This document shows positions 1 through 64,000 of a stretch of DNA of 64,000 bases, piece by piece. The DNA lies in NCBI GenBank assembly GCA_016195265.1, contig JACPZW010000009.1, positions 1,125 through 65,124 on the forward strand, in the 5' to 3' direction. Source of the DNA: Acidobacteriota bacterium. GTDB lineage: Bacteria > Acidobacteriota > Vicinamibacteria > Vicinamibacterales > CAVVIG01. The notes beneath the pieces were generated by a model. It did not search any database, had not been told where the DNA came from, and saw nothing but the letters and a program-made list of their open reading frames with translations. How positions within the stretch are numbered: the stretch's first letter is position 1; each line of letters begins with the position of its first letter. Position numbers and translations under genes: made by a program.

Positions 1-1
1 C

Positions 2-286
2 TGCCAGTACTGCGGCGATCCGTTCACGACCTCCGAGCTGACCTTCGATCATGTCGTGCCGGTCGCCCAGGGCGGCCGGAAGGACTGGGAGAACATCGTC
101 ACGGCGTGCGTGACCTGCAACCGGAGAAAGGGCGGCAGGACGCCGGCGGAAGCCGGCATGCACCTGCTGAGGCCGCCGAAGCGCCCTGAATCCGCTCCGG
201 CCATCCGCATCACCGTCGGCTTGCGAAACGCGCCCGACAGCTGGCGCGACTATCTGTACTGGAACGTCGAGCTCGACGACACGTAA
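2..286 (+). CDS. HNH endonuclease (McrA-like); 5' end lies outside the window
   Basis: Frame 2 reads CQYCG...FDHVVP...[14 protein letters not shown]. This gives two Cys pairs plus the His/Asn of the HNH beta-beta-alpha metal motif. It is the same frame as track ORF 56..286. Confidence 0.8.
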
Positions 287-1296
287 TGCCCCCGCGCGTC
301 ACCGCCATTCATCCGCGCTGCGCGATTGAAGGCGGACGCATCACGATCGACGGCGCAGACTTCCCGATCGATGAACCCACGCTGCCGGAGGTCCGCGTGG
401 GCGACGCGCCCGCGCGCGTCGTCTTCGCGTCGCCGACCCGCCTCGGCGTGATCGTGCCCGCGGGACTCGAGTCGGGCCGGGCGACGGTCCGCGTCGCGGG
501 CGTCGCCGGCGCGACGCTCCTGCTGGACGTCGCCGCGCCGTTTGCGACCGGCCTGCATCAGGTCGACAATCCCGTCTTCGATCGCGACGGCAACCTGTAC
601 GTGACCTACAGCGGATCGCGCGGCCAGCAGGTGCCCGTGTCGATTTTCCGCGTCCGTCCCAACGGCACGCGCGAGTCGTTCTCGTCGGGCATTGTGAACC
701 CGACGTCGATGGCGATCGGTCCCGACGATCGGCTGTACGTGTCGAGCCGGTTCGAAGGGACGGTGTACCGCGTGGCGCCGGACGGCTCGGTCGAGCCGTT
801 CGCGACCGATCTCGGCGTCGCCTGCGGGCTCGCGTTCGCGGCGGACGGCGCGTTGTTCGTCGGCGATCGGTCGGGGACGATTTTTCGGGTCGATCGCGAC
901 GGCAAGACGAAGACGATCGCGACGCTGCCCCCGAGCATCGCGGCGTTTCACCTGGCCGTGAGCCGGGATCGCGCGCTGTACGTCACCGGGCCGACGCTGT
1001 CGTCGTATGACGCGCTGTACCGCGTCGATCCCGATCGCGCTGGCGGTGTTGTCACGACGCGCCACACCGGATTCGGCCGGCCGCAGGGTCTGGCCTTCGA
1101 CGCGCGAGGCGATCTCTACGTCATCGAAGCGCTCGCCGGCGCCAGCGGGTTGTACCGGATGCCGCCGCAGGGCGAGCCCGAGATGGTGCTGGCTGGCCCC
1201 GGGCTCGTCGGCGTGGCGTTCGATTCCCTCGGCACCCTCGTCGTCTCGTCGAACGAGACCGCCTATCGCCTGACAGGCGGCGTCCTGCCGGCGTGA
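286..1296 (+). CDS. IPT/TIG domain plus NHL/SMP-30-like beta-propeller repeat protein
   Basis: 336-aa ORF. The N-terminal region (ITIDGADF...VRVGD) is IPT-like. It is followed by repeated D-G-x-LYV / GLAFD blades. The ATG overlaps the HNH stop codon (TAATG). Confidence 0.7.
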   Translation: MPPRVTAIHPRCAIEGGRITIDGADFPIDEPTLPEVRVGDAPARVVFASPTRLGVIVPAGLESGRATVRVAGVAGATLLLDVAAPFATGLHQVDNPVFDRDGNLYVTYSGSRGQQVPVSIFRVRPNGTRESFSSGIVNPTSMAIGPDDRLYVSSRFEGTVYRVAPDGSVEPFATDLGVACGLAFAADGALFVGDRSGTIFRVDRDGKTKTIATLPPSIAAFHLAVSRDRALYVTGPTLSSYDALYRVDPDRAGGVVTTRHTGFGRPQGLAFDARGDLYVIEALAGASGLYRMPPQGEPEMVLAGPGLVGVAFDSLGTLVVSSNETAYRLTGGVLPA

Positions 1297-1420
1297 GCGG
1301 CCGTAGCCACCAGCCACCCGCCTCCGCTCGCCGATAGATGACCCGAGCTACGGCGAGGCTCGCCATAGCGCTAAAGGCGCGACGGCGGCCGGCCACCCGC
1401 CTCAAGTACAATCCCGCCCC

Positions 1421-2917
1421 ATGTCGCAACTCTTCCAGCGGAAACCGATCGCCGCGCTTGTCCCTGCTGGCGACGTCGCCGAGGGCGCGCCAGGGCTGAA
1501 GCGCTCGCTCGGCGCCGGCGATCTGATCATGCTGGCGATCGGCGCCGTGATCGGCGCCGGCATCTTCGGCGCGATCGGCACGGCTGCCGCGGGTCAGCTG
1601 GGGCCCAACGGAGAAGTGATCCGTCAGGGCGCGGGACCGGCGCTGGTATTTTCGTTTCTGCTGCTCGGCGCGGCATGCGCGCTCGCGGGCCTCTGCTACG
1701 CCGAGCTGGCCGCGATGATTCCGCAGGCCGGGAGCGCCTATGCGTACTCGTACGCGACGCTCGGCGAGCTGGTCGCGTGGATCATCGGCTGGGACCTGAT
1801 TCTCGAGTACGCCGTCGGCAACGTCGCCGTCGCGATTTCGTGGGGCGACTACTTCAACACGCTGCTCAGGGGATTCAACGTCTCGCTGCCCGACTGGCTG
1901 ACGACCGGCTATCGCACGGCGCTGCTCAGCTCCGATCCCAAGATTCACGGACTGCTCGCGTCCGCGCCGCACGTCGCGGGCGTGCCGATTCTGGTTCACC
2001 TGCCGGCGGCGGCAATCGTGATGGTGATCACCTGGCTGCTGTCGCGCGGCGCGCGTGAGAGCGCGACGGCCAACAACATCATGGTCGTGATCAAGCTGAT
2101 GGCGCTATCGCTCTTCGTGGTTGTCGGCGCCACGCATCTCAAGAGCGCGAACTACACCCCGTTCGCGCCCAACGGCTTCCGCGGTGTCCATCAGGGCGCG
2201 GCGATCGTGTTCTTCGCCTACATCGGCTTCGACGCGATCTCCACCGCGGCCGAGGAGACGAAGAACCCGCAGCGCAATCTGCCGATCGGCATTCTCGGCG
2301 GTCTCGCGATCTGCACGGCCATTTACGTCATCGTCGGCGGCGTACTGACCGGCATGGTGCCGTACAAGGAGCTCGCGGTCGCCGATCCGCTGGCCCGCGC
2401 GCTCGAGCTGGCCGGCTTCAAGACCGTCGGCTGGATCGTCGCGCTGGGCGCGGCGGTCTCGATGTCCGCGGTGCTGCTGGTTTTCCAGTACGGCCAGCCG
2501 CGCATCTTCTTCGCGATGGCGCGTGACGGCCTGCTCCCGAAATGGGCAGCGAAGCTCCATCCGCGCACGCGCATTCCCTGGGCGACGACGCTCTTCACGG
2601 GCGTGTTCGTGGCAGCGTGGGCCTTGATCGGCGACGCCGGAGAAACCTACGACCTCACGAATATCGGCACGCTGTTCGCGTTCATCCTCGTGAGTATCGG
2701 CGTGCTCGTGCTGCGCTACACCGAACCCGATCGCCCGCGGCCGTTCAAGGTGCCGTTCGTATGGCTGGTCTGCGTGCTGTCTGCGGCCGGATGCCTGTTC
2801 ATCATGTACGGTCTGCCGCAGGCGGCGTGGGAGCGCTTCGGCATCTGGCTCGTGATCGGCCTGCTGCTGTATTTTACCTACGGGTTCACGCACAGCAAGT
2901 TGCGGGTCCGTACGTAG
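1421..2917 (+). CDS. APC-family amino acid permease
   Basis: 498-aa ORF with about 12 hydrophobic segments. The N-terminal LKRSLGAGDLIMLAIGAVIGAGIF motif is typical of the amino acid/polyamine/organocation superfamily. Confidence 0.9.
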   Translation: MSQLFQRKPIAALVPAGDVAEGAPGLKRSLGAGDLIMLAIGAVIGAGIFGAIGTAAAGQLGPNGEVIRQGAGPALVFSFLLLGAACALAGLCYAELAAMIPQAGSAYAYSYATLGELVAWIIGWDLILEYAVGNVAVAISWGDYFNTLLRGFNVSLPDWLTTGYRTALLSSDPKIHGLLASAPHVAGVPILVHLPAAAIVMVITWLLSRGARESATANNIMVVIKLMALSLFVVVGATHLKSANYTPFAPNGFRGVHQGAAIVFFAYIGFDAISTAAEETKNPQRNLPIGILGGLAICTAIYVIVGGVLTGMVPYKELAVADPLARALELAGFKTVGWIVALGAAVSMSAVLLVFQYGQPRIFFAMARDGLLPKWAAKLHPRTRIPWATTLFTGVFVAAWALIGDAGETYDLTNIGTLFAFILVSIGVLVLRYTEPDRPRPFKVPFVWLVCVLSAAGCLFIMYGLPQAAWERFGIWLVIGLLLYFTYGFTHSKLRVRT

Positions 2918-3100
2918 GGCGGGTCCTTTCGGACCCGCTGGTGCGCTCGGTACGTAGGGCGGGTCCTTTCGGACCCGCTGGTGCGCTCGGTGCGTAGGGC
3001 GGGTCCTGTGGACCCGCCTGATCCGCCGGGTCCGAAAGGACCCGGCCTACACAGGTCCAAAAAGGACCCGGCCTACATGGTCCAGAAGGACCCGGCCTGT
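2914..3100. repeat. REP/BIME-like cluster of about six GTAGG-headed GGGTCC...GGACCC hairpin units
   Basis: GTAGG heads sit at 2914, 2954 and 2994, with CCTAC at 3046-3050 and 3072-3076 and a degenerate CCTGT at 3096-3100. There is a 40-nt direct tandem repeat at 2910-2949/2950-2989. The cluster fills the whole intergenic gap. Confidence 0.85.
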
Positions 3101-4108
3101 ATGTCCTCAATGTCCAAGCCCCTTGATGGAGTGCGCGTCCTCGACCTCACGCGTCTGTTGCCTGGCGCGTACGCGACGCTGCTGCTGGCCGATCTCGGCG
3201 CCGACGTCATCAAGATCGAAGACCCGCGCGGCGGCGACGGCATGCGGCATCTGCCGCTGACCGGTGGCGTCAACGTCTACTTCGATCGCCTCAACCGAAA
3301 CAAGCGCAGCGTCACGCTGGATCTCCGGTCGCCCGACGCCGCGCCCGTGCTCGATGCGCTGGTGGCACGCGCCGACGTGCTCGTCGAAAGCTTCCGGCCG
3401 TCGACGGCGCGGCGCCTCGGCGTCGACGCGGCGGCGCTTCGCGCGCGACATCCGCGTCTGATCTGCGCGTCCATTTCGGGCTTCGGGCAGGACGGTCCGT
3501 ACGCCGAGCGCGCGGCCCACGACATCAACTATCAGGCGCTCGCCGGTTTGCTCCGTCCGCCCCGGTTGCCCGGTCCGCTCGTCGGAGACATCGGTTCGGC
3601 GATGACGGCGGCGCTGCGGATCGCCGCCGCCCTGTTCGAGCGATCGCGGACCGGCGCCGGCTGCGCGCTCGATATCTCGATCCATGACGCCGCGCTCGCG
3701 TGGTCGATGTTTCCCACGCCCGTCGATTTCCCGCCGGCCCGCTACAACTTGTACGAGACCGCCGACGGTCAGTGGCTGGCGCTGGGCGCGCTCGAGCACA
3801 AGTTCTTTGCGGGATTCTGCGAGCGGCTGGGCATTCCGGTGACGGCCACGGTCGACGAGGTGCGCGCGGTGATGCGGACGCGCACGCGCGACGCATGGCT
3901 CGCGCATTTTGCCGGCTCGGATGTCTGCCTGACGACCGTCCATTCGCCGGCGCAGGTCGCCGCCGATCCGCAGGTCGTCGCGCGCGGCCTGATGTCGACG
4001 CCAGGCAGGAACGCGCCGGCGCTTAGCGCGGATACAGACGAGATTCTCGAGAACGCGGGCATCGGTGCGCCGGAGCGCGCACGCCTGCGTTCAGCGGGCG
4101 TGATTTGA
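3101..4108 (+). CDS. Family III CoA-transferase (CaiB/BaiF-like)
   Basis: LDGVRVLDLTRLLPGAYATLLLADLGADVIKIEDP is the N-terminal signature of CaiB/BaiF-like transferases. I placed the start at ATG 3101 (alternative 3110), because the 40 aa upstream in track ORF 2981 are encoded by REP repeats. Confidence 0.85.
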   Translation: MSSMSKPLDGVRVLDLTRLLPGAYATLLLADLGADVIKIEDPRGGDGMRHLPLTGGVNVYFDRLNRNKRSVTLDLRSPDAAPVLDALVARADVLVESFRPSTARRLGVDAAALRARHPRLICASISGFGQDGPYAERAAHDINYQALAGLLRPPRLPGPLVGDIGSAMTAALRIAAALFERSRTGAGCALDISIHDAALAWSMFPTPVDFPPARYNLYETADGQWLALGALEHKFFAGFCERLGIPVTATVDEVRAVMRTRTRDAWLAHFAGSDVCLTTVHSPAQVAADPQVVARGLMSTPGRNAPALSADTDEILENAGIGAPERARLRSAGVI

Positions 4109-4114
4109 TCGAGT

Positions 4115-4135
4115 CGCGACCCCGAAAGGGTCGCG
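4115..4135. terminator. Bidirectional hairpin between convergent genes
   Basis: CGCGACCC (4115-4122) pairs with GGGTCGCG (4128-4135) around the loop CGAAA. There is no clear U-tract. Confidence 0.45.
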
Positions 4136-4954
4136 CTACGTTCGAGTGGCCGAGGCCAACACCGCCGGCATCGGCAACACGAACGCATCGTCTGTCGCGT
4201 AGCGTTCCACTCCGCAGCGGACTGCCGCACGAATGGCGGCGAGCGCGTCAGGCATTTGCGCGCGCAGCAAGGCCGCCGTGCGAACACCGCCGCGCGACAC
4301 CGCCTCGAACACGGCGTCGGCGGAGCGGAGACGCCACGCCAACGCCAGCGTGCGCACCTCGATGTTCGAGAAGCCCGCGTGCTCGAGAGTTCTTCCGAAT
4401 TCCTCGGCGGCACTGAAACGGAAGAACGGCGGCCCTTCGGGCAGCGGCACGTTCGGATTGCCGTGCGCCTTCACGGCCTCGAGCACTATTCCGAACCCGA
4501 CGGTCTGCTCCGGCGCCGCCCACACGGTGAGCGCGTAGCGGCCGCCGCGTCGCAGCACTCGATGCGCCTCACCGATCGCGACGTCCGGACGGGCGAGATG
4601 GAGCAGTCCGAAGTTCATGACGACGACGTCGAACCACCCCGCGTCGAACGGCAGCGCCTCGGCGTCGCCCTCGCGAAACGTGAGTGACGGATGCCGTTGT
4701 CGTGCTTTGGCGATCATCGCCGAGGAAAAGTCGAGGCCGACGACGGTCGCGCCGCGCGCCGCGGCGGCGCCGGCGATGAAGCCCGGTCCGGTCGCAACGT
4801 CCAGCAGCCGCGTTCCGGTGGTGACTTGTGCCGCGTTCAGCAACGCTTCAGACGTCTGCGACGTCAGCGCGCCGAACGCGTCGCCGTAGTGTTCCGAGGC
4901 GCGCTCCCAGCCGGCGCGCTCGAAGTCGTGGAAGGCCGAGGAATCCGTTCCCAT
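4136..4954 (-). CDS. Class I SAM-dependent methyltransferase
   Basis: LLDVATGPGFIAGAAAARGATVVGLDFS is motif I, and the sequence has a Methyltransf_11-like core. The start is the ATG at 4954 (MGTDSS). The upstream 60 aa of the track ORF overlap the uvrA start region. Confidence 0.85.
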   Translation of the reverse strand: MGTDSSAFHDFERAGWERASEHYGDAFGALTSQTSEALLNAAQVTTGTRLLDVATGPGFIAGAAAARGATVVGLDFSSAMIAKARQRHPSLTFREGDAEALPFDAGWFDVVVMNFGLLHLARPDVAIGEAHRVLRRGGRYALTVWAAPEQTVGFGIVLEAVKAHGNPNVPLPEGPPFFRFSAAEEFGRTLEHAGFSNIEVRTLALAWRLRSADAVFEAVSRGGVRTAALLRAQMPDALAAIRAAVRCGVERYATDDAFVLPMPAVLASATRT

Positions 4955-4997
4955 GGTGTGCTGAACGATTATAGGCGTGCTACGATTTAGGATTCCC

Positions 4998-7844
<2,847 letters not shown>

Positions 7845-8052
7845 TCGGCTGTGGTAACATCGCCACAACTTTGGCCCGACTCGCTGTGGTACCGTTAACA
7901 CAAAAGAGTAATCCCGGCGCCGCGATCCGACGCCGTTCGTGTTCGCAAATTACTGTCAAATAGATCCTTATCGTGATCGATTGTGCCGAGTGCCTTCGGG
8001 CACTGCCCTTGCTTTGTCCGGCTGTGCTCAGCCCCCGTTGCCCGAGAGGCTA

Positions 8053-8967
8053 ATGGACGCACAGCGATCACTTCGTCGACAAGTTTCCTGTGTTGGAATC
8101 GGTCTGCACTCCGGCAACAAGGTCAACCTGACGCTCAAGCCGGCCCCCGCCGACTTCGGCATCCGGTTCCGCCGCACGGATTTGGGGCATCGCGAAGTGC
8201 CGGCCACGGTGGACAACCTGGGCGGCATTCAGCTCGCGACCGGCCTCGCCAGAAATGAAGTCTCGGTCGAAACCGTGGAGCACCTGCTGGCGGCCCTCGT
8301 CAGCACCGGCATCGACAACGTCCTCATCGAACTCAACTCCCCCGAAGTGCCGATCATGGACGGCAGCGCCGCGCCGTTCGTGTACCTGATTCAGGAAGCG
8401 GGCGTGAAGCGGCTGTCGACGCCGCGGACGTACCTGAAAATCATCCGCCCGATCGCGCTGTCGCGCGGCGACAAGCGGATTGCCCTGTATCCGTCGGATC
8501 GCTTCAAGGTCACCTACAGCATCAGCTACGACCATCCGCTGCTGCGCCATCAGTCGCGCACGCTGCGCATCACGGAAGAATCCTTCATCGAGGAAATCGC
8601 GCCGGCCCGCACGTTCACGTTCCTGAAGGACGTGGAGATGCTGCGCCAGAACGGCCTCGCGCTCGGCGGGTCGCTCGACAACGCGATCGTGCTCGGCGAG
8701 ACCGGCGTGCTCAACAACGCGCTGCGGTTCGAAGACGAGTTCGTCCGCCACAAGATTCTCGACGCGGTCGGCGATCTCGCGCTGGTCGGGTATCCCGTCG
8801 TGGGCCACCTGGTGGCGCACCGCGCCGGCCACGCGCTCCACACGGCGTTCGCGGCGAAAGTGCTCGAAGAGACGCACGCCTGGCGCCTGGTGCAGTCGCC
8901 GGACGAGGCCGCCGCGCTGCCGCTGACCGCGCCGGTCAAGGGCGTCGCCCCCCGGCTGGCCGACTAA
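8053..8967 (+). CDS. lpxC: UDP-3-O-acyl-N-acetylglucosamine deacetylase
   Basis: Motifs include QRSLRRQVSCVGIGLHSG, VEHLLAAL, PIMDGSAAPF and HKILDAVGDL. GAGAGG lies 4 nt upstream of ATG 8053. Confidence 0.95.
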   Translation: MDAQRSLRRQVSCVGIGLHSGNKVNLTLKPAPADFGIRFRRTDLGHREVPATVDNLGGIQLATGLARNEVSVETVEHLLAALVSTGIDNVLIELNSPEVPIMDGSAAPFVYLIQEAGVKRLSTPRTYLKIIRPIALSRGDKRIALYPSDRFKVTYSISYDHPLLRHQSRTLRITEESFIEEIAPARTFTFLKDVEMLRQNGLALGGSLDNAIVLGETGVLNNALRFEDEFVRHKILDAVGDLALVGYPVVGHLVAHRAGHALHTAFAAKVLEETHAWRLVQSPDEAAALPLTAPVKGVAPRLAD

Positions 8968-9072
8968 TCCCGCGTTTCGTCCGCCGCGTTTTTGTCACAC
9001 CGGCAGGTTTGTGCTTTCTGCTAGGCTGGCCTCTCGTTCACCGTCATACCATTCTCTAAGGGGAGCCTCACG

Positions 9073-9546
9073 ATGAAACGTGTACTTTCGTTCGCGCTGG
9101 CCTGTGCCGTCATCCTGCCGTTTGCCGCCCGCGCGCAGGGCAAGACCGACTTTTCCGGAACCTGGACGCTCGATCCGGCCAAGAGCGACGCTCCCATGGG
9201 AAGAGGCGGCCGCGGCGGCGCCGTGCCGGCCGGGCCGATCACGATGAGTCAGACGGCGAGCGACCTCACGCAGAAGCGCGGCGAGCAGACGCTGACCTAC
9301 AAGCTCGACGGATCGGAGAGCAAGAACCAGATGCAGGGACGCGGCGGCATGCAGGACGTCTCGTCGAAGGCGCACTGGGAGGGAGCCACGTTGATCATCG
9401 AGACCGTGCGCGACTTCGGCGGCATGTCGATCACGACGAAAGAGACGCGCAGCCTGAGCGCGGACGGCAAAGAGATGACGGTGGAGACCGCGGTGTCGAC
9501 CCCGCAGGGCGACATCAACACTAAGCAGGTGTTTACGAAGTCCTAA
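9073..9546 (+). CDS. Secreted hypothetical protein
   Basis: Signal peptide MKRVLSFALACAVILPFAARAQG and an AAGGGGAG ribosome-binding site. I recognise no domain. Confidence 0.7.
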   Translation: MKRVLSFALACAVILPFAARAQGKTDFSGTWTLDPAKSDAPMGRGGRGGAVPAGPITMSQTASDLTQKRGEQTLTYKLDGSESKNQMQGRGGMQDVSSKAHWEGATLIIETVRDFGGMSITTKETRSLSADGKEMTVETAVSTPQGDINTKQVFTKS

Positions 9547-9552
9547 TAGTCG

Positions 9553-9588
9553 TTGGTGGCTGGTGGCTGATGACTGGTGGCTGGTGTG
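9553..9588. repeat. GGTGGCT (CCAGCCA-family) heptad array, single arm
   Basis: The sequence ttggtggctggtggctgatgactggtggctggtgtg begins 7 nt after the stop codon of the upstream gene. Confidence 0.65.
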
Positions 9589-10045
9589 CGAATCTTCTCC
9601 CGGCTCCTGACGTCACTGGCGCTCGTCGGCCTCTGCGTCTCGGCGCAGGCCGAGCAGCGCGTCACCCAGCCGTACGTCGGCGTCACCTACATCGATCGCA
9701 CCGAGACAGCGCCGCGCGACGTGCATATGCACATCGTGCAGATCGATCTACGACGCCGTCAACGCGCGCACCGTGCTGGGCCTCTCGCGCGACGGCCGCA
9801 CGCTGACGCTCTTCACGGTCGATCGCAGCGGCAGCAGCGAGGGGATGCGGGTCGGCGAAGCGGCGGACGTCGTGATGCGGGACTACGGCGTCTGGAACGC
9901 GCTGAACCTGGACGGGGGCGGGTCGACGTCCATGGCGATGGAGGATCCGGTGACGCACGAGCGGGCGCTGATCAATCGCTCGTCGGACAACCCGGCCGGC
10001 CGCAGCGTCGGCAGCAGCCTGGCCGTGTTCGCCCGGCCGCGCTAG
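9577..10045 (+). pseudogene. Phosphodiester glycosidase (NAGPA/DUF2233-like) with an internal deletion and frameshift
   Basis: Frame 1 gives a signal peptide plus VTQPYVGVTYIDRTE...HIVQIDL. Frame 2 continues from about 9750 with AVNARTVLGLSRDGRTLTLFTVD...NLDGGGSTSM. The central part of the domain is missing. Confidence 0.55.
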
Positions 10046-10049
10046 CGCG

Positions 10050-10316
10050 TCACTTCTTCGTGAGCTTCTTCATGTAGGCTTCGAGCTTGTCGTTCTCGTA
10101 CTTGACTGTGTTCAGGAACAGGCTCTCCGCCAGGTAGGTCCGCCGCTCGGCCTCGTCCATCTGCTCGATGAGATGATGGATTTCCTTCACCATGTCCTCG
10201 AACGATCGCTCGAGCTCGTGCTTGGCGGTGACTTCGCGATACAGCGCCTCCATGACGGCGAGCAGATCGCCGTCGAGGGTGATGGAGGCGCCGGTGCTGG
10301 TCTTGATGGTGCGCAT
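10050..10316 (-). CDS. Small helical hypothetical protein, last gene of the sigma/STAS operon
   Basis: 88-aa Lys/Glu-rich ORF. Its start lies 2 nt after the STAS stop codon. No recognisable motif. Confidence 0.6.
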   Translation of the reverse strand: MRTIKTSTGASITLDGDLLAVMEALYREVTAKHELERSFEDMVKEIHHLIEQMDEAERRTYLAESLFLNTVKYENDKLEAYMKKLTKK

Positions 10317-10318
10317 CG

Positions 10319-10660
10319 TTAAGCCCCGAAGCTCTTGACGGCGCTGGCCTCGTCGGCGTGGATCTGGATGAAGTTCTGCGCGCCCGTCATGGTCAGCATG
10401 GTCTCGACGCGCTTCTGCACGCCGGACAGTTTCAGATGGCCGCCGGCGCTGGTCACCTGGCGGTAGAGGTCCATCAGGCAGCCGATCGTCGCGCTGTCGA
10501 CGTAGGTCACCGGCGCCAGATCGATCAGGATCTCCGTCCTGCCGGCGGCCAGGAGGCCGGTGACCGCGGTCGAGAAGTCGCCCAGGATCGGATACATCAG
10601 GCGCGTCTCGCCGACGCGGACGATGGAGATCGCGCCGGCCTGTTCGGTTTTCACATTCAT
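10319..10660 (-). CDS. STAS-domain anti-sigma factor antagonist (SpoIIAA-like)
   Basis: These are the last 113 aa of track ORF 10319..12313: MNVKTEQAGAISIVRV...LIDLAPVTYVDSATIGCLMDL. The ATG overlaps the sigma gene stop codon by 1 nt. Confidence 0.85.
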   Translation of the reverse strand: MNVKTEQAGAISIVRVGETRLMYPILGDFSTAVTGLLAAGRTEILIDLAPVTYVDSATIGCLMDLYRQVTSAGGHLKLSGVQKRVETMLTMTGAQNFIQIHADEASAVKSFGA

Positions 10661-11313
10661 CAGTAGGCTCCCGTGCGTGAACGAACGGGATCGGCTGGCC
10701 GCGATCCCGTCGGGCTGAAGTCGTCGCCGCGCAGCCTGCGGATCTGCCGCGCGAGCTCGGTCCGGCCGCGGTTGATCCGCGACTTGACCGTGCCCTCGGG
10801 CAGCCGCAGCGCGTCGGCGATTTCCTGGTACGACAGTTCCTGGATGTCGCGCATGAGGACGGCGGTGCGCAGCGTCTCCGGCAGCGCGGACAGCGCCTGG
10901 CGCAGCAGCGCGACCCGATCGCGCTGTTCGAGCGCGGCCACCGGCCCCGGTTCCTTCGACGCCGGCGTGAGCTCGTTGGCGTCCACGTCGCGGTCGATCG
11001 TCTCGCGCTCCTTCCGGACGCTGCGGTAGTGGTCGATGCACAGGTTGCGGCTGATGCTGATCAGCCACGTCTGGAAGTTGGCCCGCCGGTCGAACGTGTT
11101 CAGCGATTTGAAAATCTTCAGGAAGATGTCCTGCGTCAGGTCCTCGGCCTCGTCGTGCTTGCCGACGAACTTGTACGCGACGTTGAACACCTTGCGCCAG
11201 TATGTCTTGACGATCTGATCCCAGGCGGCCTGATCGCCGCTCAGGCAGCGGCGGATGAGCGCCTCGACGGCGTCCGCGGGCGATGGCGATGCGGCGGAGG
11301 AATCCTGCGCCAT
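10660..11313 (-). CDS. ECF-type RNA polymerase sigma factor
   Basis: Region 2 is DLTQDIFLKIFKSLNTFD...FQTWLISISRNLCIDHYR. Region 4 is LSYQEIADALRLPEGTVKSRINRGR. The start is the ATG at 11313. Confidence 0.9.
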   Translation of the reverse strand: MAQDSSAASPSPADAVEALIRRCLSGDQAAWDQIVKTYWRKVFNVAYKFVGKHDEAEDLTQDIFLKIFKSLNTFDRRANFQTWLISISRNLCIDHYRSVRKERETIDRDVDANELTPASKEPGPVAALEQRDRVALLRQALSALPETLRTAVLMRDIQELSYQEIADALRLPEGTVKSRINRGRTELARQIRRLRGDDFSPTGSRPADPVRSRTGAY

Positions 11314-11341
11314 GAAGGATTGAGTAGAATAGCGTACCACG

Positions 11342-12595
11342 TTGGCACAATCGACCGGCTTCTCCAGACCTTCCCAGGACCTCTTCTGTGACGGCGTGCC
11401 GCTCGCCGCAATCGCCGCGAAAGAGGGCACGCCGGTCTACGTCTACAGCGCGGCGGTCCTCCGCGAGCGCTACCTCGGGATCGATCGCGCGTTTGGCGGA
11501 TACCCGCACGCGCTCCACTATGCGATGAAGGCCAACTCGACGTTGGCTCTCGTGAAAGTTCTGCGGGACGCCGGCAGCGCCGCCGACGCGAACTCCATCT
11601 GGGAGATCGAGGTCGCCCGGCGGGCCGGCTTCGAGCCCGGGCAGATCGTCTTCACGGGCGTCGGCAAGTCGCAGGCCGAGCTCGAGTGCGCCGCCGGCCT
11701 CGGCGTGAAGGCCATCAACGTGGAGTCGGCCGGCGAGCTCGCCCGCGTGGAGGCGATCGCGGCGCGACTTGAAAGAAAGGCGCGCGTGGCGATTCGGGTG
11801 AATCCCGACATCGACGCCCGAAGCCATCCGCACATCTCGACCGGTCTGAAGGTCAACAAGTTCGGCATACCGATCGAAGACGCCCGCGTCCTGTTCGATT
11901 CGTTGCGCACGCGGCCGGCGCTGACGCTCGTCGCGATTCACCTGCACGTCGGATCGCAGATCACGACGATCGTCCCACTGCGTCGCGCTGCCGCGGTCGC
12001 CGCCGATCTCAGCCGCCATTTGATACAGCAGGGGCTGCCGCTCGAATATGTGGACCTCGGCGGCGGCCTGGGCATCTCGTACGACGGAAGCCAGATCGTG
12101 TCGGTGGAGGAGTACGTCGAAGCCCTGGTCGCCGAGACGCGGCGGACATCGCTGCCGATCGTGCTCGAGCCCGGCCGCGCGATCGCCGGACCGGCCGGCG
12201 TGCTCCTGGCGACGGTGATTGACGTCAAGCCGCGCACGGCCGCGAGCGACTTCGCCGTCCTCGACGCGGGGATGACCGAGTTGCTGCGGCCCGCGCTCTA
12301 CGACGCATTCCACCGGATCGAACCCGTGTCCCGCCGCGCGGACGCGGGCGACCGCCAGTACGAATTCGTCGGCCCCGTCTGCGAGAGCAGCGATGTCGTC
12401 GGCCGAGACCGGGAGCTGCCGGCGCTTTCCGTCGGCGACGTGATGGCGATCCGCGACGCCGGCGCGTACGGATCGGCGATGGCGTCCAACTACAATCGGC
12501 GCCCGCTGCCGCCGGAAGTGCTGGTCGACGGCGGCGCGTGGCGCGTGATCCGCCGGCGGCAGACCGTCGACGACATGCTTTCAACGGAGACGTAG
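11342..12595 (+). CDS. lysA: Diaminopimelate decarboxylase
   Basis: Motifs include GTPVYVYS, YAMKANS (the PLP lysine), DLGGGLGI and GPVCESSD. The TTG start is uncertain by a few codons. Confidence 0.92.
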   Translation: MAQSTGFSRPSQDLFCDGVPLAAIAAKEGTPVYVYSAAVLRERYLGIDRAFGGYPHALHYAMKANSTLALVKVLRDAGSAADANSIWEIEVARRAGFEPGQIVFTGVGKSQAELECAAGLGVKAINVESAGELARVEAIAARLERKARVAIRVNPDIDARSHPHISTGLKVNKFGIPIEDARVLFDSLRTRPALTLVAIHLHVGSQITTIVPLRRAAAVAADLSRHLIQQGLPLEYVDLGGGLGISYDGSQIVSVEEYVEALVAETRRTSLPIVLEPGRAIAGPAGVLLATVIDVKPRTAASDFAVLDAGMTELLRPALYDAFHRIEPVSRRADAGDRQYEFVGPVCESSDVVGRDRELPALSVGDVMAIRDAGAYGSAMASNYNRRPLPPEVLVDGGAWRVIRRRQTVDDMLSTET

Positions 12596-12644
12596 GGCGC
12601 GGAGCTTGCTCCGCCCCGAAGGGCCGATCAAGGTCGGCCCCTAC
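12592..12644. repeat. REP-doublet element of the second GTAGG family
   Basis: The element GTAGGGCGCGGAGCTTGCTCCGCCCCGAAGGGCCGATCAAGGTCGGCCCCTAC contains two hairpins. Its GTAG head overlaps the lysA TAG stop codon. A near-identical copy lies in reverse orientation at 43957-44005. Confidence 0.8.
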
Positions 12645-12660
12645 GACCATCACCCTCACT

Positions 12661-13251
12661 ATGGGACACATCATCGCGTTCGAAGGACTCGATCAGAGCG
12701 GCAAGCAGACGCAGGCCGAGCGGCTGCGCGATCACCTCAAGCAGAACGGCGGCAAGGCGCGCCTGGTCTCGTTTCCCGACTACGGCACCTCCATCGGCGA
12801 GGAGATCGCGCGCGCGCTGCAGGGTGAGCGCGACTACGGCCCGGACGTCATGCAACTGCTCTACATCGCGAACCGGTACGAGAAAAAACCCGATCTCAAA
12901 CGCTGGCTCGACGGCGGGCTCGTGCTGCTGTGCGATCGCTACACCGCGTCCAGCGTCGCCTACGGCGAAGCCTTGGGCCTCGATCCGGCGTGGCTGATCG
13001 AGATACAGAAGTTTCTGCCGCCCGCGTCGCTGACGATCCTCCTCGATATCGCGCCGGAGACCGCTGTCGGACGCAAGTCCGTGGACCGTGATCGCTACGA
13101 GCGGGACCGCGCGATGCAGGGCCGCGTGCGCGAGAGCTATCGGCGGCAGGCCGCGGCCGGACAGTGGATCGTGCTCGACGGCGAGCGGTCGAAAGACGAG
13201 ATCGCCGCGGACGTCTTCAGCGCCGTAACGTCACGACTCGCGCGGCCGTAA
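12661..13251 (+). CDS. tmk: dTMP kinase
   Basis: IAFEGLDQSGKQTQ forms the P-loop, and CDRYTASSVAYG is also present. The start is ATG 12661. Confidence 0.93.
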   Translation: MGHIIAFEGLDQSGKQTQAERLRDHLKQNGGKARLVSFPDYGTSIGEEIARALQGERDYGPDVMQLLYIANRYEKKPDLKRWLDGGLVLLCDRYTASSVAYGEALGLDPAWLIEIQKFLPPASLTILLDIAPETAVGRKSVDRDRYERDRAMQGRVRESYRRQAAAGQWIVLDGERSKDEIAADVFSAVTSRLARP

Positions 13252-13993
13252 GCGCCCGCACCTCCCGCACGCCCGCGGCCTTCAACGCGCGCGCGCACGC
13301 TTCGAGCGTCGCCCCCGTCGTGCTCACATCGTCGACGAGCACGACGATGGCGCCCGCGAGCCGCCGGCCCGCGCGGGTGACACGAAACGCATCGCGCACG
13401 TTGCCGTGTCGCCGCGCGGCCGGGAGGCCCGTCTGCGTCGGCGTCGCGCGCGTGCGTGCCAGCGCCGCGACGCGCGGAAGCGGCAGGCGCGCTGCGAGAT
13501 CGGCTGCCTGGTTGAAGCCGCGATGGCGCCGGCGTGACGGATGCAGCGGTACCGCGACGCCGCACGTGGCGCCGTCGAGGATGTCGGCGCCCCGGACGCG
13601 CATCATCTCCGCCAGGGGCGCCGCGAGCGACCGGCGGCCTTCGTACTTAAACGCATGGATGATCGCGCGGAGTGCGCCGTCGTACGCGCCGATCGCGCGC
13701 GCCTGATCCACGAGCCGCCGCGACCGCCGGCAACGCGGGCAGCGGGCGAGCGGCACGCTGAGGGTTCGCCAGGTCGGCAGCGAATCGCCGCAGCGGTCAC
13801 ACAGCGGCGGCGTCAGCGGGAGGATGGACTGCCAGCATCGCGTGCACACGGGGCCGCGCGTCGGCTGTTCCAGCGGCTCCTGGCAGGCCGCGCAGGAGGG
13901 CGCGAGCGCGACCGTGATGAGGGCGTCCAGCGCAGCCGTCAGTCGCGGGCGGAGGGTCGCAAGTCGAGCCGCAAGCGCGTGGGCCAGGCTCAC
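13217..13993 (-). CDS. ComF-family protein (phosphoribosyltransferase fold)
   Basis: An N-terminal Cys-rich zinc region (CAAC...CTRC...CDRC...CPRC) and a C-terminal VVLVDDVSTTGATL PRTase motif. Confidence 0.85.
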   Translation of the reverse strand: MSLAHALAARLATLRPRLTAALDALITVALAPSCAACQEPLEQPTRGPVCTRCWQSILPLTPPLCDRCGDSLPTWRTLSVPLARCPRCRRSRRLVDQARAIGAYDGALRAIIHAFKYEGRRSLAAPLAEMMRVRGADILDGATCGVAVPLHPSRRRHRGFNQAADLAARLPLPRVAALARTRATPTQTGLPAARRHGNVRDAFRVTRAGRRLAGAIVVLVDDVSTTGATLEACARALKAAGVREVRALTAARVVTLRR

Positions 13994-14018
13994 AGCGCAC
14001 TCCGGCGTGTGGAATGGA

Positions 14019-14399
14019 CTACGGCGCGGCGGGAAGCTCGATGCGGGCCGCGTTGCCCCAGAGACGCTCGAGCCCGTAGAACACGCGCGTCTCCGGCGCG
14101 AAGATGTGCACGATGAAATCGAAGTAGTCGATCAGAATCCACTCGGATCGATCGTAGCCTTCCAGGTGCGCAGGCTTGGCGCCCTGGGCGGCCAGCGTCT
14201 CCATCACGGCATCGGCAATCGCGCGGGTCTGCCGCGTGTTGGTCCCCGAACAAATCAGAAAGAAATCGGTGAAGCCGCCGGCGGCGCGGAGATCGAGGAC
14301 CACGATGTCCCGCGCCTGCTTGTCTTCCGCCGTCGCAATCGCGCGCTCGACCTGCGCGTACAGCTTGATGGGTTTCTTTCGCTTGTCAGTCCTGGCCAT
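14019..14399 (-). CDS. rsfS: Ribosome silencing factor
   Basis: Motifs include DIVVLDL...TDFFLICSG, GYDRSEWILIDY and VHIF. The start is the ATG at 14399. Confidence 0.9.
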   Translation of the reverse strand: MARTDKRKKPIKLYAQVERAIATAEDKQARDIVVLDLRAAGGFTDFFLICSGTNTRQTRAIADAVMETLAAQGAKPAHLEGYDRSEWILIDYFDFIVHIFAPETRVFYGLERLWGNAARIELPAAP

Positions 14400-15096
14400 G
14401 CAACCCGCCTGCCGCCGGCGGCTGCGGCGGATCCGACACCCGCCGGCCCGGCGGCATTGCCGAGTAAAGTCCGTGCTGCTCAATGTGTTGCTGGACGCCG
14501 GCGGGGACCAGGCCCGCGATAGACTCGCCGGCCGCCAGCCTGCGGCGGATCGCAGTAGATGACACGTCCGCGGTCTGCGCATCGATCAAAAAAATCATCG
14601 GGTCGAGCGCCGCCAGCGAATCGCCCGGCGGCCGGACCATGCGCGATGCCAGTCGCGGCAGCCGGTGCGACAGTTCGTCCACCGGGTAACCGGGACGCGA
14701 CACGACCGCGAAGTTCGCCAGATCGAGGATCGACGGGTAGTCGCGCCAGCTGCCGATGTCGAGAAAGGCGTCGGCGCCGATGACAAAGAACAACTCGGTG
14801 GCCGCATACCCGCGCTCGAGAAAGCGCTTCAACGTTTCCGATGTGTACGACGGCGTCAGCACGCGCAGCTCGAGATCCGTCGACCGCCATCCGTCGCGCC
14901 CGTTGACCGCGATCGCCGCCATGGCAAAGCGGTGGTAGGCGGAGGCGAAAGGCTGAGGCCGGTGCGGAGGCACGTTGGCCGTGACGACGAACACCCGCCG
15001 CAGGTCCAGCGCGGCCTGGGCCGACAGGCCGACGTCGACGTGCCCGGAGTGGATCGGATCGAAGGTGCCGCCCAGAATGCCGATGCGTCGCGTCAT
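14386..15096 (-). CDS. nadD: Nicotinate-nucleotide adenylyltransferase
   Basis: Motifs include GILGGTFDPIHSGH and SSTAIRRR. The start is the ATG at 15096, with an alternative TTG at 15102. Confidence 0.9.
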   Translation of the reverse strand: MTRRIGILGGTFDPIHSGHVDVGLSAQAALDLRRVFVVTANVPPHRPQPFASAYHRFAMAAIAVNGRDGWRSTDLELRVLTPSYTSETLKRFLERGYAATELFFVIGADAFLDIGSWRDYPSILDLANFAVVSRPGYPVDELSHRLPRLASRMVRPPGDSLAALDPMIFLIDAQTADVSSTAIRRRLAAGESIAGLVPAGVQQHIEQHGLYSAMPPGRRVSDPPQPPAAGGLHGQD

Positions 15097-15098
15097 GC

Positions 15099-16160
15099 TC
15101 AAGAAATCTTAGACGGGACCGCGACCGCGTGCTGCCGCCGCGCCTCTGCCAGATGGTGCCACATCTTTTCGAGCAATTCCGGCACGCCCGCACCGGTCAC
15201 GCCGGAAATGCGGAAGAAGGGCAGCCGCAGCGCGGCGGCGCGCGTCCCGAGCGCCTGCACGCGCGCCTCGCCATCGTCCGGCTCGAGCGCGTCGATCTTG
15301 TTGGCGGTCACGATCTGCGGCTTGGCCGCCAGCGCCGGCTGGAACAACTCCAGTTCCCTCCGCACCGTGTCCAGATCCTCGACCGGATCGCGCCCCGTCG
15401 CGCCGGACACGTCCACCAGATGCACGAGCAGCTGCGTGCGCTCGAGATGGCGCAGGAACTGGTGGCCGAGGCCCGTGCCGCGATGCGCGCCCTCGATCAG
15501 TCCGGGAACGTCGGCCACCGTGAAGCTGCGGTCGCCGCTCAGTCCGACGACACCGAGGTTGGGCGTCAGCGTGGTGAAGGGGTAGTCGGCGATCTTCGGA
15601 CGGGCGGCGGAGATGCGCGCAATCAGCGTGGACTTGCCGGCGTTGGGGAACCCAACGAGTCCCACGTCGGCCAGCAGCTTCAGCTCGAGCCGCAGATCCT
15701 TGATCTCGCCGGGCTCGCCAGGCTGGACCTTCCGCGGCGCGCGATTGGTCGCGGTCGCAAAACGCGCGTTGCCCATGCCGCCGCGTCCGCCCTTCGCCAC
15801 GAGGACACGCTGGCCTTCCGCGGCGAGGTCGGCGACGAGCCGCATCGGCTCGGCCGGATCGGCGGAGCGCTCGTACACGAGCGTGCCGATCGGCACCGCC
15901 AGCTCGAGGTCCGCGCCGGTCTTGCCGGTGCAGTTCGAGCCCTGCCCGTGATCGCCGCGCTCGGCCGAGAACTCGGGATGAAAGCGGAAGTTGATGAGGG
16001 TGTTGACGTGCGGGCTGGCCACCACGAAGACCGACCCGCCGTGACCGCCGTCGCCGCCGCTGGGGCCGCCGCGCGGGACGAACTTCTCGCGGCGGAACGC
16101 CATGCAGCCGCGCCCGCCGCCTCCGGCTTCGACGTGAATGTCGACTTCGTCGACGAACAA
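15099..16160 (-). CDS. obgE: GTPase Obg/CgtA
   Basis: A Gly-rich Obg fold (GGGGRGCMAFRREKF...GGDGGHGGSV) plus the G-domain motifs GFPNAGKST, DVPGLIEGA and NKID. Confidence 0.95.
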   Translation of the reverse strand: MFVDEVDIHVEAGGGGRGCMAFRREKFVPRGGPSGGDGGHGGSVFVVASPHVNTLINFRFHPEFSAERGDHGQGSNCTGKTGADLELAVPIGTLVYERSADPAEPMRLVADLAAEGQRVLVAKGGRGGMGNARFATATNRAPRKVQPGEPGEIKDLRLELKLLADVGLVGFPNAGKSTLIARISAARPKIADYPFTTLTPNLGVVGLSGDRSFTVADVPGLIEGAHRGTGLGHQFLRHLERTQLLVHLVDVSGATGRDPVEDLDTVRRELELFQPALAAKPQIVTANKIDALEPDDGEARVQALGTRAAALRLPFFRISGVTGAGVPELLEKMWHHLAEARRQHAVAVPSKIS

Positions 16161-16161
16161 G

Positions 16162-16419
16162 TTATTCGAGCGGCTGAATGCTGATGACGCGGCCCTTGGC
16201 GCCGTGGTCCTCGAACTTCACGCGTCCGGCGACCTTGGCGAAGATCGTGTCGTCCTTGCCGAGGCCGGCGTTCAATCCCGGATGGAAGCGGCGTCCGCGC
16301 TGCCGGACGATGATGGTTCCGCCCGAGACGAGGTTGCCGTCGTGCGCCTTGACGCCGAGCCGCTGCGAGTTCGAGTCGCGGCCGTTCCGTGAGCTGCCTT
16401 GTCCTTTTTTGTGAGCCAT
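16162..16419 (-). CDS. rpmA: 50S ribosomal protein L27
   Basis: [24 protein letters not shown]...IIVRQRG. Confidence 0.97.
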
Positions 16420-16434
16420 TGCTGTAGTCCAGAA

Positions 16435-16497
16435 GTGGCTGGTGTCTGGTGGCTGGTGGCTGGGTCTTTCCAGCCCCTGGTCCCTAGCCTCCAGTCC
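16435..16497. repeat. Imperfect heptad hairpin between rplU and rpmA (GGTGGCT family)
   Basis: The arm gtggctggtgtctggtggctggtggctggg, the loop tcttt and the arm ccagcccctggtccctagcctccagtccc fill almost the whole intercistronic spacer. Confidence 0.65.
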
Positions 16498-16812
16498 CTA
16501 TGCCTGTATCTCTCTTATCGTCACGCTGGTGTGGACCGCGCGGTGCCCCTTGGTCCGGCGCATGCCCTTGCGGCGCTTCTTCTTGAACACGCGGATCTTC
16601 GGCCCGCGCGATTCGCCGTCGACGACCGCCACGACGCGCGCGTTGGCGACGTAGGGCGCGCCGGTCAGCACTTCGCCGCCGTCCTTTTCGACGAGCAGCA
16701 CCTCGTTGAGCGTCAGCTCGGCGCCCGGCTCGCCCGCGGTGCCCGCCAGCGTCGCCCGTCCGCCCGGCTCGACCCGCAGCTGGTGCCCGCCGCTCTGGAT
16801 GATTGCGTACAT
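16498..16812 (-). CDS. rplU: 50S ribosomal protein L21
   Basis: MYAIIQSGGHQLRVEPG...KIRVFKKKRRKGMRRTKGHR. Confidence 0.97.
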   Translation of the reverse strand: MYAIIQSGGHQLRVEPGGRATLAGTAGEPGAELTLNEVLLVEKDGGEVLTGAPYVANARVVAVVDGESRGPKIRVFKKKRRKGMRRTKGHRAVHTSVTIREIQA

Positions 16813-16884
16813 AATCGGCCCCTGTGGAAAGGAGCCAGTGTAGCACTGAAAGGGGTTCCGTCGCCTAACGTCGCCTCCGGTGGG

Positions 16885-17775
16885 CTACTTCAAAAGGACG
16901 CGCGTGCCCTTGATCTTCTGGCTGCTGAGAGCGCTCAGGAAATTGGGAACCAGGCGGTCCATGAGCTCGAAATACGACGACAGCGCGGGCGTATTCTGCT
17001 GCGCGTTGTAGAGCACTTCCTCGCGGTAGCTCTCCGAGTACATCGTCGCGCCTGTCCGGCCGTCGATGAACACGAACTTGGGCCGGAGCAGGAATCCCTT
17101 GCGCTCCATGTAGGTCCGTACGGGCACGACGCGGCGGCGGCCGTAGGGGTCCATCACTTCCTGATCGCGCTGGACGATGCCGGACGTGGACCGGTTCGCG
17201 AACAGCACGGTGCCCGTGACGATCAGCGGGTTCTGGAACTCTTCGCCGATCCGCTTCCAGTACGCGGTGTTGGCGAACAGGCGCTCGTACGGCTCCAGAT
17301 CTTTTTCGTCCTTGATGCTCTTCGCCAGCGTGAGCCCCTGCGCCGCGCGATCGGCCGCAGCGCCAGAACCCGCGGGACCGCCGGCGCCTGCCGGAGCCGC
17401 GGGCTTCGCCGCCGAGGCCGCCCGGTCACGGGCAGCGGCATCGTCGGTCGCCGCGCTGCCGGCGTTCTGATCTTGCGCGACTTCGACGAGCGGCAGGATG
17501 TCGGCGTCGATCACGCGCAGCGAGGACTTCGTGCGCAGCTGGCTGCGGAGCAGGCGAACGGTTTCCTGATTCGCGTCGATGTCCTCGTTGCCGCCGGCGA
17601 CGAAGCCGGCCACGAGCACGCGCTGAAACGCCGACACGTCCATCTTCGGCTGGATGGGCGTCTCGATGGGAATTTCGTAGGTGTCCGGCCCGCACGCGAG
17701 CGCGATCGCCGCGACGAGTGCGGCCCCGGCTGCGAGGGCGAGCCTACTTGTCTTTGACAGCGGTCGTCCGATCAT
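16885..17775 (-). CDS. Lipoprotein of unknown function with an Ala-rich linker
   Basis: Signal/lipobox MIGRPLSKTSRLALAAGAALVAAIALAC|GPD. The only in-frame start (ATG 17775) lies 32 nt inside the 3' end of the upstream TPR gene. Confidence 0.65.
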   Translation of the reverse strand: MIGRPLSKTSRLALAAGAALVAAIALACGPDTYEIPIETPIQPKMDVSAFQRVLVAGFVAGGNEDIDANQETVRLLRSQLRTKSSLRVIDADILPLVEVAQDQNAGSAATDDAAARDRAASAAKPAAPAGAGGPAGSGAAADRAAQGLTLAKSIKDEKDLEPYERLFANTAYWKRIGEEFQNPLIVTGTVLFANRSTSGIVQRDQEVMDPYGRRRVVPVRTYMERKGFLLRPKFVFIDGRTGATMYSESYREEVLYNAQQNTPALSSYFELMDRLVPNFLSALSSQKIKGTRVLLK

Positions 17776-18100
17776 TGATTTCCTTGAAGAGCTCGTAGTT
17801 CTGGCGAATCGGCTCGTTGTTGGGACTGAGTTCGATGGCCTTCTCGTAGGCCTTGCGCGCTTTGTCGAGCTGCCCTTCGTGTTCGTAGGCGATGGCCAAA
17901 TCGTTGTAGGCCGCGGCGTATTTCGGGTCGATCTCGACGGCTTTTTCCCAGCGGTAGATCGCCTCGCGCCACAGCCCGCGCTGCGCAACGTTGATCCCGA
18001 ATTCCACCTGCGACTTCGCGTCGCCTTTGGCGTCAGCCAATGACGGCGCCGCCGCCAGCAAGGCCACACCGGCCGCGACCACGCCCGCGAATCTCTTCAT
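17744..18100 (-). CDS. Secreted tetratricopeptide-repeat protein
   Basis: A signal peptide is followed by TPR-like A-x-Y-N-L-A-x-A-Y...G...A...Y-x-K-A-I-E-L-x-P-N repeats. Confidence 0.8.
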   Translation of the reverse strand: MKRFAGVVAAGVALLAAAPSLADAKGDAKSQVEFGINVAQRGLWREAIYRWEKAVEIDPKYAAAYNDLAIAYEHEGQLDKARKAYEKAIELSPNNEPIRQNYELFKEINDRTTAVKDK

Positions 18101-18322
18101 GGCTGGATACCGCCACTATATCCACACGCTGAGCGGGCGTGCAAGGCAATTGGACCGGTCACAGCCGGTACTTGGAGCAAGCCATATGCCATGGCCTCCA
18201 GCGAAAAACCGCGGGGATTCCGGGCGATCCAACCGCGGCGATTTACCAAACGCGGTCAGTGCTGTCCTCCCGCGTCGCTATAATAAAGGTAGAGGTTGGG
18301 CTCCGCGCCTGTGAGGTGCGGT

Positions 18323-19396
18323 ATGACCGACCCGTCCGACTTCGTCGCGCTGTCGCTGCTCCCCATCTGGTCCTGGCGGGAGGTGGCCGAGCGGCTCCGC
18401 GCCGGCGCCCCGCCGGCCGACATCCTCCGTCAGATCGCCGACCACCGCTGGCCCGACCAGCCGGACAGGATCCAGACCCTGCGCGCGGGCGCGCGCGACG
18501 CGCTCGCGCAGGCGGCCGCGCGCGAGATTGCACCCATCGCGTGGTCCGACGCGTCGTATCCGGTGGCGCTCACGACGATCGTTGATCCGCCGCCGGTGCT
18601 GTGGGCCCGTGGATGCCTCGGGGCGCTGAGCACGCCGTCGGTTGCGATCGTCGGCGCACGCGCGGCGTCGCCGTACGGGCTGACGGTCGCCGAGCATCTC
18701 GCCGCCGATCTTGCGGGATCAGGCGTGACGGTCGTCAGCGGTCTCGCGCGTGGCGTCGACTCGGCCGCGCACCGCGGCGCGCTGGCAGGCCGAGGGATCA
18801 CGATCGCGGTGCTCGGCTGCGGCGCCGACATCGTGTACCCGCCGGAACACGCGTCGCTGTCGCGCGACATCGAGCAGCGCGGCGCGATCGTCAGCGAGCT
18901 CGTGCCGGGAACGCCGCCGCTCCCGCCGTTCTTCCCGCAGCGCAACCGGATCATCAGCGGCCTGTCGCGCGCCGTCGTCGTGATCGAGGCGGGCGAGAAG
19001 AGCGGATCGTTGATCACCGCACGATGCGCGCTCGAGCAGGGACGTGACGTGCTGGCGGTGCCCGGCAACGTCCTGAGCGGCCGGAACCGCGGCGCTCACG
19101 GCCTCTTACGGGACGGTGCAAAGATTGTGGAGTCTGCGGACGATATCTTGGAGGAGCTGGGCATGTCGCAGGGGGACGGGAGTCGGAGTGCGATCGACGG
19201 CCGACTCCCGTGCCCCTCGACAGACCCGATTCTGGCGTGTCTGACGCCAGGTGAACCGAGCAATCTCGACGCAATCGCGGAGCGATCGGGCCTGAGTACT
19301 GCGCGGTTGCTGCCCCGGTTGTTCGAGCTCGAAATGCGCGGCGTCGTCGCGCGTGTCGGCGGCGGCCGGTTCGTCAGGGTTGACAGAACGTGCTAG
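18323..19396 (+). CDS. dprA: DNA-processing protein DprA
   Basis: Motifs include VAIVGARAASPYG, VVSGLARGVDSAAHRGAL and FPQRNRIISGLS. I chose ATG 18323, which follows GAGGTG, over the TTG at 18296. Confidence 0.9.
   Translation: MTDPSDFVALSLLPIWSWREVAERLRAGAPPADILRQIADHRWPDQPDRIQTLRAGARDALAQAAAREIAPIAWSDASYPVALTTIVDPPPVLWARGCLGALSTPSVAIVGARAASPYGLTVAEHLAADLAGSGVTVVSGLARGVDSAAHRGALAGRGITIAVLGCGADIVYPPEHASLSRDIEQRGAIVSELVPGTPPLPPFFPQRNRIISGLSRAVVVIEAGEKSGSLITARCALEQGRDVLAVPGNVLSGRNRGAHGLLRDGAKIVESADDILEELGMSQGDGSRSAIDGRLPCPSTDPILACLTPGEPSNLDAIAERSGLSTARLLPRLFELEMRGVVARVGGGRFVRVDRTC
19172..19216. repeat. Palindromic element inside dprA, with the same 15-mer as in uvrA
   Basis: GGGGACGGGAGTCGG (19172-19186), a 14-nt loop, then CCGACTCCCGTGCCCC (19201-19216). 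It is translated as GDGSRSAIDGRLPCP. Confidence 0.85.
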
Positions 19397-19407
19397 GGTA
19401 AAAAGAA

Positions 19408-19442
19408 AGTGAAAACTGAGAAGTGAGAAGTGAAAAGTGAGA
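19408..19442. repeat. One-armed purine heptad array, (AGTGARA)x5
   Basis: The units agtgaaa actgaga agtgaga agtgaaa agtgaga lie between the dprA stop codon and the topA start. Confidence 0.7.
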
Positions 19443-19457
19443 AGGCGGAAGGAATAA

Positions 19458-21929
19458 ATGGCAAAAGCGCTCGTCGTGGTCGAGTCGCCGGCGAAGGCGA
19501 AGACCATCAACAAATATCTCGGACGTGACTTCAAAGTCATCGCGTCGATGGGGCACATCCGCGATCTCCCGAAGAGCAAGCTGGGCGTGGACATCGAGAA
19601 CGACTTCATCGAGACGTATGAATCGCTCGTGTCGCGCAAGAAGGTCCTGAAGGAGCTGAAGGACGCCGCCAGGGACGCGTCGGACATCTACGTCGCGACC
19701 GACCCCGATCGCGAAGGCGAGGCGATTGGCTGGCATCTCATCGAGGAGCTCAAGGGCAAGAAGCGGAAGTTTCATCGGCTGACCTTCAACGAAATCACCA
19801 AGAAGGCGATTACCGAAGCGTTGAAGCATCCGCGCGCCATCGACGAGAAGATGGTCGACGCGCAGCGGGCCCGCCGCGTGCTCGACCGGCTGGTCGGCTA
19901 CAAGATCAGCCCGCTGCTGTGGGACAAGGTGCGCCGCGGCCTCAGCGCTGGCCGCGTGCAGTCGGTCGCCTTGAAGCTGGTCTGCGATCGCGAGCGCGAG
20001 ATCGAACGATTCGTGCCCGAGGAATACTGGCACGTGTTCGCCCGGCTGGCGGGTCCGCAGCCGCCGGAGTTCGAAGCGAAGCTGTTCAAGAAGGCCGGCG
20101 ACGCGATCCGCGTGGCGAACGAGGATCAGTCGAAGGCGATTCTCTCGGACCTCGAGCGCGCGTCGTGGGTGGTGTCCTCGGTCGCCACCAAGGAGCGCAG
20201 GCGCAACCCGGCGCCGCCCTTCATCACAAGCAAGCTGCAACAGACCGCACGCTTCCCCGTGAAGAAGACGATGATGCTGGCGCAGCAGCTCTACGAAGGC
20301 GTGGAGCTGCCCGGGCTCGGCGTCGAAGGGCCGATCGGCCTCATCACGTACATGCGCACGGACTCGGTCCGGATCGCAGACGAAGCCCTCGCGGCCGTCC
20401 GCGATCACGTCAGGACCGCGTTCGGGCCCGACTACCTGCCCGAGACCCCGAACGCCTACAAGTTGAAATCCGACGCGCAGGACGCGCACGAGGCGATTCG
20501 TCCGACGTCGATGCAGTACGACCCGGAAACCGTCCGGCCGTACCTCACGCAGGATCAGTACTCGCTCTACCGCCTGATCTGGAACCGGTTCGTCGCGTCG
20601 CAGATGACGCCGTCGACGTTCGACGAGACCACCGTCGACATCTCGGCCGCCCCACCGACAGGCTCTGAGCAGGCGGACTATGTGTTCCGCGTCAAGGGCA
20701 CCGTGCCGAAATTCGCCGGGTGGATGGCGACGTACGGTCCCGCGCAGAGCGAGGAAGAGAAGGAGCCTGTCGCGGCGCCGGAGCGCGACGCCGACGAGGA
20801 TGGCGCGGTGTCCGGCGTGCTGCCGGCGCTGGCGGAGGGCGATCGCCTGGAACTGAAAACGCTGCGGCCCGAACAGAAGTTCACGCAGCCGCCGCCGCGC
20901 TTCACGGAAGCCACGCTCGTGAAGGAGCTCGAGGAGAACGGCATCGGCCGCCCGAGCACCTATGCGTCGATCATCGGCGTCCTGCAGGACCGTGAGTACG
21001 TCCACAAAACCGAGGGCAAGTTCAAGCCGTCACAGATGGGCCTGATGATCAGCGATCTGCTCGTGAAGAGCTTCGACGACATCATCGACGTCGAGTACAC
21101 GCGCAGCCTCGAGGACGACCTCGACAAGATCGAGCAGGGCAAGACCGGCTACGCGAAGACCCTCAAGGAGTTCTACAAGAAGTTCAAGAAGGACCTGACG
21201 AAGGCCGGCAAGGAGATGATCGATCTCAAGAAGGGAATCGACATCGGCGAGGCCTGCGACAAGTGCGGCAAGCCGATGCTCAAGCGCGTCGGCAAGTTCG
21301 GCCTCTTCATCGCGTGCAGCGGATACCCGGACTGCACGAACACGCGCGAGGTCGAGGGCGCGGAGCCCGAGTCCGAGAACGGCGAGGAAGAGATCGATCC
21401 GTGCGAGAACTGCGGCAAGCCGATGGCCGTCAAGCGCGGCCGGTTCGGCCAGTTCCTCGCGTGCACGGGGTATCCCGACTGCAAGACGACGCGCAAGCTG
21501 ATCGCGACCAAGCAGGGCGGCCTCAGGGCCGCGAAGCCCGACCAGATCCTCGAGGAGCCGTGCCCGCGCTGCGGCGCCAGCCTCGTCATCAAGCAGGGCC
21601 GCTTCGGCGAGTTCACCGCGTGCACGAAGTACCCCGAGTGCAAGTACGTCAAGCACAAGACGACCGGCGTGAGGTGCCCGAAGGACGCCGACAAGGGCGG
21701 TGACGTCGTCGAGCGCAAGTCGCGCCGCGGGAAGATCTTCTTCGGCTGCTCGAACTATCCCGATTGCGACTTCGTGCTGTGGAACCGGCCGGTCGCGGAA
21801 ACCTGCCCGAAGTGCGCGGCGCCGTACCTGGTCGAGAAGACGACGAAGAAGCACGGCCGGCAGATTCTCTGCAACAATGAGGACTGCGATTATGCGCGGT
21901 CCGAGGAACTCCCGGAATCAGCCGCCTGA
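19458..21929 (+). CDS. topA: DNA topoisomerase I
   Basis: A TOPRIM domain (LVVVESPAKAKTI), an active-site region (ITYMRTDS) and four C-terminal CxxC...C zinc ribbons. Confidence 0.97.
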   Translation: MAKALVVVESPAKAKTINKYLGRDFKVIASMGHIRDLPKSKLGVDIENDFIETYESLVSRKKVLKELKDAARDASDIYVATDPDREGEAIGWHLIEELKGKKRKFHRLTFNEITKKAITEALKHPRAIDEKMVDAQRARRVLDRLVGYKISPLLWDKVRRGLSAGRVQSVALKLVCDREREIERFVPEEYWHVFARLAGPQPPEFEAKLFKKAGDAIRVANEDQSKAILSDLERASWVVSSVATKERRRNPAPPFITSKLQQTARFPVKKTMMLAQQLYEGVELPGLGVEGPIGLITYMRTDSVRIADEALAAVRDHVRTAFGPDYLPETPNAYKLKSDAQDAHEAIRPTSMQYDPETVRPYLTQDQYSLYRLIWNRFVASQMTPSTFDETTVDISAAPPTGSEQADYVFRVKGTVPKFAGWMATYGPAQSEEEKEPVAAPERDADEDGAVSGVLPALAEGDRLELKTLRPEQKFTQPPPRFTEATLVKELEENGIGRPSTYASIIGVLQDREYVHKTEGKFKPSQMGLMISDLLVKSFDDIIDVEYTRSLEDDLDKIEQGKTGYAKTLKEFYKKFKKDLTKAGKEMIDLKKGIDIGEACDKCGKPMLKRVGKFGLFIACSGYPDCTNTREVEGAEPESENGEEEIDPCENCGKPMAVKRGRFGQFLACTGYPDCKTTRKLIATKQGGLRAAKPDQILEEPCPRCGASLVIKQGRFGEFTACTKYPECKYVKHKTTGVRCPKDADKGGDVVERKSRRGKIFFGCSNYPDCDFVLWNRPVAETCPKCAAPYLVEKTTKKHGRQILCNNEDCDYARSEELPESAA

Positions 21930-21940
21930 GAAAATGCGGC

Positions 21941-21985
21941 CACGAAGACACGAAACCACGAAGAAGATGATTCGTGTTTTCGTGT
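21941..21985. repeat. CACGAAG-family hairpin after topA; probable terminator or mRNA end structure
   Basis: ACACGAAA-c-CACGAA (21948-21962) pairs with TTCGTG-t-TTTCGTGT (21971-21985). That is 14 bp with one mismatch and an 8-nt loop. Confidence 0.65.
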
Positions 21986-22001
21986 TGGGCCGGCCCGCAC
22001 A

Positions 22002-23444
22002 ATGATCACGATCGTTGGCGGCGGTCTCGCGGGTTCTGAAGCCGCGTGGCAGGCGGCCGAATGTGACGTTCCCGTCACGCTCCACGAGATGCGTCCGGTC
22101 CGGCCGACGGTGGTGCACAAGACGGACCGGCTCGCCGAGCTCGTCTGCAGCAACTCCTTCCGCGGCGACAAACTCGACAATGCCGTCGGCCTCCTCAAGG
22201 AGGAAATGCGACGCCTCGGGTCGCTCGTCATGCGCGCGGCGGAGGCGAGCCGCGTGCCCGCCGGCGCGGCGCTGGCCGTCGATCGCGAGCGGTTCGCCGA
22301 GACGATCACGCGCGCGATCACTAAACATCCGCGAATCACCGTGACGCGGCAGGAGGTCACGGCGATTCCGGATTCCAGCGAGCGCGCTCCGGTCATCATC
22401 GCGACAGGCCCGCTGACGTCCGACCCGCTTTCCGCGGCGATCGCCGTGCTCGTTGGCGAGCGGTATCTGTATTTCTACGACGCCATAAGCCCGATCGTCC
22501 TCGCCGAGACCATCGATCGATCGCGAGTGTTCCGCGCGTCGCGGTGGGGAAGAAGCCTTGGCCCGAAGAGCGACGTGCGGGGTGCGGAGTGCGACGTGCG
22601 GCGTACGGAGCGGGGCGACGTGGTCCCCGCGGAGCGCGTCCGGGGGGCGGGGGCCCCCGGATTGGACAATGATGGGCAGGGCGATTACCTGAATTGCCCG
22701 CTGACGCTCGACGAGTACGACCGCTTCTACAACGCGCTGGTGACGGCCGAGTCGGCGACCGTGCACGACTTCGACAAGGAGCGCTTCTTCGAAGGCTGCC
22801 TGCCGATCGAGGTGATGGCGCATCGCGGCCGCGACACGCTGCGCTTCGGTCCGATGAAGCCGGTCGGGCTCGTCGATCCGCGAACCGGGCGCGAACCGTA
22901 CGCGGCGGTGCAATTGCGCCAGGACAATCTCGCCGGCGACCATTTCAGCCTCGTCGGCTTTCAAACGCAGATCAAATGGGGCGAGCAGGCGCGCGTCCTG
23001 CGGCTGATTCCTGGTCTCGAGCAGGCGGAGTTCGTCCGCTTCGGCATGGTCCATCGCAACACCTATGTGAACGGGCCGTCGGTGCTCGACGAGACGTGGC
23101 AGGTGAGAGCGCGGCCGACGCTGTTCTTCGCAGGACAGATGTCCGGCGTCGAAGGGTACGTGGAGTCGGCGGCGTCCGGTTTAATCGCGGGGTTGAACGC
23201 CGCCGCCCTCGCGCGAGGCGAGGCGATCGCGCCTCCGCCCCGGACCACGGCCATCGGCGCGCTGGCGTATTACGTGGCGCACGCGAATCCGGCGCACTAC
23301 GAGCCGTCCAACATCACGTTCGGGATCATCCCGCCGCTGCCCCACGCGCCGCGCGGGAAGAAGCTGCGCAACCAGGCGCTCTCCGATCGCGCGCTCGCCG
23401 ACCTCGACGGCTGGATGCGATCGCGCACGCTGGTGCACCAGTGA
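22002..23444 (+). CDS. trmFO: Methylenetetrahydrofolate--tRNA-(uracil-5-)-methyltransferase
   Basis: Motifs include ITIVGGGLAGSEAAWQ, LVCSNSFR, YLNCPL and FAGQMSGVEGYVESAASG. Confidence 0.95.
   Translation: MITIVGGGLAGSEAAWQAAECDVPVTLHEMRPVRPTVVHKTDRLAELVCSNSFRGDKLDNAVGLLKEEMRRLGSLVMRAAEASRVPAGAALAVDRERFAETITRAITKHPRITVTRQEVTAIPDSSERAPVIIATGPLTSDPLSAAIAVLVGERYLYFYDAISPIVLAETIDRSRVFRASRWGRSLGPKSDVRGAECDVRRTERGDVVPAERVRGAGAPGLDNDGQGDYLNCPLTLDEYDRFYNALVTAESATVHDFDKERFFEGCLPIEVMAHRGRDTLRFGPMKPVGLVDPRTGREPYAAVQLRQDNLAGDHFSLVGFQTQIKWGEQARVLRLIPGLEQAEFVRFGMVHRNTYVNGPSVLDETWQVRARPTLFFAGQMSGVEGYVESAASGLIAGLNAAALARGEAIAPPPRTTAIGALAYYVAHANPAHYEPSNITFGIIPPLPHAPRGKKLRNQALSDRALADLDGWMRSRTLVHQ
22574..22615. 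repeat. GTGCGGN heptad array inside trmFO
   Basis: The units are cgtgcgg ggtgcgg agtgcga cgtgcgg cgtacgg agcgggg. The reverse complement of GGTGCGGAGTGCG recurs at 60455-60467. Confidence 0.7.
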
Positions 23445-24424
23445 CGCGCCATCTGAAGGCGTTCCTGCAGTTCCTCGCGCTCAATCGCAACGCGTCCGCG
23501 CACACGGTTCGCGCCTACGAGAGCGATCTCGGCCAGCTTTTCGCCTTCACGGCTGCCGCGGCGAAGACGTCCGTCGCGGACCTTCAGCCGGCGCAACTCG
23601 ATCGCCTGGCGCTGCGCGGCTTCCTCGGCGATCTGCACAAGCAGGGACAGTCACGCGCGTCGGCGGCGCGCAAGCTCGCGGCCGCCCGGACGTTTCTCAA
23701 GTACCTCCGCCGCGAAGGCGTCATCGAGGACGATCCCGGCGCGCTGGTCTCCACGCCGAAGCGGGACATCCGCATGCCGGCGCACCTGTCCGAAGGCGAG
23801 ATGTCGGCGCTGCTCGACGCGCCGGCCCTCGACAACGCGCTGGGCCGCCGCGATCGCGCGATCCTCGAGCTGTTCTACGCGTCGGGCCTGCGCGTCAGTG
23901 AGCTGGCCGGTCTCGACATCGATGACGTGAACCTGAGCGCGCGCATGGTCCGTGTGCTCGGCAAGGGCGGCAAGGAACGCATCGTCCCGTTCAACACGAG
24001 CGCGACGAAAGCGATCCGAGCCTACTTGAACGATCGCGAGCAGCTGGTGCGAGGCGGGGGTTCGAATCGTGGCGTCCGGCTTCAGCCGGACCGTCGTGGT
24101 CCGTCTAAAGGCGGACGCCACGCGGGAAACCGCGACCCGCTCTTCGTGAACTATCTTGGCCGGCGCTTGACGGTGCGGAGCATCGCGCGGCTGGTTCGGC
24201 GCTACGTCGCCGCGAGCAGCGCGCGGATGGGCATCAGTCCGCACGCCCTCCGGCATTCGTTCGCGACGCACCTGCTCCAGCGCGGCGCCGACCTGCGTGC
24301 GATCCAGGAGCTGCTTGGTCACGCGCGTCTCAGCACGACGCAGCGCTACACGCACGTGAACGCGGCGCAGCTGCTGGAGGTTTACAGGAAGTCGCACCCA
24401 CGGGCGAAGTCCACCAACGGCTAA
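23441..24424 (+). CDS. xerC: Tyrosine recombinase XerC
   Basis: N-terminal SAM-like core (FLALNRNASAHTVRAYESDL) and catalytic residues in ...RDRAILELFYASGLRVSEL...HALRHSFATHLL...LLGHARLSTTQRYTH. The GTG overlaps the trmFO stop codon (GTGA). Confidence 0.9.
   Translation: MTRHLKAFLQFLALNRNASAHTVRAYESDLGQLFAFTAAAAKTSVADLQPAQLDRLALRGFLGDLHKQGQSRASAARKLAAARTFLKYLRREGVIEDDPGALVSTPKRDIRMPAHLSEGEMSALLDAPALDNALGRRDRAILELFYASGLRVSELAGLDIDDVNLSARMVRVLGKGGKERIVPFNTSATKAIRAYLNDREQLVRGGGSNRGVRLQPDRRGPSKGGRHAGNRDPLFVNYLGRRLTVRSIARLVRRYVAASSARMGISPHALRHSFATHLLQRGADLRAIQELLGHARLSTTQRYTHVNAAQLLEVYRKSHPRAKSTNG
24068..24122. repeat. Nested palindromic (REPIN-like) element inside xerC
   Basis: CGTGGCGTCCG (24068-78) pairs with CGGACGCCACG (24112-22). 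Inner hairpins are GTCCGGC-ttca-GCCGGAC and CGGACC-gtcgt-GGTCCG. Confidence 0.7.
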
Positions 24425-24425
24425 T

Positions 24426-24458
24426 CATGAAGCCACGAAGAACACGAAGCGCACGAAG
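24426..24458. repeat. CACGAAG array forming the left arm only
   Basis: CATGAAG and three copies of CACGAAG sit at 24426, 24434, 24443 and 24452, directly after the xerC stop codon. Confidence 0.7.
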
Positions 24459-24534
24459 AAGATCAGAGAGTAGAGCCTCACGTTGATGCCGATCCTCGGA
24501 ATGGCGCCTTCCGCCTATCCTCGGACTTCGCGGC

Positions 24535-24554
24535 AATTGGCGCCGGCGCCAATT
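24535..24554. repeat. Perfect 20-bp palindrome
   Basis: AATTGGCGCCGGCGCCAATT lies in an apparently non-coding 380-nt stretch. Confidence 0.8.
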
Positions 24555-24849
24555 CGTGGGTCCGGGCGCTGTCGAATTCAGGCGAATCGCACGGGCCGAA
24601 GGACTTGCCCCCGGACCGCGTGGCGTCAATAAATGCCCGCGAGTGGCGGGTGGTTCATGCGCGCGAGCGCACGTGCAACGAGCGGCTGACTAGCAATTGT
24701 CGCGATCCGCCCATAGAACGTTAGCCAGCGGAATCAACAACAACTCAAGGCGAACGATCAAGAACACGAAATTTGCCACGAGCACGAACTGCCGGCTTCA
24801 ACATCTACAGTCTTGACCGGGCGGTCGTGTCCCCTCTACTCTGTTCCGC

Positions 24850-25077
24850 ATGGAATACCAACACTTGATCACGATCGAAACCGGCAAACGGGGCGGGAAA
24901 CCGTGTATTCGTGGGCTACGCATCACCGTCTCGGACGTGCTCGACTACCTCGCATCGGGCATGTCTGAAGATGAAGTTCTTCGCGATTTTCCGGATCTGA
25001 CGCACGAAGACATCCGCGCGTGCTTCGCGTTCGCGGCTGATCGCGAACGGCGGCTCATGGCAATCGGCACGAAGTGA
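24850..25077 (+). CDS. DUF433-family antitoxin-like protein
   Basis: The sequence GKRGGKPCIRGLRITVSDVLDYLASGMSEDEVLRDFPDLTHEDI matches the DUF433 pattern as I recall it. Confidence 0.85.
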   Translation: MEYQHLITIETGKRGGKPCIRGLRITVSDVLDYLASGMSEDEVLRDFPDLTHEDIRACFAFAADRERRLMAIGTK

Positions 25078-25406
25078 AACTGCTGCTCGATCAGAATCTC
25101 TCTCACCGACTCTGCGACCGTCTTGCCGATCTCGGGGTTACCGCTGTGCATGTTCGCAGCGTTGGGCTGGAAACCGCTGATGATGCTCGCGTCTGGGACC
25201 ATGCTGCCGAGCACGAGTTCATGATCGTCAGCAAGGACGGAGACTTCAACAATCGAGCGTTTCTCTTTGGGCCTCCGCCAAAGGTGGTTTGGATTCAACG
25301 AGGCAACTGTTCGACGCGAGACATTGAGGACCTATTGCGAGCGCGTCACGCGGATCTGGTCACGTTCGCTGCTGATGCCTCGGCCGCGTTGCTTATTCTC
25401 GAGTAG
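25074..25406 (+). CDS. DUF5615 (PIN-like/Mut7-C-like) toxin-like protein
   Basis: The sequence is MKLLLDQNLSHRL...ADDARVWDHAAEHEFMIVSKDGDF. The GTG overlaps the upstream stop codon (GTGA). Confidence 0.85.
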   Translation: MKLLLDQNLSHRLCDRLADLGVTAVHVRSVGLETADDARVWDHAAEHEFMIVSKDGDFNNRAFLFGPPPKVVWIQRGNCSTRDIEDLLRARHADLVTFAADASAALLILE

Positions 25407-25553
25407 ACCGAGAGCCGGATCATACTGGCTCGCTGGCTAACAACGCGCTGGAGCCGTCGGCGCGGAACTGACGCTGGCGCGCCGCGGCTCAGCGCGAACG
25501 TTGGGCTGACGGCAAACACGAACGCGAAACGTGACGATGGTAGAATCGTAATC

Positions 25554-25733
25554 ATGGAAATCACCGAGAAGCAGCGCGCCATCGAGGCGCTTCGGGCCTT
25601 GCCCGAACACGCCACGATCGAGGATGCGATCGAGCGGCTGTGCTTCATCGCGAAGATCGAAGAGGGATTGCGTCAATCGGATGCACACCAGCTCGTGTCC
25701 CACGATGAGGTCAAAAAGCAGTTCTTGTCGTGA
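25554..25733 (+). CDS. Small antitoxin partner of the ParE/RelE toxin; not in the ORF track (59 aa)
   Basis: My own translation gives MEITEKQRAIEALRALPEHATIEDAIERLCFIAKIEEGLRQSDAHQLVSHDEVKKQFLS. Its stop codon overlaps the toxin GTG (GTGA). Confidence 0.7.
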   Translation: MEITEKQRAIEALRALPEHATIEDAIERLCFIAKIEEGLRQSDAHQLVSHDEVKKQFLS

Positions 25734-26023
25734 GGGTCGTGTTCTGGACGAAGCAAGCGCTGGCCGATCTGGCCGCGATTCGCGCGTTCATCAGTCAGGA
25801 CTCGCCTCACTACGCGTCGGTCATCGTCTCCCGGCTCATCGCGGCGACAGATCGATTGGTTCCATTCCCTGAATCTGGCCGAGCAGTACCGGAATTCGAC
25901 GATCCGTTGGTCCGGGAAGTCGTGGACCGGCCCTACCGCATCGTCTATCGACTGGTGGGTATCGACGAGGTTCACGTGCTGACGGTCCATCACTCATCAC
26001 AGAGCTTCCCCGAAGAACTCTGA
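25730..26023 (+). CDS. RelE/ParE-family toxin
   Basis: The sequence WTKQALADLAAIRAFISQDSP...FPESGRAVPEF...REVVDRPYRIVYRL...VHVLTVHH has a typical ParE layout. Confidence 0.85.
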   Translation: MRVVFWTKQALADLAAIRAFISQDSPHYASVIVSRLIAATDRLVPFPESGRAVPEFDDPLVREVVDRPYRIVYRLVGIDEVHVLTVHHSSQSFPEEL

Positions 26024-26039
26024 TCTGCAGCCCAACACC

Positions 26040-26966
26040 GGGCGCGGGGCGTTCACGGGCGCGGCAGGATCGTGTGGAGGTGTTCGAGGCCGCCCACGAC
26101 GGCACGCTGTTCCTCGATGAAGTGCGTGACGTATCGCCGGCGCTGCAGGTGCGGTTGTTGCGCGTGCTGCAGGCCCGCGAGGTGCGACGCGTGGGGGAAG
26201 TGCGCCTGCGGCCCGTTGATGTGCGCCTGATTGCGGCCACGCATCGCGATCTGGCGGCGGACGTGGCGCAGGGGCGCTTCCGCCAGGACATGTACTACCG
26301 GTTGCGCGTCGTGGATGGGCACGTGGCGCCGCTGAGGGAGCGCGTCGCGGACGTGGGTGTGTTGATGGATCAGTTGCTGGCGCGCGTGGCAAGCCGGATG
26401 GGGCGGCGGATTCGCGGGTACACGGACGCTGCGCGGCAATTTCTGATTGATTATGCGTGGCCGGAGAACGTCCGCGAGCTGGAACTCGCCGTCGAGCGCG
26501 CGTGTACCGTCTCCGAACAGCCGCTGATCGACGTCGGCGACCTGCCGGACGCGATTCAGCATCGGTTTGTCGTGGATCCGCCGGCGGGCAGTCCCGCCCG
26601 CTGCGCGAGATGGAGCGCGAGTACGTGCAGCTCATCGTCCGGCGCCATCGGGGCGACCGCCGTCGCGCCGCTGAAGAACTCCCGATCTCGCTGGCGACGC
26701 TAAAACGCAAATTGATCGAGGCTCGGCGGCCCGACACGTATCGCGGGCGGCCCTTGTCGACCGCGTTCGTCGCCCGCGGCCTGCCGCAGACGTCTATCAG
26801 GGACCTCGACGCGAACCTTCAGCGAATCGTCGCGGCGATCCGCGACCATGCGGCGGGGATCGGCACACGGATCGCCGCCCGTGCGGCGATTGACGCCGCG
26901 ATCGCGGGAGGTCTGACCGCGATCCAGCATCTCGATTCGAAGCTCCACACACACGAAGACCAGTAA
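26040..26966 (+). pseudogene. 5'-truncated, doubly frameshifted sigma-54-dependent activator remnant
   Basis: GAFTGA (26046-26063) is in frame 0. GTLFLDEV...VRLIAATHRDL...WPENVRELE is in frame 1. The HTH (ELPISLATLKRKL) returns to frame 0. The receiver domain and Walker A are absent. Confidence 0.8.
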
Positions 26967-27003
26967 AGGCTTCGTGTACCTTCGTGGCCTTCGTGTCTTC
27001 GTG
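26951..27003. repeat. CACGAAG-family right arm, one CACGAAG plus four CTTCGTG
   Basis: ACACGAAG (26951-58) pairs with CTTCGTGT (26970-77). Further CTTCGTG units start at 26980, 26989 and 26997. Confidence 0.7.
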
Positions 27004-27014
27004 ATGTGCTTTGG

Positions 27015-28427
<1,413 letters not shown>

Positions 28428-28435
28428 CTTCCTAC

Positions 28436-28470
28436 CAGCCCTCAGCCCTCAGCCCTCAGCCCTCAGCCCT
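28436..28470. repeat. Perfect (CAGCCCT)x5 tandem heptad array
   Basis: Five exact units occupy most of the 47-nt gap between the kinase stop codon and the regulator start. Confidence 0.9.
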
Positions 28471-28474
28471 TTGC

Positions 28475-29674
28475 CTACTTGAACCATCCCGACGCGCTCG
28501 ACACGGGCAGCGTCACGCGAAACCGCGTGCCCACGCCCGGCGTGCTGTTCACATCGATCCGGCCGTCGTGCGCGTCCACGATCTTCCGCACGATCGCGAG
28601 GCCGAGCCCCGAGCCCTGCGGCTTGGTCGTGAAGAACGGATCGAAAATCTTGTCCGTCACTTCCACCGGCAACCCGGGACCGTTGTCCTCCACGTCCACG
28701 ATGACCATCGGCGTCGGCGCCGGCGACGTCGCCGCGGCGAAGGCCGGATCCGCTTCGACGAGTTTCGAGAGCGCCGTGATGACGAGGCGCCCTTTTCCCT
28801 CGAGCGCCTCGAAGGCGTTCGTGATCAGATTCGTAAAGACCTGGCTGAGCTGGTGGTCATCGCACTCGATGGCGAGCCTCGGCTCGACGTCGACCTCGAC
28901 GCTCACCTCGCCCCGCGACGTTTTCGACTCGGCCATCGTCACCGCCTGCTGCAGCACCCCGGCGACGTCGGTGCGCTCGACCTGCAGGCGCACGGGCCGG
29001 ACGAACTCGAGCATTTCGACCACGATCTTGTTGGCCAGCTTGGCTTCGCTGAGGATGTCGGCGAGTAGCGACTGCGCGTCCTTCGAGTCGGGCACCTGGC
29101 GCCGCAGAAGGCCGGCCATGACCTCGATGCCCGCGAGCGGATTCTTCAGCTCGTGCGCGATGCCAGCCGCCATTTCGCCGAGCGACGCGAGCCGGTTCCG
29201 CAGGCGCTCGCTTTCCTCGCGCTGTTCGACCAGCGTGAGGTCCTTGAAGAACATCGCCGCGCCGATCGACACGCCGTTGTCGTCGGTCACCTGCGAGAGC
29301 GTGTAGCCGATCACGCGATCGAGGTCGCGCATCCGCAGCTCCGCGCGATTCGGCAGATGGCTCAGCTCGAAAGCCGCCGACAGCACGCGGATGATCGCGG
29401 GTCGTTCGCGCAGGACGTGGCTGAACGGCCGGCCGATGTCGCCGGCGCGCCGCGTGAGGCCGAAGATCCGGTAGGCCTCGTCGTTCATGAGGGCGACCGT
29501 GCCGTCGCGGTGAATCGCGATGACGCCGTTGCGCATGTTGCCGACGATCTGCCGGAAGAAGCGATCGTCGGGCGCCGCGTCGCGCTGCGCGGCTGGCCGG
29601 CGCGCGCGCGCGCGCGCGGGCGAAATGGGGCGGCGCGGGCGGCGGCCGTCCGAACGTTTGGGGATGTTGGACAT
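28475..29674 (-). CDS. Cytoplasmic PAS sensor histidine kinase (NtrB-like)
   Basis: A PAS domain (FRQIVGNMRNGVIAIHRDG), an H-box (GIAHELKNPL) and the N, G1 and G2 boxes (NLITNAFEAL, DNGPGL, GSGLGLAI). The start is the ATG at 29674. Confidence 0.88.
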   Translation of the reverse strand: MSNIPKRSDGRRPRRPISPARARARRPAAQRDAAPDDRFFRQIVGNMRNGVIAIHRDGTVALMNDEAYRIFGLTRRAGDIGRPFSHVLRERPAIIRVLSAAFELSHLPNRAELRMRDLDRVIGYTLSQVTDDNGVSIGAAMFFKDLTLVEQREESERLRNRLASLGEMAAGIAHELKNPLAGIEVMAGLLRRQVPDSKDAQSLLADILSEAKLANKIVVEMLEFVRPVRLQVERTDVAGVLQQAVTMAESKTSRGEVSVEVDVEPRLAIECDDHQLSQVFTNLITNAFEALEGKGRLVITALSKLVEADPAFAAATSPAPTPMVIVDVEDNGPGLPVEVTDKIFDPFFTTKPQGSGLGLAIVRKIVDAHDGRIDVNSTPGVGTRFRVTLPVSSASGWFK

Positions 29675-29705
29675 GATGGCGCGCACAGGCACGCGGTCAC
29701 GATGG

Positions 29706-29720
29706 GCAAATCGTGTGCCT
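29706..29720 (-). promoter_or_regulatory. Candidate sigma-54 promoter (-24/-12) for the PAS kinase/NtrC-like operon
   Basis: The minus strand reads aGGCACacgatTTGCc, with canonical GG-N10-GC spacing, about 30 nt upstream of ATG 29674. Confidence 0.4.
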
Positions 29721-29823
29721 GCGTCCTGCGTCAGTCGATCTGAAGAAACCCACATAAAATCAGCGGGTTAGAGGTACGAAGCCCGAACAATGATAACAAA
29801 ATTGTAATGCGATTACGATCTTG

Positions 29824-31866
29824 TCAAGGCTCCGTGGCGAGGTCGGTCGCGGTTTGCAGTTCTTCCCATTGATGCATTAGGCCGCCGACCTGCCACATCA
29901 GGGCCTGATGACGGTCGATGACCGGCTGCGCCGCCGCGCGATTGTCGTAGAAGCCCGGCGCGGCCATCTCCTGTTCGATCGTCCGGAGCGACGCTTCGCA
30001 CTCGGCGATGCGCGCCTCGATCTCTTCGAGCCGCGTGCGGCGCGCATGCGCCGCGCGATTCTTCTTCCGCGCCTCGGCGTCGACTTTTTTCCGCTCTTCG
30101 CGTGACGGCTTCTGCGGATCGGCAGGAGGTGTAGGCCGGGTCCTTTGGACCCGGCTGCCAGGCGGGTCCGAAAGGACCCGCCCCACGTCTTTTTTCTTCC
30201 CGACCTGCCCCTGCTGCCTCTCCCGCCCCTCCTGCCTCTCCTGCCCGTCCCGCCTATCGTCCCGGTGTTCCTTGTGCCAGAGGAATTCCTTGTAGGTTCC
30301 CGGGAACGCGGTCGCCTCGCCGTGGCCGATCTCGATGATCTTGGTCGCGAGCCGTTCGACGAAATACCGATCGTGCGACACGAAGATCAGCGTCCCGCCG
30401 TAGTCGACCAGCGCGTCGAGCAGGACTTCCTTCGAGTCGAGATCGAGATGGTTCGTCGGCTCGTCGAGCAACAGGGTGTTCGACGGCCGCAGCAGCATGC
30501 GCGCCACGGCGAGGCGGGTGCGTTCGCCGCCGGACAGCACGCGCACGGGCTTGTACACATCGTCGCCCGAGAACAGAAAGCCGCCGAGGATGTTGCGGAT
30601 CATCGGCACCATTTGCAGCGGCGATCCGGAGGAGAGGGTTTCGTAGACGGTCGGGCCCGGATCCAGCCGCGTCGCTTCGTCCTGCGCGAAGTACTGCATG
30701 ACGACGTTGTGGCCCGGCGTGCGCTGGCCGGCGCCGGGCGCTTCCTCGCCGGACAGCATCCGCATCAGCGTCGACTTGCCGACGCCGTTGGGGCCGACGA
30801 GCGCGGTTCGGTCGCCCCGCTCGATGTGCAGGTTGAGATCCTTGAACACGACGAGGTCGCCGTACGCCTTGCGCGCGTGCGTGAGCTCGAGGACGGTCCG
30901 GCCGCTCTTGGCGCAGACCGGGAAATCGAAATGGATCTTCTTGCGCTCGGGCGGCACTTCGATCGGCACGACCTTCTCGAGCATCTTGATCCGGCTCTGC
31001 ACCTGCGACGCCTTGGTCGCCTGATACCGGAACCGGTCGATGAACATCTTCACGCGCGCGATTTCCTCGTCCTGCTCGCGCTTGGCTTTCCGTAGGGTCT
31101 CGATGCGCTCGTGATGCTCGACGAGGTACCCGCTGTAGTTCGTGTGGTAATCGGTCAGCGTGCGCAGCGTCAGATCGGCGATGCGCGTGACGACCGCGTC
31201 GAGGAAGAACCGATCGTGCGACACGAGGATCACCGCGTGCGGGTAGGCGTTGAGGTACTCCTCGAGCCAGTTGCGCGCCTCGAGGTCCAGGTGGTTCGTC
31301 GGCTCGTCGAGGAGGAGCAGGTTCGGCTGGCCCAGCAGCAGTTTGGCGAGCGCGATGCGCATCTGCCAGCCGCCGGAGAAGGTCTCGGTCGGCCGCACGA
31401 GATCACGCTGCGAAAAACCGAGGCCCTGGAGCACGGTGGCGGTCTTCAGTTCGATGCTGTAGCCGTCCCGCACGCGAAACGCGTCTTGCAGATCGCTGTA
31501 GCGGTGCAGCATCGCGTCGTGCTCGGCTTCGGGGATCCCCTGATCGCCGAGCCGCGCCTCGAGCGCGTGCATCTCGGCCTTCATGTCGAGCAGCACGCCG
31601 AACGCGCTCGACGCTTCCTCGAAGACCGTGTGTCCGCTGTGGGTGAGTCCGTCCTGCGGGAGGTACCCGACGGTCAGCGCCGCCGGTTTGAGGATCGCGC
31701 CCGAGTCGGGCTCGTCGAGCCCGGCCATCATCCGCATCAGCGTCGTCTTGCCGGCCCCGTTCGGGCCGCACAGGCCGACGCGCTCGCGATCAGTGATCTG
31801 CCACGTGACGTGATCGAACAGGACGCGATCGCCGAAGGACTTCGTGAGCTCCGAGAGCTGGATCAT
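29824..31866 (-). CDS. ABC-F family ATPase with two ABC domains and a C-terminal coiled coil
   Basis: Walker A motifs GPNGAGKTT and GPNGVGKST, signature motifs LSGGWQMR and LSGGERTR, and no transmembrane segments. The ATG overlaps the upstream stop codon (ATGA). Confidence 0.9.
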   Translation of the reverse strand: MIQLSELTKSFGDRVLFDHVTWQITDRERVGLCGPNGAGKTTLMRMMAGLDEPDSGAILKPAALTVGYLPQDGLTHSGHTVFEEASSAFGVLLDMKAEMHALEARLGDQGIPEAEHDAMLHRYSDLQDAFRVRDGYSIELKTATVLQGLGFSQRDLVRPTETFSGGWQMRIALAKLLLGQPNLLLLDEPTNHLDLEARNWLEEYLNAYPHAVILVSHDRFFLDAVVTRIADLTLRTLTDYHTNYSGYLVEHHERIETLRKAKREQDEEIARVKMFIDRFRYQATKASQVQSRIKMLEKVVPIEVPPERKKIHFDFPVCAKSGRTVLELTHARKAYGDLVVFKDLNLHIERGDRTALVGPNGVGKSTLMRMLSGEEAPGAGQRTPGHNVVMQYFAQDEATRLDPGPTVYETLSSGSPLQMVPMIRNILGGFLFSGDDVYKPVRVLSGGERTRLAVARMLLRPSNTLLLDEPTNHLDLDSKEVLLDALVDYGGTLIFVSHDRYFVERLATKIIEIGHGEATAFPGTYKEFLWHKEHRDDRRDGQERQEGRERQQGQVGKKKDVGRVLSDPPGSRVQRTRPTPPADPQKPSREERKKVDAEARKKNRAAHARRTRLEEIEARIAECEASLRTIEQEMAAPGFYDNRAAAQPVIDRHQALMWQVGGLMHQWEELQTATDLATEP
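30131..30254. repeat. REPIN plus G/C heptad tract inside the ABC-F coding sequence
   Basis: The REPIN is GTAGGCCGGGTCCTTTGGACCCGGC-tgccag-GCGGGTCCGAAAGGACCCGCCCCAC (30131-30186). A CTGCC-rich periodic tract follows at 30205-30254. On the minus strand the whole block is read in frame. Confidence 0.8.
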
Positions 31867-32453
31867 TCTCCAAGAGCTTTGGCGGCCGCGGCGAGCACCT
31901 GGGGAACGCGGAACGGCTTGGTGAGGTATCCGGCGACGCCGAGGTTCACCGCCTCGATCGCGCTCGATTCGGTGGAGAAGCCGGTGATGATGATCACCGG
32001 GAGATCCGCCTTGTAGCGCTTCGCTTCGCGAATCACGGTCAGGCCGTCCATCCCGGGCATCTTCAGGTCCGCGATCAGCAGGTCGTAGGGATAGAGCCGC
32101 ATCCGCTCGAGCGCGGAGCGGCCGTCGGGCGCGACGTCCACGTCGTACTCGGCGAGCGCGAGCGTCTTCGCGAGCAGATCGCGGATGCTGGCCTCGTCGT
32201 CGACGACGAGCACGCGCGGGCGCGCGCTCGCGGAGGGTACGGGCCGGGCGGGCGCCGAGGCGGCGGCTCTCGCCCCGCCGCGCGGGCGCTGACTGTCGAG
32301 CCAGGCGTCGATGTCGCGCTTGCGGAACCGCCACTGGCGGCCGACGCGCACGGCGGGGATCTTGCCGGCCTTGATCAGCCGGTAGACCGTCCGCAGGTTG
32401 ACCTGGAGATACTCCAGGACTTCTTCCGTGGTGAGAAACGTTTCGTCCATCAT
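31863..32453 (-). CDS. Response regulator with an N-terminal excisionase/MerR-type HTH and a C-terminal receiver domain
   Basis: The HTH is LTTEEVLEYLQVNLRTVYRLIKAGKIPAVRVGRQWRF. The REC domain is VLVVDDE...DLLIADLKMPGMDG...TKP. Confidence 0.85.
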   Translation of the reverse strand: MMDETFLTTEEVLEYLQVNLRTVYRLIKAGKIPAVRVGRQWRFRKRDIDAWLDSQRPRGGARAAASAPARPVPSASARPRVLVVDDEASIRDLLAKTLALAEYDVDVAPDGRSALERMRLYPYDLLIADLKMPGMDGLTVIREAKRYKADLPVIIITGFSTESSAIEAVNLGVAGYLTKPFRVPQVLAAAAKALGE

Positions 32454-32456
32454 GCG

Positions 32457-34559
32457 TCAGCGTCCTGGCGGCGGCGCCTTCGGCAGCTCGACCGTGAAGA
32501 TCGCGCCGCCGTCGGGGTGGTTACCGGCAACGATCTGGCCGCCGTGCTCCTGCACGATCCCGTACGCGATGGCCAGACCGAGCCCCGTTCCTTTGCCCAC
32601 TTCCTTCGTCGTGTAGAACGGCTCGAAGATCCGCGAGAGCGTGTCCTCGGGAATCCCGGTGCCGGTGTCGCGCACAGTCGCGATGATCCGATCGCCCGAG
32701 GGCATGACGGCGGTCCGGATCTCGATCGTGCCGCTGCGGCCTGTGGACGCGATCGCGTGCTCGGCGTTCATCACCATGTTCAGGAACACCTGATGGAGCA
32801 GCAGCGGGTCGCTCTTCACGCGCGGCAGCTGCTCGTCATAGTGTCGCACGACTTCGATGTCCGCGGCACGGCAGGCGGGCGCGCGCAGCGCAAGCACCTT
32901 CTGCAGGATGGCGTTCAGGCTCATCGAGCGCAGCGTCAGCCGGCGCGAGCCGGCGAACACCAGCAGGTTGCGCACAATCTTTGCGGCGCGGTCGGCTTCA
33001 CGGTAAATCGTCTGCACTTCGCGGCGCAGCTGCTTGGGGAACGCTCCGGTCGTGCGGAGCAGCTCCAGGTGGCCGAGCACGCCCTGCAGCGGGTTGTTCA
33101 GCTCGTGCGCGATCCCGGCCACGAACTGGCCCAGCGCCGCGAGTTTCTCGGACTGGGTCAGCCGCTTGCGCAGTTCCTCGCGCTCCGCTTCAAGCTGCGT
33201 CTGCGGCGTCAGCTCGCGGGCGACGATCACGCAGCCGACCGGCTCCCGCTCGTGGTTCACCAGGTCGGTCACGGTCACGACGAAGCGGCCGTTGAGCATC
33301 GCGTCCGTGATCTCGGCCGTCGTCGCCGAGCTACCCGTCTTCGCGTGGCGCGCCGTCTGATGATGCTCCAGCCATCCGGCCAGCTCCGGCCCGATGTGAT
33401 CGGCGAGCGGCTGATCGACCAGATCGTGCCGCCGGCGCCCGAGGCGCGCCGCAAACGCCTGGTTCACGTGCACGATCCGGCCGCGTGTGTCGGACACGGC
33501 CACCAGGTGCGAGATCGAGTCGAACGTGTTCTCGAGCTCGCGCCGGGCGCGGGTGACGTCGTCGAGCAGCTGCATGTTCTCGATGGCGCTCGACAGCTGG
33601 CGGCCCAGCTCGTCGGCGCGATCGAGCAGGTCGAGCTCGCCGCCAGTTTCCACGCGCACGCCGTCGAACACGATCGTGCCGAGCGCCCGCCGGCACCCCC
33701 GGAGCGGCACCGTCACCATCGCCGTCACGTCGTCGGCCGACGCCGGGACGATCTCGGCGCGTGTCCGCCGCATCGCGGCGGCCGCGGGCGCCGTCGCGTC
33801 CTCCGCGCTGACCCGGGTGCCACGCGCGACGATCTCCGTATCGGACGACGCCTGGAGCACGAGGTGACGCGCGCGCCGGTCGTGAATCCAGACCGAGGTG
33901 CAATCAGCCGCGAACAACCGGTTGGCGCCGTGACAGAAGATGTCCAGCCCCGCCGCGAGGTTCAGCGTCGCGGCCAGGCTCGCGGAGAACTCCTCGAGCA
34001 GCCCGCGGACGTCGCGCTGCAATTCCTCGCTCTGGCGCAGATGGAGCAGCTCGAGCGCGGCGAGAAACGCGTCCGCCGCTTCGACGGCGTTGTCCAGCAG
34101 GTCCGATCCCGACGGCGGGCTCGCGAAACCGACCGCGAGCAGGCCGACGCGCTCCGACGAGCGGACGAGCGGCAGCAGCACCGCGCTGCGGCAGTTGAGG
34201 CGCGCGGCGAGATCCGGCATCTGCCGATCGGCGTCGGCGACGAGCGTCGGTCCCGGCCGCTCGAACACGCCGGCGACGACCGCGGCCTCGCTTTTCGCCG
34301 GCTGCCAGGGGTCGGTGCGCAGCGTGTCGAGCCCGAATCCCGACGTCGCCTGCAGGATGCCGTTGCGGGGATTGTGCTGAAACAGGAGCGAGCACGAGCC
34401 GCCGGTCATGTCGAGCGCGTGCTGGTGCAGGTGCGGCAGCAGGTCGTTCGCCCGCGCCGAATACACCAGCCGTGAAAGCAAAGGGCGCTCTTCGGCGCCT
34501 GCCTGGGCCCCGGACGCGGGGCCCGGTGTGCGTCGCGGAATGTCGATCTCACGGGGCAT
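32457..34559 (-). CDS. GAF/PAS sensor histidine kinase
   Basis: An H-box (GIAHELNNPL) and N/G boxes (NMVMNAEHAI, DTGTGI, GTGLGLAI). The upstream region is GAF-like and PAS-like. The start is the ATG at 34559. Confidence 0.88.
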   Translation of the reverse strand: MPREIDIPRRTPGPASGAQAGAEERPLLSRLVYSARANDLLPHLHQHALDMTGGSCSLLFQHNPRNGILQATSGFGLDTLRTDPWQPAKSEAAVVAGVFERPGPTLVADADRQMPDLAARLNCRSAVLLPLVRSSERVGLLAVGFASPPSGSDLLDNAVEAADAFLAALELLHLRQSEELQRDVRGLLEEFSASLAATLNLAAGLDIFCHGANRLFAADCTSVWIHDRRARHLVLQASSDTEIVARGTRVSAEDATAPAAAAMRRTRAEIVPASADDVTAMVTVPLRGCRRALGTIVFDGVRVETGGELDLLDRADELGRQLSSAIENMQLLDDVTRARRELENTFDSISHLVAVSDTRGRIVHVNQAFAARLGRRRHDLVDQPLADHIGPELAGWLEHHQTARHAKTGSSATTAEITDAMLNGRFVVTVTDLVNHEREPVGCVIVARELTPQTQLEAEREELRKRLTQSEKLAALGQFVAGIAHELNNPLQGVLGHLELLRTTGAFPKQLRREVQTIYREADRAAKIVRNLLVFAGSRRLTLRSMSLNAILQKVLALRAPACRAADIEVVRHYDEQLPRVKSDPLLLHQVFLNMVMNAEHAIASTGRSGTIEIRTAVMPSGDRIIATVRDTGTGIPEDTLSRIFEPFYTTKEVGKGTGLGLAIAYGIVQEHGGQIVAGNHPDGGAIFTVELPKAPPPGR

Positions 34560-34790
34560 GATGGATGTCGGGAGGGCCGGCCGGCCGTCGTGTCCGGATT
34601 CTACTGCGATCGATCGGCGCAATCCAACTGCAGGCGGGCGCCGTACCCGGCCGTCGCGTGCCGGTAACCCAGCCGCCAACAGTCGGTTAGCCGGCAGCGA
34701 ACTATAATTGCTTCACCCGGCCGCCGACCCGGCTGAGCGGCGGGGTACGCCGTCTTAACAACCGAGAAGAGAGGACCTTCCGCGCTCCGC

Positions 34791-35399
34791 ATGACGTGGA
34801 CGGACGAAGAGCTCGTCGCGCGCTCGATACGCGGCGATGCCAACAGCTTCAACGAGCTCATCCTGCGATGGGAAGGGCCCATTTATGCCCTCGCGTACCG
34901 CACGATCGGTCGCGAAGAGGATGCGAGAGACGTGTGTCAGGAGACGTTCCTGCGCGCGTTCCGCGCCCTGCCGCGGTTCCGCGGCGAGGCAAAGTTCTCG
35001 TCGTGGCTGTATCGCATCGCGTTGAATCTGTGCCGCGACTGGATCCGGCGCGAGCGTCGCACGCCGGTCGTGCAGCCGCCCGAGGACGTCGACCTGATGG
35101 AGCTGGCGGCGGCGGCCGAGCCCTCGGAGTCGGTGGAGGATCTGGTCCAGCGCAAGGATCTCGCGCGGGCCATGGAGCGGGCGATGGCGCGGCTTCCGGA
35201 GGAGCAACGGACGGCGATCGTGCTGAAGGAATATCACGGGCTGACGTTCCAGGAAATCGCGGAGCTGGTCGGCTGCCCGTTGAGTACGGTAAAGACGCGC
35301 TTGTATCAGGGGCTGACGGTGCTGCGTCGCGAGCTGGCGAAGAATCCCAACGCGCCCAAGGCGCCGGTTTTCAACATCAGGGGAAACGACCGTGACTGA
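34791..35399 (+). CDS. ECF sigma factor
   Basis: Region 2 is DVCQETFLRAFRAL...FSSWLYRIALNLCRDW. Region 4 is LTFQEIAELVGCPLSTVKTRLYQG. Confidence 0.92.
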   Translation: MTWTDEELVARSIRGDANSFNELILRWEGPIYALAYRTIGREEDARDVCQETFLRAFRALPRFRGEAKFSSWLYRIALNLCRDWIRRERRTPVVQPPEDVDLMELAAAAEPSESVEDLVQRKDLARAMERAMARLPEEQRTAIVLKEYHGLTFQEIAELVGCPLSTVKTRLYQGLTVLRRELAKNPNAPKAPVFNIRGNDRD

Positions 35400-36156
35400 G
35401 ATGGTGTGCAGCTACGCGGGCGATCGCGACGACGCGATGATCGCCTATCTCTACGACGATGGCGACGCGGCGGTGCGCGCCGGATTCGAGGCGCACCTGG
35501 CCGCCTGCGCGCGGTGCCGCGAGGAAGTGGACGCGCTGCGCCGCGTGCGCAGTCAGCTCGCGCGCTGGGCTCCGCCTGAAGTGGACTTCATCACCAGCCA
35601 CCAGTCACCGGCCACCAGTCACCGTGCCTGGTGGCACGAGATTCCGGCGTGGGCGCAGGTGGCCGCCGCGCTGCTCGTCCTCGGCGTGTCGGCGGGCATC
35701 GCGAATCTCGACGTGCGGTACGACAGCAACGGCCTCAGCGTGCACACCGGCTGGGCGAAGCCCGCCGGTCCGGCGCCGCGCGCCGCGCAGACGGCCGACG
35801 CCGCGGCGCCGTGGCGCGCGGAGTTGACCGCGCTCGAGCAGCAGCTGCGCGGCGAAATCCGGGCCGTGCCCGCGAGCGCCCCGGCGCCGGTGAACGCGGC
35901 GGCGCCGCGTCCGGCGTCCAGCGACGCGGAGATGCTGCGCCGCGTGCGCGCGCTGCTCGACGAGAGCGAGAAGCGGCAGCAGCGCGAGCTCGCGCTGCGC
36001 GTCGGCGAAGTGCTGCGCGATTTCAACGCCGCGCGGCAGGCGGATTTGCGGACGATCGATCGCAACCTGAACGACGCGCAGAACCGCCTCGGCGTGGAAG
36101 TGCTCAGACAGCGTGAGAACCTGAACATGCTCATGCGTGTATCGCAAAGACAGTAG
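35392..36156 (+). CDS. Anti-sigma factor (zf-HC2 type, single transmembrane segment)
   Basis: HLAACARCREEVDAL is the zinc-finger motif, and the transmembrane segment is WAQVAAALLVLGVSAGIA. The gene is adjacent to, and overlaps, the ECF sigma gene. Confidence 0.8.
   Translation: MTEMVCSYAGDRDDAMIAYLYDDGDAAVRAGFEAHLAACARCREEVDALRRVRSQLARWAPPEVDFITSHQSPATSHRAWWHEIPAWAQVAAALLVLGVSAGIANLDVRYDSNGLSVHTGWAKPAGPAPRAAQTADAAAPWRAELTALEQQLRGEIRAVPASAPAPVNAAAPRPASSDAEMLRRVRALLDESEKRQQRELALRVGEVLRDFNAARQADLRTIDRNLNDAQNRLGVEVLRQRENLNMLMRVSQRQ
35592..35635. repeat. CCAGCCA-family element inside the anti-sigma coding sequence
   Basis: The sequence is caccagccaccagtcaccggccaccagtcacc. GCCACCAG (35611-18) pairs with CTGGTGGC (35628-35). 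It is translated as [14 protein letters not shown]. Confidence 0.7.
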
Positions 36157-36165
36157 GGGGAGCCT

Positions 36166-37068
36166 GTGACTTCGGTGAACAGCGTGAGAGCGGGGATCGC
36201 TATTCTGATTGGCGGGGTGCTGGCGGCGCCGGCCACGGCCGGCGCGCAGCCGGCGGCCGCGGCGAGAGTCTCGGCCGACCAGCGCCAGTCGCGGTATCAG
36301 ATCGCGCAGATGGAGCGCGTGCTGGAAGGCGCGGTCGAGCACGGCGCCACCGTGACGCGCGATCGCCTGCAGGCCGTGCTGCCGCCCAATCAGACCAGCA
36401 TGACGGGCGAGAACGCGCAGGCGCGCGGCTTCCGCCTCGAGGGCTACGGCGTGGTTTTCGACGTCATCGTGCCGCCGTTCTACACGGAGTCGACGCTGGC
36501 GTGGACGCTGCGCACGCTCGACCAGAACGACCTCGGGCTCGAGAGCGCAATCCGGCAGCTGCGCGCCAAAGCCGCCGGCGACACGGACGCAGAGCAGGCG
36601 CTCAAGCGCCTCGAGCTGCAGATGGGCCCGGCCGTGCTGGCGCGCTCGACGGCACCCGCGACCGCAGGTGCGCGCGACGCGTCGGGCGCGGCCTCCGCCG
36701 CGGCTGGCGCAGACGATCGGACGGTGGTGTCGGCGAGCACGCGGTCCGCCGCGGCGGCGAGCGTGACCCGTCCCGCGCCGGGGGCCGTTGATCCCATCCT
36801 CCAGGATCCGAACGAGGCCTATCGCACCGAGGTCACGCAGGCGCTCAAGGACGCGATGCTCGATCACAGCGCGTCGCTCGGCATCGGCCTCGACGAGTGG
36901 CTGACGATCGCGGCCAAGGGCAACGACGACCGGCCGCGGCTCGCGCCGGCCGACAGCGATTCGGCGACCCGGATCATCCGCCTGCGCGGGGCGGACCTCG
37001 CGGCGTACCTGGCGCGCCAGATCAGCCGCGACGAGGCGCTGAAACGCATTGAGGTGCGGGTGTTCTAG
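36166..37068 (+). CDS. Secreted hypothetical protein, third gene of the ECF operon
   Basis: 300-aa ORF with a signal-like N-terminus and a GGGGGA ribosome-binding site before the GTG. No domain recognised. Confidence 0.6.
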   Translation: MTSVNSVRAGIAILIGGVLAAPATAGAQPAAAARVSADQRQSRYQIAQMERVLEGAVEHGATVTRDRLQAVLPPNQTSMTGENAQARGFRLEGYGVVFDVIVPPFYTESTLAWTLRTLDQNDLGLESAIRQLRAKAAGDTDAEQALKRLELQMGPAVLARSTAPATAGARDASGAASAAAGADDRTVVSASTRSAAAASVTRPAPGAVDPILQDPNEAYRTEVTQALKDAMLDHSASLGIGLDEWLTIAAKGNDDRPRLAPADSDSATRIIRLRGADLAAYLARQISRDEALKRIEVRVF

Positions 37069-37077
37069 AATACGCGG

Positions 37078-37560
37078 ATGCGCGCGTCCGCCTGTCTGCT
37101 GCTCCTTCTGGCTTTCATCTGCGCCGGCTGCGGCCCGACCGTCGATCTGACGAAGGGCCTGCAGGTGACCATCGTCTCCACCGGCTGGTTCGACGCCGGC
37201 ATCGTCAACGGGCAGAACAAGCTCGTCCCCACGGCGTCGTTCACGCTGAAGAACGTGTCGGATCAGAAGCTCGTCACGCTGCAGATCAACGCGCTGTTCC
37301 GGCGCGTCGGCGAGAACGACGAGTGGGGGAGCGCCTTCCTGACCGCCGTCGGATCCGAGGGGCTCGCGCCGGGCGCGAGCACGGCCGTCCTCACCGCCAA
37401 ATCACAGCTCGGCTACACCGGCAGCGAGCAGACGCGCGCCGAGATGCTGCAGAACACGCATTTCGTCGACGCACGCGTGCAGCTGTTCGCGAAATACGGG
37501 TCGACGCAGTGGGTGAAGGTGGGGGAGTACCCTATCGTCCGCGAGCTGCTGACGAGGTAA
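37078..37560 (+). CDS. Lipoprotein of unknown function
   Basis: Lipobox LLLLAFICAGC|GP. Confidence 0.7.
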   Translation: MRASACLLLLLAFICAGCGPTVDLTKGLQVTIVSTGWFDAGIVNGQNKLVPTASFTLKNVSDQKLVTLQINALFRRVGENDEWGSAFLTAVGSEGLAPGASTAVLTAKSQLGYTGSEQTRAEMLQNTHFVDARVQLFAKYGSTQWVKVGEYPIVRELLTR

Positions 37561-37915
37561 GCGCCCACAGCGTCAGCAGCGCGAGCGTGCCGTCGCTGAC
37601 GGCGAACAGCAGGAACGACGTCGGCGAGTGCCGGACGGCGTAGTCGAGGATGAAGGTCAGCGCCCCCGTGCCCTTCAGCAGCGGACCCATCACCCACAGA
37701 TACATCCGTCCGCCGCGCGAATCTGGCTCGCGATAGGGAATCAGGTAGCCGGCCGCGACCGCGACCAGGAACACGCCGTTCAGATCCGCGAAGATGGGAG
37801 GCTCGGGCAGGGGCACGCCGAACAGATCCGCGAGCAGCGGCCGTCCCGCCAGCATCAACACACCGACGAGTGCGTCGTACACGGCCGAGATGGCCGCCGC
37901 CGCGCGAACCGTCAC
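37532..37915 (-). CDS. Small integral membrane protein
   Basis: 127 aa with about four hydrophobic helices. The start overlaps the PEGA gene stop codon (ATGA). Confidence 0.6.
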   Translation of the reverse strand: MTVRAAAAISAVYDALVGVLMLAGRPLLADLFGVPLPEPPIFADLNGVFLVAVAAGYLIPYREPDSRGGRMYLWVMGPLLKGTGALTFILDYAVRHSPTSFLLFAVSDGTLALLTLWALTSSAARGR

Positions 37916-38973
37916 TGGATCTTCTTCAGCTCGCCCTGATAGGTCGTCGAATGATCCGTCGTGATGCGGACGTCGAACGCCAGGGCTTCGTAGCCGGGTG
38001 CGCGCACTTCGATGCGGTGCGGCCCGGTCTCGATGCGCAGTTTCTGGAAGAGCCCGTCGAAGTCGTCGACGATGCCGACGTAGTAGCCGTCCACGTAGAC
38101 CTCGGCTTCTCGCGGCTTAATCTTCAGCTTGAGCGCGCCCTCTTCCTTATATACGGCGTTGGACTGGTAGGTGGGATAGCCGCCGTACCACGGATCGTAA
38201 AAGCCGCCGTAATCGCCGCCGTAACCGTAGCCGTAGCCGCCGTAACCGAACCCGCCGTACCCGTACGGATCGTAGAAGCCGCCGTAGTACCCGCCCGGAT
38301 ACAGGACGACGACACCCGGCTTCGTGGTCGTGCCGCCGGGATCGCCCGTGCGCGGCGTCGCGATGCCGATCACGGGCCGGCCGTCGCGTGGTCTCGCATA
38401 CGACGGCACGCCGTCGGTCGCGTCCTGCGTCCGCGGATTGCGGGCGCCGCCGTCGTGTGCGGCGCGGGTACCGCCCGTGGATGTCGCCCCGTTCGCCGTG
38501 CCGGTACCGCTGGAGGTCGTGCCCGACCCGCTGCTGCTGCCGGTGGTCGCGCGCCCGCCGCGATCTCCGCGGTCACCGCCGCGATCGCCACGGTCACCGC
38601 CGCGATCGCCGCCGCCTGACACGGCCGTGCCCCCGCCGTTCGATTCACTGCGCAGCCCGGTGCCGCCGGTCGCGCCGCCGCCGTGGGCGCCCGAACGCGG
38701 GCCGCCACCGCCGCCCGACCAGCCGCCGCCTGAGGAACTCGATCCGGACCCGCCGCCGGACGTCGTCGAGCCCGTGCTCGATCCGCCGGCGCTCGATCCG
38801 CCGCCGCCCGAGGGCGCCGCCGTCGAGGCGCCACCGCCGCCACCGCCACCGCCGCGTTCCCCGCCGCTGCTCGCGGCGCCGCGGTTCTCCTGCGCGCTGG
38901 CCGGCAAAGCCAGGCACGTTCCTACGAGCACGGTCAGCGCCGCGGCGGAACAGGCAGCAAGCATTCGCTTCAT
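37912..38973 (-). CDS. Secreted low-complexity Gly/Ser/Arg/Tyr-rich protein with a C-terminal PEGA domain
   Basis: A signal peptide (MKRMLAACSAAALTVLVGTCLALPASA), GGDRGGDRGDRGGDRGDRGG and YGYGGFGYGGYGYGYGG tracts, and a PREAEVYVDGYYVG...IEVRAPGY PEGA-like end. Confidence 0.75.
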   Translation of the reverse strand: MKRMLAACSAAALTVLVGTCLALPASAQENRGAASSGGERGGGGGGGGASTAAPSGGGGSSAGGSSTGSTTSGGGSGSSSSGGGWSGGGGGPRSGAHGGGATGGTGLRSESNGGGTAVSGGGDRGGDRGDRGGDRGDRGGRATTGSSSGSGTTSSGTGTANGATSTGGTRAAHDGGARNPRTQDATDGVPSYARPRDGRPVIGIATPRTGDPGGTTTKPGVVVLYPGGYYGGFYDPYGYGGFGYGGYGYGYGGDYGGFYDPWYGGYPTYQSNAVYKEEGALKLKIKPREAEVYVDGYYVGIVDDFDGLFQKLRIETGPHRIEVRAPGYEALAFDVRITTDHSTTYQGELKKIQ

Positions 38974-39118
38974 GGCAGAGATCCTCATGTACGGAAACCA
39001 GCAACCCATCTGCCAAACGAGACGTTCGGAATCGCCCCAGTATCGGCCTGTTCGGGATGATTTGCACGTACATAAGCGGGGCGTCCGTCCCCCGGCGAGC
39101 ACACGCCGTCCCGTTTTC

Positions 39119-39147
39119 TTGACACCCCGATCCACGGCCGATACAGT
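39119..39147 (+). promoter_or_regulatory. Candidate sigma-70-type promoter for hslVU
   Basis: TTGACA (39119-24), a 17-nt spacer and TACAGT (39142-47), ending 11 nt before ATG 39159. Confidence 0.35.
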
Positions 39148-39158
39148 CGGAAGAAACC

Positions 39159-39685
39159 ATGTTTCACAGCACAACCATCCTTGCCGTCCGCCATCGGGAC
39201 CGGGCCGTGCTGGCCGGCGACGGCCAGGTGACGCTGGGGCAGACGGTGGTCAAGCACCGGGCCCGGAAGATCCGGCGTCTGTACAACGACAAGATTCTGG
39301 CGGGCTTCGCGGGCTCGGCCGCGGACTCCTTCGCGCTCTTTTCGCGGTTCGAGTCCAAGCTCGAGCAGTACCGTGGCAACCTGGAGCGGTCTGCCGTCGA
39401 GCTCGCCAAGGACTGGCGCACCGACCGCGTGCTGCGGCGGCTGGAGGCCATGCTCGTCGTGCTCGACAAGGGCTCGACGTTCTTGTTGTCTGGCACCGGT
39501 GATTTGATCGAGCCCGACGACGGCATCGCGGCGATCGGATCGGGCGGGCCCTACGCGCTGGCGGCGGCGCGGGCGCTCTCGGCCAACACCGAGCTCGACG
39601 CGCGCGCGATCGCCGAAAAGGCGATGGCGATTGCGGCCGAGATCTGCATCTATACGAACGCGCAGATCGTCGTGGAAGAACTGTA

Positions 39686-39686
<1 letters not shown>
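39159..39686 (+). CDS. hslV: ATP-dependent protease subunit HslV
   Basis: [12 protein letters not shown] contains the N-terminal Thr nucleophile. GDGQVT and [10 protein letters not shown] are also present. Confidence 0.96.
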
Positions 39687-41061
<1,375 letters not shown>

Positions 41062-41065
<4 letters not shown>

Positions 41066-42408
41066 TCTCACGACGTCCAACGCAGAACTCGCAGAACACG
41101 CGGTGCCATCTCTTCTCTGCGGGTTCAGCGGTTTCTGCGCTGTGCGTCGTCTTGCTCTGCGCGGCGTGCGGCAAGAAAGGGCCGCCGCTGCCGCCGCTCG
41201 TCAAGCTGCCGACGCCGCCCGCGGAATTCAGCGCCGAGCGTCGTGCCGGCACCGTCGAGTTTCGCTTCATCGTCCCCGCGGCCAACACCGACGGCACGCG
41301 CCCGGCGAACGTCACGCGCGTGGACGTCTACGCGCTGCCTCCGCCGGCCGAACCGGATCCCCTCGCCGCGCCGGGCCCGGTCGTTCCGCCGCCGCCGCTG
41401 ACCGTTGACGAGATTCTGAAGTCCGCGACGAAGGTCGCGAGCGTGGCCGTGAAGGCGCCGCGCGATCCGAACGCGACCATCGAGCCCGACGATCCCGATT
41501 CGGACCTGGATGCGCCCGAAGGCAGGGGCCTCGATCAGGGCGTGGCCGCGCGGGTATCGGACGATCTGGTCTCCGAACTCCTCGCGCCTGTCGCGGCGAA
41601 GCGCACGAAGGCTCCGAAGTTGACGGCGCGCTGGAGCCCGGACGAGGATGCGCCGCGGCCGCTGCTCTCGCCGCGGTGGATCACGCCCGCGCGCACCTAC
41701 GTGGCCGTCGGCGTCACGACGCGCGGCCGTCCCGGTCCGCTGTCGGCGCGCGTGGCGGTGCCACTGCTGGATCCGCCCGAGCCGCCCGATTCCGCGGAGT
41801 TCAGCTACGCCGAGACGGCGATCGCCGTGACGTGGACGCCGGTCTCGCCGCGCGCCGCGATCCAGGATCCGGTCGCGGAAGACGAGGACACGCTGCCGTC
41901 GCGGCCCGTCGGCGTGGAACTGCCGACGATCGCGTATAACGTCTACGACGCCGCGTCGGATCTCCGGTTGACGCCGGCGCCGATTCCCACCGCGGAATTT
42001 TCGGATGCGCGCATCGCCTGGAACGAGGAGCGCTGCTACGCCGTGCGCGCCGTCGAGACGCTGAACGGCCTGTCGATCGAGAGCGAGGCCGCGTTCACTT
42101 CGTGTGAGACGCTCGTCGATACGTTCCCGCCCAAGGCGCCAAGAGGTCTAGACGCCGTGCCGGGCGAGGGCTGGATCAGTCTCATCTGGGAGCCGAACAC
42201 CGAAAAGGATCTCGCGGGCTACATCGTGTTGCGCGGGTCCGCGCCGGGCGACGAGCTGGAGCCAATCACGCCCGCGCCGATTCAGGAGACGTTCTTCAAG
42301 GACGCGGTCGCCGCCGGCGCGACCTACGTGTACGCCGTCAAGGCCGTCGATGCGGCCGGCAACGCGAGCGAGCTCTCGAATCGCAGACAGGAATCCGCGC
42401 GGGATTAA
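41062..42408 (+). CDS. Lipoprotein with fibronectin type III-like domains
   Basis: The lipobox is VVLLCAAC|GKK. The protein has Pro-rich linkers and a C-terminal FN3-like region ([19 protein letters not shown]...[14 protein letters not shown]). The GTG overlaps the hslU stop codon. Confidence 0.7.
41081..41146. repeat. CGCAGAA/TTCTGCG inverted array across the 5' end of the lipoprotein gene
   Basis: CGCAGAA is at 41081 and 41090. The inverted units are ttctctgcg at 41113, TTCTGCG at 41133 and tgtgcg at 41141. Confidence 0.55.
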
Positions 42409-42426
42409 GTTAGAATTGTCACGCGC

Positions 42427-43200
42427 ATGGATCGCGTCTACCGCATCAGCCATCAGGGCGCCGTGCAGCATGCCGTCGAGCGCGAGGGCGCGCTGCACCG
42501 GATCGGCGGCGACGTGTTCGGCGGTTACACGCTGAGCGAGGCCATTCCCGGCGGCCTGAACGCGGCCGGGCTGCGCGTGCTCGCGCCCGTCACTCCGTCG
42601 AAAATCGTCTGCGTCGGGCTCAACTACAAGGATCACGCCGCTGAGAGCGGCGTGACGCTGCCGGACGAGCCGCTGCTGTTCTTCAAACCGCCGACCGCGG
42701 TCATCGGGCCGGGGGATCGGATCCGGTTGCCGCCCGGCGTCGGACGCGTCGATCACGAAGCGGAGCTGGCGCTCGTCATCGGACGCCGCGCGCACCGCGT
42801 GCCGCGCGCCCGCGCGTGGGAGTACGTGTGCGGCCTGACGTGCCTCAACGACGTCACCGCGCGCGAGATGCAGCACAAGGAGTCGCAGTTCACGCGCTGC
42901 AAGGGATTCGACACGTTCTCGCCCGTCGGGCCGTGCATCGTCACCGGACTCAACGGCGAGCCGCGCAACGTCGAGGCGTGGGTCAACGGCGGGCGACGCC
43001 AGGCGTCGAACACGCGGCATCTGATTTTCCCGATCGACTACCTCATCGAGTACATCTCGTTCGTGATGACGCTCGAGCCCGGCGACATCGTCTCGACGGG
43101 CACGCCCGAAGGCGTTGGACCTATCACCGCCGGCGATACGGTAACGGTGAGCGTGGAAGGCGTCGGCGAGTTGAGCAATCCGGTGATGAATGAACAATGA
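42427..43200 (+). CDS. Fumarylacetoacetate hydrolase-family protein
   Basis: Motifs include KIVCVGLNYKDHA, FFKPPTAVIGPGD, HEAELALVIG and GDIVSTGTPEGVG. Confidence 0.9.
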   Translation: MDRVYRISHQGAVQHAVEREGALHRIGGDVFGGYTLSEAIPGGLNAAGLRVLAPVTPSKIVCVGLNYKDHAAESGVTLPDEPLLFFKPPTAVIGPGDRIRLPPGVGRVDHEAELALVIGRRAHRVPRARAWEYVCGLTCLNDVTAREMQHKESQFTRCKGFDTFSPVGPCIVTGLNGEPRNVEAWVNGGRRQASNTRHLIFPIDYLIEYISFVMTLEPGDIVSTGTPEGVGPITAGDTVTVSVEGVGELSNPVMNEQ

Positions 43201-43293
43201 GAGTTCAGATTTCAGAGTTCAGATTTCAGATTGATTGCAGATCTTGTGACTTGCCCCTCAATCTGAAATCTGAACTCTGAATTCTGAAATCTC
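43201..43293. repeat. Long heptad hairpin, (TTCAGAK)n versus (MTCTGAA)n
   Basis: 43211-43231 is the exact complement of 43261-43281 (21 bp). Pairing extends to about 30 bp with mismatches, around a 29-nt loop. The element starts at the first base after the upstream stop codon. Confidence 0.9.
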
Positions 43294-43306
43294 GGGAGTA
43301 TTTCTC

Positions 43307-43960
43307 ATGAAGCTCTTCATCGACTCCGGCAACATCAAGGACATCGAGACGCTGACGGCGCTGGGCATCATCGACGGCGTGACGACCAATCCGTCGCTGC
43401 TCGCCAAGGAGCCAGGCGACTATCGCGACAACCTCAAGCGCATTTGCCAGATCGTCAAAGGCCCCGTCAGCGGCGAAGTGACGGCGACCGACTTCGCCGG
43501 CATGCTGCAGCAGGGCCACGACGTCGCGAAGATCGATCCGCACATGGTCGTGAAGGTCCCGCTGACGCGCGAGGGCATCAAGACGTGCACGGCGCTCTCG
43601 GGCGAGGGCATTCGCGTCAATGTGACGCTCTGCTTCTCGGCCGCACAGGCGCTGCTCGCGGCGAAGGCGGGCGCGGCCTACATCAGCCCCTTCGTCGGCC
43701 GGCTCGACGACATCGCCACCAACGGCATGGCCCTGATTCGCGAGATCGTGGACATCTACAACAACTACGACTTCAAGACCGAGATCCTGGTCGCCAGCTG
43801 CCGTCACCCGATTCACGTCGTCGAAGCGGCGCGCATGGGCGCCGACGTCGCGACGTGTCCGCCCGCGGTGATCGATCAGATGTTCAATCACCCGCTGACG
43901 AACATCGGGCTGGAAAAATTCCTGAAGGACTGGGAGAAATCGCAGGCTGTCAAAGCGTAG
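43307..43960 (+). CDS. fsa: Fructose-6-phosphate aldolase / type 3B transaldolase
   Basis: Motifs include [22 protein letters not shown] (the Schiff-base Lys region) and [10 protein letters not shown]. Confidence 0.93.
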
Positions 43961-44005
43961 GGGCCGCCTTGGTCGGCCCGAGGGCGGAGCAAGCTCCGCC
44001 CCTAC
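43957..44005. repeat. REP-doublet element, reverse copy of 12592-12644
   Basis: The element is GTAGGGGCCGCCTTGGTCGGCCCGAGGGCGGAGCAAGCTCCGCCCCTAC. Its GTAG head overlaps the fsa TAG stop codon. Confidence 0.8.
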
Positions 44006-44008
44006 GAG

Positions 44009-44060
44009 CCAGCCACCCATCACTAGCCACCCGTCACCAGCCACCAGTCACCAGCCACCA
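44009..44060. repeat. CCAGCCA-family array running up to the next start codon
   Basis: The sequence is ccagccacccatcactagccacccgtcaccagccaccagtcaccagccacca. Confidence 0.7.
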
Positions 44061-44061
44061 C

Positions 44062-45603
44062 ATGGATCCTCTCAAGACTCTCTCAGACCTCGAACGGCGC
44101 GCCGAACTCGGCGGCGGACAGGATCGGCTCGACCGGCAGCGTGAAGGCGGCAAGCTGACCGCGCGCGAGCGCATCGAGCTGCTCTTCGACCCCGGCACGT
44201 TCGAGGAAGTGGACAAGCTCGTCACGCACCGGTGCATCGACTTCGGGATGGATCAACAGATCGTGCCGGGCGACGGCGTCGTCGCCGGCCATGGGTTCAT
44301 CGACGGCCGCCAGGTGTTCGCGTTCGCGCAGGACTTCACCGTCTTCGGCGGATCGCTGTCCGAGACCAACGCGGCGAAGATTGTGAAGATCATGGATCTC
44401 GCGATGCGGCTCGGGGCGCCGCTGGTCGGGCTGAACGATTCAGGCGGCGCGCGCATTCAGGAAGGCGTGCTCTCGCTCGGCGGCTACGCGGACATCTTTC
44501 TCCGCAACACGCTGGCGTCGGGCGTCATCCCGCAGATCTCCGCGATCATGGGGCCGTGCGCCGGGGGAGCGGTGTACTCGCCCGCGATCACCGACTTCAC
44601 GATCATGGTCCGCGACACGAGCTACATGTTCGTGACCGGGCCCGACGTACTAAAGACGGTAACCCATGAAAATGTAAACAAAGACGAGCTCGGTGGCGCC
44701 ATGACGCACAACGAGAAAAGCGGCGTGGCGCACTTCGCCGTGGACGACGACCGCGAGTGCCTGGCGCTGCTGCGCGATCTGCTGTCGTTCATGCCGAGCA
44801 ACAACCTCGACGACCCGCCGCGCGCGTCCACGAGCGACCCGCCGGATCGCGAAGACGAGGCGCTCGACCGGATCGTGCCGCCGTCGCCGAATCAGCCGTA
44901 CGACATGCTCGACGTGATCCACGCCGTCGTGGACGAGGGCTACTTCCTGGAAGTCCACCGGCACTTTGCGAAGAACATCCTCGTCGGGTTCGCCCGGCTC
45001 GACGGCCGGCCGGTCGGCATCGTCGCGAATCAGCCGGCCGTGCTCGCCGGTACGCTGGACATCGACGCGGCCGTGAAGGGCGCCCGCTTCGTGCGCTTCT
45101 GCGACTGTTTCAACATCCCGCTCGTCACGTTCGAGGACGTGCCAGGTTTCCTCCCCGGGACGCAACAGGAGTTCGGCGGCATCATCAGGCACGGCGCAAA
45201 GTTGCTCTTCGCATTCGCCGAAGCGACGGTGCCCAAAGTGACGGTCATCACGCGGAAGGCGTACGGCGGCGCGTACTGCGTGATGTCGAGCAAGCACATC
45301 CGGACCGATTTCAACTACGCCTGGCCGACCGCCGAAATCGCGGTCATGGGCCCGGAGGGCGCCGTAAATATTCTGTATAAGCGCGAGCTCGAAGCGGCGG
45401 CGGACCCGGCACAGGCCCGCGCCCAGAAGATCGAGGAGTTCCGCGAGAAATTCGCCAACCCCTACATCGCGGCCGGCCGCGGCTTTGTCGATGAGGTCAT
45501 TCATCCGCGCGAGACGCGGCGCAAGCTGATCACCGCGCTCAAGAACCTCGAGAACAAGCGCGACAAGAACCCGCCGAAGAAGCACGGCAACATTCCGCTC
45601 TAA
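44062..45603 (+). CDS. pccB: Acyl-CoA carboxylase carboxyltransferase subunit (propionyl-CoA carboxylase beta-like)
   Basis: Motifs include [47 protein letters not shown] and [13 protein letters not shown]. The start is ATG 44062, not track position 43444. Confidence 0.9.
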
Positions 45604-45876
45604 GCTGTCACCTCGCCGGTTTTTTGGATCGTCGGCGCGAAAATCCCCGCGCTCCGACGAAATCGTGCGATGCCCGCGCGATTTGACGCACTTGTCCGTT
45701 GACATCCCGTGACAGGCAGCGTATTCATACGTCGCTCGTGCGAGACATCTTGCTGACCCCGCGCTTCCGCTGTACCTGTCCGTAGAGGCCACGCGCACTG
45801 CGCGCGTCGCCTCTCATTTCGCATCGCCGCGTTTCGGTCGCCGACCTGTCGTTCACTCAATACGGAGGAGAGATTC

Positions 45877-48800
45877 ATGCTTCGACGGACATCGATTGCA
45901 GCAGCTGTCTTCGCGCTGGCGCTGCTGGCCGCTGGGCCGGCGTACGCGCAGTCCACGGCGACGCTCCAAGGCACCATCACCGACACGCAGAACGCGGTCA
46001 TGCCCGGCGTCACGATTTCCATCAAGAACGTCGCGACCGGCGCCGAGCGTACGGTCGTCACCGACGCGGCCGGCCAGTACGTGGCCGCGTCGCTGGCGCC
46101 GGGCCGCTACACCATCGTCGCGCATCTCGAAGGGTTCAAGGACACGACGACGGACGTGGTGCTCGAGGTCGCGCAGATCGCCGTGGTCAATGTGAAGCTC
46201 GGCCTCGCGGCGATCGCCGAGAACGTCACGGTCACCGGCGCTTCACCGCTCATCGAGACCGCGACGGTCTCGGTCGGCCAGGTCATGGCTGAGCGCACCG
46301 TTCAGGAGATTCCGCTCAACGGCCGGCACTTCGTCGATCTCGGGCCGCTGATGCCCGGCGGCAGCACGGCGCCGCAGAACGCCGGGTTGAGCGCGCCGCT
46401 GCGCGGCCAGGGCTCGTTCTCCTTCATGTCGGCGGGCAACCGCGAGACGTCCGTCAACTTCATGATCAACGGCATCAACCTGAACGACTTGTCCAACTCG
46501 CAGGTGACGTTCCAGCCGTCGATCAACACGGTGTCGGAGTTCAAGGTCGACAACTCGACGTTCAGCGCCGAGTACGGCCGCAACTCGGGCGCGATCGTCA
46601 ACGTCGCGACGCGCTCTGGCAGCAACACGCTGCACGGCGAGGCGTTCGACTTCTACCGCGACGACAAGTACGACTCGCGCAACTATTTCAACCCGGAGCC
46701 GGCGGCGCAGTCGGTGTTCAACCGCAAGCAGTTCGGGGTCAACCTCGGCGCGCCGATCGTGAAGAACCGCACGTTCGTCTTCGGCAGCTACGAGGGGCTG
46801 CGGCATCTGCAGGCCGTCGATCTCAACTCCGGCACGCTGACCGCCGCGCAGCGGGCAGCGGTGACCGACCCGCTGGCGAAAAGACTTCTGACCTACATCC
46901 CGGCGGCCAACGACTCCACGGGAACGCGCGTCATCGGCTCGGCCCTGGCGCCCGTGGACATCGACCAGTACACGGTGGATCTTCGCAACAACCTCAAGCA
47001 GAACGACGATCTCCATTGGTACTACGCGTTTCAGAAGGACCTCCGCCAGGAGCCCAACGCGCAGGGCAACACGGTGGCCGGGTTCGGCGACACGCGCGGC
47101 GCTCACCGGCAGGTGATGACCGTCAACGAAACGCACGTCTTCAGCCAGGCGCTCGTCAACGAGGCGCGGTTCGGCTTCAATCGGATCCACATCAGCTTCG
47201 ATCCGAACACGCTCGTCAACACCGCGGATCTCGGGATCAACGTCGGGCAAACTGTCTTCCCGATCGCGCTGCCGCAAATCGCGATCTCGGGCCCCGGCCT
47301 CAACATCGGCGGGCCGGCCGGATTCCCGAGCGGCCGCGAGGTCACCACGTTCGCCGCCGGCGACACCGCGACCTATCTGCGCGGCAACCAGATCATCAAG
47401 TTCGGCGGCGAGTTCCGGCGCGTGAAGCACAACAGCTTCAACGGGGATCCGGGCAGCTTCACGTATCCGAGCATCGCGGCGTTTCAATCCGGCTTCGGCA
47501 GCGCGTTCGCCATCACGCTCGGCGATCGATCGTTCAATGCCTACGTGAACGCCATCGGCGGGTTCGTCCAGGACGCGATCTCGCTGGGCTCGAACCTGAA
47601 GCTGGACCTCGGACTCCGTTACGATTACCTCCCGTCGCCGACCGAGACCGACGACAAGCTCGTGGCCTTCGATCCGGCCACCTCGACGCTGTCGAGGATC
47701 GGCACGGGCGGCTTCACGCAGGTGACGAAGAACGGGAGCGACTTCCAGCCGCGCGTCGGCGTGATCTGGAATCCCACCGGCGACGGCAAGCTCGCCGTCC
47801 GGGGCGCGTACGCCATCATGATCAACCAGACGAACACCGGCTACTTCTCTGGAGAAACCGGCAACCCGCCGCTCGTGACACCGTTGTCCGCGCAGGCCTC
47901 CGGGACGGCCGCGAGCAACATCAAGCTCGACAACGCCATCGCGGGCGCGGCCGGCGCCGCCAGCCTCGCGCCGTCGTTCACCGACCCGAACTTCCTGCCG
48001 GGCCGCATGCAGACATGGAACGTCAACGTCGAGCGCGAGATTGGCACGATGGGCGTCATGGTCGGCTATTTCGGATCGCACGGCGACCGCCAGCGCATCC
48101 CGATCAACCTCAACCAGTTCACGACGCCGGGCGGGACCGTGCGTCCATTTGCGAGGTTGGCGGCCTCGAGTTCGATCCTGCCTGGCGCGGGGCTCGGCAA
48201 CATCACCGAAATCACCAGCCTCGGCTGGTCCGACTACAAGGGACTGTGGGTGACGGCCAACAGGCGGATGTCGCAGGGCTTGCAGATGTCCGCGTCGTAC
48301 ACGCTCTCGAAGTCGACCGACACCAACTCGTATGACCAAACGCTGACGGCGCAGGACAGCACCAACCTCGCCGACAGCGAGGCCGTGTCGGACTTCGACG
48401 TCCGGCATCGCTTCTCGCTCAACGCCAGCTACGAACTGCCGTTCAAAGGCAACCGCTGGAAGGAAGGCTGGCAGGTGGTCGTCGTCGAGCAGGCGCAGAC
48501 GGGAAACCCGCTCAACCTCGTGACGAACATCACGACGATCACGGGGACGGCGACCGTGCGGCCCGACCTCGCCGGCAGCCTGCCGACGATCACACCGACG
48601 CCGAATCTGGACGCCACGACCGGCGCCGTCACGAGTTATCAGTGGTTCGCGAGCAACACGGTCTGCGATCCGCGCCTCGCCGGCTCGTGCACGTCGTCGA
48701 CGCCGTTCGCGCTCCCGTACTCCGCGGCCGGCGTGGCGCACTTCGGCAGCCTCGCGCGCAACGCGATCATCGGGCCGGGATTTGGTGACACCGACTTGTC

Positions 48801-49011
48801 GCTCATCAAGAACGTCAAGCTGCAGGGCGCGGCGCGGATCCAACTGCGCGTCGAGGTGTTCAACCTGTTCAACCAGGCGAACCTCGGCCAGCCCGGCCGG
48901 ACGGCGACGGTCGGCAGCACGTCGTTCGGCGTGATTTCCAACACGCGGTTCCCGACGGGCGACTCCGGGTCGGCGAGGCAGATCCAGTTCGCCGCGAAAT
49001 TCCTCTTCTAG
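45877..49011 (+). CDS. TonB-dependent outer-membrane receptor with an N-terminal carboxypeptidase-regulatory-like domain
   Basis: A signal peptide, GTITDTQNAVMPGVTISIKNVATG...GRYTIVA, a plug-like region and the terminal ...FAAKFLF. A GGAGGAG ribosome-binding site is present. Confidence 0.88.
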   Translation: MLRRTSIAAAVFALALLAAGPAYAQSTATLQGTITDTQNAVMPGVTISIKNVATGAERTVVTDAAGQYVAASLAPGRYTIVAHLEGFKDTTTDVVLEVAQIAVVNVKLGLAAIAENVTVTGASPLIETATVSVGQVMAERTVQEIPLNGRHFVDLGPLMPGGSTAPQNAGLSAPLRGQGSFSFMSAGNRETSVNFMINGINLNDLSNSQVTFQPSINTVSEFKVDNSTFSAEYGRNSGAIVNVATRSGSNTLHGEAFDFYRDDKYDSRNYFNPEPAAQSVFNRKQFGVNLGAPIVKNRTFVFGSYEGLRHLQAVDLNSGTLTAAQRAAVTDPLAKRLLTYIPAANDSTGTRVIGSALAPVDIDQYTVDLRNNLKQNDDLHWYYAFQKDLRQEPNAQGNTVAGFGDTRGAHRQVMTVNETHVFSQALVNEARFGFNRIHISFDPNTLVNTADLGINVGQTVFPIALPQIAISGPGLNIGGPAGFPSGREVTTFAAGDTATYLRGNQIIKFGGEFRRVKHNSFNGDPGSFTYPSIAAFQSGFGSAFAITLGDRSFNAYVNAIGGFVQDAISLGSNLKLDLGLRYDYLPSPTETDDKLVAFDPATSTLSRIGTGGFTQVTKNGSDFQPRVGVIWNPTGDGKLAVRGAYAIMINQTNTGYFSGETGNPPLVTPLSAQASGTAASNIKLDNAIAGAAGAASLAPSFTDPNFLPGRMQTWNVNVEREIGTMGVMVGYFGSHGDRQRIPINLNQFTTPGGTVRPFARLAASSSILPGAGLGNITEITSLGWSDYKGLWVTANRRMSQGLQMSASYTLSKSTDTNSYDQTLTAQDSTNLADSEAVSDFDVRHRFSLNASYELPFKGNRWKEGWQVVVVEQAQTGNPLNLVTNITTITGTATVRPDLAGSLPTITPTPNLDATTGAVTSYQWFASNTVCDPRLAGSCTSSTPFALPYSAAGVAHFGSLARNAIIGPGFGDTDLSLIKNVKLQGAARIQLRVEVFNLFNQANLGQPGRTATVGSTSFGVISNTRFPTGDSGSARQIQFAAKFLF

Positions 49012-49015
49012 ATGA

Positions 49016-49073
49016 GTAGGGCGGGTCCTTTGGGACCCGCCTGATCGGGCCGGGTCCGAAAGGACCCGGCCTA
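49016..49073. repeat. REPIN: two inverted GTAGG-headed REP units
   Basis: GTAGGGCGGGTCCTTTGGGACCCGCC-tgatcgg-GCCGGGTCCGAAAGGACCCGGCCTAC. Confidence 0.88.
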
Positions 49074-49082
49074 CAACATCCT

Positions 49083-50630
49083 ATGCGTCAGATCTCACTC
49101 GCCGGCGCGGTCCTCGCGGCGGCGACACTTTCCGCTCAGACTCCACGGCCGTTCACACTCGAAGAAACGACGATCGCGCAGATCGAAGTCGCGCTGCGCG
49201 ACGGGTCGCTGACCTGCCGCGGGCTCGTCGAGCAGTACCTCAAGCGCATCGACGCGTACGACAAGAACGGTCCCGCGCTCAACGCGATCGTCCAGACCAA
49301 CGCGGACGTGCTGAAGACGGCCGACGATCTCGACCGCCGCTTCCGCCAGTCCGGCGCCGTCGGACCGCTGCAGTGCGTGCCGGTCATCGTGAAGGACAAT
49401 TACGAAACGTCCGACATGCCGACGACCGCGGGATCGCTCGCGCTCAAAGGCATGATGACGGGCAAGGACGCGTTCGTCGTCTCGCGGCTGCGCGGCGCGG
49501 GGGCCGTGATGATCGCCAAGTCGAACATGGCCGAGTGGGCGTTCAGTCCAGTCGAGACCGTGAACTCGATCCTGCCCGGCTACACCCGCAACCCGTACGA
49601 CACGAGCCGCGTGACCGCCGGCTCGAGCGGCGGATCCGCGGCGGCGGCGGCCGCGAACTTCGCCGCGATCGCGCTGGCGAGCGACACGGGCGATTCGATC
49701 CGCGGTCCCGCGTCGCATCAGGCGCTGGTCGGACTGCGCTCGACGATGGGGCTCGTCAGCCGCGCGGGCGTGGTGCCGTTGAGCATGGCCGCCGACATCG
49801 CGGGCGCGGTGACGCGTACGGTGGCCGACACGGCGGCGGTGCTGCAGGTGATCGCGGGCGAAGATCCGAACGATCCCATCACGGCGACGAGCCGCGGTCA
49901 CGTGAATCCCAACTACGCGAGCGCGCTGCGGCGTGACGGACTGAAGGGCGCGCGGCTCGGCGTGCTGCATCAGGCGTACGACACGCCGACGCTCGATCGC
50001 GAAGTGGATGCCGTCTTCCGCGGCGCCGTCGGCGAGCTGCGCGACCTCGGCGCCGAGGTCATCGATCCCGTCGCCGTCCCCGACTTCGATGCGATGCGGC
50101 GCGCGCAGGGCGGCGGCTGCAATCAGTTCAAGTACGATCTGAACAATTACCTGAAGGCGCTCGGCGACAAGGCGCCGATGCACTCGCTCGACGAGATCAT
50201 CAAGTCGCGCCGCTTCCATCCGTCGATTCAAACGCGGCTCGAAAGCGCGCAGGCCGCCGACGACATCCCGGGGCAGTCGCCCGGGTGCAAGGCGCGCGAT
50301 GAGTTCCGCGAGAAGCTGCGCGCCGCGGTCGTGAAGTTGATGGACTCGATGCAGCTCGACGCCCTGGTCTACCCGACGTGGAGCAATCCTCCGCGGCTGA
50401 TCGGCGATTTGAATACACCGGGCGGCGACAACAACCAGATCTTTTCGCCGAGCACCGGCTTTCCGGCGATCACCGTGCCGATGGGCTACACCCGCGGTGA
50501 CACGCTGCCCACCGGGCTGCAGTTCTTCGGCCGCGCCTGGGACGAAATGACGCTGCTGAGGCTCGCGTACGCGTACGAACAGGCGAGCCATCATCGGCGG
50601 CCTCCAAACGCGACCCCGCCGCTCCGTTAG
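49083..50630 (+). CDS. Secreted amidase (amidase-signature family)
   Basis: A signal peptide, GGSSGGSAAAAAA and the DTGDSIRGPAS region of the AS signature. Confidence 0.9.
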   Translation: MRQISLAGAVLAAATLSAQTPRPFTLEETTIAQIEVALRDGSLTCRGLVEQYLKRIDAYDKNGPALNAIVQTNADVLKTADDLDRRFRQSGAVGPLQCVPVIVKDNYETSDMPTTAGSLALKGMMTGKDAFVVSRLRGAGAVMIAKSNMAEWAFSPVETVNSILPGYTRNPYDTSRVTAGSSGGSAAAAAANFAAIALASDTGDSIRGPASHQALVGLRSTMGLVSRAGVVPLSMAADIAGAVTRTVADTAAVLQVIAGEDPNDPITATSRGHVNPNYASALRRDGLKGARLGVLHQAYDTPTLDREVDAVFRGAVGELRDLGAEVIDPVAVPDFDAMRRAQGGGCNQFKYDLNNYLKALGDKAPMHSLDEIIKSRRFHPSIQTRLESAQAADDIPGQSPGCKARDEFREKLRAAVVKLMDSMQLDALVYPTWSNPPRLIGDLNTPGGDNNQIFSPSTGFPAITVPMGYTRGDTLPTGLQFFGRAWDEMTLLRLAYAYEQASHHRRPPNATPPLR

Positions 50631-50633
50631 CTC

Positions 50634-50731
50634 ATTGGGTACGTGGGTAATTGGGTAGTTGAGTAAGTGCCGCGACGCGCGGCGCGACACCCATTACACA
50701 CTTACCCAATTACTCAATTCCCCAATTCACC
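50634..50731. repeat. TGGGTAN octad hairpin
   Basis: TGGGTA is at 50636, 50644 and 50652, with TGAGTA at 50660. The inverted units TTACCCAATTACTCAATTCCCCAATT lie at 50702-50727. Confidence 0.75.
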
Positions 50732-50748
50732 GAAGTACAATTGTTCCT

Positions 50749-52266
50749 GTGCGTAAATTGCTCATTGCCAACCGCGGCGAGATCGCCGTGCGGATCGTCC
50801 GCGCGTGCCGCGAGATGGGCATCTCGCCCGTGGCCGTGTACTCCGAATGCGATCGCGCGGCGGCCCACGTGCGCATGTCCGACGAGGCGTACGCGATCGG
50901 GCCCAGCGCGCCGCGCGAGAGCTACCTCCGCATCGATCGCCTGATCGACGCCGCCGCGCAGTCCGGCGCGGACGCCGTGCACCCGGGCTACGGGTTCCTC
51001 GCGGAAAATGCAGACTTCGCCGCCGCCGTGCGTGACGCGGGCCTGACCTTCATCGGCCCGACGCCCGAAGCGATTGCGACGATGGGCAGCAAGACGGCGG
51101 CGCGGGCCGCGGCGATCCGCGCCGGCGTGCCGGTCGTGCCGGGATCTGAAACAGCGCTCGATGCGCGCGTGTCCGACGCCGAGCTCGTCTCACTCGCCGC
51201 ATCAATCGGCTATCCCGTGCTCGTCAAAGCCGTCGCCGGCGGCGGCGGCAGGGGCATGCGCACCGTGCACGCGCCGGCGGATCTCGCGGCCGCCGTTCGC
51301 GCCGCGCGATCGGAGGCCGGCACGGCGTTCGGCGACAGCACGGTCTACCTCGAGCGGCGCCTGGTCCGGCCTCGGCACATCGAGGTCCAGTTGCTCGGCG
51401 ACCTGCACGGCACGGTGCTGCCGTTCGTCGAGCGCGAGTGCTCGATCCAGCGGCGCCATCAGAAAGTCGTCGAGGAAACGCCGTCGCCTGTCGTCTCACC
51501 GGCGCTGCGCGCCAGGATGACGTCCGCCGCTGCTGCCGTGGCGAAGACGGTCGGCTACACCAACGCAGGCACGATCGAGTTCCTGCTCGACGAGGACGGC
51601 CGGTTCTATTTCCTCGAGATGAACACGCGGCTGCAGGTCGAGCATCCGATCACCGAGATGGTGACGGCGCAGGATCTCGTCCACTGGCAGATCCGGATCG
51701 CCCGCGGCGAGCCGCTCGATCTCGATCCGGCCGCGCTGCTCGCGCCGCACGGCCACGCGATCGAGTGCCGCATCTACGCGGAAGATCCCGACAACAATTT
51801 TCTCCCCTCGCCGGGACGCATCGTCTCGTTGCGGACGCCGGACGGCCCTGGCATTCGCGACGACAGCGCGGCGTCGGCCGGGCTGGACGTGCCGATCTTT
51901 TACGACCCGCTGATTTCCAAGCTCGTCGCGTGGGCCGGGAGCCGTCCGCTCGCGATCGCGCGCATGCGACGTGCGCTGGGCGAGTACCTTGTGACCGGGA
52001 TCAAGACGACCGTGCCGTTCTTCACCTGGCTGCTCGCGCAGCCGGAGTTCGTGGAGGGCCGGTTCCACACGACGTATCTGGACGAGGTCCTGGCGTCACG
52101 CGCCGGCCGGCCGTTCGTCGAGTCGTCGGATGAGGTCGAGGACGTGGCCGCCATCGCCGCGGCGATTCACACGGCGCTGTCCGCTCCCGCCAACGGCAGC
52201 CACGGCAACGGGCGGGCGGCGGCCGGACGCTGGAAGACCGACGCGCGGCTCGAAGGGTTGCGGTAG
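50749..52266 (+). CDS. accC: Biotin carboxylase subunit of acyl-CoA carboxylase
   Basis: Motifs include KLLIANRGEIAVRIVRACREMG, HPGYGFLAEN, GGGGRGMR and EMNTRLQVEHPITE. I chose the GTG at 50749 as the start. Confidence 0.92.
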   Translation: MRKLLIANRGEIAVRIVRACREMGISPVAVYSECDRAAAHVRMSDEAYAIGPSAPRESYLRIDRLIDAAAQSGADAVHPGYGFLAENADFAAAVRDAGLTFIGPTPEAIATMGSKTAARAAAIRAGVPVVPGSETALDARVSDAELVSLAASIGYPVLVKAVAGGGGRGMRTVHAPADLAAAVRAARSEAGTAFGDSTVYLERRLVRPRHIEVQLLGDLHGTVLPFVERECSIQRRHQKVVEETPSPVVSPALRARMTSAAAAVAKTVGYTNAGTIEFLLDEDGRFYFLEMNTRLQVEHPITEMVTAQDLVHWQIRIARGEPLDLDPAALLAPHGHAIECRIYAEDPDNNFLPSPGRIVSLRTPDGPGIRDDSAASAGLDVPIFYDPLISKLVAWAGSRPLAIARMRRALGEYLVTGIKTTVPFFTWLLAQPEFVEGRFHTTYLDEVLASRAGRPFVESSDEVEDVAAIAAAIHTALSAPANGSHGNGRAAAGRWKTDARLEGLR

Positions 52267-52268
52267 CC

Positions 52269-52808
52269 GTGCACTACGAGGTGGAGATCGGCGGGCGGCT
52301 GCGCCGCATCGACATCACGCGGTCGGGCGACGATTTTGCAGTGGCCATCGACGGACGCACGCGCCAGATCACGGCCACGCGCATCGACGCGCACCAGTGG
52401 TCACTCCTCGTGTCGGCTCCAGGTAAAAGTGACACACCCGGGCGGCGCGTCACGTACGACGTGGCGATCTCGGTGGACCCGGCGGGCGCGCTCACGGTCC
52501 ATGTCGGTTCGACCCCGGTCGCGGTGATCGTGAACGGCCGCCGGCGCTGGGGACCCGGGGATAAACGTCACGATGGCGCGGGCGCGGGATCGGGGCCGCA
52601 GCGCGTGGCCGCGCCCATGCCCGGCAAGGTCGTCCGCGTGCTCGTCGCGCAGGGTGAGGTTGTGCGCGCCCGTCAGCCGCTCGTGGTTGTCGAAGCGATG
52701 AAGATGGAGAACGAATTGCGCGCCGGCCGCGACGGCACGGTGTCCGAGATCCACGCGCGGGAAGGGGTGTCGGTCGAGGCCGGCGCCCTGCTCATCGTCA
52801 TTCAGTGA
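52269..52808 (+). CDS. Biotin carboxyl carrier protein (biotinyl domain)
   Basis: The C-terminal sequence APMPGKVVRVLV...VVVEAMKMENEL carries the AMKM biotinylation motif. Confidence 0.85.
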   Translation: MHYEVEIGGRLRRIDITRSGDDFAVAIDGRTRQITATRIDAHQWSLLVSAPGKSDTPGRRVTYDVAISVDPAGALTVHVGSTPVAVIVNGRRRWGPGDKRHDGAGAGSGPQRVAAPMPGKVVRVLVAQGEVVRARQPLVVVEAMKMENELRAGRDGTVSEIHAREGVSVEAGALLIVIQ

Positions 52809-55800
52809 ACCTGATCACCCGACTCCGCCGGCACCCGGTGCCCCGCGCCGCGAAGTACTTCGTGGCGTCGGTCGCGGCGCTGCTCGCGGCGGCGTTGGTC
52901 GCGTCGCTGACCGTCGACCTCGGGCCCGCGGCGCGGAGCGCCGCCGAGCGCGGCGGATCCGATTACCTCGAGCGGCCGATACACATCGGATCGCTCGGCA
53001 TCCGCCTGCTGACCGGCAGGTTCGTGGTCGAGAATCTGACCATCGACGGTTTCCATCCTGGCGATCGTCCGTTCTTCACCGCCAAGCGGATCGACATCGG
53101 CCTCGACTGGCTCCCCGCGTTCCGCCTCAAGCCGGACTTCGTGATCTCGACCGTGTCGATGACCGACTGGCAGATGCTCGTCGAAAAGTGGGAGAGCGGC
53201 CACAACTTCCCGAAATTCGTGCACGAGGACAGCCAGCCGAAGAAGCCGCGCCCCTTCACGGTCACGCTCAGGGACCTGCACGCGTACCGCGGCCAGTTCG
53301 CGTTCGAAGATCACGAAGCGCCGTGGAGCATCGTCTGCCCGAACCTCGACATCACCATCGGCAACGTGCCGAACTATCACGGCCGGGCGGCGTTCAGCGG
53401 CGGCATCGTGCGCATCCAGGACTTCGTCCCGATGTGGACGAACATGAAGAAGGCCGACTTCGTGATCGACGGGCCGCACATCCGTCTCAGCGAAATCGAC
53501 TTCGACACGGACGGCGCGAAGACCGTCGCGCGCGGCGAGGTCGATTTCTCGAACTGGCCGAACCAGTTCTACAACGTGCAGTCGCGCGTCAACTTCCCGC
53601 GCATGCGGCAGCTGTTCTTCAAGGACGAGACGTGGGATCTCACCGGGGACGGTGACTTCACCGGCACCTTCCGCCTGACGAAGGGCAAGGGGCACGATCT
53701 GTCCGGCCGCTTCACGAGCGCGCTCGCCGGCGTGAACGCGTACCGCTTCCCGTCGCTCTACGGATCGCTGCACTGGACCCCACAGGCGTTCGACGTCTCG
53801 AACGCCGGGTCGAAGTTCTCCGGCGGCGACGCCAAGTTCAGCTACAGCATCAAGCCGCTCGGCCGGAGGGACACGCGGCCGGTGCATCACTTCGATTCCA
53901 CGATCGCCGACCTGGACCTGCAGCAGTTCACCGACTTCCAGCAGATGCCTGGCCTGCGCTTTGCCGGCGCCGCGTCGCTGCACAACGTCCTCGAATGGCC
54001 GGCCGGACGGTTTGCGGAGCATCGCGGCGACGGCCATCTCGTGGTGACGCCGCAGCCCGGCCAGATGCCGCGCGGTCCGATGACGGCGTCGCTCGCCGCC
54101 GCGCGCCAGGCCGATCCCGATCACGCGCGCCACGAGTGGGGGCCGTTCGCGCCGGTCCCGCTGCCGGCGCACCTGCCGGTCTCGGGCGAACTGACGTACC
54201 GCTACTCGCCGGACGAAGTCGCAATCGACGCGGGCCGCTTCGCGACGGAGAAGACGCATGTGACCTTCGACGGGACGACCGCCTGGGGCGATCGCTCGCG
54301 CCTGCCGTTCCACGTCACGAGCAGCGATTGGCAGGAAAGCGATCAGGTGCTCGTCGGCATCATCCAGGACTTCGGCGCGTCCGCGCACGTCGTGCCGTTC
54401 GGCGGCCGCGGCGAGTTCGACGGCGTGATGACGGGCGCGTTCAAACGGCCGCGCATCGAAGGCACGTTCAGCGGCGAGGATCTGCGCGGCTTCGACACGC
54501 TCTGGGGCGGCCTCTTCTCGCTGGGCTACCCGCGCGACGATGGCGGCGAGGAGATGAACGCGCGGATTCGCGTCGCGCGCCACGACGTGGACAGCCTGCG
54601 CCACGCGTTCGGCATCGACGACTATCCGGTGTCGGGCCTGCTGTCGGGCGACTTCCATCTCACCGGCGAGTACGAGCGGCCCGTCGGTTTCGGCAGCATG
54701 ACGATCGACGAGGGCGTCGCGTACGGCGAGCCGTTCGAGAGGGCGACGACGACGCTGCGCTTCGACGGGATGGGCGCGCGGCTCGACACGGTGTCGATCG
54801 CCAAGAGCGGCGGCACGATCACCGGCGCGGCCTTCGTCGGCTGGGACTCGACGTATTCCTTCAACGGCCGCGGCCGGCATCTTCCGGTGGAGCGCCTGGC
54901 GCTGTTCGCGTCGACGAGCGTCCCGTTGACGGGCATCGCCGAGTTCGAAGCCGAAGGCAGCGGCACGTTCGACGTCCCGCGCTTCGACGTCACGTTCCGC
55001 GTCAACGACCTGTTCTACGCCGAGGAAGGCATCGGCCAGGTGACCGGCAAGCTGGCGCGGCGCGGCAAGGAGCTGAACGGCGACGTCAACGCCGCGTCGC
55101 CGCGGCTCACGGTGACGGGCGGCGGCCGCATCACCCTGTCGCCGCAATCCGAGGCCGACCTCACGTTCCGCTTCCACGACACGTCGCTCGATCCGTACGT
55201 CCGCCTGTTCGTGCCCACGCTGTCGCCCTTCACGACGGCCGTGGCGAGCGGGTCGATCCGCGCCGCCGGCGATCTGGCGAACATCGATCGTCTTGTCGTC
55301 GATGGCGCCGTGGATGCGCTGGACCTGCGGCTCTTCGACTACGCCGTGAAGAACGCGGCGCCCGTGCGCCTGCGTCTCGAGCACCGGCAGGTCACGCTCG
55401 ACGAACTGCGGCTCGTCGGCGAAGACACGCGCCTGCGCCTCTCGGGCGCCGTCTCGCTCGCCGACGAGCGCATCGCGCTGCGCGCCGCCGGCGACGCGAA
55501 TCTCGGCGTCCTCCAGGGCTTCTTCCGCAACGTGCGCGCCTCCGGCCATGCGACGGTGACCGCCGCGATCAACGGACCGCTGCGTCAGCCGCAGCTGTCC
55601 GGCAGCGCGACGATCACCGACGGCCGCGTCCGGCATTTCTCGCTGCCGAACGCGCTCGACGCCGTCAACGGCACGGTGCAGTTCGACTCGGGCGGCATTC
55701 GGCTCGACGGCGTGTCGGCCACGCTCGGGCGCGGCCGCGTGCAGTTCGGCGGCCGGATCGGGATGGACGGCTATCAGATCGGCGACGTCGACGTCACCGT

Positions 55801-56875
55801 GCGCGGCGAAGGCATGCAGCTGCGCTGGCCCGAGGGCATTCGGTCCGTCGTGGACGCGGATCTGTCGGTCCGCGGCAGCGTGAAGTCGCCGACGCTCGGC
55901 GGCACCGTGAACGTGAAGAGCGCCGTCTGGAACCGCCGCATCGACACGCCCGGCAACATCTTCGACTTTGCCTCGCGGTCCGACGCGGCCGGCGGCGGCG
56001 GTGGCGGCGCCCGCGGCCCCGCCCGTGAAGTCGACGCGCCCGCGTCGCCCCTGCGATTCGACATCCAGATCCTCGTGCCGTCCACGCTGAGAGTGGAGAA
56101 CAACCTCGTCCGCATGACCGCGAACGCGGACCTCACGCTGCGCGGCACCTACGATCGCCCCGTGATCCTCGGCCGCGCGGATCTCGAACGCGGCGAGGCC
56201 ACGTTCGAGGGACGGCGGTATCGCCTGACGCGCGGCTCGATCGACTTCACCAACCCCGGCAAGATCGAGCCCTTCTTCGACATCGAGGCCGAGACCAACG
56301 TGCGCGTCGCCGGCATCGGCGCCACCGGCAGCACGTCCGGGCAGACCTACCGCGTGACGGTCACCGCGAGCGGCACGAGCGACCGGATGCGATGGACGGC
56401 CACGTCCGATCCGGCGCTCCCGGCCTCCGACGTGCTGGCGCTGCTGTTCAGCGACGTGCGGCGCTCTCCCGATGTCGAGCTGCGGACGCTCCAGAATCCG
56501 AACCAGACCGAGACCGACATCCTGACCGCACGCGCAACGCAGGCGCTGGCCGCGCCGCTCTCGTCCGAAGTGGGCAAGGTCGTCGAGCAGGCGTTCGGCG
56601 TGGACACGTTCGCGCTGACGCCGTCGCTGGTCGATCCCTACGGGTCGTTCAGCAGCAGCCAGGCGTCCCGCCTGAACCCGACAGCGAGGCTGACGATCGG
56701 CAAGCGCATTTCGGATCGCGTGTTCGTGACGTTCTCGCGCAGCCTCGGCACCACGATCAACGATCAGATTCTCATTCTCGAAATCGAGCAGAGCGACACG
56801 TCGTCGTGGATTATCTCGCGGAACGAAGACTCGCAGACCTACGCGATCGAGCTGCGCAAGAGGTACGTGTTCTGA
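52805..56875 (+). CDS. tamB: Translocation and assembly module protein TamB (AsmA-like, DUF490 C-terminus)
   Basis: 1356 aa with an N-terminal transmembrane anchor, a long beta-rich repetitive body and a C-terminal ...TIGKRISDRVFVTFSRSL... block. It is adjacent to a BamA-family gene. Confidence 0.82.
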   Translation: MNLITRLRRHPVPRAAKYFVASVAALLAAALVASLTVDLGPAARSAAERGGSDYLERPIHIGSLGIRLLTGRFVVENLTIDGFHPGDRPFFTAKRIDIGLDWLPAFRLKPDFVISTVSMTDWQMLVEKWESGHNFPKFVHEDSQPKKPRPFTVTLRDLHAYRGQFAFEDHEAPWSIVCPNLDITIGNVPNYHGRAAFSGGIVRIQDFVPMWTNMKKADFVIDGPHIRLSEIDFDTDGAKTVARGEVDFSNWPNQFYNVQSRVNFPRMRQLFFKDETWDLTGDGDFTGTFRLTKGKGHDLSGRFTSALAGVNAYRFPSLYGSLHWTPQAFDVSNAGSKFSGGDAKFSYSIKPLGRRDTRPVHHFDSTIADLDLQQFTDFQQMPGLRFAGAASLHNVLEWPAGRFAEHRGDGHLVVTPQPGQMPRGPMTASLAAARQADPDHARHEWGPFAPVPLPAHLPVSGELTYRYSPDEVAIDAGRFATEKTHVTFDGTTAWGDRSRLPFHVTSSDWQESDQVLVGIIQDFGASAHVVPFGGRGEFDGVMTGAFKRPRIEGTFSGEDLRGFDTLWGGLFSLGYPRDDGGEEMNARIRVARHDVDSLRHAFGIDDYPVSGLLSGDFHLTGEYERPVGFGSMTIDEGVAYGEPFERATTTLRFDGMGARLDTVSIAKSGGTITGAAFVGWDSTYSFNGRGRHLPVERLALFASTSVPLTGIAEFEAEGSGTFDVPRFDVTFRVNDLFYAEEGIGQVTGKLARRGKELNGDVNAASPRLTVTGGGRITLSPQSEADLTFRFHDTSLDPYVRLFVPTLSPFTTAVASGSIRAAGDLANIDRLVVDGAVDALDLRLFDYAVKNAAPVRLRLEHRQVTLDELRLVGEDTRLRLSGAVSLADERIALRAAGDANLGVLQGFFRNVRASGHATVTAAINGPLRQPQLSGSATITDGRVRHFSLPNALDAVNGTVQFDSGGIRLDGVSATLGRGRVQFGGRIGMDGYQIGDVDVTVRGEGMQLRWPEGIRSVVDADLSVRGSVKSPTLGGTVNVKSAVWNRRIDTPGNIFDFASRSDAAGGGGGGARGPAREVDAPASPLRFDIQILVPSTLRVENNLVRMTANADLTLRGTYDRPVILGRADLERGEATFEGRRYRLTRGSIDFTNPGKIEPFFDIEAETNVRVAGIGATGSTSGQTYRVTVTASGTSDRMRWTATSDPALPASDVLALLFSDVRRSPDVELRTLQNPNQTETDILTARATQALAAPLSSEVGKVVEQAFGVDTFALTPSLVDPYGSFSSSQASRLNPTARLTIGKRISDRVFVTFSRSLGTTINDQILILEIEQSDTSSWIISRNEDSQTYAIELRKRYVF

Positions 56876-59754
56876 TGCGCCGCCTCGGCCGCGCGGCCGG
56901 TACCCTCGCGCTGTGCGCCGTCGCCGGCGGCGCCGCGCGGGCGGACGTCGCCGACTACGTCGGCAAGCCGATCGCCTCCGTCCGCCTCCTGCTCGACGGA
57001 CGCGAGACGACCGAGGCGATGCTGACGCGCGTCGTGGAGACCGTGCCGGGCCAGCTGCTCGCGATGGCGCAGGTGCGCGAGTCGGTGACGCATCTCTTCA
57101 GCCTCGGCCGGTTCGAGGACGTGCGCGCGGACGCGACGCTCGAGAACGGCCGCGTCGTTCTGCGGTACGACCTGGTGCCGATTCACCCCGTGGCCCGCAT
57201 CCGCTTCCGCGGCGGCCTCGACGCGCCCGGCGTGGACGAAGGCGCGCTACGCCGGACGATCACCGATCGGTACGGCGTCTCGCCGCCGCTCGGCCGCGTG
57301 GCCGACATGCGGCGCCTGCTCGAGGACGGGCTGCGCGAGCGCGGCTACCTCCATGCCGCCGTCACGCCCAGCGCCGACACGCAGGACAGCCGCGCGACGC
57401 TCGTCTTCACGGTCGAGCCGGGCGACCGCGCGCGCATCGGCACGGTGGCGCTCTCGGGCCAGCCGAGCGTGCCCGACGTGGAGTTCCTGAACCGGCTCGG
57501 CCTGAAGACCGGCGAGCCGTACGAGCGGAATGCGCTCGACGCGCGCATCGAGAAGTACGTCGCCGATCGCCGCGGCCGCGGCTACTACGAAGCCAAGGTC
57601 GTGCCCGACGCGCAGTTCGCCGACCACGATCGCGTCGTGAACTTGATCATTACCGTCTCGCCCGGCCCGCACGTGCGCGTCGTCTTCACGGGCGATTCGC
57701 TGCCGTCCGACAGGCGCGCCGAGTTCCTGCCCGTCGAGCGTGAAGGTTCGGTGGACGAGGACCTGCTCGAGGACGCGCAGAACCGGATCGAGGAGTACTT
57801 CAGGGCGCAGGGCTACCGCGACGCGGCGGCTCCGCACCGGCGCGAAGAGAACGCCGGCGAGCTCACGATCACCTTCGACGTGAAGCGAGGCGCGCAGTAC
57901 CGCCTGGCGGCTCCGCCGGCGATTACGGGCAACCCGTCGATTCCGCTCGCCGACTTCGAGCAGGGGCTGCAGCTGCGCCCGGGCGCGCCGTTCTCGGCCG
58001 CGCGCCTGCAGGCGGACGCCGCACTGATCGAGAGCCTGTATCGCGGGCGCGGTTTCGCCCGGGTGGTGGTGCAGGCGAACGTCTTGACGATGCCTGCCGG
58101 CGAACCTGGCGCGCCGGTGCCCGTCAGCGTCAGCCTCGCGATCACCGAAGGCGTGCGCACGGTGGTCGACCGCGTGACCTTCACGGGCAACACGGCGCTG
58201 GACGACGCGGCGCTGCGCGGCCGCGTCGGACTGCAGGCGGGCGAGCCCTATCAGCCGCCGCAGCGCGACGCCGACCGCGAGGCGATCCAGCTCGCCTACC
58301 TGAACCTCGGCTACGAGAACGCGACGGTCGAGGCCGTCACGACCTTCAGCGACGACGGCACGCGCGTGTCCGTCGCGTTTGCGATACGCGAGGGCCCGCA
58401 GATTTCGATCGATCACGTGCTGATCGTCGGCAACGCGCGGACGAGCACCGCGACGATCGAGCGCGAGCTGCAGGTGAAGCCGGGCGACCGCTTCAACCTG
58501 GCGGCGATCGCCGAGAGCCGGCGCCGCCTGACGCTGCTCGGGTTGTTCCGGCGGGTGGATATCCAGGAGCTGCGGCACGGCGAGGAGACGACGCGCGACC
58601 TGCTCGTGACGGTCGAAGAGGCGCCGCCGACGACCATCGGGTTCGGCGGCGGGGTCGAGTTCCGCTCGCGCGTCGTCCAGGCCCCGAACAGCACGGCGGC
58701 CGTGGATCAGCTCGAGCTGGCGCCACGCGCGTCGTTCCAGATCGGCCGGCGCAACCTGTTCGGCAAGAACCGATCGGCCGATCTGTTCTCGAGCGTGTCG
58801 CTCCACCCCGAGGACGCCGGTCAGTCGAACGGCACGGGCATCGCCGGGTTCGGCCTCGCCGAGTACCGCGTGGGCGGCGGCGTTCGCGAGCCGCGCGTGT
58901 TCGACACGGCGGCCGACGCGACCGTGAACCTGACGTTCGAGCAGCAGATCCGGTCGAGCTTCAACTTCGCGCGGCGCATTCTGAGCGCCGACGTCGCGCG
59001 GCGGTTCAGCCGGACCGTCAGCGCCACCGGCAGCTACCAGCTGCAGCGGACGCGCTTGTTCGACGTGAAGGTCCGCCCGGAGGATCAGCCGCTCATCGAT
59101 CGCACGTTCACGCAGTTCCGGCTGTCGTCGTTCTCGGGATCGATCGTGCTCGATACGCGCGACGATCCCATCGATCCGCACGGCGGCGAGTCGGCGAACG
59201 TCAACGCGCAGGTGGCCGGCCAGCACATATGGTCGGAGGTCGGGTTCTTCAAGACGGTGGCCACCGGCCAGGTGTTCCGCACGCTCCCGCGCACGCGCCG
59301 CAGCGTGTTCGCGGCCAACGCGCGGATCGGCGCCGCGACGGGCTTCTCAAACGACGGCCAGCTGCCGGCGAGCGAGCGGTTTTTCGCCGGCGGCGACACG
59401 ACGGTCCGCGGCTTCGTGCGCGATCAGCTCGGCGTACGGCACACGCCGCTGCAGCCCGGCGACACGATCGATCAGGACGGGTTCTCGATCGGTGGCAACG
59501 GCCTCGTGATCTTCAACGCCGAGCTGCGCGTGCCCGTCTTCGGCGGCCTGAGCGTCGTGCCGTTCGTGGACGTCGGCAACGTCTTCGCGCGCGTCGCCGA
59601 CTTCGACATCGCCGAGCTGCGGACGACGCCGGGGCTCGGCCTGCGGTACAAGTCACCATTCGGCCCGCTGCGCTTCGATCTCGGCTTGAAGGTCAACCGG
59701 CAGCCGGGCGAGCCGCTGACGGCGTGGTTCGTGAGTTTTGGACAGGCGTTCTGA
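56875..59754 (+). CDS. bamA: BamA/TamA-family outer-membrane protein assembly factor with POTRA repeats
   Basis: A signal peptide, several POTRA-like units (VTFTGN..., IVGNARTSTATIEREL), a C-terminal beta-barrel and a terminal ...FGQAF. The start is ATG 56875. Confidence 0.85.
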   Translation: MRRLGRAAGTLALCAVAGGAARADVADYVGKPIASVRLLLDGRETTEAMLTRVVETVPGQLLAMAQVRESVTHLFSLGRFEDVRADATLENGRVVLRYDLVPIHPVARIRFRGGLDAPGVDEGALRRTITDRYGVSPPLGRVADMRRLLEDGLRERGYLHAAVTPSADTQDSRATLVFTVEPGDRARIGTVALSGQPSVPDVEFLNRLGLKTGEPYERNALDARIEKYVADRRGRGYYEAKVVPDAQFADHDRVVNLIITVSPGPHVRVVFTGDSLPSDRRAEFLPVEREGSVDEDLLEDAQNRIEEYFRAQGYRDAAAPHRREENAGELTITFDVKRGAQYRLAAPPAITGNPSIPLADFEQGLQLRPGAPFSAARLQADAALIESLYRGRGFARVVVQANVLTMPAGEPGAPVPVSVSLAITEGVRTVVDRVTFTGNTALDDAALRGRVGLQAGEPYQPPQRDADREAIQLAYLNLGYENATVEAVTTFSDDGTRVSVAFAIREGPQISIDHVLIVGNARTSTATIERELQVKPGDRFNLAAIAESRRRLTLLGLFRRVDIQELRHGEETTRDLLVTVEEAPPTTIGFGGGVEFRSRVVQAPNSTAAVDQLELAPRASFQIGRRNLFGKNRSADLFSSVSLHPEDAGQSNGTGIAGFGLAEYRVGGGVREPRVFDTAADATVNLTFEQQIRSSFNFARRILSADVARRFSRTVSATGSYQLQRTRLFDVKVRPEDQPLIDRTFTQFRLSSFSGSIVLDTRDDPIDPHGGESANVNAQVAGQHIWSEVGFFKTVATGQVFRTLPRTRRSVFAANARIGAATGFSNDGQLPASERFFAGGDTTVRGFVRDQLGVRHTPLQPGDTIDQDGFSIGGNGLVIFNAELRVPVFGGLSVVPFVDVGNVFARVADFDIAELRTTPGLGLRYKSPFGPLRFDLGLKVNRQPGEPLTAWFVSFGQAF

Positions 59755-59765
59755 TGAAGGAAGAA

Positions 59766-59848
59766 ATGCAGGAATGCAGGAATGCAGGAATGCAGAGAAG
59801 CGTGCGGAATGTCTCTCTTGCATTCTTGCATTCCTGCATTCTTGCATT
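59766..59848. repeat. Octad hairpin, (ATGCAGGA)x4 versus (CTTGCATT)x4
   Basis: The left arm is 59766-59797 and the right arm 59817-59848. Allowing G:U wobble, about 32 nt of RNA can pair. The loop is 19 nt. Confidence 0.88.
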
Positions 59849-60323
59849 TGCGCTCAGCCCCCCCGCCCACGCGGAGGTCATCGAGCGCGTGCTCGCGGTC
59901 GTGGCGGGGCAGCCGATCACGCTGAGCGACGTCGTCGCCGCCCGCGATCTGGGACTCGAGTTGGCCGGAAACGCGTCCGATCCGCTGCGTGCGGTGCTGT
60001 CCCGGCTGATCGATCGTGAGCTGATGGCGGCCGAGGCCGAGCGCTACGGCCCGCCCGAGCCGACGGCCGAGGCGGTGGACCGCGACGTGGCGCGCGTCCG
60101 CGCGCGGTTCCCGTCGCCGGAGGCGTTCGACGCCGCCGCCGCGCGATCAGGCATCGACGACAAGCATCTGCGCGAAACCGTCCGGCAGAACCTGCGCATC
60201 GCGGCCTATCTCGAGCAGCGCTTCACCGCGGCCGGCGACCGACGGCAGGCGTTGATCGATGAGTGGGTTGCCGGGCTGCGACGGCGGGGGAACGTCCTCG
60301 ATCTGTATCTGCCCGGACGATAG
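59790..60323 (+). CDS. SurA N-terminal-domain-like periplasmic chaperone without a PPIase domain
   Basis: The signal peptide is MQRSVRNVSLAFLHSCILAFALSPPAHA. It is followed by VIERVLAVVAGQPITLSDV...LIDRELMAAEAERYG. Alternative in-frame ATGs are at 59754 and 59766. Confidence 0.65.
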   Translation: MQRSVRNVSLAFLHSCILAFALSPPAHAEVIERVLAVVAGQPITLSDVVAARDLGLELAGNASDPLRAVLSRLIDRELMAAEAERYGPPEPTAEAVDRDVARVRARFPSPEAFDAAAARSGIDDKHLRETVRQNLRIAAYLEQRFTAAGDRRQALIDEWVAGLRRRGNVLDLYLPGR

Positions 60324-60329
60324 ACAGTG

Positions 60330-60470
60330 CGGGGTGCTACGTGCTCCGCACGAGGCCCTTCGCACCTCGCACTTCGGCACCAGGCACAGCACCACGCACC
60401 TCGGCACCAGGCACAGAGCACCACGCACCTCGGCACCAGGCACGGCACCCAGCACCTCCGCACTCCGCAC
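60330..60470. repeat. GTGC-periodic repeat block containing an approximately 29-nt tandem repeat x3
   Basis: The 29-nt units are about 60361-60389, 60390-60417 and 60418-60446 (cacgcacctcggcaccaggcaca...). They are flanked by gtgcggggtgc (60328-60338, just overlapping the listed start) and ccgcactccgcaccc. Confidence 0.75.
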
Positions 60471-60473
60471 CCG

Positions 60474-61154
60474 TCACGACTTGCTCAACATGTATTGCAC
60501 CACCTGCATCAAATCAAATCCCGCGTGACTGACCAGCGGCGCGACGCACGATCGGCGGCGCAGGTAGAGCGCGCCCCAGAATGCGCCCAGGAGTCCCGTC
60601 GCGATCGCGGCGTCCGCGCCCTGCAGCAGGTGGCCGGCGCCGAACGCCAGGCTCGTCACCAGCACGCCCACGGTGCCGCCGCCGAGCCAGACGTCGAAGC
60701 GGTGCAGCAGGAAGGCGCGCTGAATCTCCTCCCGCAGGCCGCCGGCGACGAAGACGACGAACGCGAACAGCCACGCGTCACGCGGCGATCGCAGCAGCTC
60801 CTGCAGCGGGTTGTGTTCGACGGTGCGCAGCCACGGCGCGAAGTGCCGGATCCCGAGCAGGACGATCCCGCCGAGCGTGAGCGCCACGAGAATCAGCGGC
60901 ACGCCGAGCGCGAATTCCCGCGCCACCGGACGGCGGCCCAGCAGGACGTCGCGCGGCCGCTCGCCGTGGGCGTAGAGAAACAGCAGCACCAGCCCGATGA
61001 GCGCCGCCGAGTCGGCGACCGATAGCCACACGACGTAGCCGAGGCGCAGCTGCCCCGGCGCGGTGAAGGGCGTGTACCCGAACGCGCTGAACGTCGCACC
61101 GATCGCGAGCTGCGTCGGGAAGTCCGAGCAGAGGAGGACCTCAATGATGGCCAC
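60474..61154 (-). CDS. CPBP-family intramembrane glutamic endopeptidase (CAAX protease-like)
   Basis: Motifs include GGLREEIQRAFL, LAFGAGHLL and a downstream H. I chose the GTG at 61154. The alternative GTG at 61253 would add 33 aa encoded entirely by repeats. Confidence 0.75.
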   Translation of the reverse strand: MAIIEVLLCSDFPTQLAIGATFSAFGYTPFTAPGQLRLGYVVWLSVADSAALIGLVLLFLYAHGERPRDVLLGRRPVAREFALGVPLILVALTLGGIVLLGIRHFAPWLRTVEHNPLQELLRSPRDAWLFAFVVFVAGGLREEIQRAFLLHRFDVWLGGGTVGVLVTSLAFGAGHLLQGADAAIATGLLGAFWGALYLRRRSCVAPLVSHAGFDLMQVVQYMLSKS

Positions 61155-61160
61155 AATGCG

Positions 61161-61306
61161 GTGACTGGTGGCTGGTGGCTGGTGGCTGGTGGACGGCGAA
61201 GAGGGCTGCGGGCTGGAGGGCTGAGGGCCCTGGGAGTCCGAGTCGTTGAGCACGGCGCAAGCGTAACCGATTGTTGTCAGCCCTCAGCCCTCCGCTCTCA
61301 GCCCTT
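61161..61306. repeat. Composite repeat: a GGTGGCT array plus inverted AGGGCTG/CAGCCCT arms
   Basis: The first part is gtgactggtggctggtggctggtggctggtgg (61161-92). Then gagggctgcgggctggagggctgagggccctggg (61201-34) faces cagccctcagccctccgctctcagccctt (61278-306). Confidence 0.8.
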
Positions 61307-61322
61307 GAGTGATAATTACCGC

Positions 61323-62717
<1,395 letters not shown>

Positions 62718-62795
62718 GTGGCTGGTGACTGGTGACTGGTGGCTGGAAATACCGCCATTGAGCCCTCAGCCACTAGCCACCAGCCACTAGCCACC
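62718..62795. repeat. GGTGGCT/CCAGCCA-family hairpin between the regulator stop codon and the kinase start codon
   Basis: The arm ggtggctggtgactggtgactggtggctg (62718-46) faces cagccactagccaccagccactagccacc (62767-95), with about 4 mismatches in 29. Confidence 0.78.
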
Positions 62796-64000
62796 ATGCG
62801 TCTGGGCATCAAAGGCAAACAAGTCCTCGGCGTCACGTCGATTGTCGGCGTCGTCGTCGTCGTGCTGAGCGTGCTGCAGCTGGCCGAGCTGGCGAGCGTC
62901 AGCCTCGAGGAGAGCCGGGCACGCGCCGAGCTGCTGGCCAACGCGGTCTACCAGCGCGCGCGTGAAGTCGTTTCGGTTGGCGGCGATCCGTACGATGCGC
63001 TCCGCCGCGATCCGGGGCTGCGGTCGATCCTCGAGTCGAGCGCGTACTCCAAGCACGTCACCTTCGCCGCCATTATCGACGTCCGCGGCGTCGCGGTCGC
63101 GCACGCCGACGCCGCGCTCGAAGGCCGCGCGCTGCCGGGCGGCGAGGACATCGCGCCGCTACTCGGCCGTTCAGCCGTCGCGCAGCTCGCCGCGGTCTAC
63201 CGCGGTCCCGGCCGCACGCTGGAGTGGCGCCAGCCGCTGCTGCTCGGCGACACCGAGTTCGGATCCATCCGCGTCGGCATCTCGACGCTGCTGATTCGCG
63301 CCGATCTCGACACGTCGCTGCGCCCCGCGCTCTGGACCGCGCTCGCCGCGCTCGCCATCGCCGTGATTGGCGCGATGCTGCTCGCGCAGATCCTGCTCCG
63401 GCCGATTCACGTGATCGCGAGCGGGCTGACCCGCCTCGGCCGCGGCGAGTTCGGCGTCCGCCTGGATCTCGATCCGCGCGACGAGTTCGGCGAGATCGGC
63501 GCGCACTTCAACGCGGTCAGCGATCAGCTTCTGGCCGATCGGTCCGGCGCCGCGCCGCTCGATCCCGCGAGCCAGGAGCAGGCCGCCGTCCGCTACGCGC
63601 GCAAGCTGACCGCGCTCGGCCGGCTGTCGGCCGGCGTCGCGCACGAGGTGAAGAATCCGCTCAATGCGATGACGATTCATCTCGAGCTCCTGCGCCAGCA
63701 GCTCGCGGCGGCGGGCGACGCCGGCGCGCCGGCGCGGGTGCACGCGGACGTCATCGCCAACGAGATCCGCCGGCTCGACGAGGTCGTGCAGAGCTTTCTG
63801 AAGTTCGCGCGGCCCGAGGATCTGAAGCTGGAACGCGTCAGGCTGGCGCCGCTGCTCGACGAAGTGCGGACCGTCGTCCAGCCCGAGGCCGAGCGCCGCG
63901 GCGTCACGATCGCCATCGACGGCCGCGCCGCGCCCGACGTCACCGGCGACCCGACGCTCCTGCGGCAGGCGTTCCTCAATCTGGCGCTGAATGCCTGTCA
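62796..64000 (+). CDS. Membrane sensor histidine kinase (two transmembrane segments, HAMP, HisKA); 3' end outside the window; absent from the ORF track
   Basis: My own translation from ATG 62796 is open to the window end. It reads MRLGIKGKQVLGVTSIVGVVVVVLSVL..., then a HAMP domain (LRPIHVIASGLTRLGRGEFGVRLD) and an H-box (GVAHEVKNPLNAM). Confidence 0.85.
   Translation, partial: MRLGIKGKQVLGVTSIVGVVVVVLSVLQLAELASVSLEESRARAELLANAVYQRAREVVSVGGDPYDALRRDPGLRSILESSAYSKHVTFAAIIDVRGVAVAHADAALEGRALPGGEDIAPLLGRSAVAQLAAVYRGPGRTLEWRQPLLLGDTEFGSIRVGISTLLIRADLDTSLRPALWTALAALAIAVIGAMLLAQILLRPIHVIASGLTRLGRGEFGVRLDLDPRDEFGEIGAHFNAVSDQLLADRSGAAPLDPASQEQAAVRYARKLTALGRLSAGVAHEVKNPLNAMTIHLELLRQQLAAAGDAGAPARVHADVIANEIRRLDEVVQSFLKFARPEDLKLERVRLAPLLDEVRTVVQPEAERRGVTIAIDGRAAPDVTGDPTLLRQAFLNLALNAC

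Follow-up and report, generated by a model that had tools for sequence, protein, structure and literature searches.

A cluster of hairpin repeats between an amino-acid permease gene and a CoA-transferase gene in an uncultured member of the Vicinamibacterales is, with little doubt, a BIME-like REP cluster of a REPIN-RAYT system. The stop codon that the permease shares with the head of the first unit would be the outcome of insertion and selection. The host of the family is a member of the Acidobacteriota and the family is not enterobacterial. To our knowledge REP-RAYT systems have been studied almost solely in Proteobacteria. The Vicinamibacterales are an abundant, nearly uncultured soil group.

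The genome described here (G000) is a Vicinamibacterales MAG assembled from short reads, with a size of 4.5 Mb, 67% GC, 87 contigs and a completeness of 91%. The window is the stretch of 64,000 nucleotides of this genome that holds the array, and positions refer to it unless another contig is given.

Structure of the array

The permease gene (1421 to 2917, + strand) encodes a protein of 498 aa of the APC family (Pfam AA_permease_2, 3.5e-54). It is followed on the same strand by a family III CoA-transferase gene (3101 to 4108; Pfam CoA_transf_3, 1.6e-81), the N-terminus of which, MSKPLDGVRVLDLT, is kept among relatives. Because the CoA-transferase starts at the ATG at 3101 (or at 3110), the 187-base spacer (2914 to 3100) is wholly occupied by the array. 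The first-pass annotation had proposed about six units in this spacer, and three forward and three reverse GTAG-headed hairpins are indeed found there. It had also placed the permease stop in the first head. The permease ORF does terminate at that TAG, which lies at 2915 to 2917 in the ORF list, within the GTAGG of the first unit, and our own gene-end caller puts a confident gene end at 2915.

The forward units have the form GTAGGGCGGGTCC-loop-GGACCCGC and follow one another with a tandem period of 40 nt; identity to the first copy is 98% for the second and 75% for the third. Unit A1 (2914 to 2938, + strand) reads GTAGG-G-CGGGTCC-TTTC-GGACCCG-C and its head provides the permease stop codon. 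Unit A2 (2954 to 2978, + strand) is the tandem copy of A1, with the 98% identity extending over the spacer, and A3 (2994 to 3017, + strand) has the loop TGT. The reverse units begin with B1 (3026 to 3050, - strand), the reverse complement of which is GTAGG-C-CGGGTCC-TTTC-GGACCCG-G. Unit B2 (3051 to 3076, - strand) has a degenerate distal arm, and B3 (3077 to 3100, - strand) has a degenerate head and abuts the CoA-transferase ATG. On the + strand B1 and B2 end in CCTAC and B3 in CCTGT. The order of the units is AAA>BBB<, with no strict A/B alternation.

Three congeners have three different REP states at this junction, and in each of them a head is the permease stop. The sister genome G002 carries a single A>B< doublet at the same site. 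This doublet is matched by A3, the spacer CCTGATC and a B unit of the array, and the loop of B3, CAGAAGG, is the same as in the B unit of G002. In the congener G001 the site is occupied by a GTAG doublet of the second family described below. In a REP-free relative (G007) the two genes overlap, the permease TGA sharing bases with the start codon GTG of the CoA-transferase.

Other copies in the window

The head pattern GTAGGSCGGGTCC occurs 10 times in the window when at most one mismatch is allowed, vs 0.06 expected from shuffles. Further copies of the family (family 1) had been claimed for two sites and both were recovered. The doublet at 30131 to 30186 is B> A< with a degenerate A head (GTGGG), while the doublet at 49016 to 49074 is A> B< and lies 8 nt past the TAG that terminates the gene upstream (TAGatgaGTAGGG). 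A second GTAGG family had also been proposed and was found at both of its sites. It forms a doublet of two unlike hairpins (GTAGGGCGCGGAGC..., other strand GTAGGGGCCGACC...) at 12592 to 12644 and the same doublet in reversed orientation at 43957 to 44005. The head TAG of each copy (at 12593 and 43958) is the stop of the gene upstream.

The family across the genome

A genome-wide count, recommended in the first-pass annotation, returned 544 exact heads, and the units number about 696, grouped in 336 clusters. The heads rank among the most frequent 14-mers of the genome, and the head pattern read backwards as a control has 0 matches genome-wide. Each unit is built of a GTAG head, 1 spacer base, a GC-rich stem of 8 bp and a T-rich tetraloop (consensus GTAGG-S-CGGGTCC-TTTC-GGACCCG-S'), and GTAG is present in 559 of the 696 units. 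This fits REPs, non-autonomous hairpin repeats in which an imperfect palindrome of 20-40 nt has a conserved GT[AG]G at its 5' foot. The units fall into subtypes A and B, in which the closing base pair is flipped in a compensatory manner: G..C closes 220 units and C..G 221, and 14 are mismatched.

The two subtypes are combined preferentially. The arrangement A>B< makes up 86 of the 134 two-unit clusters, and adjacent convergent pairs comprise 120 AB, 36 AA and 28 BB (P=5e-5), most often separated by 8 nt. These predominant convergent A>B< doublets are REPIN/BIME-like. The REP/REPIN-type layout suggested from the array alone is thus upheld by the A and B subtypes in inverted doublets, which fit the Y/Z pattern of the E. 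coli BIME (PMC6006769).

Clusters are mostly extragenic, with 136 in co-directional, 50 in convergent and 6 in divergent spacers against a baseline of 70/15/15%; divergent spacers are avoided genome-wide. The tails of the units are GC-rich. Strict copies number 457 in G000; two congeners have 381 and 9, and 28 other genera have 0 to 1. Judged by these counts, family 1 is confined to the genus.

The RAYT gene

A search for a RAYT gene, also recommended earlier, located one on another contig (G000:C37:131631-132107) with REP units of the array's family on both flanks. Of the seven units upstream of the gene, five form a tandem array with a period of 40 nt; another four lie downstream, and both A and B units are found on each side. 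The protein of 158 aa scores 114.1 bits with the NCBIfam model REP_Tyr_transpos (NF047646; cut-off 80) and 34 bits with PF01797. With the IS200 transposase model it reaches 25.7 bits, below the cut-off of 55 for that model. Its nearest solved structure is E. coli TnpA_REP (4ER8), with which the motifs HVH, RYILANP and LWQ..FHDH..R align. The residue list of PMC6006769 was used for conservation; the protein keeps the HuH motif, the catalytic Y, the N, and the W, Q, D/E, H and R that contact GTAG.

The genome (91% complete) contains one intact RAYT, plus one remnant that is tied to a different GTAG family. RAYTs of relatives each lie amid a GTAG hairpin family of their own, often with two subtypes. 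The RAYT of G002 is 78% identical to that of G000, yet the REPs are identical, and another MAG has identical REPs and a RAYT that is just 58% identical. Protein and DNA are therefore paired more loosely than expected under strict co-evolution.

Comparison with known systems

In the E. coli BIME, Y and Z REPs alternate in inverted orientation, and REPs and their RAYT gene have been described as a "REPtron" (Ton-Hoang 2012, Messing 2012, summarised in PMC6006769). The present family shares with REP/BIME and TnpA_REP the GTAG head at the foot of an imperfect palindrome, the two inverted subtypes (Y/Z there, A/B here), the filling of intergenic spacers, and a single RAYT gene that is set among its own REPs and keeps the HuH, Y, N and GTAG-contacting residues. 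However, the E. coli stem is about 14 bp rather than 8 bp, its sequence is unrelated, the E. coli RAYT is only distantly related to that of G000 (phmmer E=8.8e-9), and the hosts are Enterobacteria there and Acidobacteriota here.

The REPIN-RAYT systems of Pseudomonas (Bertels & Rainey 2011, PMC3116915) are alike in that the convergent doublet predominates beside singlets and clusters, one RAYT is accompanied by hundreds of copies, and the family is specific to its lineage. With its short stem the unit is closer to the short REPs of subclass 2.5 TnpA_REP (Quentin et al. 2018, PMC6006769) than to the long E. coli REP. As in that subclass, GTAG is 1 nt from a short stem; foot and stem add up to about 13 nt here, and the range in subclass 2.5 is 10-13 nt (PMC6006769). 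The RAYT of G000 has D in place of E100, as do subclasses 2.5 and 2.7 (PMC6006769). Subclass 2.5 is mostly restricted to Xanthomonads and Pseudomonads (PMC6006769). Unlike in Pseudomonas and subclass 2.5, the halves of the doublet here are distinct compensatory subtypes.

A third likeness is to SMAG of Stenotrophomonas maltophilia (Roscetto 2008, PMC2613905), a set of short palindromes tagged with GTAG, in a host genome that likewise has about 67% GC. Elements of the SMAG/GTAG superfamily occur as monomers, dimers and tandem arrays that arise by duplication of a unit with its flank, prefer co-directional and convergent spacers, and may be swapped for another GTAG family at the same locus between strains (Roscetto 2008, PMC2613905; Di Nocera 2013, PMC3733652), all as seen here. 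The SMAG stem, GTAGTGCCGGCCGCTGGCCGGCA, differs from the family-1 stem, and the phylum differs too. Identity with SMAG, considered on account of the GC content and GTAG head, was rejected since the SMAG consensus is different and the relatives of the RAYT are from Acidobacteriota. Both the element type and the sharing of TAG are already published (Di Nocera 2013, PMC3733652). Measurements of frame bias and of gene-end remodelling were not found in Roscetto 2008 or Di Nocera 2013 and are quantified below.

REP heads as stop codons

The first-pass annotation had asked for the overlap of heads with stop codons to be set against expectation. By our own gene-end calls, on which all register counts are based, 46 gene ends fall at the exact register, vs about 3.5 at each position nearby (Poisson P about 4e-35), and 45 of the 559 GTAG heads give a gene its TAG stop. 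Among the A units, 20 are in frame and 1 is read through by the gene (P=2e-5). A single gene in all continues through a hairpin.

Orthologs in G001 suggest how these gene ends came about. The position of the stop is conserved in 19 of 37 REP-stop genes and in 50 of 55 controls (P=4e-5), and identity over the last 6 nt is 56% vs 79% (P=0.005). The poorer conservation of the stop position indicates that the REP head took the place of the native stop. Of the 37 orthologous stops in G001, 19 are TGA or TAA and 18 are TAG, and about half of the latter lie in heads that belong to other REP families. This comparison excludes landing behind a pre-existing TAG as a general rule. The REPs of the congener have tandem G.A mismatches within the stem. 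Pairwise alignments with empty sites are clean at few loci (rplN-rplX and an ATGA-overlap pair) and yielded no single junction rule.

Insertion and selection very probably account for this pattern, as follows. What moves is most probably a REPIN, the convergent A>B< doublet of about 58 nt. By analogy with E. coli TnpA_REP, the one intact RAYT, the putative HuH-Y1 mobiliser nested among its own REPs, would cut and rejoin this doublet in single-stranded form. Insertions in the last codons of a gene would persist if the head TAG is in frame and be lost if the hairpin is read through. Sharing of the stop would then be a by-product with no dedicated function. At the permease junction the states of the relatives suggest that one doublet was inserted where the two genes overlapped in an ancestor, that its head TAG turned into the permease stop, and that both halves were later amplified in tandem to give 3 A and 3 B units. 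Possible side effects are the uncoupling of the permease and CoA-transferase genes and the placing of very stable RNA hairpins at the 3' end of the permease mRNA.

Alternative explanations

The strongest alternative is that the RAYT machinery favours insertion at or next to stops or gene 3' ends, so that sharing reflects targeting; we consider this unlikely. The registers speak for it to some degree, as there are sharp peaks at 0, 7 and 8, while registers 3-6 nt past the stop are nearly empty (1-2 each), for which selection alone is no obvious explanation. At registers 7 and 8 (TGAtatGTAGG, TAGatatGTAGG) the stop shares bases with the 5' flank G-R-T-A-Y. This flank is position-specific, precedes GTAG anywhere, with or without a gene end nearby, and has G at -1 in just 2%. 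Targeting would also suit the permease junction, with its three REP states that always provide the stop, and sites such as rplN-rplX and cases 1 and 14, where a plain TAG occupies the corresponding position in the congener. However, about 90% of units do not sit at a stop, many of the G001 orthologs have non-TAG stops, and stop positions and last codons that are less conserved than in controls point to overwriting rather than to landing behind a TAG. That other GTAG families re-use these gene ends in G001 (10 of 37 vs 8 of 60) is a trend only (P=0.11). Some insertion-site preference may nevertheless contribute to the register pattern.

An extension of targeting is that GTAG REPs systematically rewrite gene 3' ends in this lineage through a favoured register at stops, a proposal that we regard as doubtful. 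At each of the three favoured registers the 5' GRTAY-GTAG of the element overlaps or abuts a stop, and the RAYT machinery, or the replication or translation context that it uses, would sense the surroundings of stop codons. If true, about 1.5% of genes would have remodelled C-termini, overlapping, translationally coupled pairs would be split recurrently (permease/CoA-transferase, the ATGA-overlap pair, rplN-rplX), and different REP families would re-use the same landing sites in sister species.

It is far less probable that the six units are an artefact created when short metagenomic reads were assembled, the true locus being one doublet as in G002. The genome is a MAG in 87 contigs, and ten REP clusters are found no more than 200 nt from the end of a contig, which indicates that such repeats disturb assembly. 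Yet the six units differ in loops, heads and spacers, which collapsed or looped identical repeats would not, and similar tandem arrays are present at many loci in G000 and G002, including beside the RAYT. The copy number is in any case irrelevant to the element family and to stop sharing.

Host regulatory hairpins, that is terminators or mRNA stabilisers evolved site by site and not mobile DNA, would suit the position at gene 3' ends, the avoidance of divergent spacers and the very stable RNA fold of the array (-131.5 kcal/mol, z -8.8), but they are scarcely credible given about 700 near-identical 25-nt copies with an invariant GTAG head, units nested around a RAYT gene, the absence of the family from 28 related genera where other RAYT-tied families replace it, and the implausibility of independent convergence on a single sequence. 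No stem is followed by a T-run, and no intrinsic (Rho-independent) terminator was found in 2700-3300. Within the array region a promoter scan found none, and an Rfam scan gave chance-level matches only (19-25 bits, far below gathering scores). The hairpins of the array may still have a secondary effect at the RNA level. A CRISPR-like array was rejected, as the units are palindromic and repetition extends to the 15-nt "spacers" within the 40-nt period.

Implications

Insertion with selection of a REPIN introduces no new kind of system; this is a well-known bacterial repeat class in a little-studied lineage. It provides a large, clean and apparently live REP-RAYT example in the Vicinamibacterales, with about 700 units in two compensatory subtypes. 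The same genome pairs an intact RAYT with family 1 and a decayed RAYT with a smaller family. An earlier qualitative statement now has numbers: REP heads are the stop of about 1.5% of genes, read-through of the hairpin is nearly absent, and comparison with a congener shows measurable remodelling of the gene ends concerned. For annotation, such arrays account for spacers that are "all repeat" and for the breaks of MAG contigs at these sites.

The repeat families of the window and the genome

Each unit of the principal repeat (family 1) consists of a GTAGG head, a stem arm CGGGTCC, a loop (TTTC or TTTT) and the complementary arm. The position next to GTAGG and the one that follows the 3' arm show near-perfect covariation (220 G..C, 221 C..G, 14 others). 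The stem is therefore 8 bp long; its closing pair is inverted between subtypes A (GTAGG-G-...-C, 364 units) and B (GTAGG-C-...-G, 330 units). The window has 10 matches to the head pattern, with 0.06 expected, and the further copies proposed in the first-pass annotation lie at 30131-30186 and 49016-49074. The second GTAGG family proposed there is likewise present, at 12592-12644 and 43957-44005. It corresponds to GTAGGGGCGGAGC / GTAGGGGCCGACC, with a few dozen copies in the genome, and in both window elements the head TAG is the stop codon of the upstream gene (gene ends 12593 and 43958). A lone GTAGGGCCGGTCC head at 25924-25936 (- strand) is one mismatch from family 1, and the same stem variant flanks a 64%-identical RAYT (REP-associated tyrosine transposase) in another metagenome-assembled genome (MAG; locus L003).

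The host genome (G000) is a MAG of 4.54 Mb, 66.8% GC and 87 contigs, with the window on contig C61. It contains 544 exact copies of GTAGG[CG]CGGGTCC. Allowing up to 2 mismatches and requiring the second arm, family 1 comprises 696 units in 336 clusters, or 0.38% of the genome, and its heads rank with the commonest 14-mers. Arrays of a tandem heptamer, CCAGCCA / TGGCTGG (window 44009-44060, and genome-wide) rival them with about 250-270 occurrences. Other heptamer-like arrays (TCCTCACA, AATCTGA) reach up to about 100, and heptamer arrays often adjoin gene ends.

The commonest architecture is a convergent heterotypic doublet, A>B<, with the heads outward (86 of 134 two-unit clusters). Adjacent convergent pairs overall are 120 AB, 36 AA and 28 BB (P=5e-5), and their inter-unit spacer has a mode of 8 nt and is often CTGATCAG. 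There are 122 singlets, and the longest arrays have 10 units. Divergent spacers are avoided, with 6 clusters in divergent, 50 in convergent and 136 in co-directional spacers against a baseline of 15/15/70% from an approximate in-house gene map. Short-read assemblies break at these repeats: ten of the 336 clusters are no more than 200 nt from a contig end (e.g. C3:5-61, C17:9-85), and a 2.1-kb contig with REP arrays at its ends carries the RAYT of the congener G002.

The RAYT transposase

A whole-genome Pfam Y1_Tnp search recovered a single intact RAYT gene (C37:131631-132107, 158 aa), which is nested in family-1 units. The upstream side has a tandem array (40-nt period) of five A units plus a single B< and a single A>; the downstream side has B<, A>, B<, B<. 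The protein scores 114 bits (cut-off 80) on NCBIfam NF047646 'REP-associated tyrosine transposase' and 25.7 (cut-off 55) on the IS200 transposase model. The nearest solved structure is E. coli TnpA_REP (4ER8, E=8.8e-9), and the alignment retains the HuH motif (HVH), the catalytic Tyr and the Asn of Y-x-x-x-N-P. The residues W, Q, E100, H and R contact GTAG, and D occurs at E100 in subclasses 2.5 and 2.7 (Quentin et al., PMC6006769); here W, Q, H and R are retained and the E100 position is D. We infer that this RAYT is active. Its position among its own REPs is that of a REPtron.

A decayed second RAYT (C79:16561-16671) keeps only about 50 C-terminal residues (DHVLRDEDATLAVARYILENPVRAG...). In this region (C79:16500-16830) it is flanked by a third, smaller GTAG family of a few dozen copies, GTAGCGCAGSCC, i.e. 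GTAGCGCAGGCC-TTCA-GGCCTGC. A smaller repeat family beside a dead transposase is as the REPIN-RAYT population model predicts. No RAYT for the second family of the window was found in G000.

Distribution among relatives

Relatives of the C37 RAYT in named genome records come from MAGs of Vicinamibacterales / Acidobacteriota. The strict unit pattern occurs 457 times in G000. In the 30 related genomes searched, two congeners have 381 and 9 copies, and 28 other genera, from the same family and order, have 0-1. RAYT homologues over the curated cut-off are present in 10 of 31 genomes. Those inspected are each surrounded by a GTAG or GTGG hairpin family of their own, which in many cases likewise has two subtypes. 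The A/B units of G002 are the same as those of G000, and its RAYT is just 78% identical; a further MAG combines identical units with a RAYT of just 58% identity. Conservation is therefore stronger in the DNA element than in the protein.

The main family of the congener G001 (loci L096, L114-L144) differs, reading GTAGCGCGAGCC-TTTCA-GGCGAGCG, and its stem has a central tandem G.A/A.G mismatch in place of a perfect palindrome. The units on either side of the G001 RAYT (L096) are of the perfect variant, GTAGCGCGACCC-TTTCA-GGGTCGCG.

The array between the permease and CoA-transferase genes

An APC-family amino-acid permease ORF (1421-2917, + strand; Pfam AA_permease_2, 3.5e-54) is followed by a family III CoA-transferase ORF with its ATG at 3101. 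About six hairpin units, filling the whole intergenic region and supplying the permease stop, had been read in 2914-3100, and all of this is confirmed; three units are forward and three reverse. The forward A units (2914-2938, 2954-2978 and 2994-3017, + strand) read GTAGGGCGGGTCC-loop-GGACCCGC with a 40-nt tandem period; relative to the first copy the second is 98% identical, spacer included, and the third 75%. The reverse B units (3026-3050, 3051-3076 and 3077-3100, - strand) have the reverse complement GTAGGCCGGGTCC..., and in the last of them the head is degenerate (+ strand CCTGT). Because the permease TAG (2915-2917) lies inside the first GTAGG and the last unit adjoins the ATG, the array constitutes the entire spacer.

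The predicted RNA fold of 2905-3105 (-131.5 kcal/mol, z -8.8) is a single long composite hairpin formed by pairing of A with B units. A scan of the array region found no T-run after any stem and no promoter-like site. The array may plausibly affect the stability of the permease mRNA, the termination of translation at a stop that lies within the foot of a hairpin, and initiation of the CoA-transferase, which starts right behind the last unit. Liang, Rudd and Deutscher reportedly found in 2015 that E. coli REPs at most about 15 nt from a stop codon lower expression via ribosome stalling and trans-translation.

In G002 the permease stop is also the TAG of an A head, and the whole spacer consists of one A>B< doublet. 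The B unit of this doublet and the last unit of the array have the loop CAGAAGG in common, and the doublet's A-CCTGATC-B junction matches that between the third A and first B units of the array. Because of this common loop and junction, the array probably arose from one ancestral doublet whose two halves were both amplified in tandem. In G001, which has few family-1 copies, the corresponding junction is occupied by a second-family GTAG doublet, and the head TAG is again the stop. In G007, a relative from another genus without the REP, the permease TGA overlaps the GTG start of the CoA-transferase. Comparison of this overlap with the REP-filled junctions therefore suggests that REP insertion split two overlapping genes, replaced the permease stop and left a variable C-terminal tail (KLRVRT, KLRAGVQRAHT, KLRAQSRTA; RLHRRGRASA in G007).

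Stop codon sharing

Gene ends were our own calls, from a codon log-odds model trained on 1,633 long ORFs. Among 3,108 confident ends (TGA 1,582, TAG 999, TAA 527), 45 have a TAG given by one of 559 GTAG heads. Stop usage is thus TGA 51%, TAG 32% and TAA 17%, and the TAG share seems high for 67% GC; 52% of TAG stops have a preceding G, and GTAG-headed hairpins make up about 7.5% of all TAG stops. The overlap far exceeds chance. In a histogram of distances from the nearest upstream same-strand stop to the head (the register), 46 cases fall in register 0, where the head's TAG is the stop, compared with an average of 3.5 per position over 9-49 nt (Poisson P=4e-35). Registers 3-6 are nearly empty, at 1-2 cases each, and a second peak falls at registers 7 and 8 (14 and 15 cases; e.g. 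TGAtatGTAGG, TAGatatGTAGG). For A units, 20 have the head in frame versus one gene that reads through the hairpin to a tail TGA (P=2e-5). When all families are taken together, 14.3% of G-TAG stops have a perfect hairpin of 7 bp or more that begins 3-7 nt after the T of the stop, versus 1-2% in every other stop context.

The origin of the shared stops

The 3' ends of the 45 REP-stop genes were searched against G001, which yielded 37 good ortholog pairs. The G001 stops are TAG (18), TGA (15) and TAA (4), and about half of the TAGs are heads of its own REP families. Controls were 55 neighbouring genes at the same loci without a family-1 head at the stop. The stop position is kept in 19/37 REP-stop genes versus 50/55 controls (Fisher P=4e-5), and the last 6 nt at conserved positions are 56% versus 79% identical (P=0.005). 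That heads landed behind existing TAGs is rejected as the general rule by this lower conservation of stop position and last codons, and the heads therefore replaced native stops and remodelled the last codons. With G002, 6 of 19 pairs have a family-1 head at the stop in common, and several others carry a unit 3-40 nt behind their own stop. The REP-at-stop state is subject to turnover between species.

Native stops would be replaced when a unit inserts at the extreme 3' end of a gene, or through small rearrangements there afterwards, and selection against translation into the hairpin would filter the outcomes. A position-specific flank G-R-T-A-Y precedes GTAG whether or not a gene is near, with G at -1 in just 2%. 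This flank and the 0/7/8 register pattern are compatible with a genuine insertion-site preference; alignments to empty sites yielded no one consistent junction rule. Recurrence of other GTAG families at these gene ends in G001 (10/37 versus 8/60, P=0.11) amounts to no more than a trend.

A B>A< doublet lies between rplN and rplX in G000 (C75, ortholog case 39) and G002 (L160), and the rplN stop is the head TAG; in G001 (L123) the two genes are just 2 nt apart (TAGccATG). On C23 (ortholog case 17) a three-unit cluster parts two genes that overlap by ATGA in G001 (L112), the second case in which a REP has come between translationally coupled genes.

Relationship to known systems

The units found genome-wide, the RAYT nested in its own REPs and the sharing of TAG above chance support the interpretation of the window array as part of a REP/REPIN-RAYT system of the GTAG superfamily. 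It most resembles the SMAG repeats and the short-REP systems of Pseudomonads and Xanthomonads, but the host here is an acidobacterium. Our literature search found no published description of such a system in Vicinamibacterales. TAG sharing by GTAG repeats was already published by Di Nocera et al. (2013, PMC3733652), in which numbers for it were not found. The sharing itself was therefore known before, and what is added here is a count of its frequencies, with a comparison of gene ends, in a Vicinamibacterales genome.

Follow-up and report, generated by a model that had tools for sequence, protein, structure and literature searches.

GTAG-headed REP elements and the stop codons of genes in an acidobacterial genome

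Introduction

In a window of 64,000 nucleotides, the whole stretch of acidobacterial DNA analysed here, two short hairpin elements begin with a GTAG head whose TAG is also the last codon of the gene upstream. How does a repeat come to hold the stop codon of a gene? Either insertion targets TAG stops that already exist, or it replaced the original gene ends. Both possibilities had been raised in the original prediction, which did not name the elements as REP or REPIN elements with a RAYT and did not mention that such an overlap had been published.

According to Di Nocera et al. (2013, BMC Genomics 14:522, PMC3733652), GTAG REP termini often provide flanking ORFs with their TAG stop. The overlap itself is already known, and what is added here is numbers, where the 2013 paper had a passing remark, and an acidobacterial host. 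In that survey, GTAG REPs were reported from Proteobacteria, Cyanobacteria, Chloroflexi, and the PVC group, whereas for Acidobacteria it listed no more than RAYT-like genes with long terminal inverted repeats (PMC3733652). The genome studied here, from an uncultured soil or groundwater acidobacterium of a Vicinamibacteria-like group, carries at least three GTAG-tagged REP families and differs from the surveyed cases in its host phylum. Table 1 presents the features discussed.

Table 1. Features of the window and the RAYT gene of the assembly (window positions, except for the RAYT gene, which is given by contig).
Feature	Position	Strand	Remarks
REP doublet (REPIN-like): forward B1-type REP, 3-nt linker, inverted B2-type REP	12592..12644	+	sequence, DNA fold, family catalogue (C61:13715, B1), isolated-doublet list
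REP unit 1: GTAG head and hairpin GCGGAGC-TT-GCTCCGC	12592..12617	+	one C more than the B1 consensus GTAGGGGCGGAGCTTGCTCCGCCC
REP unit 2, family B2	12621..12644	-	minus-strand reading GTAGGGGCCGACCTTGATCGGCCC; catalogue entry C61 13764 -
Second REP doublet, opposite order: forward B2-type REP (1-nt stem deletion), then inverted B1-type REP	43957..44005	+
lysA (diaminopimelate decarboxylase)	11396..12595	+	start uncertain: 11342 TTG or 11396
lysA stop TAG, within GTAG head	12593..12595	+	same end position in 23 relatives
tmk (thymidylate kinase), downstream of lysA	12661..13251	+	lysA-tmk synteny kept across the family
fsa / transaldolase-family gene	43307..43960	+	PF00923
fsa stop TAG, within GTAG head	43958..43960	+	orthologues at same codon (S26): GCG TAA (G001), GCG TGA (G002)
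Family-A REP cluster, three forward and three inverted units	2914..3100		head 2914-2917 is the permease stop (gene A38)
RAYT gene	G000 C37:131631-132107		inverted family-A REPs on both sides

Two REP doublets in the window

The first element, as read from the window sequence, is GTAGGGCGCGGAGCTTGCTCCGCCCCGAAGGGCCGATCAAGGTCGGCCCCTAC (53 nt); the second (49 nt) lies in reverse orientation relative to it. Both have two different hairpins, with stems GCGGAGC/GCTCCGC and GGGCCGA/TCGGCCC, bracketed by GTAGGG...CCCTAC, as had been described, but the two copies are similar rather than near-identical: their global alignment has 47 identical columns out of 54 and four indel positions. Folded as single-stranded DNA, either copy reaches about -19.5 kcal/mol, with z of about -3.1 to -3.5 relative to shuffled sequences. 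The consensus units of the genome (GTAGGGGCGGAGCTTGCTCCGCCC, GTAGGGGCCGACCTTGGTCGGCCC, and GTAGG[GC]CGGGTCCTTTCGGACCCG[GC]C) have an unpaired GTAG 5' of a palindrome, and both window copies fit them. The same architecture, with a GC-rich palindrome of 20-26 nt, characterizes GTAG-tagged REPs (PMC3733652; Nunvar et al. 2010, PMC2817692). The 53-base element is a GTAG-headed REP pair, that is, an ordinary doublet of inverted GTAG-headed hairpins, and the findings reported below leave this classification unchanged.

REPINs, as presented in the 2013 survey, consist of two inverted REPs with a short spacer and are regarded as the entity that RAYTs mobilize (Bertels and Rainey 2011, PLoS Genet 7:e1002132, from PMC3733652). 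The window doublet resembles them in having two inverted REPs, a short spacer, and the capacity to form a larger hairpin. Unlike in REPINs, its arms differ (CGGAGC and CCGACC stems) and share only the GTAGGGG head; the arms of family-B doublets are different variants, and single units are frequent.

As to the fixed-length direct repeats that flank MITEs with terminal inverted repeats, identical flanking 3-mers occur at 3 of the 11 family-B doublets (GAC/GAC at lysA), and the matches flanking family A are explained by its palindromic flank GTAC. A duplication of TA or of another target site was considered and dropped, no consistent direct repeat being present around the doublets.

GC-rich hairpins right after genes might also be intrinsic terminators or host regulatory hairpins resembling each other, with the TAG overlap a compositional chance in a GC-rich genome, and a search of the whole window against Rfam, which matched no family, is compatible with this view. 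It is nevertheless scarcely credible. Neither copy is followed by the T-run of an intrinsic terminator (the downstream sequences are GACCATCACC and GAGCCAGCCA), and lysA and tmk are a tightly packed pair that is conserved in relatives without any hairpin. In addition, near-identical copies that all begin with the GTAG head number in the hundreds, some of them inside genes, a cognate RAYT gene has the repeats on both sides, and the accumulation of heads exactly on stops (see below) has a chance probability below 1e-39.

REP families and the RAYT gene

Consensus matches at 3 edits or fewer, collected across the 87 contigs of the assembly (about 91% complete), amount to at least 645 GTAG heads, 554 of family A and 91 of family B, with subfamilies A1, A2, B1, B2, and B3. 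A catalogue based on the hairpin only (GTAG and any 6-bp stem) was rejected as too permissive, 17-20% of control tetramers passing it. With genes called by a codon-usage caller written for the analysis, 394 of the 554 family-A heads are intergenic, while family B has 18 intergenic heads, 32 on stops, and 41 (45%) inside called genes. Isolated doublets number 81 in family A and 11, among its 91 heads, in family B. The bases ahead of GTAG are G-R-T-A-Y in family A, and family B has a C at position -1.

As in other GTAG-tagged REP systems, there are hundreds of copies, present as singles, inverted dimers, and clusters, some of them in frame within ORFs, and a RAYT gene lies between repeats, here of family A. 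Family B is extreme in this company, with 35% of its heads being stops, 45% lying inside genes, and few being free. It is found in frame within many long genes, where it is translated as short Gly/Pro/Ala-rich peptides. In this respect it recalls intragenic REPs elsewhere, among them the Rickettsia palindromic elements, but the latter are about 100-150 bp long and CGTC-tagged, whereas the units here are GTAG-tagged and of 24 nt.

The RAYT gene is single-copy, being the one Y1_Tnp match above the Pfam cut-off in the whole assembly (PF01797, 34.6 bits for a cut-off of 23). Its best solved relative is the TnpA-REP of E. coli (4ER8, E 8.8e-9), a distant similarity (38.6 bits) in which the HUH and catalytic tyrosine motifs align: the H-x-H motif pairs DHVHLL with EHMHCI, and the Y-I-x-x-N-P-V motif pairs RYILANPVRAGL with DYIYINPVKHGW. 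Enzymes of this class are known to cleave and religate REP hairpins in single-stranded form, and GTAG serves as a guide in cleavage (PMC8266576). As with the REP/BIME elements and TnpA-REP of E. coli (Ton-Hoang et al. 2012, PMC3333891; Messing et al. 2012, PMC3479197; Corneloup et al. 2021, PMC8266576), inverted REPs flank the gene and the GTAG head is conserved; unlike in those systems, no constant position beside the heads shows the dinucleotide at which cleavage takes place, which is CT or CA wherever it has been studied. No RAYT gene with family-B REPs at its flanks was found in the 91% complete assembly; one enzyme could serve both families, since they share the GTAGG head.

Overlap of heads with stop codons

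Stops of called genes are formed by 85 of the 645 heads (35% of family B, 9.6% of family A), so that about 7% of the TAG stops of the genome (85/1142) lie inside mobile hairpins; in five convergent gene pairs, REP heads provide both stops. Among heads located 0-40 nt past a co-oriented stop, those at distance 0 represent 32 of 35 in family B (binomial p 1.5e-48) and 53 of 191 in family A (p 7e-40), the null being uniform at 1/41 over these distances. The enrichment at stop codons, whose absence from the genome-wide copies would have told against the original prediction, is confirmed, and head-stop overlap is far above chance. In family B, the 32 heads at distance 0 compare with 3 at 1-40 nt. 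In family A, the 53 compare with 1-7 at each other position (9 at 40 nt), positions 7 and 8 excepted, and a second spacing, with the stop 3-4 nt ahead of the head, is favoured (29 cases).

Insertion that is blind to the reading frame, followed by selection, is expected to leave twice as many copies that are read through as copies in frame, yet the strict catalogue holds 1 read-through head against 85 at stops; a looser list holds 8 (5 of family A, 3 of family B) against 96. Random insertion with tolerance was rejected as a sufficient cause, given how few copies are read through and how few family-B copies lie 1-40 nt past stops. That frame-blind insertion and tolerance cannot account for the pattern bears on how REPs spread and land. 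The in-frame excess stands despite the family-B peptides tolerated within about 20 genes.

Gene ends in relatives

As had been noted, the G-TAG of the heads is the stop of lysA, an ORF that matches Pfam Orn_Arg_deC_N and Orn_DAP_Arg_deC, and of fsa, and a family-A head likewise ends a permease ORF. LysA and Fsa have the same length as in relatives and end at the ancestral position; the C-terminus of Fsa is ...AVKA in the window genome and in G001 and G002. The permease does differ at its end from its G001 orthologue (...LRVRT here, ...LRAQSRTA in G001), and its codons CGT ACG before TAG fit the extended head of family A, GTAC-GTAGG.

Do the heads use a stop that was already TAG? According to one explanation, the hairpin module inserts 3' of an existing TAG or GTAG, the head being host DNA, and gene ends would be hit because in-frame TAGs occur only there. 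Insertion 3' of a fixed tetranucleotide is the habit of IS200/IS605 elements. The non-REP GTAG sites of the genome, 514 at stops and 1929 intergenic, would place about 21% of insertions on stops, which is the observed order of magnitude. C-terminal length is the same in 40 of the 71 REP-stop genes for which orthologues were compared, and the orthologue stop is TAG in 34 of these 71, a proportion like that of control genes, in which TAG is kept in 20 of 39 between same-genus genomes. Moreover, different families occupy the same stops in different genomes, and REP-less orthologues of A14, S11, and S22 read GTAGGGC or GTAGGGCCG at the stop.

Several observations nevertheless make insertion next to an existing TAG unlikely. 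TAG is absent at this codon from the five closest lysA relatives (0/5), which have TGA or TAA at or adjoining it, and from the two fsa relatives (0/2), which lends no support to the suggestion that insertion targets TAG stops. A match of 7-9 nt to the head exceeds what a mere target would need, and the head-like orthologue sites are more plausibly scars left by hairpins since deleted. Other GTAG-hairpin families, or scars consisting of the head only, are present at the orthologous stops of G001, G002, and G003, a sign that sites persist and are re-used. Inside genes, 4 of 17 inverted family-B heads are in the CCC|TAC frame, as opposed to 96% of native CTAC sites in the nnC|TAC frame, and an existing GTAG/CTAC was dropped on this ground as a uniform intragenic target. 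Finally, GTAG in published RAYT systems is a guide within the REP, with cleavage at CT or CA (PMC8266576). More distant lysA relatives, G007 and G003, read ACG TAG, and an ancestral TAG at lysA or fsa is still conceivable, because stop-codon turnover is fast, as the control genes indicate. The orthologue comparison does not separate the two possibilities: when orthologues with a REP or scar of their own are set aside, the TAG fraction falls to 28-36%, near the base rate of 30.6%, but this difference is not significant, and the outcome depends on how such orthologues are treated.

The other possibility, that insertion replaced the original gene ends, finds direct support at several loci, although at lysA and fsa, where the closest relatives have TGA or TAA, the replacement is minimal and protein length is unchanged. 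One case is a doublet (G000 C27:34240-34293) at a place where the two same-genus relatives, G001 and G002, have overlapping convergent genes. An insertion of about 62 nt has made its two heads the stops of both genes, which fall short of their G001 counterparts by 4-7 codons and of those in G002 by 5 and 17, with the old ends still present as relics. Native-end relics are also found downstream of the elements at S13 (8/9 nt), S12 (7/9), A20, A29, and S17, and stand against insertion beside a resident TAG as well. Changes in the last 1-3 codons are commoner among the 71 REP-stop genes than among controls: 33 of 39 control genes keep the C-terminal length, compared with 22 of 40 family-A genes (p 0.007) and 18 of 31 family-B genes (p 0.017), and length together with the last residue is kept in 26 of 39, 10 of 40 (p 0.0003), and 12 of 31 (p 0.03), respectively. 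The 5 nt conserved ahead of GTAG in family A are retained within the last two codons of genes, and T at position -3, which matches the flank of the element itself, is present in 32% of family-A stop cases and 11% of controls. For annotation, this means that some gene ends are partly written by a repeat, and that their 3' ends differ from those of relatives for that reason.

No recent empty-site allele was found among the relatives and public contigs, and the limits of the inserted block and of its target are therefore approximate. Judged by eye, insertion within the stop codon at T^GA would suit lysA, fsa, S4, and S17, but the alignments permit other parses, and this single insertion point was not retained. 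An identical Fsa protein is encoded by two short public Logan contigs whose DNA is identical to the window; an exact-protein look-up had no record of LysA with either start, and a metagenome scan for closer strains yielded nothing nearer than 87% identity.

How a head may become a stop

The reading that we consider probable, with room for doubt, is that REP elements bring the TAG with them, landing on the native stop or within the last few codons, and that copies are then favoured at gene ends. In most cases, the element would itself be the source of the TAG. A head that lands there in the frame in which its TAG is read would end the protein with 0 or 1-3 residues changed, rarely 4-17, and the gene would survive. 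The dominance of such copies could have three causes: a landing preference for the 3' ends of genes, purifying selection against copies open to read-through by the ribosome, and longer retention, with later hairpin families re-using the same sites. Longer retention would be expected because deletion of a head turned stop would damage the gene. Against this reading stand the in-frame excess, since frame-blind insertion and selection predict the reverse, and the lack of a family-B RAYT in the assembly. In a test of age, stop-overlapping copies were not significantly more diverged than free copies (edits from consensus 1.22 vs 0.83 in family B, p 0.15; 1.02 vs 0.91 in family A, p 0.45).

A more specific proposal, possible but clearly less probable, is that the REP/RAYT systems of these Acidobacteria truly prefer translation stop sites for landing and that insertion regenerates the stop. 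The T-A-G of the head (for family A, the 5' extension would contribute its G-A or G too) would be joined to, or would replace, a native T-R-R codon. Gene ends would thereby be self-repairing, and a stop-forming head, being undeletable, would become a lasting docking point for successive hairpin families. Such a preference would explain the in-frame excess of 85 over 1, the fixed registers of 0, 7, and 8 nt, the scarcity of free family-B copies, and the presence of different families on the same stops across genera.

Retention could also reflect adaptation, with stop-overlapping hairpins kept because they benefit the host by protecting mRNA 3' ends or tuning translation termination. Hairpins are long-lived at the same stops across genera, with turnover of their sequence, and family A has its second spacing; effects of stop-proximal REPs on translation have also been published, as cited in PMC12306157. 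We regard a selected function as decidedly improbable, because the genes, among them lysA, fsa, a permease, and glnS, have unrelated functions, most of these sites are hairpin-free in close relatives, the exact 0-nt register is unneeded for either role, and the same families occur in frame inside genes, where such roles do not apply. Under the reading in which the element brings its own TAG, effects on expression may still follow: according to the account cited in PMC12306157, ribosomes of E. coli stall, with action of tmRNA, when a REP hairpin lies no more than 15 nt from the stop, and by analogy the 85 REP-stop genes are candidates for control of expression by a stop-proximal hairpin.

Two REP doublets at the ends of lysA and fsa

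The elements found at the ends of lysA and fsa are doublets of one family (family B) of repetitive extragenic palindromes (REPs), whose units start with a GTAG head. Two-hairpin elements closed by GTAGGG and CCCTAC had been proposed, and both the sequence and DNA folds confirm them: as single-stranded DNA, each strand of both copies folds at about -19.5 kcal/mol (z -3.1 to -3.5), and an outer GTAGGG/CCCTAC stem encloses two inner hairpins in 3 of the 4 predicted folds (2 copies, 2 strands each). The copies do lie in reverse orientation but are less similar than the near-identity first described, since the reverse complement of element 2 matches element 1 at 47 of 54 aligned columns, with four indel positions. 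Both lack a T-run on their 3' side, and Rfam returned zero family matches across the whole window.

Coordinates and composition of the REP elements and of the genes that end at them (window positions, or contig:start-end in the assembly)
Feature	Position	Orientation	Description
Element 1	12592-12644	+	GTAGGGCGCGGAGCTTGCTCCGCCCCGAAGGGCCGATCAAGGTCGGCCCCTAC
Element 1, unit 1		forward	GTAG, then hairpin GCGGAGC-TT-GCTCCGC
Element 1, linker			3 nt between forward and inverted units
Element 1, unit 2		inverted	minus strand GTAGGGGCCGACCTTGATCGGCCC
Element 2	43957-44005		two units as in element 1, order reversed
lysA stop	TAG 12593-12595		diaminopimelate decarboxylase ORF; thymidylate kinase gene downstream of the element
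fsa stop	TAG 43958-43960		transaldolase/FSA-family ORF; carboxyltransferase gene downstream of the element
Family A			GTAGG[GC]CGGGTCCTTTCGGACCCG[GC]C; 554 heads
Family B			GTAGGGG head shared by three stem variants; 48, 25 and 18 heads
Third GTAG-headed family			GTAGGTGACAGG; ~37 heads
Intragenic family-B REPs	C19:39654-39708; C48:19098-19159; C85:105546-105596; C85:121283-121339		~18 more in the assembly

The interval from the fsa doublet to the carboxyltransferase start (window 44006-44061) is made up of consecutive CCAGCCACC / CACCAGTCACCAG repeats, which also occur 3' of other REPs (C43:23617, C19:12804) and at the orthologous sites of G001, a genome from the same genus. There, the stop codon of fsa directly adjoins the TTG with which the following gene starts (TAATTG), so that the genome studied here carries about 100 extra bases at this junction.

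REP families and the associated transposase

In the assembly (4.54 Mb, 66.8% GC, 87 contigs), a word count found a few dominant words downstream of GTAGG, and consensus matching at ≤3 edits yielded a strict catalogue of 645 heads genome-wide. Family A has a conserved 5-nt extension, G-R-T-A-Y, before its GTAG (e.g. GGTAC-GTAGG), even at isolated ends. Heads of the third family and short GGCAGGT/GGGCGGG repeats often adjoin family-B heads (e.g. C21:57042, C34:36725, C8-type repeats). The assembly encodes a single Y1_Tnp protein, of 158 aa. Its best relative of solved structure is the E. coli TnpA-REP (4ER8; E 8.8e-9), and the HUH and catalytic-tyrosine motifs of the two line up. The gene is bracketed by inverted family-A REPs, which is the standard arrangement of REPs with a REP-associated transposase (RAYT) (PMC2817692, PMC3333891).

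Overlap of REP heads with stop codons

The head was predicted to supply the stop codon of lysA, fsa and, for family A, the permease gene ending at window 2914; all three overlaps hold, and the genome-wide check proposed with them shows strong enrichment. Genes were called with our own codon-usage model (3765 genes, 88.6% coding density), their stops being TGA (1964), TAG (1142) and TAA (624). A TAG share of 30.6% looks large given a GC content of 67%. REP heads contain 85 of the 1142 TAG stops, corresponding to 53/554 family-A and 32/91 family-B heads; glnS (S29) is another of the genes concerned. These genes are real, since orthologues were found for 31/32 (family B) and 40/49 (family A) of those queried.

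That the overlap goes beyond chance is settled by the histogram of how far each head lies from the closest co-oriented stop. For family B, 32 heads lie at distance 0 and another 3 within 1-40 nt; for family A, 53 lie at 0, 15 at 7 and 14 at 8, every other distance holding 1-7 heads (as many as 9 at 40). Relative to an even distribution across 0-40 nt, the binomial p is 1.5e-48 for family B and 7e-40 for family A. The two minor family-A peaks represent a second and a third preferred register, where the upstream gene has a stop of its own that lies 3 or 4 nt ahead of GTAGG and overlaps the extended head (gTGAtatGTAGG, tTAGatatGTAGG). Free intergenic copies of family B are very rare, and five convergent gene pairs have a REP head as the stop of each gene. 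Insertion blind to frame would give two genes reading through a head for each in-frame case; the strict catalogue holds one read-through gene and a looser list eight (5 family A, 3 family B).

Changes at gene ends

The original prediction offered a replacement of native gene ends as one explanation, and comparison with orthologues bears this out at several loci, but not as a change of length at lysA or fsa. The lysA-tmk synteny is kept in 23 relatives of the same taxonomic family, in which the LysA C-terminus (...L-E-x-stop) falls at the same place, the stop being TAG, TGA or TAA depending on the genome. All five of the nearest relatives, at 84-88% identity, use TGA or TAA, at the same codon in G002, the other same-genus genome, and in one metagenome contig, and one codon later in the rest. 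The three same-genus genomes share the Fsa ending ...AVKA, with the last codons GCG TAG here, GCG TAA in G001 and GCG TGA in G002. Judged from these end positions, neither gene is truncated or extended, and with relatives 84-88% identical at best as the reference, their TAG most likely replaced TGA or TAA. In a more distant relative (G003, locus L019, about 2690-2730), lysA closes with ACG TAG and a CCGCGG...CCGCGG hairpin comes next, thus another GTAG-hairpin on the same stop codon.

Across the REP-stop genes, concatenated C-terminal peptides were searched in G001 and G002 and the matching ends retrieved, with 48 genes ending in non-REP TAG stops searched likewise as controls. C-terminal length equalled that of G001 in 33/39 controls, 22/40 family-A genes (p 0.007) and 18/31 family-B genes (p 0.017); length and last residue together did so in 26/39, 10/40 (p 0.0003) and 12/31 (p 0.03), respectively. 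Changes mostly amount to 1-3 codons, longer or shorter, and a few genes are truncated by 4-10 codons relative to G001 and up to 17 relative to G002. The permease, which ends CGT ACG TAG as an example of the family-A extended head, has a C-terminus unlike that of G001. The extension is still visible within the last two codons of stop-overlapping family-A copies, with T at -3 in 32% (controls 11%) and A at -2 in 52-62% (controls 34%).

The cleanest insertion footprint is a family-B doublet at C27:34240-34293, where two convergent genes overlap in G001 and G002. Here, ~62 extra bases including the doublet part the genes, each head ends one of them, and they are shortened by 4 and 7 codons relative to G001 (5 and 17 relative to G002); the old ends are still present downstream, matching at 8/9 and 7/9 bases. 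At two family-A loci (A20, A29), the original final codons with their TGA can still be made out behind the REP array, beside the point where G001 homology resumes, and at a third REP-stop gene (S17) GTC TGA 3' of the hairpin matches the orthologue's end.

Such relics of native ends downstream of the elements speak against a pre-existing GTAG or TAG as the insertion target, which would make the head host DNA. That TAG occurs in the G001 orthologue of 34/71 REP-stop genes, similar to 20/39 control TAG stops, would fit such targeting. Many of these orthologous TAGs sit in a GTAG-hairpin of another family, e.g. GTAGCGCGAGCCTTTCAGGCGAGCG of G001, and others in head-only remnants such as GTAGGGC| or GTAGGGCCG|. 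Without these sites, classed partly by eye, the TAG share is 28% (by-eye reading) or 36% (automatic, leaky classifier), against a base rate of 30.6% and 49-51% in controls; the difference from controls is not significant (Fisher's test). Two further points speak against simple GTAG targeting: 4/17 intragenic inverted family-B heads lie in the CCC|TAC frame, compared with 96% of the CTAC sites native to genes, and in the RAYT systems studied GTAG belongs to the REP, where it directs the cut to a CT or CA close by (PMC8266576). We consider a host-derived head unlikely. Stop-codon turnover is fast, a non-REP TAG being kept as TAG in only 20/39 cases within the genus.

REPs inside genes and re-use of sites

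Family-B REPs also lie in frame inside ~20 long genes (up to 1548 aa), where they are translated as GPTKVGPY peptides, among others; 16/17 sense-oriented heads are read as GTA|GGG. The corresponding positions of the G001 and G002 orthologues are variable linkers, often with other hairpin families, and from genome to genome a given stop or intragenic position is occupied by different hairpin families. Another GTAG-headed family (GTAGCGCGAGCCTTTCAGGCGAGCG) is abundant in G001 and likewise overlaps stop codons, sometimes on the orthologue of a gene bearing a family-A head here (G001 loci L099-L178).

Family-B peptides are tolerated in frame within these long genes, and the excess of in-frame cases (85 heads at stops to one read-through in the strict catalogue) is not easily given by selection alone. 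Combined with the scarcity of free family-B copies, the extra family-A registers and the re-use of sites, it suggests both that REPs would preferentially land at, or replace, existing gene ends or REP heads and that copies whose head became a stop codon may survive longer. A divergence test for greater age of stop-overlapping copies was not significant. GTAG-tagged REPs were described from >80 species by Di Nocera et al. 2013 (PMC3733652), according to whom REP termini frequently supply flanking ORFs with their TAG stop; REPs within ORFs are listed there too, and Acidobacteria contributed no GTAG REPs to that survey. The head-stop overlap is therefore an already described phenomenon, seen here in a new host and with unusually strong figures.

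Follow-up and report, generated by a model that had tools for sequence, protein, structure and literature searches.

How does the same short palindrome come to lie inside two unrelated genes, read in a different frame in each? The question arises at dprA in the window analysed here, a stretch of 64,000 nt from an Acidobacteriota bacterium, where a 15-mer, a 14-nt loop and the reverse complement of the 15-mer form a hairpin at 19172-19215, as a preliminary description had stated. That description also placed the palindrome in uvrA, and argued for a mobile or recombinationally spread element tolerated at surface linkers and against shared protein ancestry. The same exact 15-mer and its reverse complement do occur in uvrA (6683-6746); this copy, with two left arms to a single right arm, is more than a simple palindrome (Table 1). 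Our reading, which we consider probable, is that the dprA palindrome represents one copy of a non-autonomous, REP/REPIN-like family of hairpin repeats, whose arms would bracket the gene's own DNA, be kept paired by hairpin-templated copying, and be spread or re-homogenised between sites.

Table 1. Features of the uvrA and dprA copies of the repeat in the window.
Feature	Position	Strand	Remarks
uvrA ORF	4977..7844	+	element in the short link that joins the first ABC module to the second
uvrA copy, outer left arm, GGGGACGGGAGTCGG	6683..6697	+	exact 15-mer; GTGVG frame
uvrA copy, spacer between tandem left arms, TGATGC, 6 nt	6698..6703	+	arm plus spacer = 21 nt = 7 codons
uvrA copy, inner left arm	6704..6718	+	exact 15-mer; GTGVG frame
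uvrA copy, loop, GACGCCGCTCGCT, 13 nt	6719..6731	+	codes TPLA
uvrA copy, right arm, CCGACTCCCGTCCCC	6732..6746	+	PTPVP frame; 15-mer matches on the - strand
dprA ORF	18296..19396	+	DNA_processg_A, residues 76-279; DprA_WH, residues 310-357
dprA hairpin, left arm, GGGGACGGGAGTCGG	19172..19186	+	exact 15-mer match; reads GDGSR
dprA hairpin, loop, AGTGCGATCGACGG, 14 nt	19187..19200	+	codes SAIDG
dprA hairpin, right arm, CCGACTCCCGTGCCC	19201..19215	+	one mismatch (C>G) to the canonical arm; within RLPCP

The identification of both genes holds, and domain matches place the hairpin peptide GDGSRSAIDGRLPCP (residues 293-307) in the part of DprA that joins the Rossmann-like core to the C-terminal winged helix, where it had been located before; the public DprA protein (P0001) starts at 18323. 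The difference in frame is also borne out, as the dprA left arm starts at codon position 1 and both uvrA left arms at codon position 3, with both ORFs open. The dprA stem is lengthened by AG/CT to 17 bp (19170-19186 with 19201-19217; span 19170-19217) and is 94% complementary, and GA...TC flanks lengthen the stem at the uvrA right arm. Both window sites form much more stable folds than shuffled sequence does, at -43.3 kcal/mol (z -5.8) and -54.2 kcal/mol (z -5.0). The 15-mer GGGGACGGGAGTCGG has five matches with at most two mismatches in the window, against 0.57 expected, and none of 100 shuffles reached five, which argues against chance.

Both copies lie in linkers at the protein surface. The link between the two UvrA modules, 3-4 residues long in about 110 homologues of many phyla and in solved structures, holds 18 extra residues relative to structures 3UX8 and 2R6F. 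Removal of the arms and the spacer (51 nt) leaves ME-TPLA-SL, to be compared with ME-DPE-S, ME-GGTAS-S and ME-KESGE-S in empty relatives, and the TPLA loop has the length of the normal 3-5-residue link; removal of the arms only gives back a link of 4-5 residues both in the window (arm variant A) and in L077 (variant C). In close relatives, the uvrA site is occupied by different arm variants, and it is empty in L084-L086. In the AlphaFold model of DprA, the sole segment with pLDDT<50 is residues 285-299 of the 357-aa protein, coinciding with the hairpin peptide. The DprA insert had been supposed to be lineage-specific, and the comparison agrees: the R. palustris structure 3MAJ and all 120 relatives have a linker at this place with non-homologous residues, and the arms are confined to a small subclade that does not include L052, the closest relative of the window (90% identity). 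An arm comprises five codons and is stop-free in all six frames, so that a pair adds 10 codons of a Gly/Thr/Pro/Ser/Arg-rich peptide in any frame and can persist in any protein that offers a flexible loop at its surface; hence its presence between the domains of DprA and between the modules of UvrA.

The two window copies belong to a dispersed family. Its repeated unit is the 15-nt arm, composed of a core GGGGACGGG and a variable inner part, which is AGTCGG in variant A, TCTCGG in variant B and TGTATTTTCG in variant C; A and B differ by AG/CT versus TC/GA. The arms are arranged as inverted pairs about 11-14 nt apart (loops 10-16 nt), at times with extra tandem arms, and the resulting hairpins measure 41-46 nt with stems of 15-17 bp. 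The pooled 453 kb of related Acidobacteriota genomes and metagenomes contains 76 sites. Of their arms, 142 are perfect, 16 have a single mismatch and 18 have two; because these scans demanded exact arm matches, the census over-represents perfect copies and the near-invariance of the arm is in part a product of the method. Free of this bias are the series for dprA, uvrA and enolase, which were reached by way of the proteins. Matches to the hairpin pattern occur at 22 loci in one MAG, in further Acidobacteria MAGs and on 28 metagenome contigs, and 74 of the 81 perfect hairpins in the loci with a stem of at least 13 bp are of this core type. The carriers are Acidobacteriota of a soil group (record labels Acidobacteria, Terriglobia and Vicinamibacterales). 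The spread of the element thus stands as proposed, and the description as mobile is inferred from this distribution.

At least 31 of the 76 sites are strictly intragenic, as GC3 on either side bears the signature of coding DNA, and each of the three frames occurs. Many sites classed as edge sites are also coding, all dprA sites among them, and other sites lie at gene ends and in intergenic DNA. The host genes include those for enolase, PurL, ThiC, alanine racemase and a kinase, and a DUF1998 helicase has seven sites in one gene. Depending on frame and strand, the arms are read as GDGSR, GTGVG, GRES, PTPVP, RLPSP or DSRP in dozens of unrelated proteins. The argument against shared protein ancestry is upheld by this: although the encoded peptides are Gly/Pro/Ser-rich, like many linkers, the DNA is identical and the peptides differ by frame, which speaks against both common descent and convergence of low-complexity linkers. 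Assembly artefact is opposed by the recovery of the same hairpins in independent NCBI MAG, JGI, ENA and Logan assemblies. Taken with chance, these explanations are extremely improbable.

Comparison of filled and empty orthologous sites indicates what has been gained. The differences are 24, 24, 27, 30 and 30 nt where the hairpins measure 42-43 nt, so the gain of about 30 nt corresponds to two 15-nt arms and not to a whole 42-44-nt hairpin; the empty orthologues are not ancestors, and loops at these positions vary by 1-3 codons anyway. The enolase site has 11 residues in 41 element-free relatives and 20-22 residues in 48 filled ones, a gain of +9 to +11. With the E. faecalis enolase structure as reference, a gap of 14 residues results, equal to a full hairpin. 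Since loops vary between phyla, solved structures are misleading as an insert-free baseline for enolase, ThiC, PurL and alanine racemase; for UvrA they are clear, and the enolase case was settled only through close relatives.

These data bear on an ordinary unit insertion of the MITE or RPE type, in which the whole 42-45-nt hairpin, loop included, transposes into linkers and its unconstrained loop diverges fast. The 14-residue gap would suit such an event, as would near-identical loops with unrelated flanks at unrelated loci (L046 5857 and 6023; L058 684 and 991; L059:735 and the L068 enolase) and the TCTGTA/TACAGA shared beside one arm by many loops of one soil lineage. The three loop-sharing pairs imply that loops can also move together with their arms or undergo conversion from one copy to another. 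However, the gain over close relatives is not +14 residues in enolase, and hairpins of 41, 43 and 44 nt are common within ORFs although not multiples of 3; in coding copies the arms are constantly 15 nt and loop lengths fall in every class modulo 3. The flanks are inverted complements, direct target-site duplications were not found, and no host bases are duplicated in the filled/empty comparisons. In addition, the L031 loop cacGCCGGGATCATCGgac is homologous to the empty L083 site gaaGCCGGGAAGTCATCGcgt (none of 300 loop shuffles scores as high), and the L004 inner loop tacGCCGTCAATG likewise matches the empty L083 site. In such alignments of loop and empty site, one site was significant and shuffles equalled the score in five other comparisons, so the claim that only arms are added rests mainly on the length differences. 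Insertion of the entire unit is thus unlikely in our judgement. The block in dprA had been regarded as one 45-nt insert; this is probably not so, and sequence comparison suggests that only the two 15-nt arms were added and that the loop is resident linker DNA. Element-free L052 has STADG (..gac ggt) at the place matching the dprA loop, and loop length is 14 nt in 6/6 orthologous copies. The unrelated loops at dprA were at first read as fast loop turnover, a reading that was dropped, as unconstrained linker DNA with small indels explains them equally well. Judged by eye, loops of the family that begin with AG/CGAG or end with CT occur at about twice the expected frequency.

The two arms of a site stay paired through compensatory change. 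Perfect stems of differing sequence occupy the enolase site in four genomes, with 95.6% of cells paired; 6 of the 17 pairs have changed on both sides, and the covariation is 0.43 versus 0.15 in shuffled data (0/500 reach 0.43). Decayed arms in most filled enolases were ruled out, as two of them proved at the DNA level to have perfect stems, of other sequence. In the dprA of L055, a G>A change in one arm is matched by C>T in the other. Pairing also extends beyond the arms: among 33 copies, complementarity of the two flanking bases is seen in 73% and 82%, and that of the third base outward in 24%, which is random.

Such pairing might be taken as the mark of a selected structural element, an RNA or DNA stem that serves the host, for instance by making translation pause between domains, by binding an RNase or another protein, or by acting as a signal for replication or recombination. 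The compensatory changes in four enolase genomes would fit, together with the perfect stem in L088 and L089, which have no other copy within about 20 kb. Likewise, the dprA arms are 27-30/30 identical between genomes, far above the third codon positions (62-79%) and the loops (3-7/14), and filled sites persist between genomes at 80-90% protein identity. Against this, template switching yields equal covariation in the absence of selection (PMC8794818), and dozens of unrelated genes carry the same stem, whatever the frame, as do gene ends and intergenic DNA. The same sites are empty in close relatives (L052 for dprA, L084-L086 for uvrA, and 41 enolases), the uvrA site holds different arm variants, and no Rfam family reached threshold anywhere in the window. 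A function for the host is therefore a quite unlikely reason for the stem.

We favour the hairpin repeat family instead. Under this model the interarm stretch would usually be the gene's own DNA, and the creation of a site would add about 30 nt and not the full hairpin. The two arms would then be held identical by hairpin-templated copying, that is, replication template switching, which may take in 1-3 flanking bases and so produce complementary flanks. Arms would also spread or be re-homogenised between sites, a process that may still be active in some genomes. Template switching accounts for the symmetry within a site, not for identity between about 70 sites, and a stepwise model predicts solo arms, which are rare (about 3 sites).

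How the pair would be laid down can be suggested only tentatively. One possibility, which we consider less likely than the family reading as a whole and less likely than not, is that two inverted 15-nt copies are written either side of about 13 nt of resident DNA, so that a chosen piece of the gene becomes the loop of a perfect hairpin and exactly 10 codons are added with no target-site duplication, and that genome-wide re-homogenisation follows where the machinery is active; such an event would differ from both the cut-and-paste and the copy-and-paste movement of a unit. Four mechanisms were considered (strand transfer of the DDE type with separate ends, Cas1-like integration, the addition of flaps at staggered breaks, and site-specific recombination), and none fits, since each predicts direct target duplications or single arms segregating at replication. 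The gene tables of the annotated loci (about 120 kb only) include no transposase, RAYT or other candidate enzyme for the family; an IS4-like DDE gene in L053 is not flanked by family arms.

If this anatomy holds, selfish or neutral DNA can colonise essential, conserved coding sequence (UvrA, DprA, enolase, PurL, ThiC) at almost no cost; each arm has five codons, is stop-free in six frames and encodes a linker-like peptide. The writing of arm pairs, if true, would be mobile DNA pre-adapted to life inside genes and an event of a kind previously undescribed. The family also offers a natural data set on the birth and uniformity of REP-like repeats, on template switching versus selection as the source of 'compensatory' stem evolution, and on core-enzyme surface loops that tolerate 10-residue insertions. 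In practice, the hairpins will disturb the alignment of orthologues and the calling of genes near starts and stops, as well as the assembly of such genomes or their PCR.

REPs are the first known system to be compared. In-frame intragenic REPs of the GTAG and CGTC types have been found within known genes, many of them replication and repair genes, including uvrA of Thioalkalivibrio and Opitutus terrae and uvrB of R. conorii; they were proposed to be neutral and placed in flexible linkers or loops, some form inverted dimers with variable spacers, the CGTC REPs have no known transposase, and the unit is 20-40 bp with a stem of 5-13 bp and a loop of 2-20 nt (Di Nocera, De Gregorio and Rocco 2013, PMC3733652). 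The Acidobacteriota family resembles them as short dispersed palindromes, in inverted pairs and in frame within genes, and its loops are within the reported range. However, the unit and the 15-17-bp stem are beyond it, the spacer appears to be resident gene DNA, and at least 40% of the sites are intragenic, in contrast to REPs, which are predominantly extragenic, typically just downstream of ORFs, with a small intragenic minority.

Could the family then be a canonical REP/REPIN, another GTAG- or CGTC-type repeat moved by a RAYT tyrosine transposase? Dispersal as palindromic repeats in inverted pairs and the documented intragenic REPs, uvrA included, would agree with this. The window also holds canonical GTAG REPs, GTAG-GGCGGGTCC-TTTC-GGACCCGC, at 2914-3101 and 49016, and thus a RAYT may exist in the source genome. 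These, however, sit just past a stop codon, unlike the mostly intragenic family. Moreover, neither end of the family's hairpins carries a GTAG or CGTC tag, the outside bases being variable (AA/TT, GA/TC, AG/CT, GC/GC and others) and GACG/CGTC occurring inside the stem only, the single arm is not palindromic, and the annotated loci, a small sample, include no RAYT gene. Canonical REPs moved by a RAYT are thus distinctly improbable as the source. REPINs proper are about 100 nt long and extragenic, with each REP an imperfect palindrome, and are linked to a RAYT gene that is present in a single copy (Bertels and Rainey 2011, PMC3116915). The family shares with them two inverted short conserved copies that form a hairpin, many copies per genome, vertical inheritance, long persistence and singlets that look like remnants; unlike REPINs, its arm GGGGACGGGAGTCGG has a self-complement of only 3 bp (GAC..GTC), and its loops differ at nearly every site.

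Intragenic palindromic repeats, uvrA included, were reported in 2013 and in Rickettsia, so an element of this kind is already known. The Rickettsia palindromic elements (RPE), attributed to Ogata et al. in 2000, reportedly measure about 100-150 bp, and each adds a single block of 30-50 residues whose interior is conserved. Our family is like RPE in its in-frame insertion into many unrelated and often essential genes, with ORFs kept open, surface peptides and different frames, and unlike it in a repeat of 2 x 15 nt, an unconserved interior and a net gain of about 30 nt; the phylum and base composition also differ. Unlike a MITE, its inverted arms come without direct target-site duplication. PARCELs are likewise palindromic coding repeats within genes of unrelated function, but their length is greater and they code for a defined amphipathic module under selection as protein, in contrast to arms read in any frame (PMC2996958). 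Perfect hairpins arise and are preserved through template switching, which also imitates compensatory evolution (Monttinen and Loytynoja 2022, PMC8794818; quasipalindrome mutagenesis, PMC7202029). The family resembles such hairpins in its perfect stems, multi-base changes in two arms, stems growing into neighbouring bases and loops of local sequence; template switching acts locally, whereas the same 15-mer of the family lies at about 70 dispersed sites. Compared with known intragenic repeats, the gain of about 30 nt, the stems perfectly paired through compensatory changes and the complementary flanks without target-site duplication look unusual.

In the window sequence, dprA carries two inverted 15-nt arms that pair around a loop, and the same 15-mer is found in uvrA, which confirms the preliminary description of a uvrA palindrome recurring in dprA. 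The dprA stem reaches 17 bp once the AG/CT just outside the arms is counted. Elsewhere in the window, the exact 15-mer occurs at 6683 and 6704 (+ strand) and at 6732 (- strand); in uvrA, two left arms are matched by a single right arm. At two or fewer mismatches the window holds five matches versus 0.57 expected, a number reached in none of 100 shuffles. Both window sites form far more stable folds than shuffled sequence does (-43.3 kcal/mol, z -5.8, and -54.2 kcal/mol, z -5.0). The ORFs that carry the arms encode DprA (DNA_processg_A, residues 76-279; hairpin peptide, 293-307; winged helix, 310-357) and UvrA. The longest dprA ORF starts from TTG 18296 (366 aa); the identical public protein P0001 has 357 aa, which places the start at 18323. 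The two copies are read in different frames, as GDGSR...RLPCP in dprA and GTGVG...GTGVG...PTPVP in uvrA. The arms are free of stop codons whichever of the six frames is read, and copies are found in all three frames, which excludes shared protein ancestry, as had been argued.

The accompanying interpretation, a mobile or recombinationally spread element tolerated at surface linkers, is also supported. The UvrA link from 'GTPxxLx' to 'SLTG' comprises 3-4 residues in about 110 of 120 homologues from many phyla and 21 in the window protein, and relative to the solved structure 3UX8 it leaves a gap of 18 residues; close relatives with an empty site have ME-DPE-S, ME-GGTAS-S and ME-KESGE-S there. 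The DprA linker, from 'ILEELGM' to 'DP(I/V)L', is hypervariable (10-40 residues) in all 120 relatives and aligns only loosely with the R. palustris structure 3MAJ. In the AlphaFold model of the window DprA (mean pLDDT 87), the single segment below 50 (residues 285-299) coincides with the hairpin peptide, predicted to lie between the two domains without secondary structure. Comparison of DprA orthologues restricts the arms to a subclade of about six relatives (80-87% identity), in which the loop is 14 nt in every case; L052, the closest relative of the window (90% identity), lacks them. A different palindrome, CGGGGTCAGACCCC, 18 nt and GGGGTCTGACCCCG, translated as 'GVRPP..GLTP', occupies the same linker in L087 (2361-2406; L-numbers denote loci fetched from related genomes or metagenome contigs) and recurs in about 17 of the 120 DprA relatives, so this linker is a hotspot for several hairpin families.

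When one genome per species was scanned with the pattern ACGGGAGTCGG-N(3-33)-CCGACTCCCGT, 50 loci were returned. Of these, 22 come from one MAG, JAIQFX01 ('Terriglobia bacterium SRVP_36'); the remaining hits are in further Acidobacteria MAGs, are unrelated singletons or belong to another repeat, found in Verrucomicrobiota. In addition, 28 metagenome contigs matched a stricter pattern. These loci were pooled with syntenic loci reached via DprA, UvrA and enolase relatives, and the resulting 453 kb contain 142 arms that match perfectly, another 16 with a single mismatch and 18 with two mismatches, grouped into 76 sites; the scans demanded exact arms and the census thus favours perfect copies, a bias from which the dprA, uvrA and enolase series, reached through proteins, are free. 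Arms with two mismatches mostly represent a second variant (B), GGGGACGGGTCTCGG / CCGAGACCCGTCCCC, a compensated double change relative to the main variant (A). A third (C), GGGGACGGGTGTATTTTCG / CGAAAATACACCCGTCCCC, bordered by runs of A and T, lies in the close relative L077 (- strand, ~4498-4605) at the exact uvrA position of window variant A, with flanks 92% identical. Sites mostly have one left (L) and one right (R) arm; LLR, LRR, LLRR, LRRR and a few solo arms also occur. One perfect solo arm, CCGACTCCCGTCCCC (L082, identical in sequence to L031, 9507-9521), aligns to ctgattcgcggcccc in the L004 orthologue with 11/15 identities and no length change, reflecting either in-place arm decay or conversion of similar host sequence into an arm. 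In L089, a gene called methylmalonyl-CoA mutase contains a perfect stem of 22 bp, AGGGGGTCGGGAGTCTTTTTCT, that closes a loop of 13 nt (15273-15329). This stem has GGGAGTC in common with the main family, a sequence likeness suggesting that a wider superfamily of intragenic hairpins may exist.

A strict test, requiring an open frame across the site and a coding GC1/GC2/GC3 signature over 450 nt on each side, places 31 of the 76 sites within coding sequence; the 33 sites called 'edge' are in many cases coding as well, including all dprA sites. Further hosts are enolase, PurL, ThiC and alanine racemase. In a Ser/Thr kinase of four related genomes, the hairpin directly follows DFGLAK (DFG motif), where the activation segment begins, and the loops differ from genome to genome. 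A DUF1998/DEAD-box helicase gene (L004 2103-4775, - strand) has seven sites, three of variant A and four of variant B, including one nested LLRR set; some of these are empty in the L083 and L031 orthologues, so that filled and empty sites can be compared.

Filled minus empty lengths at orthologous sites are 24, 24, 27, 30 and 30 nt, versus hairpins of 42-43 nt. Between 'PLYRHI' and 'PVPMMN', enolase has 11 residues in 41/41 element-free relatives and 20-22 in 48 filled ones. A normal-length link is restored in the window uvrA by removing the arms and a 6-nt spacer (TPLA), and in L077 by removing the arms alone (SQEAS). Within ORFs, hairpins of 41, 43 and 44 nt are common, whereas a pair of 15-nt arms never disrupts the frame. 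Homology is seen directly at one helicase site, empty in L083 (gaaGCCGGGAAGTCATCGcgt) and with loops cacGCCGGGATCATCGgac in L031 and tacGCCGTCAATG (inner) in L004: the gaps of an affine-gap alignment fall on the arms, and none of 300 loop shuffles scores equally; the same test was not significant in five other comparisons. Weaker hints in favour are a shared, same-frame GGAGCG at helicase site 3562, and the window dprA loop coding SAIDG versus STADG in the element-free L052. Against generality, unrelated loci have the same loop in three pairs of copies, so loops sometimes travel along with arms or undergo conversion from one copy to another. Mainly on the length differences, the net addition looks like about 30 nt and the loop like host DNA.

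Pairing is preserved while sequence changes. At the enolase site, four genomes have perfect hairpins in an equal-length block with differing stems (CGGGGACGGGAGTCGG, CGGGGACGGAGGTCG, CGGGGCCAGACTTCG); 95.6% of cells in the stem alignment pair, both sides change in 6 of 17 pairs, and the covariation score is 0.43 versus 0.15 in shuffles (0/500 reach 0.43) and at most 0.12 with slid partners. In the L055 dprA copy, G>A is offset by C>T. Across genomes, dprA arms are 27-30/30 identical, versus 62-79% at third codon positions and 3-7/14 in loops. In 33 copies, the next two bases outside the arms, though variable, can pair with each other in 73% and 82% of cases, and the third does so at the random level (24%); no direct target-site duplications were found at arm flanks.

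These features fit a REP/REPIN-like repeat that is non-autonomous and has the arm as its unit. Hairpin-templated copying during replication is documented to perfect and extend inverted repeats and to mimic compensatory evolution (PMC8794818, PMC7202029); it would keep the two arms of a site identical and would also account for the complementary flanks. It cannot account for one 15-mer at about 70 sites of one genome, which requires spread or homogenisation between sites. The L088 and L089 genomes retain a stem of their own at the enolase site, without another copy within about 20 kb, suggesting that such homogenisation is active in some lineages only. The mechanisms considered on theoretical grounds would give direct duplications or single arms that segregate, neither of which was seen.

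Coordinates of arms, hairpins and other repeats (window positions unless a locus is named)
Feature	Locus	Position	Strand	Remark
dprA left arm, GGGGACGGGAGTCGG	window	19172-19186	+	read from the window sequence
dprA loop	window	between 19186 and 19201		14 nt
dprA right arm, CCGACTCCCGTGCCC	window	19201-19215		one C>G mismatch
Kinase hairpin	L057	14382		
Kinase hairpin	L067	9612		
Kinase hairpin	L074	1710		
Kinase hairpin	L077	10025		
Variant C site	L057	5456-5501		
Variant C site	L062	~300		
GTAG REP cluster	window	2914-3101		canonical
GTAG REP cluster	window	30133-30188		canonical
GTAG REP cluster	window	49009-49075		canonical
7-nt periodic run	window	9555-9586		intergenic
7-nt periodic run	window	16434-16465		intergenic
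7-nt periodic run	window	19397-19445		intergenic
7-nt periodic run	window	28428-28471		intergenic
7-nt periodic run	window	35589-35623		intergenic
7-nt periodic run	window	43199-43293		intergenic
7-nt periodic run	window	44004-44066		intergenic
7-nt periodic run	window	61160-61306		intergenic
7-nt periodic run	window	62717-62795		intergenic

The GTAG REPs have the form GTAG-GGCGGGTCC-TTTC-GGACCCGC. The first cluster has three forward copies followed by three inverted ones; it starts at the ORF 1421..2917 stop codon and, as expected for REPs, lies directly downstream of it, outside the gene. Two quite different palindromic families therefore coexist in this genome, and the GTAG REPs suggest that a RAYT may be present. 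Between dprA and topA the 7-nt run is (GTGAGAA/GTGAAAA)n; the others include (GGTGGCT)n together with its complement, (TCAGCCC)n, and a 36-nt inverted pair made of (TTCAGAG/T)n. An (AGAAGGC)n hairpin in L047 (2968-3029) resembles them. Long inverted matches (71-79% identical) between 27314-27931 and 61819-62436 appear, from the gene context of syntenic loci, to be paralogous sigma-54 activator/AAA genes, suggesting ordinary paralogy.

The RPEs of Rickettsia are established intragenic palindromic repeats; the arm family is not of RPE size. Intragenic GTAG/CGTC REPs were surveyed in 2013, with uvrA, uvrB, recBCD and polA among the hosts, and neutrality of inserts in flexible linkers was already proposed there (PMC3733652). 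Unlike REPs, the arm family lacks the defining GTAG/CGTC tag, is mostly intragenic (at least 31 of 76 sites strictly internal) and has a longer stem, of which a single arm forms no hairpin by itself; unlike MITEs, it lacks target duplications. We found no published description of it in Vicinamibacteria. The kind of element is already known and the family is new. Its geometry, in which arm pairs probably bracket resident DNA, add about 30 nt and keep long-lasting perfect pairing in essential genes, is unusual enough to merit a genome-wide test.

Follow-up and report, generated by a model that had tools for sequence, protein, structure and literature searches.

The trmFO gene of the window (the whole 64,000-nucleotide stretch of acidobacterial DNA analysed here) carries an in-frame insert of 41 codons relative to Thermus thermophilus TrmFO (22557..22679, plus strand; residues 186-226; peptide LGPKSDVRGAECDVRRTERGDVVPAERVRGAGAPGLDNDGQ), and this insert is very probably a tolerated and largely unconstrained surface loop of a functional enzyme, built from repeats that are active throughout the genome. 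The original prediction had described a heptad-repeat-derived insertion of about 35 extra residues, although it listed 43. The insert is real, measures 41 aa by HMMER and contains two repeat-derived parts, but its flanks are native and the heptads account for only about 42 nt of it (22575-22616).

TrmFO is a cytoplasmic housekeeping tRNA modifier that methylates U54 of tRNA using CH2-THF and FADH2. The trmFO coding sequence of the window (22002..23444, plus strand) is intact and lies in a conserved topA-trmFO-xerC context. Its 480-aa product has the FAD-binding motif GGGLAGSEAA, the N-terminal FAD-binding GxGxxG motif being IVGGGLAGSEAA (residues 4-15), and the catalytic cysteines C49 and C266. 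The product matched Pfam GIDA with an E value of 1.3e-93 and scored well above the cut-offs of two NCBIfam equivalogs (NF003739, 636.4 bits against 262; TIGR00137, 597.3 bits against 428.65), whereas the MnmG profile, with its cut-off of 525 bits, gave only 66. Comparison with T. thermophilus TrmFO (3g5q) gave an E value of 7.5e-139, and in the HMMER alignment C49 and C266 pair with C51 and C223 of the Thermus enzyme. Both cysteines are invariant in the 107-sequence alignment A2; in B. subtilis numbering they presumably correspond to C53 and C226. An AF2 model built on a diverse alignment (me368eb718c06) had a mean pLDDT of 91.3 and a pTM of 0.89, and its top Foldseek matches were 3g5s, 3g5q and 3g5r (E 2e-53). 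This model supersedes an earlier AF2 run on a shallow alignment of close relatives (A1), in which the entire insertion domain had a pLDDT below 50. The modelled core is intact and is predicted to fold like T. thermophilus TrmFO, and profile scores together with the model assign the product to the TrmFO class of folate/FAD-dependent tRNA m5U54 methyltransferases.

The HMMER match to the Thermus protein is split, with query residues 2-185 aligned to 4-183 and residues 227-473 to 184-429, so that Ser183 and Ala184, neighbours in the solved enzyme, directly border the insert; in T. thermophilus and B. subtilis the linker at this place has 5-6 residues. Residues 189-220 form the sole segment of the AF2 model with a pLDDT below 50, and no secondary structure was predicted for residues 184-228, as for a disordered surface loop. 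The original prediction gave only a few residues at this place in Bacillus, in agreement with the 5-7 residues found between R[YWF] and YxNCP in 72 of 108 diverse TrmFO representatives. Conservation in distant TrmFO proteins had been named as the observation that would count against a repeat-derived insertion. The Thermus protein 3g5q has no insert, and a Vicinamibacteria TrmFO of 58% identity (L110) has 6 residues at the site; the insert is repeat-derived and unconserved at a distance, and this objection does not apply.

The two ends of the insert differ from its interior. The N-terminal flank RSLGP (22551..22565, plus strand) is conserved across Vicinamibacterales and, according to the loop catalogues, is not repeat-derived. 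The C-terminal flank (G)LDNDGQ (22659..22679, plus strand), common to the congener G002, occupies the place of the ACGVDDG[EQ] of most relatives, the cysteine being lost in the TrmFO of the window. The usual form of the loop extension in the order is RS[LF][RG]P...ACG[VAI]DDG[EQ]G, which is likewise not repeat-derived, and the insert ends (RSLGP..., ...DNDGQG) are part of this order-wide extension. The predicted tryptic peptide following VR in the insert begins GAGAPGLDNDGQGDYLNCPL.

Other kinds of element were considered for the insert. An intein or intron was rejected, the insert being too short and free of motifs, with a continuous reading frame. A role as an RNA regulator or terminator was rejected because the insert, given its composition, has an ordinary folding energy (z = -0.81 against shuffles), Rfam gave no match for it and no terminator- or promoter-like site was found in 22300-22900. 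No canonical G-quadruplex was found in the insert, whose G-tracts lie 25-29 nt apart; among the other arrays of the genome, the perfect (GGGGTGC)n ones would count as G4.

The first repeat-derived part is an array of six GTGCGGN heptads (22575..22616, plus strand), comprising five good units (GTGCGGG at 22575-81, GTGCGGA at 82-88, GTGCGAC at 89-95, GTGCGGC at 96-102 and GTACGGA at 103-109) and a degenerate one (GCGGGGC at 110-116). The array had been placed one base earlier, at 22574-22615. TRF analysis of the insert gave a period of 7 (5.1 copies, 79% matches) and a period of 21 (2.0 copies, 90% matches), the latter defining two 21-nt tandem units at 22570..22610 on the plus strand. Three heptads make 21 nt, that is, seven codons, and are read here as VRGAECD and VRRTERG; the general reading of the unit is VRGAxCx, with VRGAGCE and similar peptides in relatives. 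In one clade of 99% support, the 21-nt unit is present once in the congener G002/L002, twice in the window, twice in L003 and about seven times in P0004. Organisation and variation in these 21-nt steps keep the array in frame. Native codons of the form ...GCG TGC GGN GTG... (A-C-G-V) are already heptad-like, and in L003 they are in phase with the array.

The genome search for the heptad family proposed in the original prediction bore it out: GTGCGG-like arrays of at least three heptads were found at 19 loci in the 4.5-Mb genome and at none in a reversed-sequence control. The strict GTGCGGN pattern, with one mismatch allowed, gave 23 matches in G000. Arrays of this kind are therefore commoner in the genome than chance gives. 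The genome has more tandem arrays of period 7 than of any other period (465 with a score of at least 40), and 84% of the period-7 arrays are intergenic, compared to about 25% of random segments. One such region in the window is a GTGC/GCAC heptad-periodic intergenic block of the same unit family (60330..60475, minus strand). The complement of GGTGCGGAGTGCG does recur in this block, at 60459-60471, four bases away from the predicted 60455-60467. The array at 22575-22616 and the block near 60460 belong to one heptad family, with no specific copy relationship between them. Head-to-tail units, a family present elsewhere in the genome and copy-number differences among relatives place the array with heptanucleotide SSRs/VNTRs.

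The second repeat-derived part is a copy of a dispersed double-hairpin element, named here the GAPG element (22606..22670, plus strand; BLAST core 22606-22661), which is read as ERGDVVPAERVRGAGAPGLDN. Its first dyad, CGGGG..CCCCG (cggggcgacgtggtccccg; 22611..22629, plus strand), has a 5-bp stem. The second hairpin, TCCGGGGG-GCGGGGG-CCCCCGGA (22639..22661, plus strand), has an 8-bp stem whose 8-nt arms (22639-46/22654-61) are 100% complementary, and conservation within the family is highest here; the palindrome ccggggggcgggggcccccgg spans 22640-22660. A further arm pair, GGTCCCCGC/GCGGGGGCC, was found in the insert. The GC palindromes cggggcgacgtggtccccg and ccggggggcgggggcccccgg of the original prediction are thus present, not as loose palindromes but as a copy of a dispersed element of 56-65 nt. 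The best other copy in the genome lies on another contig (C34:6132-6187) with 93% identity over 56 nt (BLAST, E 4.8e-16), and nhmmer gave a family of about 12 copies. The copies are mostly intragenic, with the peptide ..RGAGAPGV.., and 9 of the 12 are in sense orientation, reading ..GAPG.. within high-GC3 ORFs. The other copies are located in linkers and loops of unrelated genes, mostly in one common reading frame; by Pfam, the hosts include S9 peptidases, an acyl-CoA dehydrogenase, and the linkers of an E2 acyltransferase and of a sulfatase-TPR protein.

The GAPG element is mostly confined to genus g1, with 5, 5 and 10 BLAST matches in its three genomes. Empty sites occur within the genus: L003/P0003 and P0005-P0008 have no element and keep ACGVDDG. 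A GAPG-type element was also seen, in protein form, at the same site of a more distant TrmFO (P0110). Dispersed copies, a hairpin and empty-site orthologues give the element the properties of REP/RPE-like repeats. The GTAG/CGTC terminal tag, which marks two REP superfamilies, is absent from it, and no cognate RAYT (Y1) transposase flanked by the GAPG element was found in the genome. Only one Y1 transposase is present (C37:131679-132002), and the repeats flanking it (8 + 4 copies) belong to the main GGGTCC..GGACCC REP of the genome (GTAGGSCGGGTCC..GGACCCGSC), which does bear the terminal tag. Membership in the uvrA/dprA hairpin family was rejected, the hairpin at 6683-6746 and 19172-19216 having the arms GGGGACGGGAGTCGG / CCGACTCCCGTCCCC, unrelated to the GAPG element.

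Comparison of 108 loci from Vicinamibacterales (about 100 species) showed that the loop is the dominant indel hotspot of trmFO across the order. The loop has 6-68 residues (median 33), and the standard deviation of insert length is 11.5 aa at the loop and at most 4.8 anywhere else in TrmFO. Tandem repeats occur in 28 of 96 unique loops, with periods of 7, 14 and 21 the commonest (12 loops), and perfect hairpins of at least 8 bp in 21 of the 96, compared to 2.7 in codon shuffles and 3 of 190 other parts of trmFO. The results also showed that the repeat type in the loop tracks the repeat family abundant in the same genome. GTGCGGN arrays are abundant in G000, G001, G002, G005 and G013 only, and VRGA-type heptads are found in the loop in four of the five array-rich genomes compared to 1 of 25 others; similarly, genomes with the REP hairpin GTCCGSCTKMAGSCGGAC in the loop have 42-155 copies of it, and controls have none. 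Between close relatives, loop content and length are unrelated. Outside the loop, the DNA of P0004 is 97-100% identical to that of P0009, but the loop itself holds a heptad array in one of the two and a GTAG-REP doublet in the other. The loop of the window is a mosaic, its 5' part resembling P0003 and P0004 and its 3' part P0002. Between the window and G002, pS is 0.13 in the loop and 0.42 in the remainder of the gene. Constraint on the loop core is relaxed, with a pooled pN/pS of 0.48 there and of 0.19 in the remainder of the gene.

These repeats could reach the protein in the following way. The loop would take up any repeats that happen to be active in the genome, and change by slippage, insertion and recombination. 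The heptad array may have been seeded in situ from the native A-C-G-V codons or imported; its copy number would then shift by replication slippage, with selection purging length changes other than multiples of 21 nt. The hairpin element probably came in by insertion, and loop alleles may pass between lineages via short-patch homologous recombination. The resulting peptide would have no specific function and would be merely harmless at the TrmFO site.

Two readings give the loop a more active part than the tolerated surface loop preferred here. One, which we consider rather unlikely, is that the loop is a preferred landing and exchange site, a "safe harbour", for several unrelated repeat families, beyond a passive sink. 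The conserved heptad-like ...GCG TGC GGN GTG... codons and the nearby hairpins would then nucleate arrays and draw insertions, entire loop cassettes would be exchanged among co-occurring strains through recombination, and non-triplet microsatellites, filtered to 21-nt steps, would regularly supply new peptide to conserved enzymes. The strong frame and orientation bias of the GAPG element could point beyond passive tolerance. The other reading, an adaptive loop, is unlikely: an Arg/Gly-rich flexible arm would aid tRNA or partner binding or tune activity, and its variability would be selected diversity. It is favoured by the basal extension, whose motif RSLGP...ACGVDDGEG is conserved throughout the order, so that the site is not functionally empty. 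Moreover, the pooled pN/pS of the loop core (0.48) is below 1, and of the six differences that separate the window from G002 in the hairpin part, five are synonymous; these two observations stand as a counterpoint to a neutral loop, with some constraint on the peptide or the DNA hairpin possible. [quoted passage not shown] However, an adaptive role is at odds with a length of 6-68 residues and a content unrelated between close relatives, with unrelated cassettes in near-identical strains, with the predicted disorder, and with the 5-7 residues that suffice in most TrmFO proteins. Loop content also mirrors the DNA repeat abundant in the genome, which fits a cause at the DNA level rather than at the protein level.

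A phase-variation (contingency) switch, in which gain or loss of a single 7-nt unit toggles the trmFO frame, is very improbable. A unit of 7 nt cannot be divided into whole codons, and heptad arrays are generally slippage-prone, heptanucleotide SSRs being the top class in SSR-rich bacteria (Mrazek 2007, as cited in PMC4679880). Nevertheless, the tract is imperfect (79% matches) and slippage is thereby suppressed; all length differences among relatives are in frame, in 21-nt steps within genus g1; and the gene encodes a housekeeping tRNA modifier in a conserved context. No out-of-frame allele was found across the loop at any of the 108 loci, a count to be read with the bias of protein databases towards intact ORFs, so that rare off-alleles are possible. 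The combination typical of a contingency locus, a perfect tract together with out-of-frame alleles, is thus not seen here. It is hardly credible that the insert arose as an artefact of assembly or binning, with repeats mis-joined inside the gene of a metagenome-assembled genome. The assembly is a draft (87 contigs) in which repeats abound, but the reading frame is kept, an independent assembly of a congener (the groundwater MAG G002/L031) has the GAPG element at the same site with 94% identity, and heptad arrays occur at the site in several independent assemblies (L032, L121 and L007).

As a tolerated surface loop, the TrmFO insert offers a natural example of "junk" DNA repeats turned into protein sequence, including repeats of non-triplet unit length. 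A site that tolerates 6-68 residues of arbitrary sequence is usable for tagging or engineering the enzyme, and the loop is a fast-evolving strain marker for Vicinamibacterales, which are abundant but poorly cultured soil bacteria. For annotators it is a warning that low-complexity inserts of this kind, when met in conserved genes, are genuine and are neither frameshifts nor misassemblies.

The closest parallels to the GAPG element are found among palindromic repeats inside genes. Like the Rickettsia palindromic elements, to the extent that these (Ogata et al. 2000, 2002) are summarised in PMC3733652, it is a small palindromic repeat lying in frame within conserved, functional genes, adding a peptide segment at a tolerated position, with one family in unrelated genes. 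By the same summary, the Rickettsia elements are longer and their host is obligate intracellular, whereas the GAPG element has 56-65 nt and about 12 copies in a free-living soil acidobacterium and is joined with a microsatellite in one loop. GTAG- and CGTC-tagged intragenic REPs (Di Nocera, De Gregorio and Rocco 2013; PMC3733652) are likewise REP-type hairpins inside ORFs of known function, often dimers encoding 20-30 residues; from their location in modular or linker regions, those authors argued that they are neutral. In relatives of the genome, GTAG-REP doublets even occupy the TrmFO loop discussed here (P0009). Unlike these REPs, however, the GAPG element is untagged, predominantly intragenic rather than extragenic, and different from the REP family that flanks the Y1 transposase of the genome.

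The heptad array resembles the heptanucleotide repeats of other bacteria, namely the LSSRs (Mrazek 2007, as far as that work is cited elsewhere), the TAACTGA repeats (PMC4679880) and the GGGNATC repeats (PMC4692102), in that tandem 7-nt arrays of a few unit families abound in the genome and are strongly over-represented between genes. [quoted passage not shown] As in bacterial coding VNTRs, copy number varies by whole codons, close relatives having 1, 2, 2 and about 7 of the 21-nt units, but the base unit of 7 nt is no multiple of three and the repeat lies in a housekeeping enzyme of the cytoplasm instead of a surface protein. The type of event is already known from intragenic REPs, Rickettsia palindromic elements and coding tandem repeats, but in this case one loop is rebuilt with different repeats in successive relatives.

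The trmFO gene (22002-23444) follows topA (19458-21929) and precedes xerC in the window, an order known from Bacillus; the same neighbours were met again in further comparisons. The 480-aa trmFO product matched Pfam GIDA (E 1.3e-93), the NCBIfam equivalogs NF003739 (636 bits, cut-off 262) and TIGR00137 (597 bits, cut-off 428.65) and 3g5q, the T. thermophilus enzyme of known structure (E 7.5e-139), and by all sequence tests it is TrmFO. Its catalytic cysteines C49 and C266, aligned with C51 and C223 of the T. thermophilus enzyme, are invariant in a 107-sequence alignment with identity down to about 40%. The HMMER alignment to 3g5q was split, residues 2-185 pairing with T. thermophilus residues 4-183 and residues 227-473 with 184-429, and therefore the 41 residues 186-226 (DNA 22557-22679) are inserted between adjacent residues of the solved structure. 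This confirms the original prediction that TrmFO carries an insert here; the T. thermophilus enzyme has none.

AlphaFold2, run on a diverse alignment, gave a model with mean pLDDT 91.3 and pTM 0.89, in which residues 189-220 formed the sole low-confidence segment and residues 184-228 were without predicted secondary structure. In structure the model was closest to the three TrmFO entries of T. thermophilus (E 2e-53). On this prediction the enzyme is thus a normal one, from which the insert departs as a disordered excursion. The tRNA-binding site of TrmFO was called not known in a 2018 review (PMC5954106). A role of the insert at the RNA level found no support: its folding energy was ordinary for its composition (z = -0.81), it had no Rfam match, and no terminator-like or promoter-like site was found around it.

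The insert is a composite. From 22575 the DNA reads GTGCGGG GTGCGGA GTGCGAC GTGCGGC GTACGGA GCGGGGC, for which TRF reported 5.1 copies at period 7 (79% matches) and 2.0 copies at period 21 (90% matches, 22570-22610). Three heptads make 21 nt, or seven codons; the frame used gives V-R-G-A-x-C-x, here DVRGAEC DVRRTER. As read off the unit, such arrays have no stop codon on either strand and are therefore translatable. The second part, from 22606 to about 22670, holds both GC palindromes and is a copy of a dispersed double-hairpin element, matched in the same genome at C34:6132-6187 (93% over 56 nt, E 4.8e-16). The RSLGP start and DNDGQG end of the insert belong to an order-wide loop extension, usually RS[LF][RG]P...ACG[VAI]DDG[EQ]G. 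The earlier reading of the insert as repeat-derived is therefore supported, with the hairpin copy and the order-wide ends as refinements.

Iterated nhmmer found 12 copies of the hairpin element in the genome, nine of them sense within long high-GC3 ORFs in the common frame ..(E)R.RGAGAPG(V).. (translated copies at L113, C34:36729-38129, and at L112, L114, L116, L117 and L118). Pfam matches showed that the copies sit in linkers or loops of real genes, among other places between the E3-binding and catalytic domains of an E2 dihydrolipoyl acyltransferase, in an inter-domain linker of a sulfatase-TPR protein, and in two S9 peptidases, an NYN/OST-HTH protein, a DUF1800 protein and an acyl-CoA dehydrogenase. 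With five BLAST matches in the window's own genome and five and ten in its congeners G001 and G002, the family is essentially confined to the window's genus. The element lacks a GTAG/CGTC tag, and the repeat flanking the genome's Y1 (RAYT-type) transposase is a different one. In the region C37:131200-132300 this sole Y1-transposase (RAYT/IS200-like) gene has eight copies of the main GTAG-type REP upstream and four downstream, which is a classic REPtron arrangement; the REP, GGGTCC-TTTC-GGACCC, has about 370 copies genome-wide.

The heptads likewise recur, as a genome search for the GTGCGG family showed: arrays with three or more GTGCGG-like heptads occupied 19 loci, against none in the reversed genome, and a strict three-unit GTGCGGN pattern with one mismatch permitted gave 23 matches, against none in the control. 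The predicted recurrence of a 13-mer near 60460 proved real, at 60459-60471 within an intergenic GTGC-periodic block. Period 7 was the top tandem-repeat period whatever the score threshold. The genome is unusually heptanucleotide-rich, with 465 tandem arrays scoring at least 40; its main units are ACCAGCC (107 arrays), AAATCTG (85), AGCCCTC (34) and AATCCGC (33), and window examples of heptanucleotide arrays lie at 9554-9586, 16435-16463, 28436-28470, 43260-43292, 61160-61305 and 62711-62796. The leader immediately upstream of topA (19407-19451) is filled by purine-rich heptads, AAGTGAA AACTGAG AAGGCAG (TRF period 21). A GC3-based classifier placed 84% of heptad arrays between genes, compared with about 25% of random segments, and a translated array is therefore an exception, but not the sole one (about 75 candidate arrays in the genome).

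Orthologue alignment showed that the insert is not conserved in distant TrmFO proteins, as predicted: the corresponding segment has 5-7 residues in 72 of 108 diverse representatives (40-64% identity), longer loops also forming a tail in other lineages. Among 108 Vicinamibacterales loci the loop had a median length of 33 residues (range 6-68) and is by far the chief indel site of TrmFO, with an inserted-length SD of 11.5 aa against at most 4.8 elsewhere. Tandem repeats were present in 28 of 96 distinct loops, with periods 7, 14 and 21 commonest (12 loops) and unit families GTGCGGN, AGCCACG, TCGTCGA and GATTCGG. Perfect hairpins of at least 8 bp occurred in 21 of the 96 loops, compared with 2.7 after codon shuffling and with 3 of 190 same-length segments elsewhere in trmFO. 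One frequent hairpin, GTCCGGCTGAAGCCGGAC, is read VRLKPD (reverse complement VRLQPD). Genomes of the window's family hold 39-161 copies of it each; the reversed control and two genomes of other families hold none. Abundant GTGCGGN arrays were found only in five genomes (G000, G001, G002, G005 and G013), and VRGA-type repeats occurred in the TrmFO loop of four of these five against 1 of 25 others, although three of the four belong to a single genus. Loop content thus mirrors the repeats of its own genome, an association weakened by relatedness.

Hairpin families with a CTTCAG/CTGAAG centre and differing stems (GTCCGGCT.., GCAGGACT.., GCAGGCCT.., GCCGGGCT.., AGGCGGACC..) were seen in nine loops (L004, L005, L006, L016, L024, L035, L061, L081 and L108) and may form a REP superfamily set by loop geometry, not stem sequence. 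In xerC (about 23441-24424) a REP hairpin, GTCCGGCTTCAGCCGGAC, lies in frame at 24074-24091 and is read GVRLQPD, inside a stretch lengthening the protein by about 24 residues (residues 7-323 against XerC profile 2-294); trmFO's neighbour therefore likewise bears a translated repeat. In the family member G004 (C15:153998-155371) the trmFO match is in about seven pieces in different frames with one TGA, which may reflect a pseudogene or a poor-quality assembly.

Loop change appears rapid. In the window's clade (99% support) the loops have 19, 19, 19, 19, 30, 39, 40, 41, 46 and 71 residues. Outside the loop, the metagenome TrmFO loci P0004 and P0009 share 97-100% of their DNA sequence; the P0004 loop has about 20 heptads, the P0009 loop a GTAG-tagged REP hairpin doublet (GGGCGGAGCGAGCTCCGCCCCTAC / GTAGGGGCCGAGCTTGCTCGGCCC), and identity falls in the flanks immediately beside the loop, which fits replacement of a whole loop allele between near-identical strains. 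The window's loop is a mosaic: its 5' flank and heptads resemble P0003 (from G001) and P0004, while 22613-22726 resembles P0002 of G002 (identity 0.86-0.90 against 0.54-0.76) and the remaining gene is nearer P0003. Synonymous divergence from G002 is lower in the loop (0.13) than across the remainder of trmFO (0.42), which makes the loop segment younger than its surroundings. We read the young segment as a product of short-patch recombination; since G002 shares the derived LDNDGQ flank, we regard lineage sorting, or several insertions of near-identical copies, as less probable. Pooled over alignable pairs, pN/pS was 0.48 for the variable core of the loop, compared with 0.19 elsewhere; constraint there is relaxed, though part of it may persist.

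The best-supported reading is that the TrmFO loop is a permissive site gathering any repeat DNA active in the genome. Within coding regions, the sole surviving length changes of a heptad array would be multiples of 21 nt; the 21-nt unit count is one in G002, two in the window and in G001, and about seven in P0004 (GTGCGAG GTGCGGN GKGCGAG). The array may have grown from trmFO's own A-C-G-V codons, which at the G001 locus (GCC GCG TGT GGC GTC) are in phase with it, or may have been imported, as the same unit also builds arrays at many unrelated intergenic sites.

The chief point of interest is the recurrent reuse of one loop with rapid, cassette-like turnover. In-frame palindromic repeats within conserved genes have been described for RPE in Rickettsia and for GTAG/CGTC REPs in many bacteria (PMC3733652), and the authors of that paper argued that intragenic repeats in modular regions are neutral; our reading is the same. 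Heptanucleotide-rich genomes are also already known, their repeats being described as mostly non-coding and those expected in genes as whole-codon units (PMC4679880; PMC4692102). The trmFO loop differs from these known systems in uniting palindromic and heptanucleotide repeats, and in keeping a 7-nt unit in frame through a 21-nt super-period.
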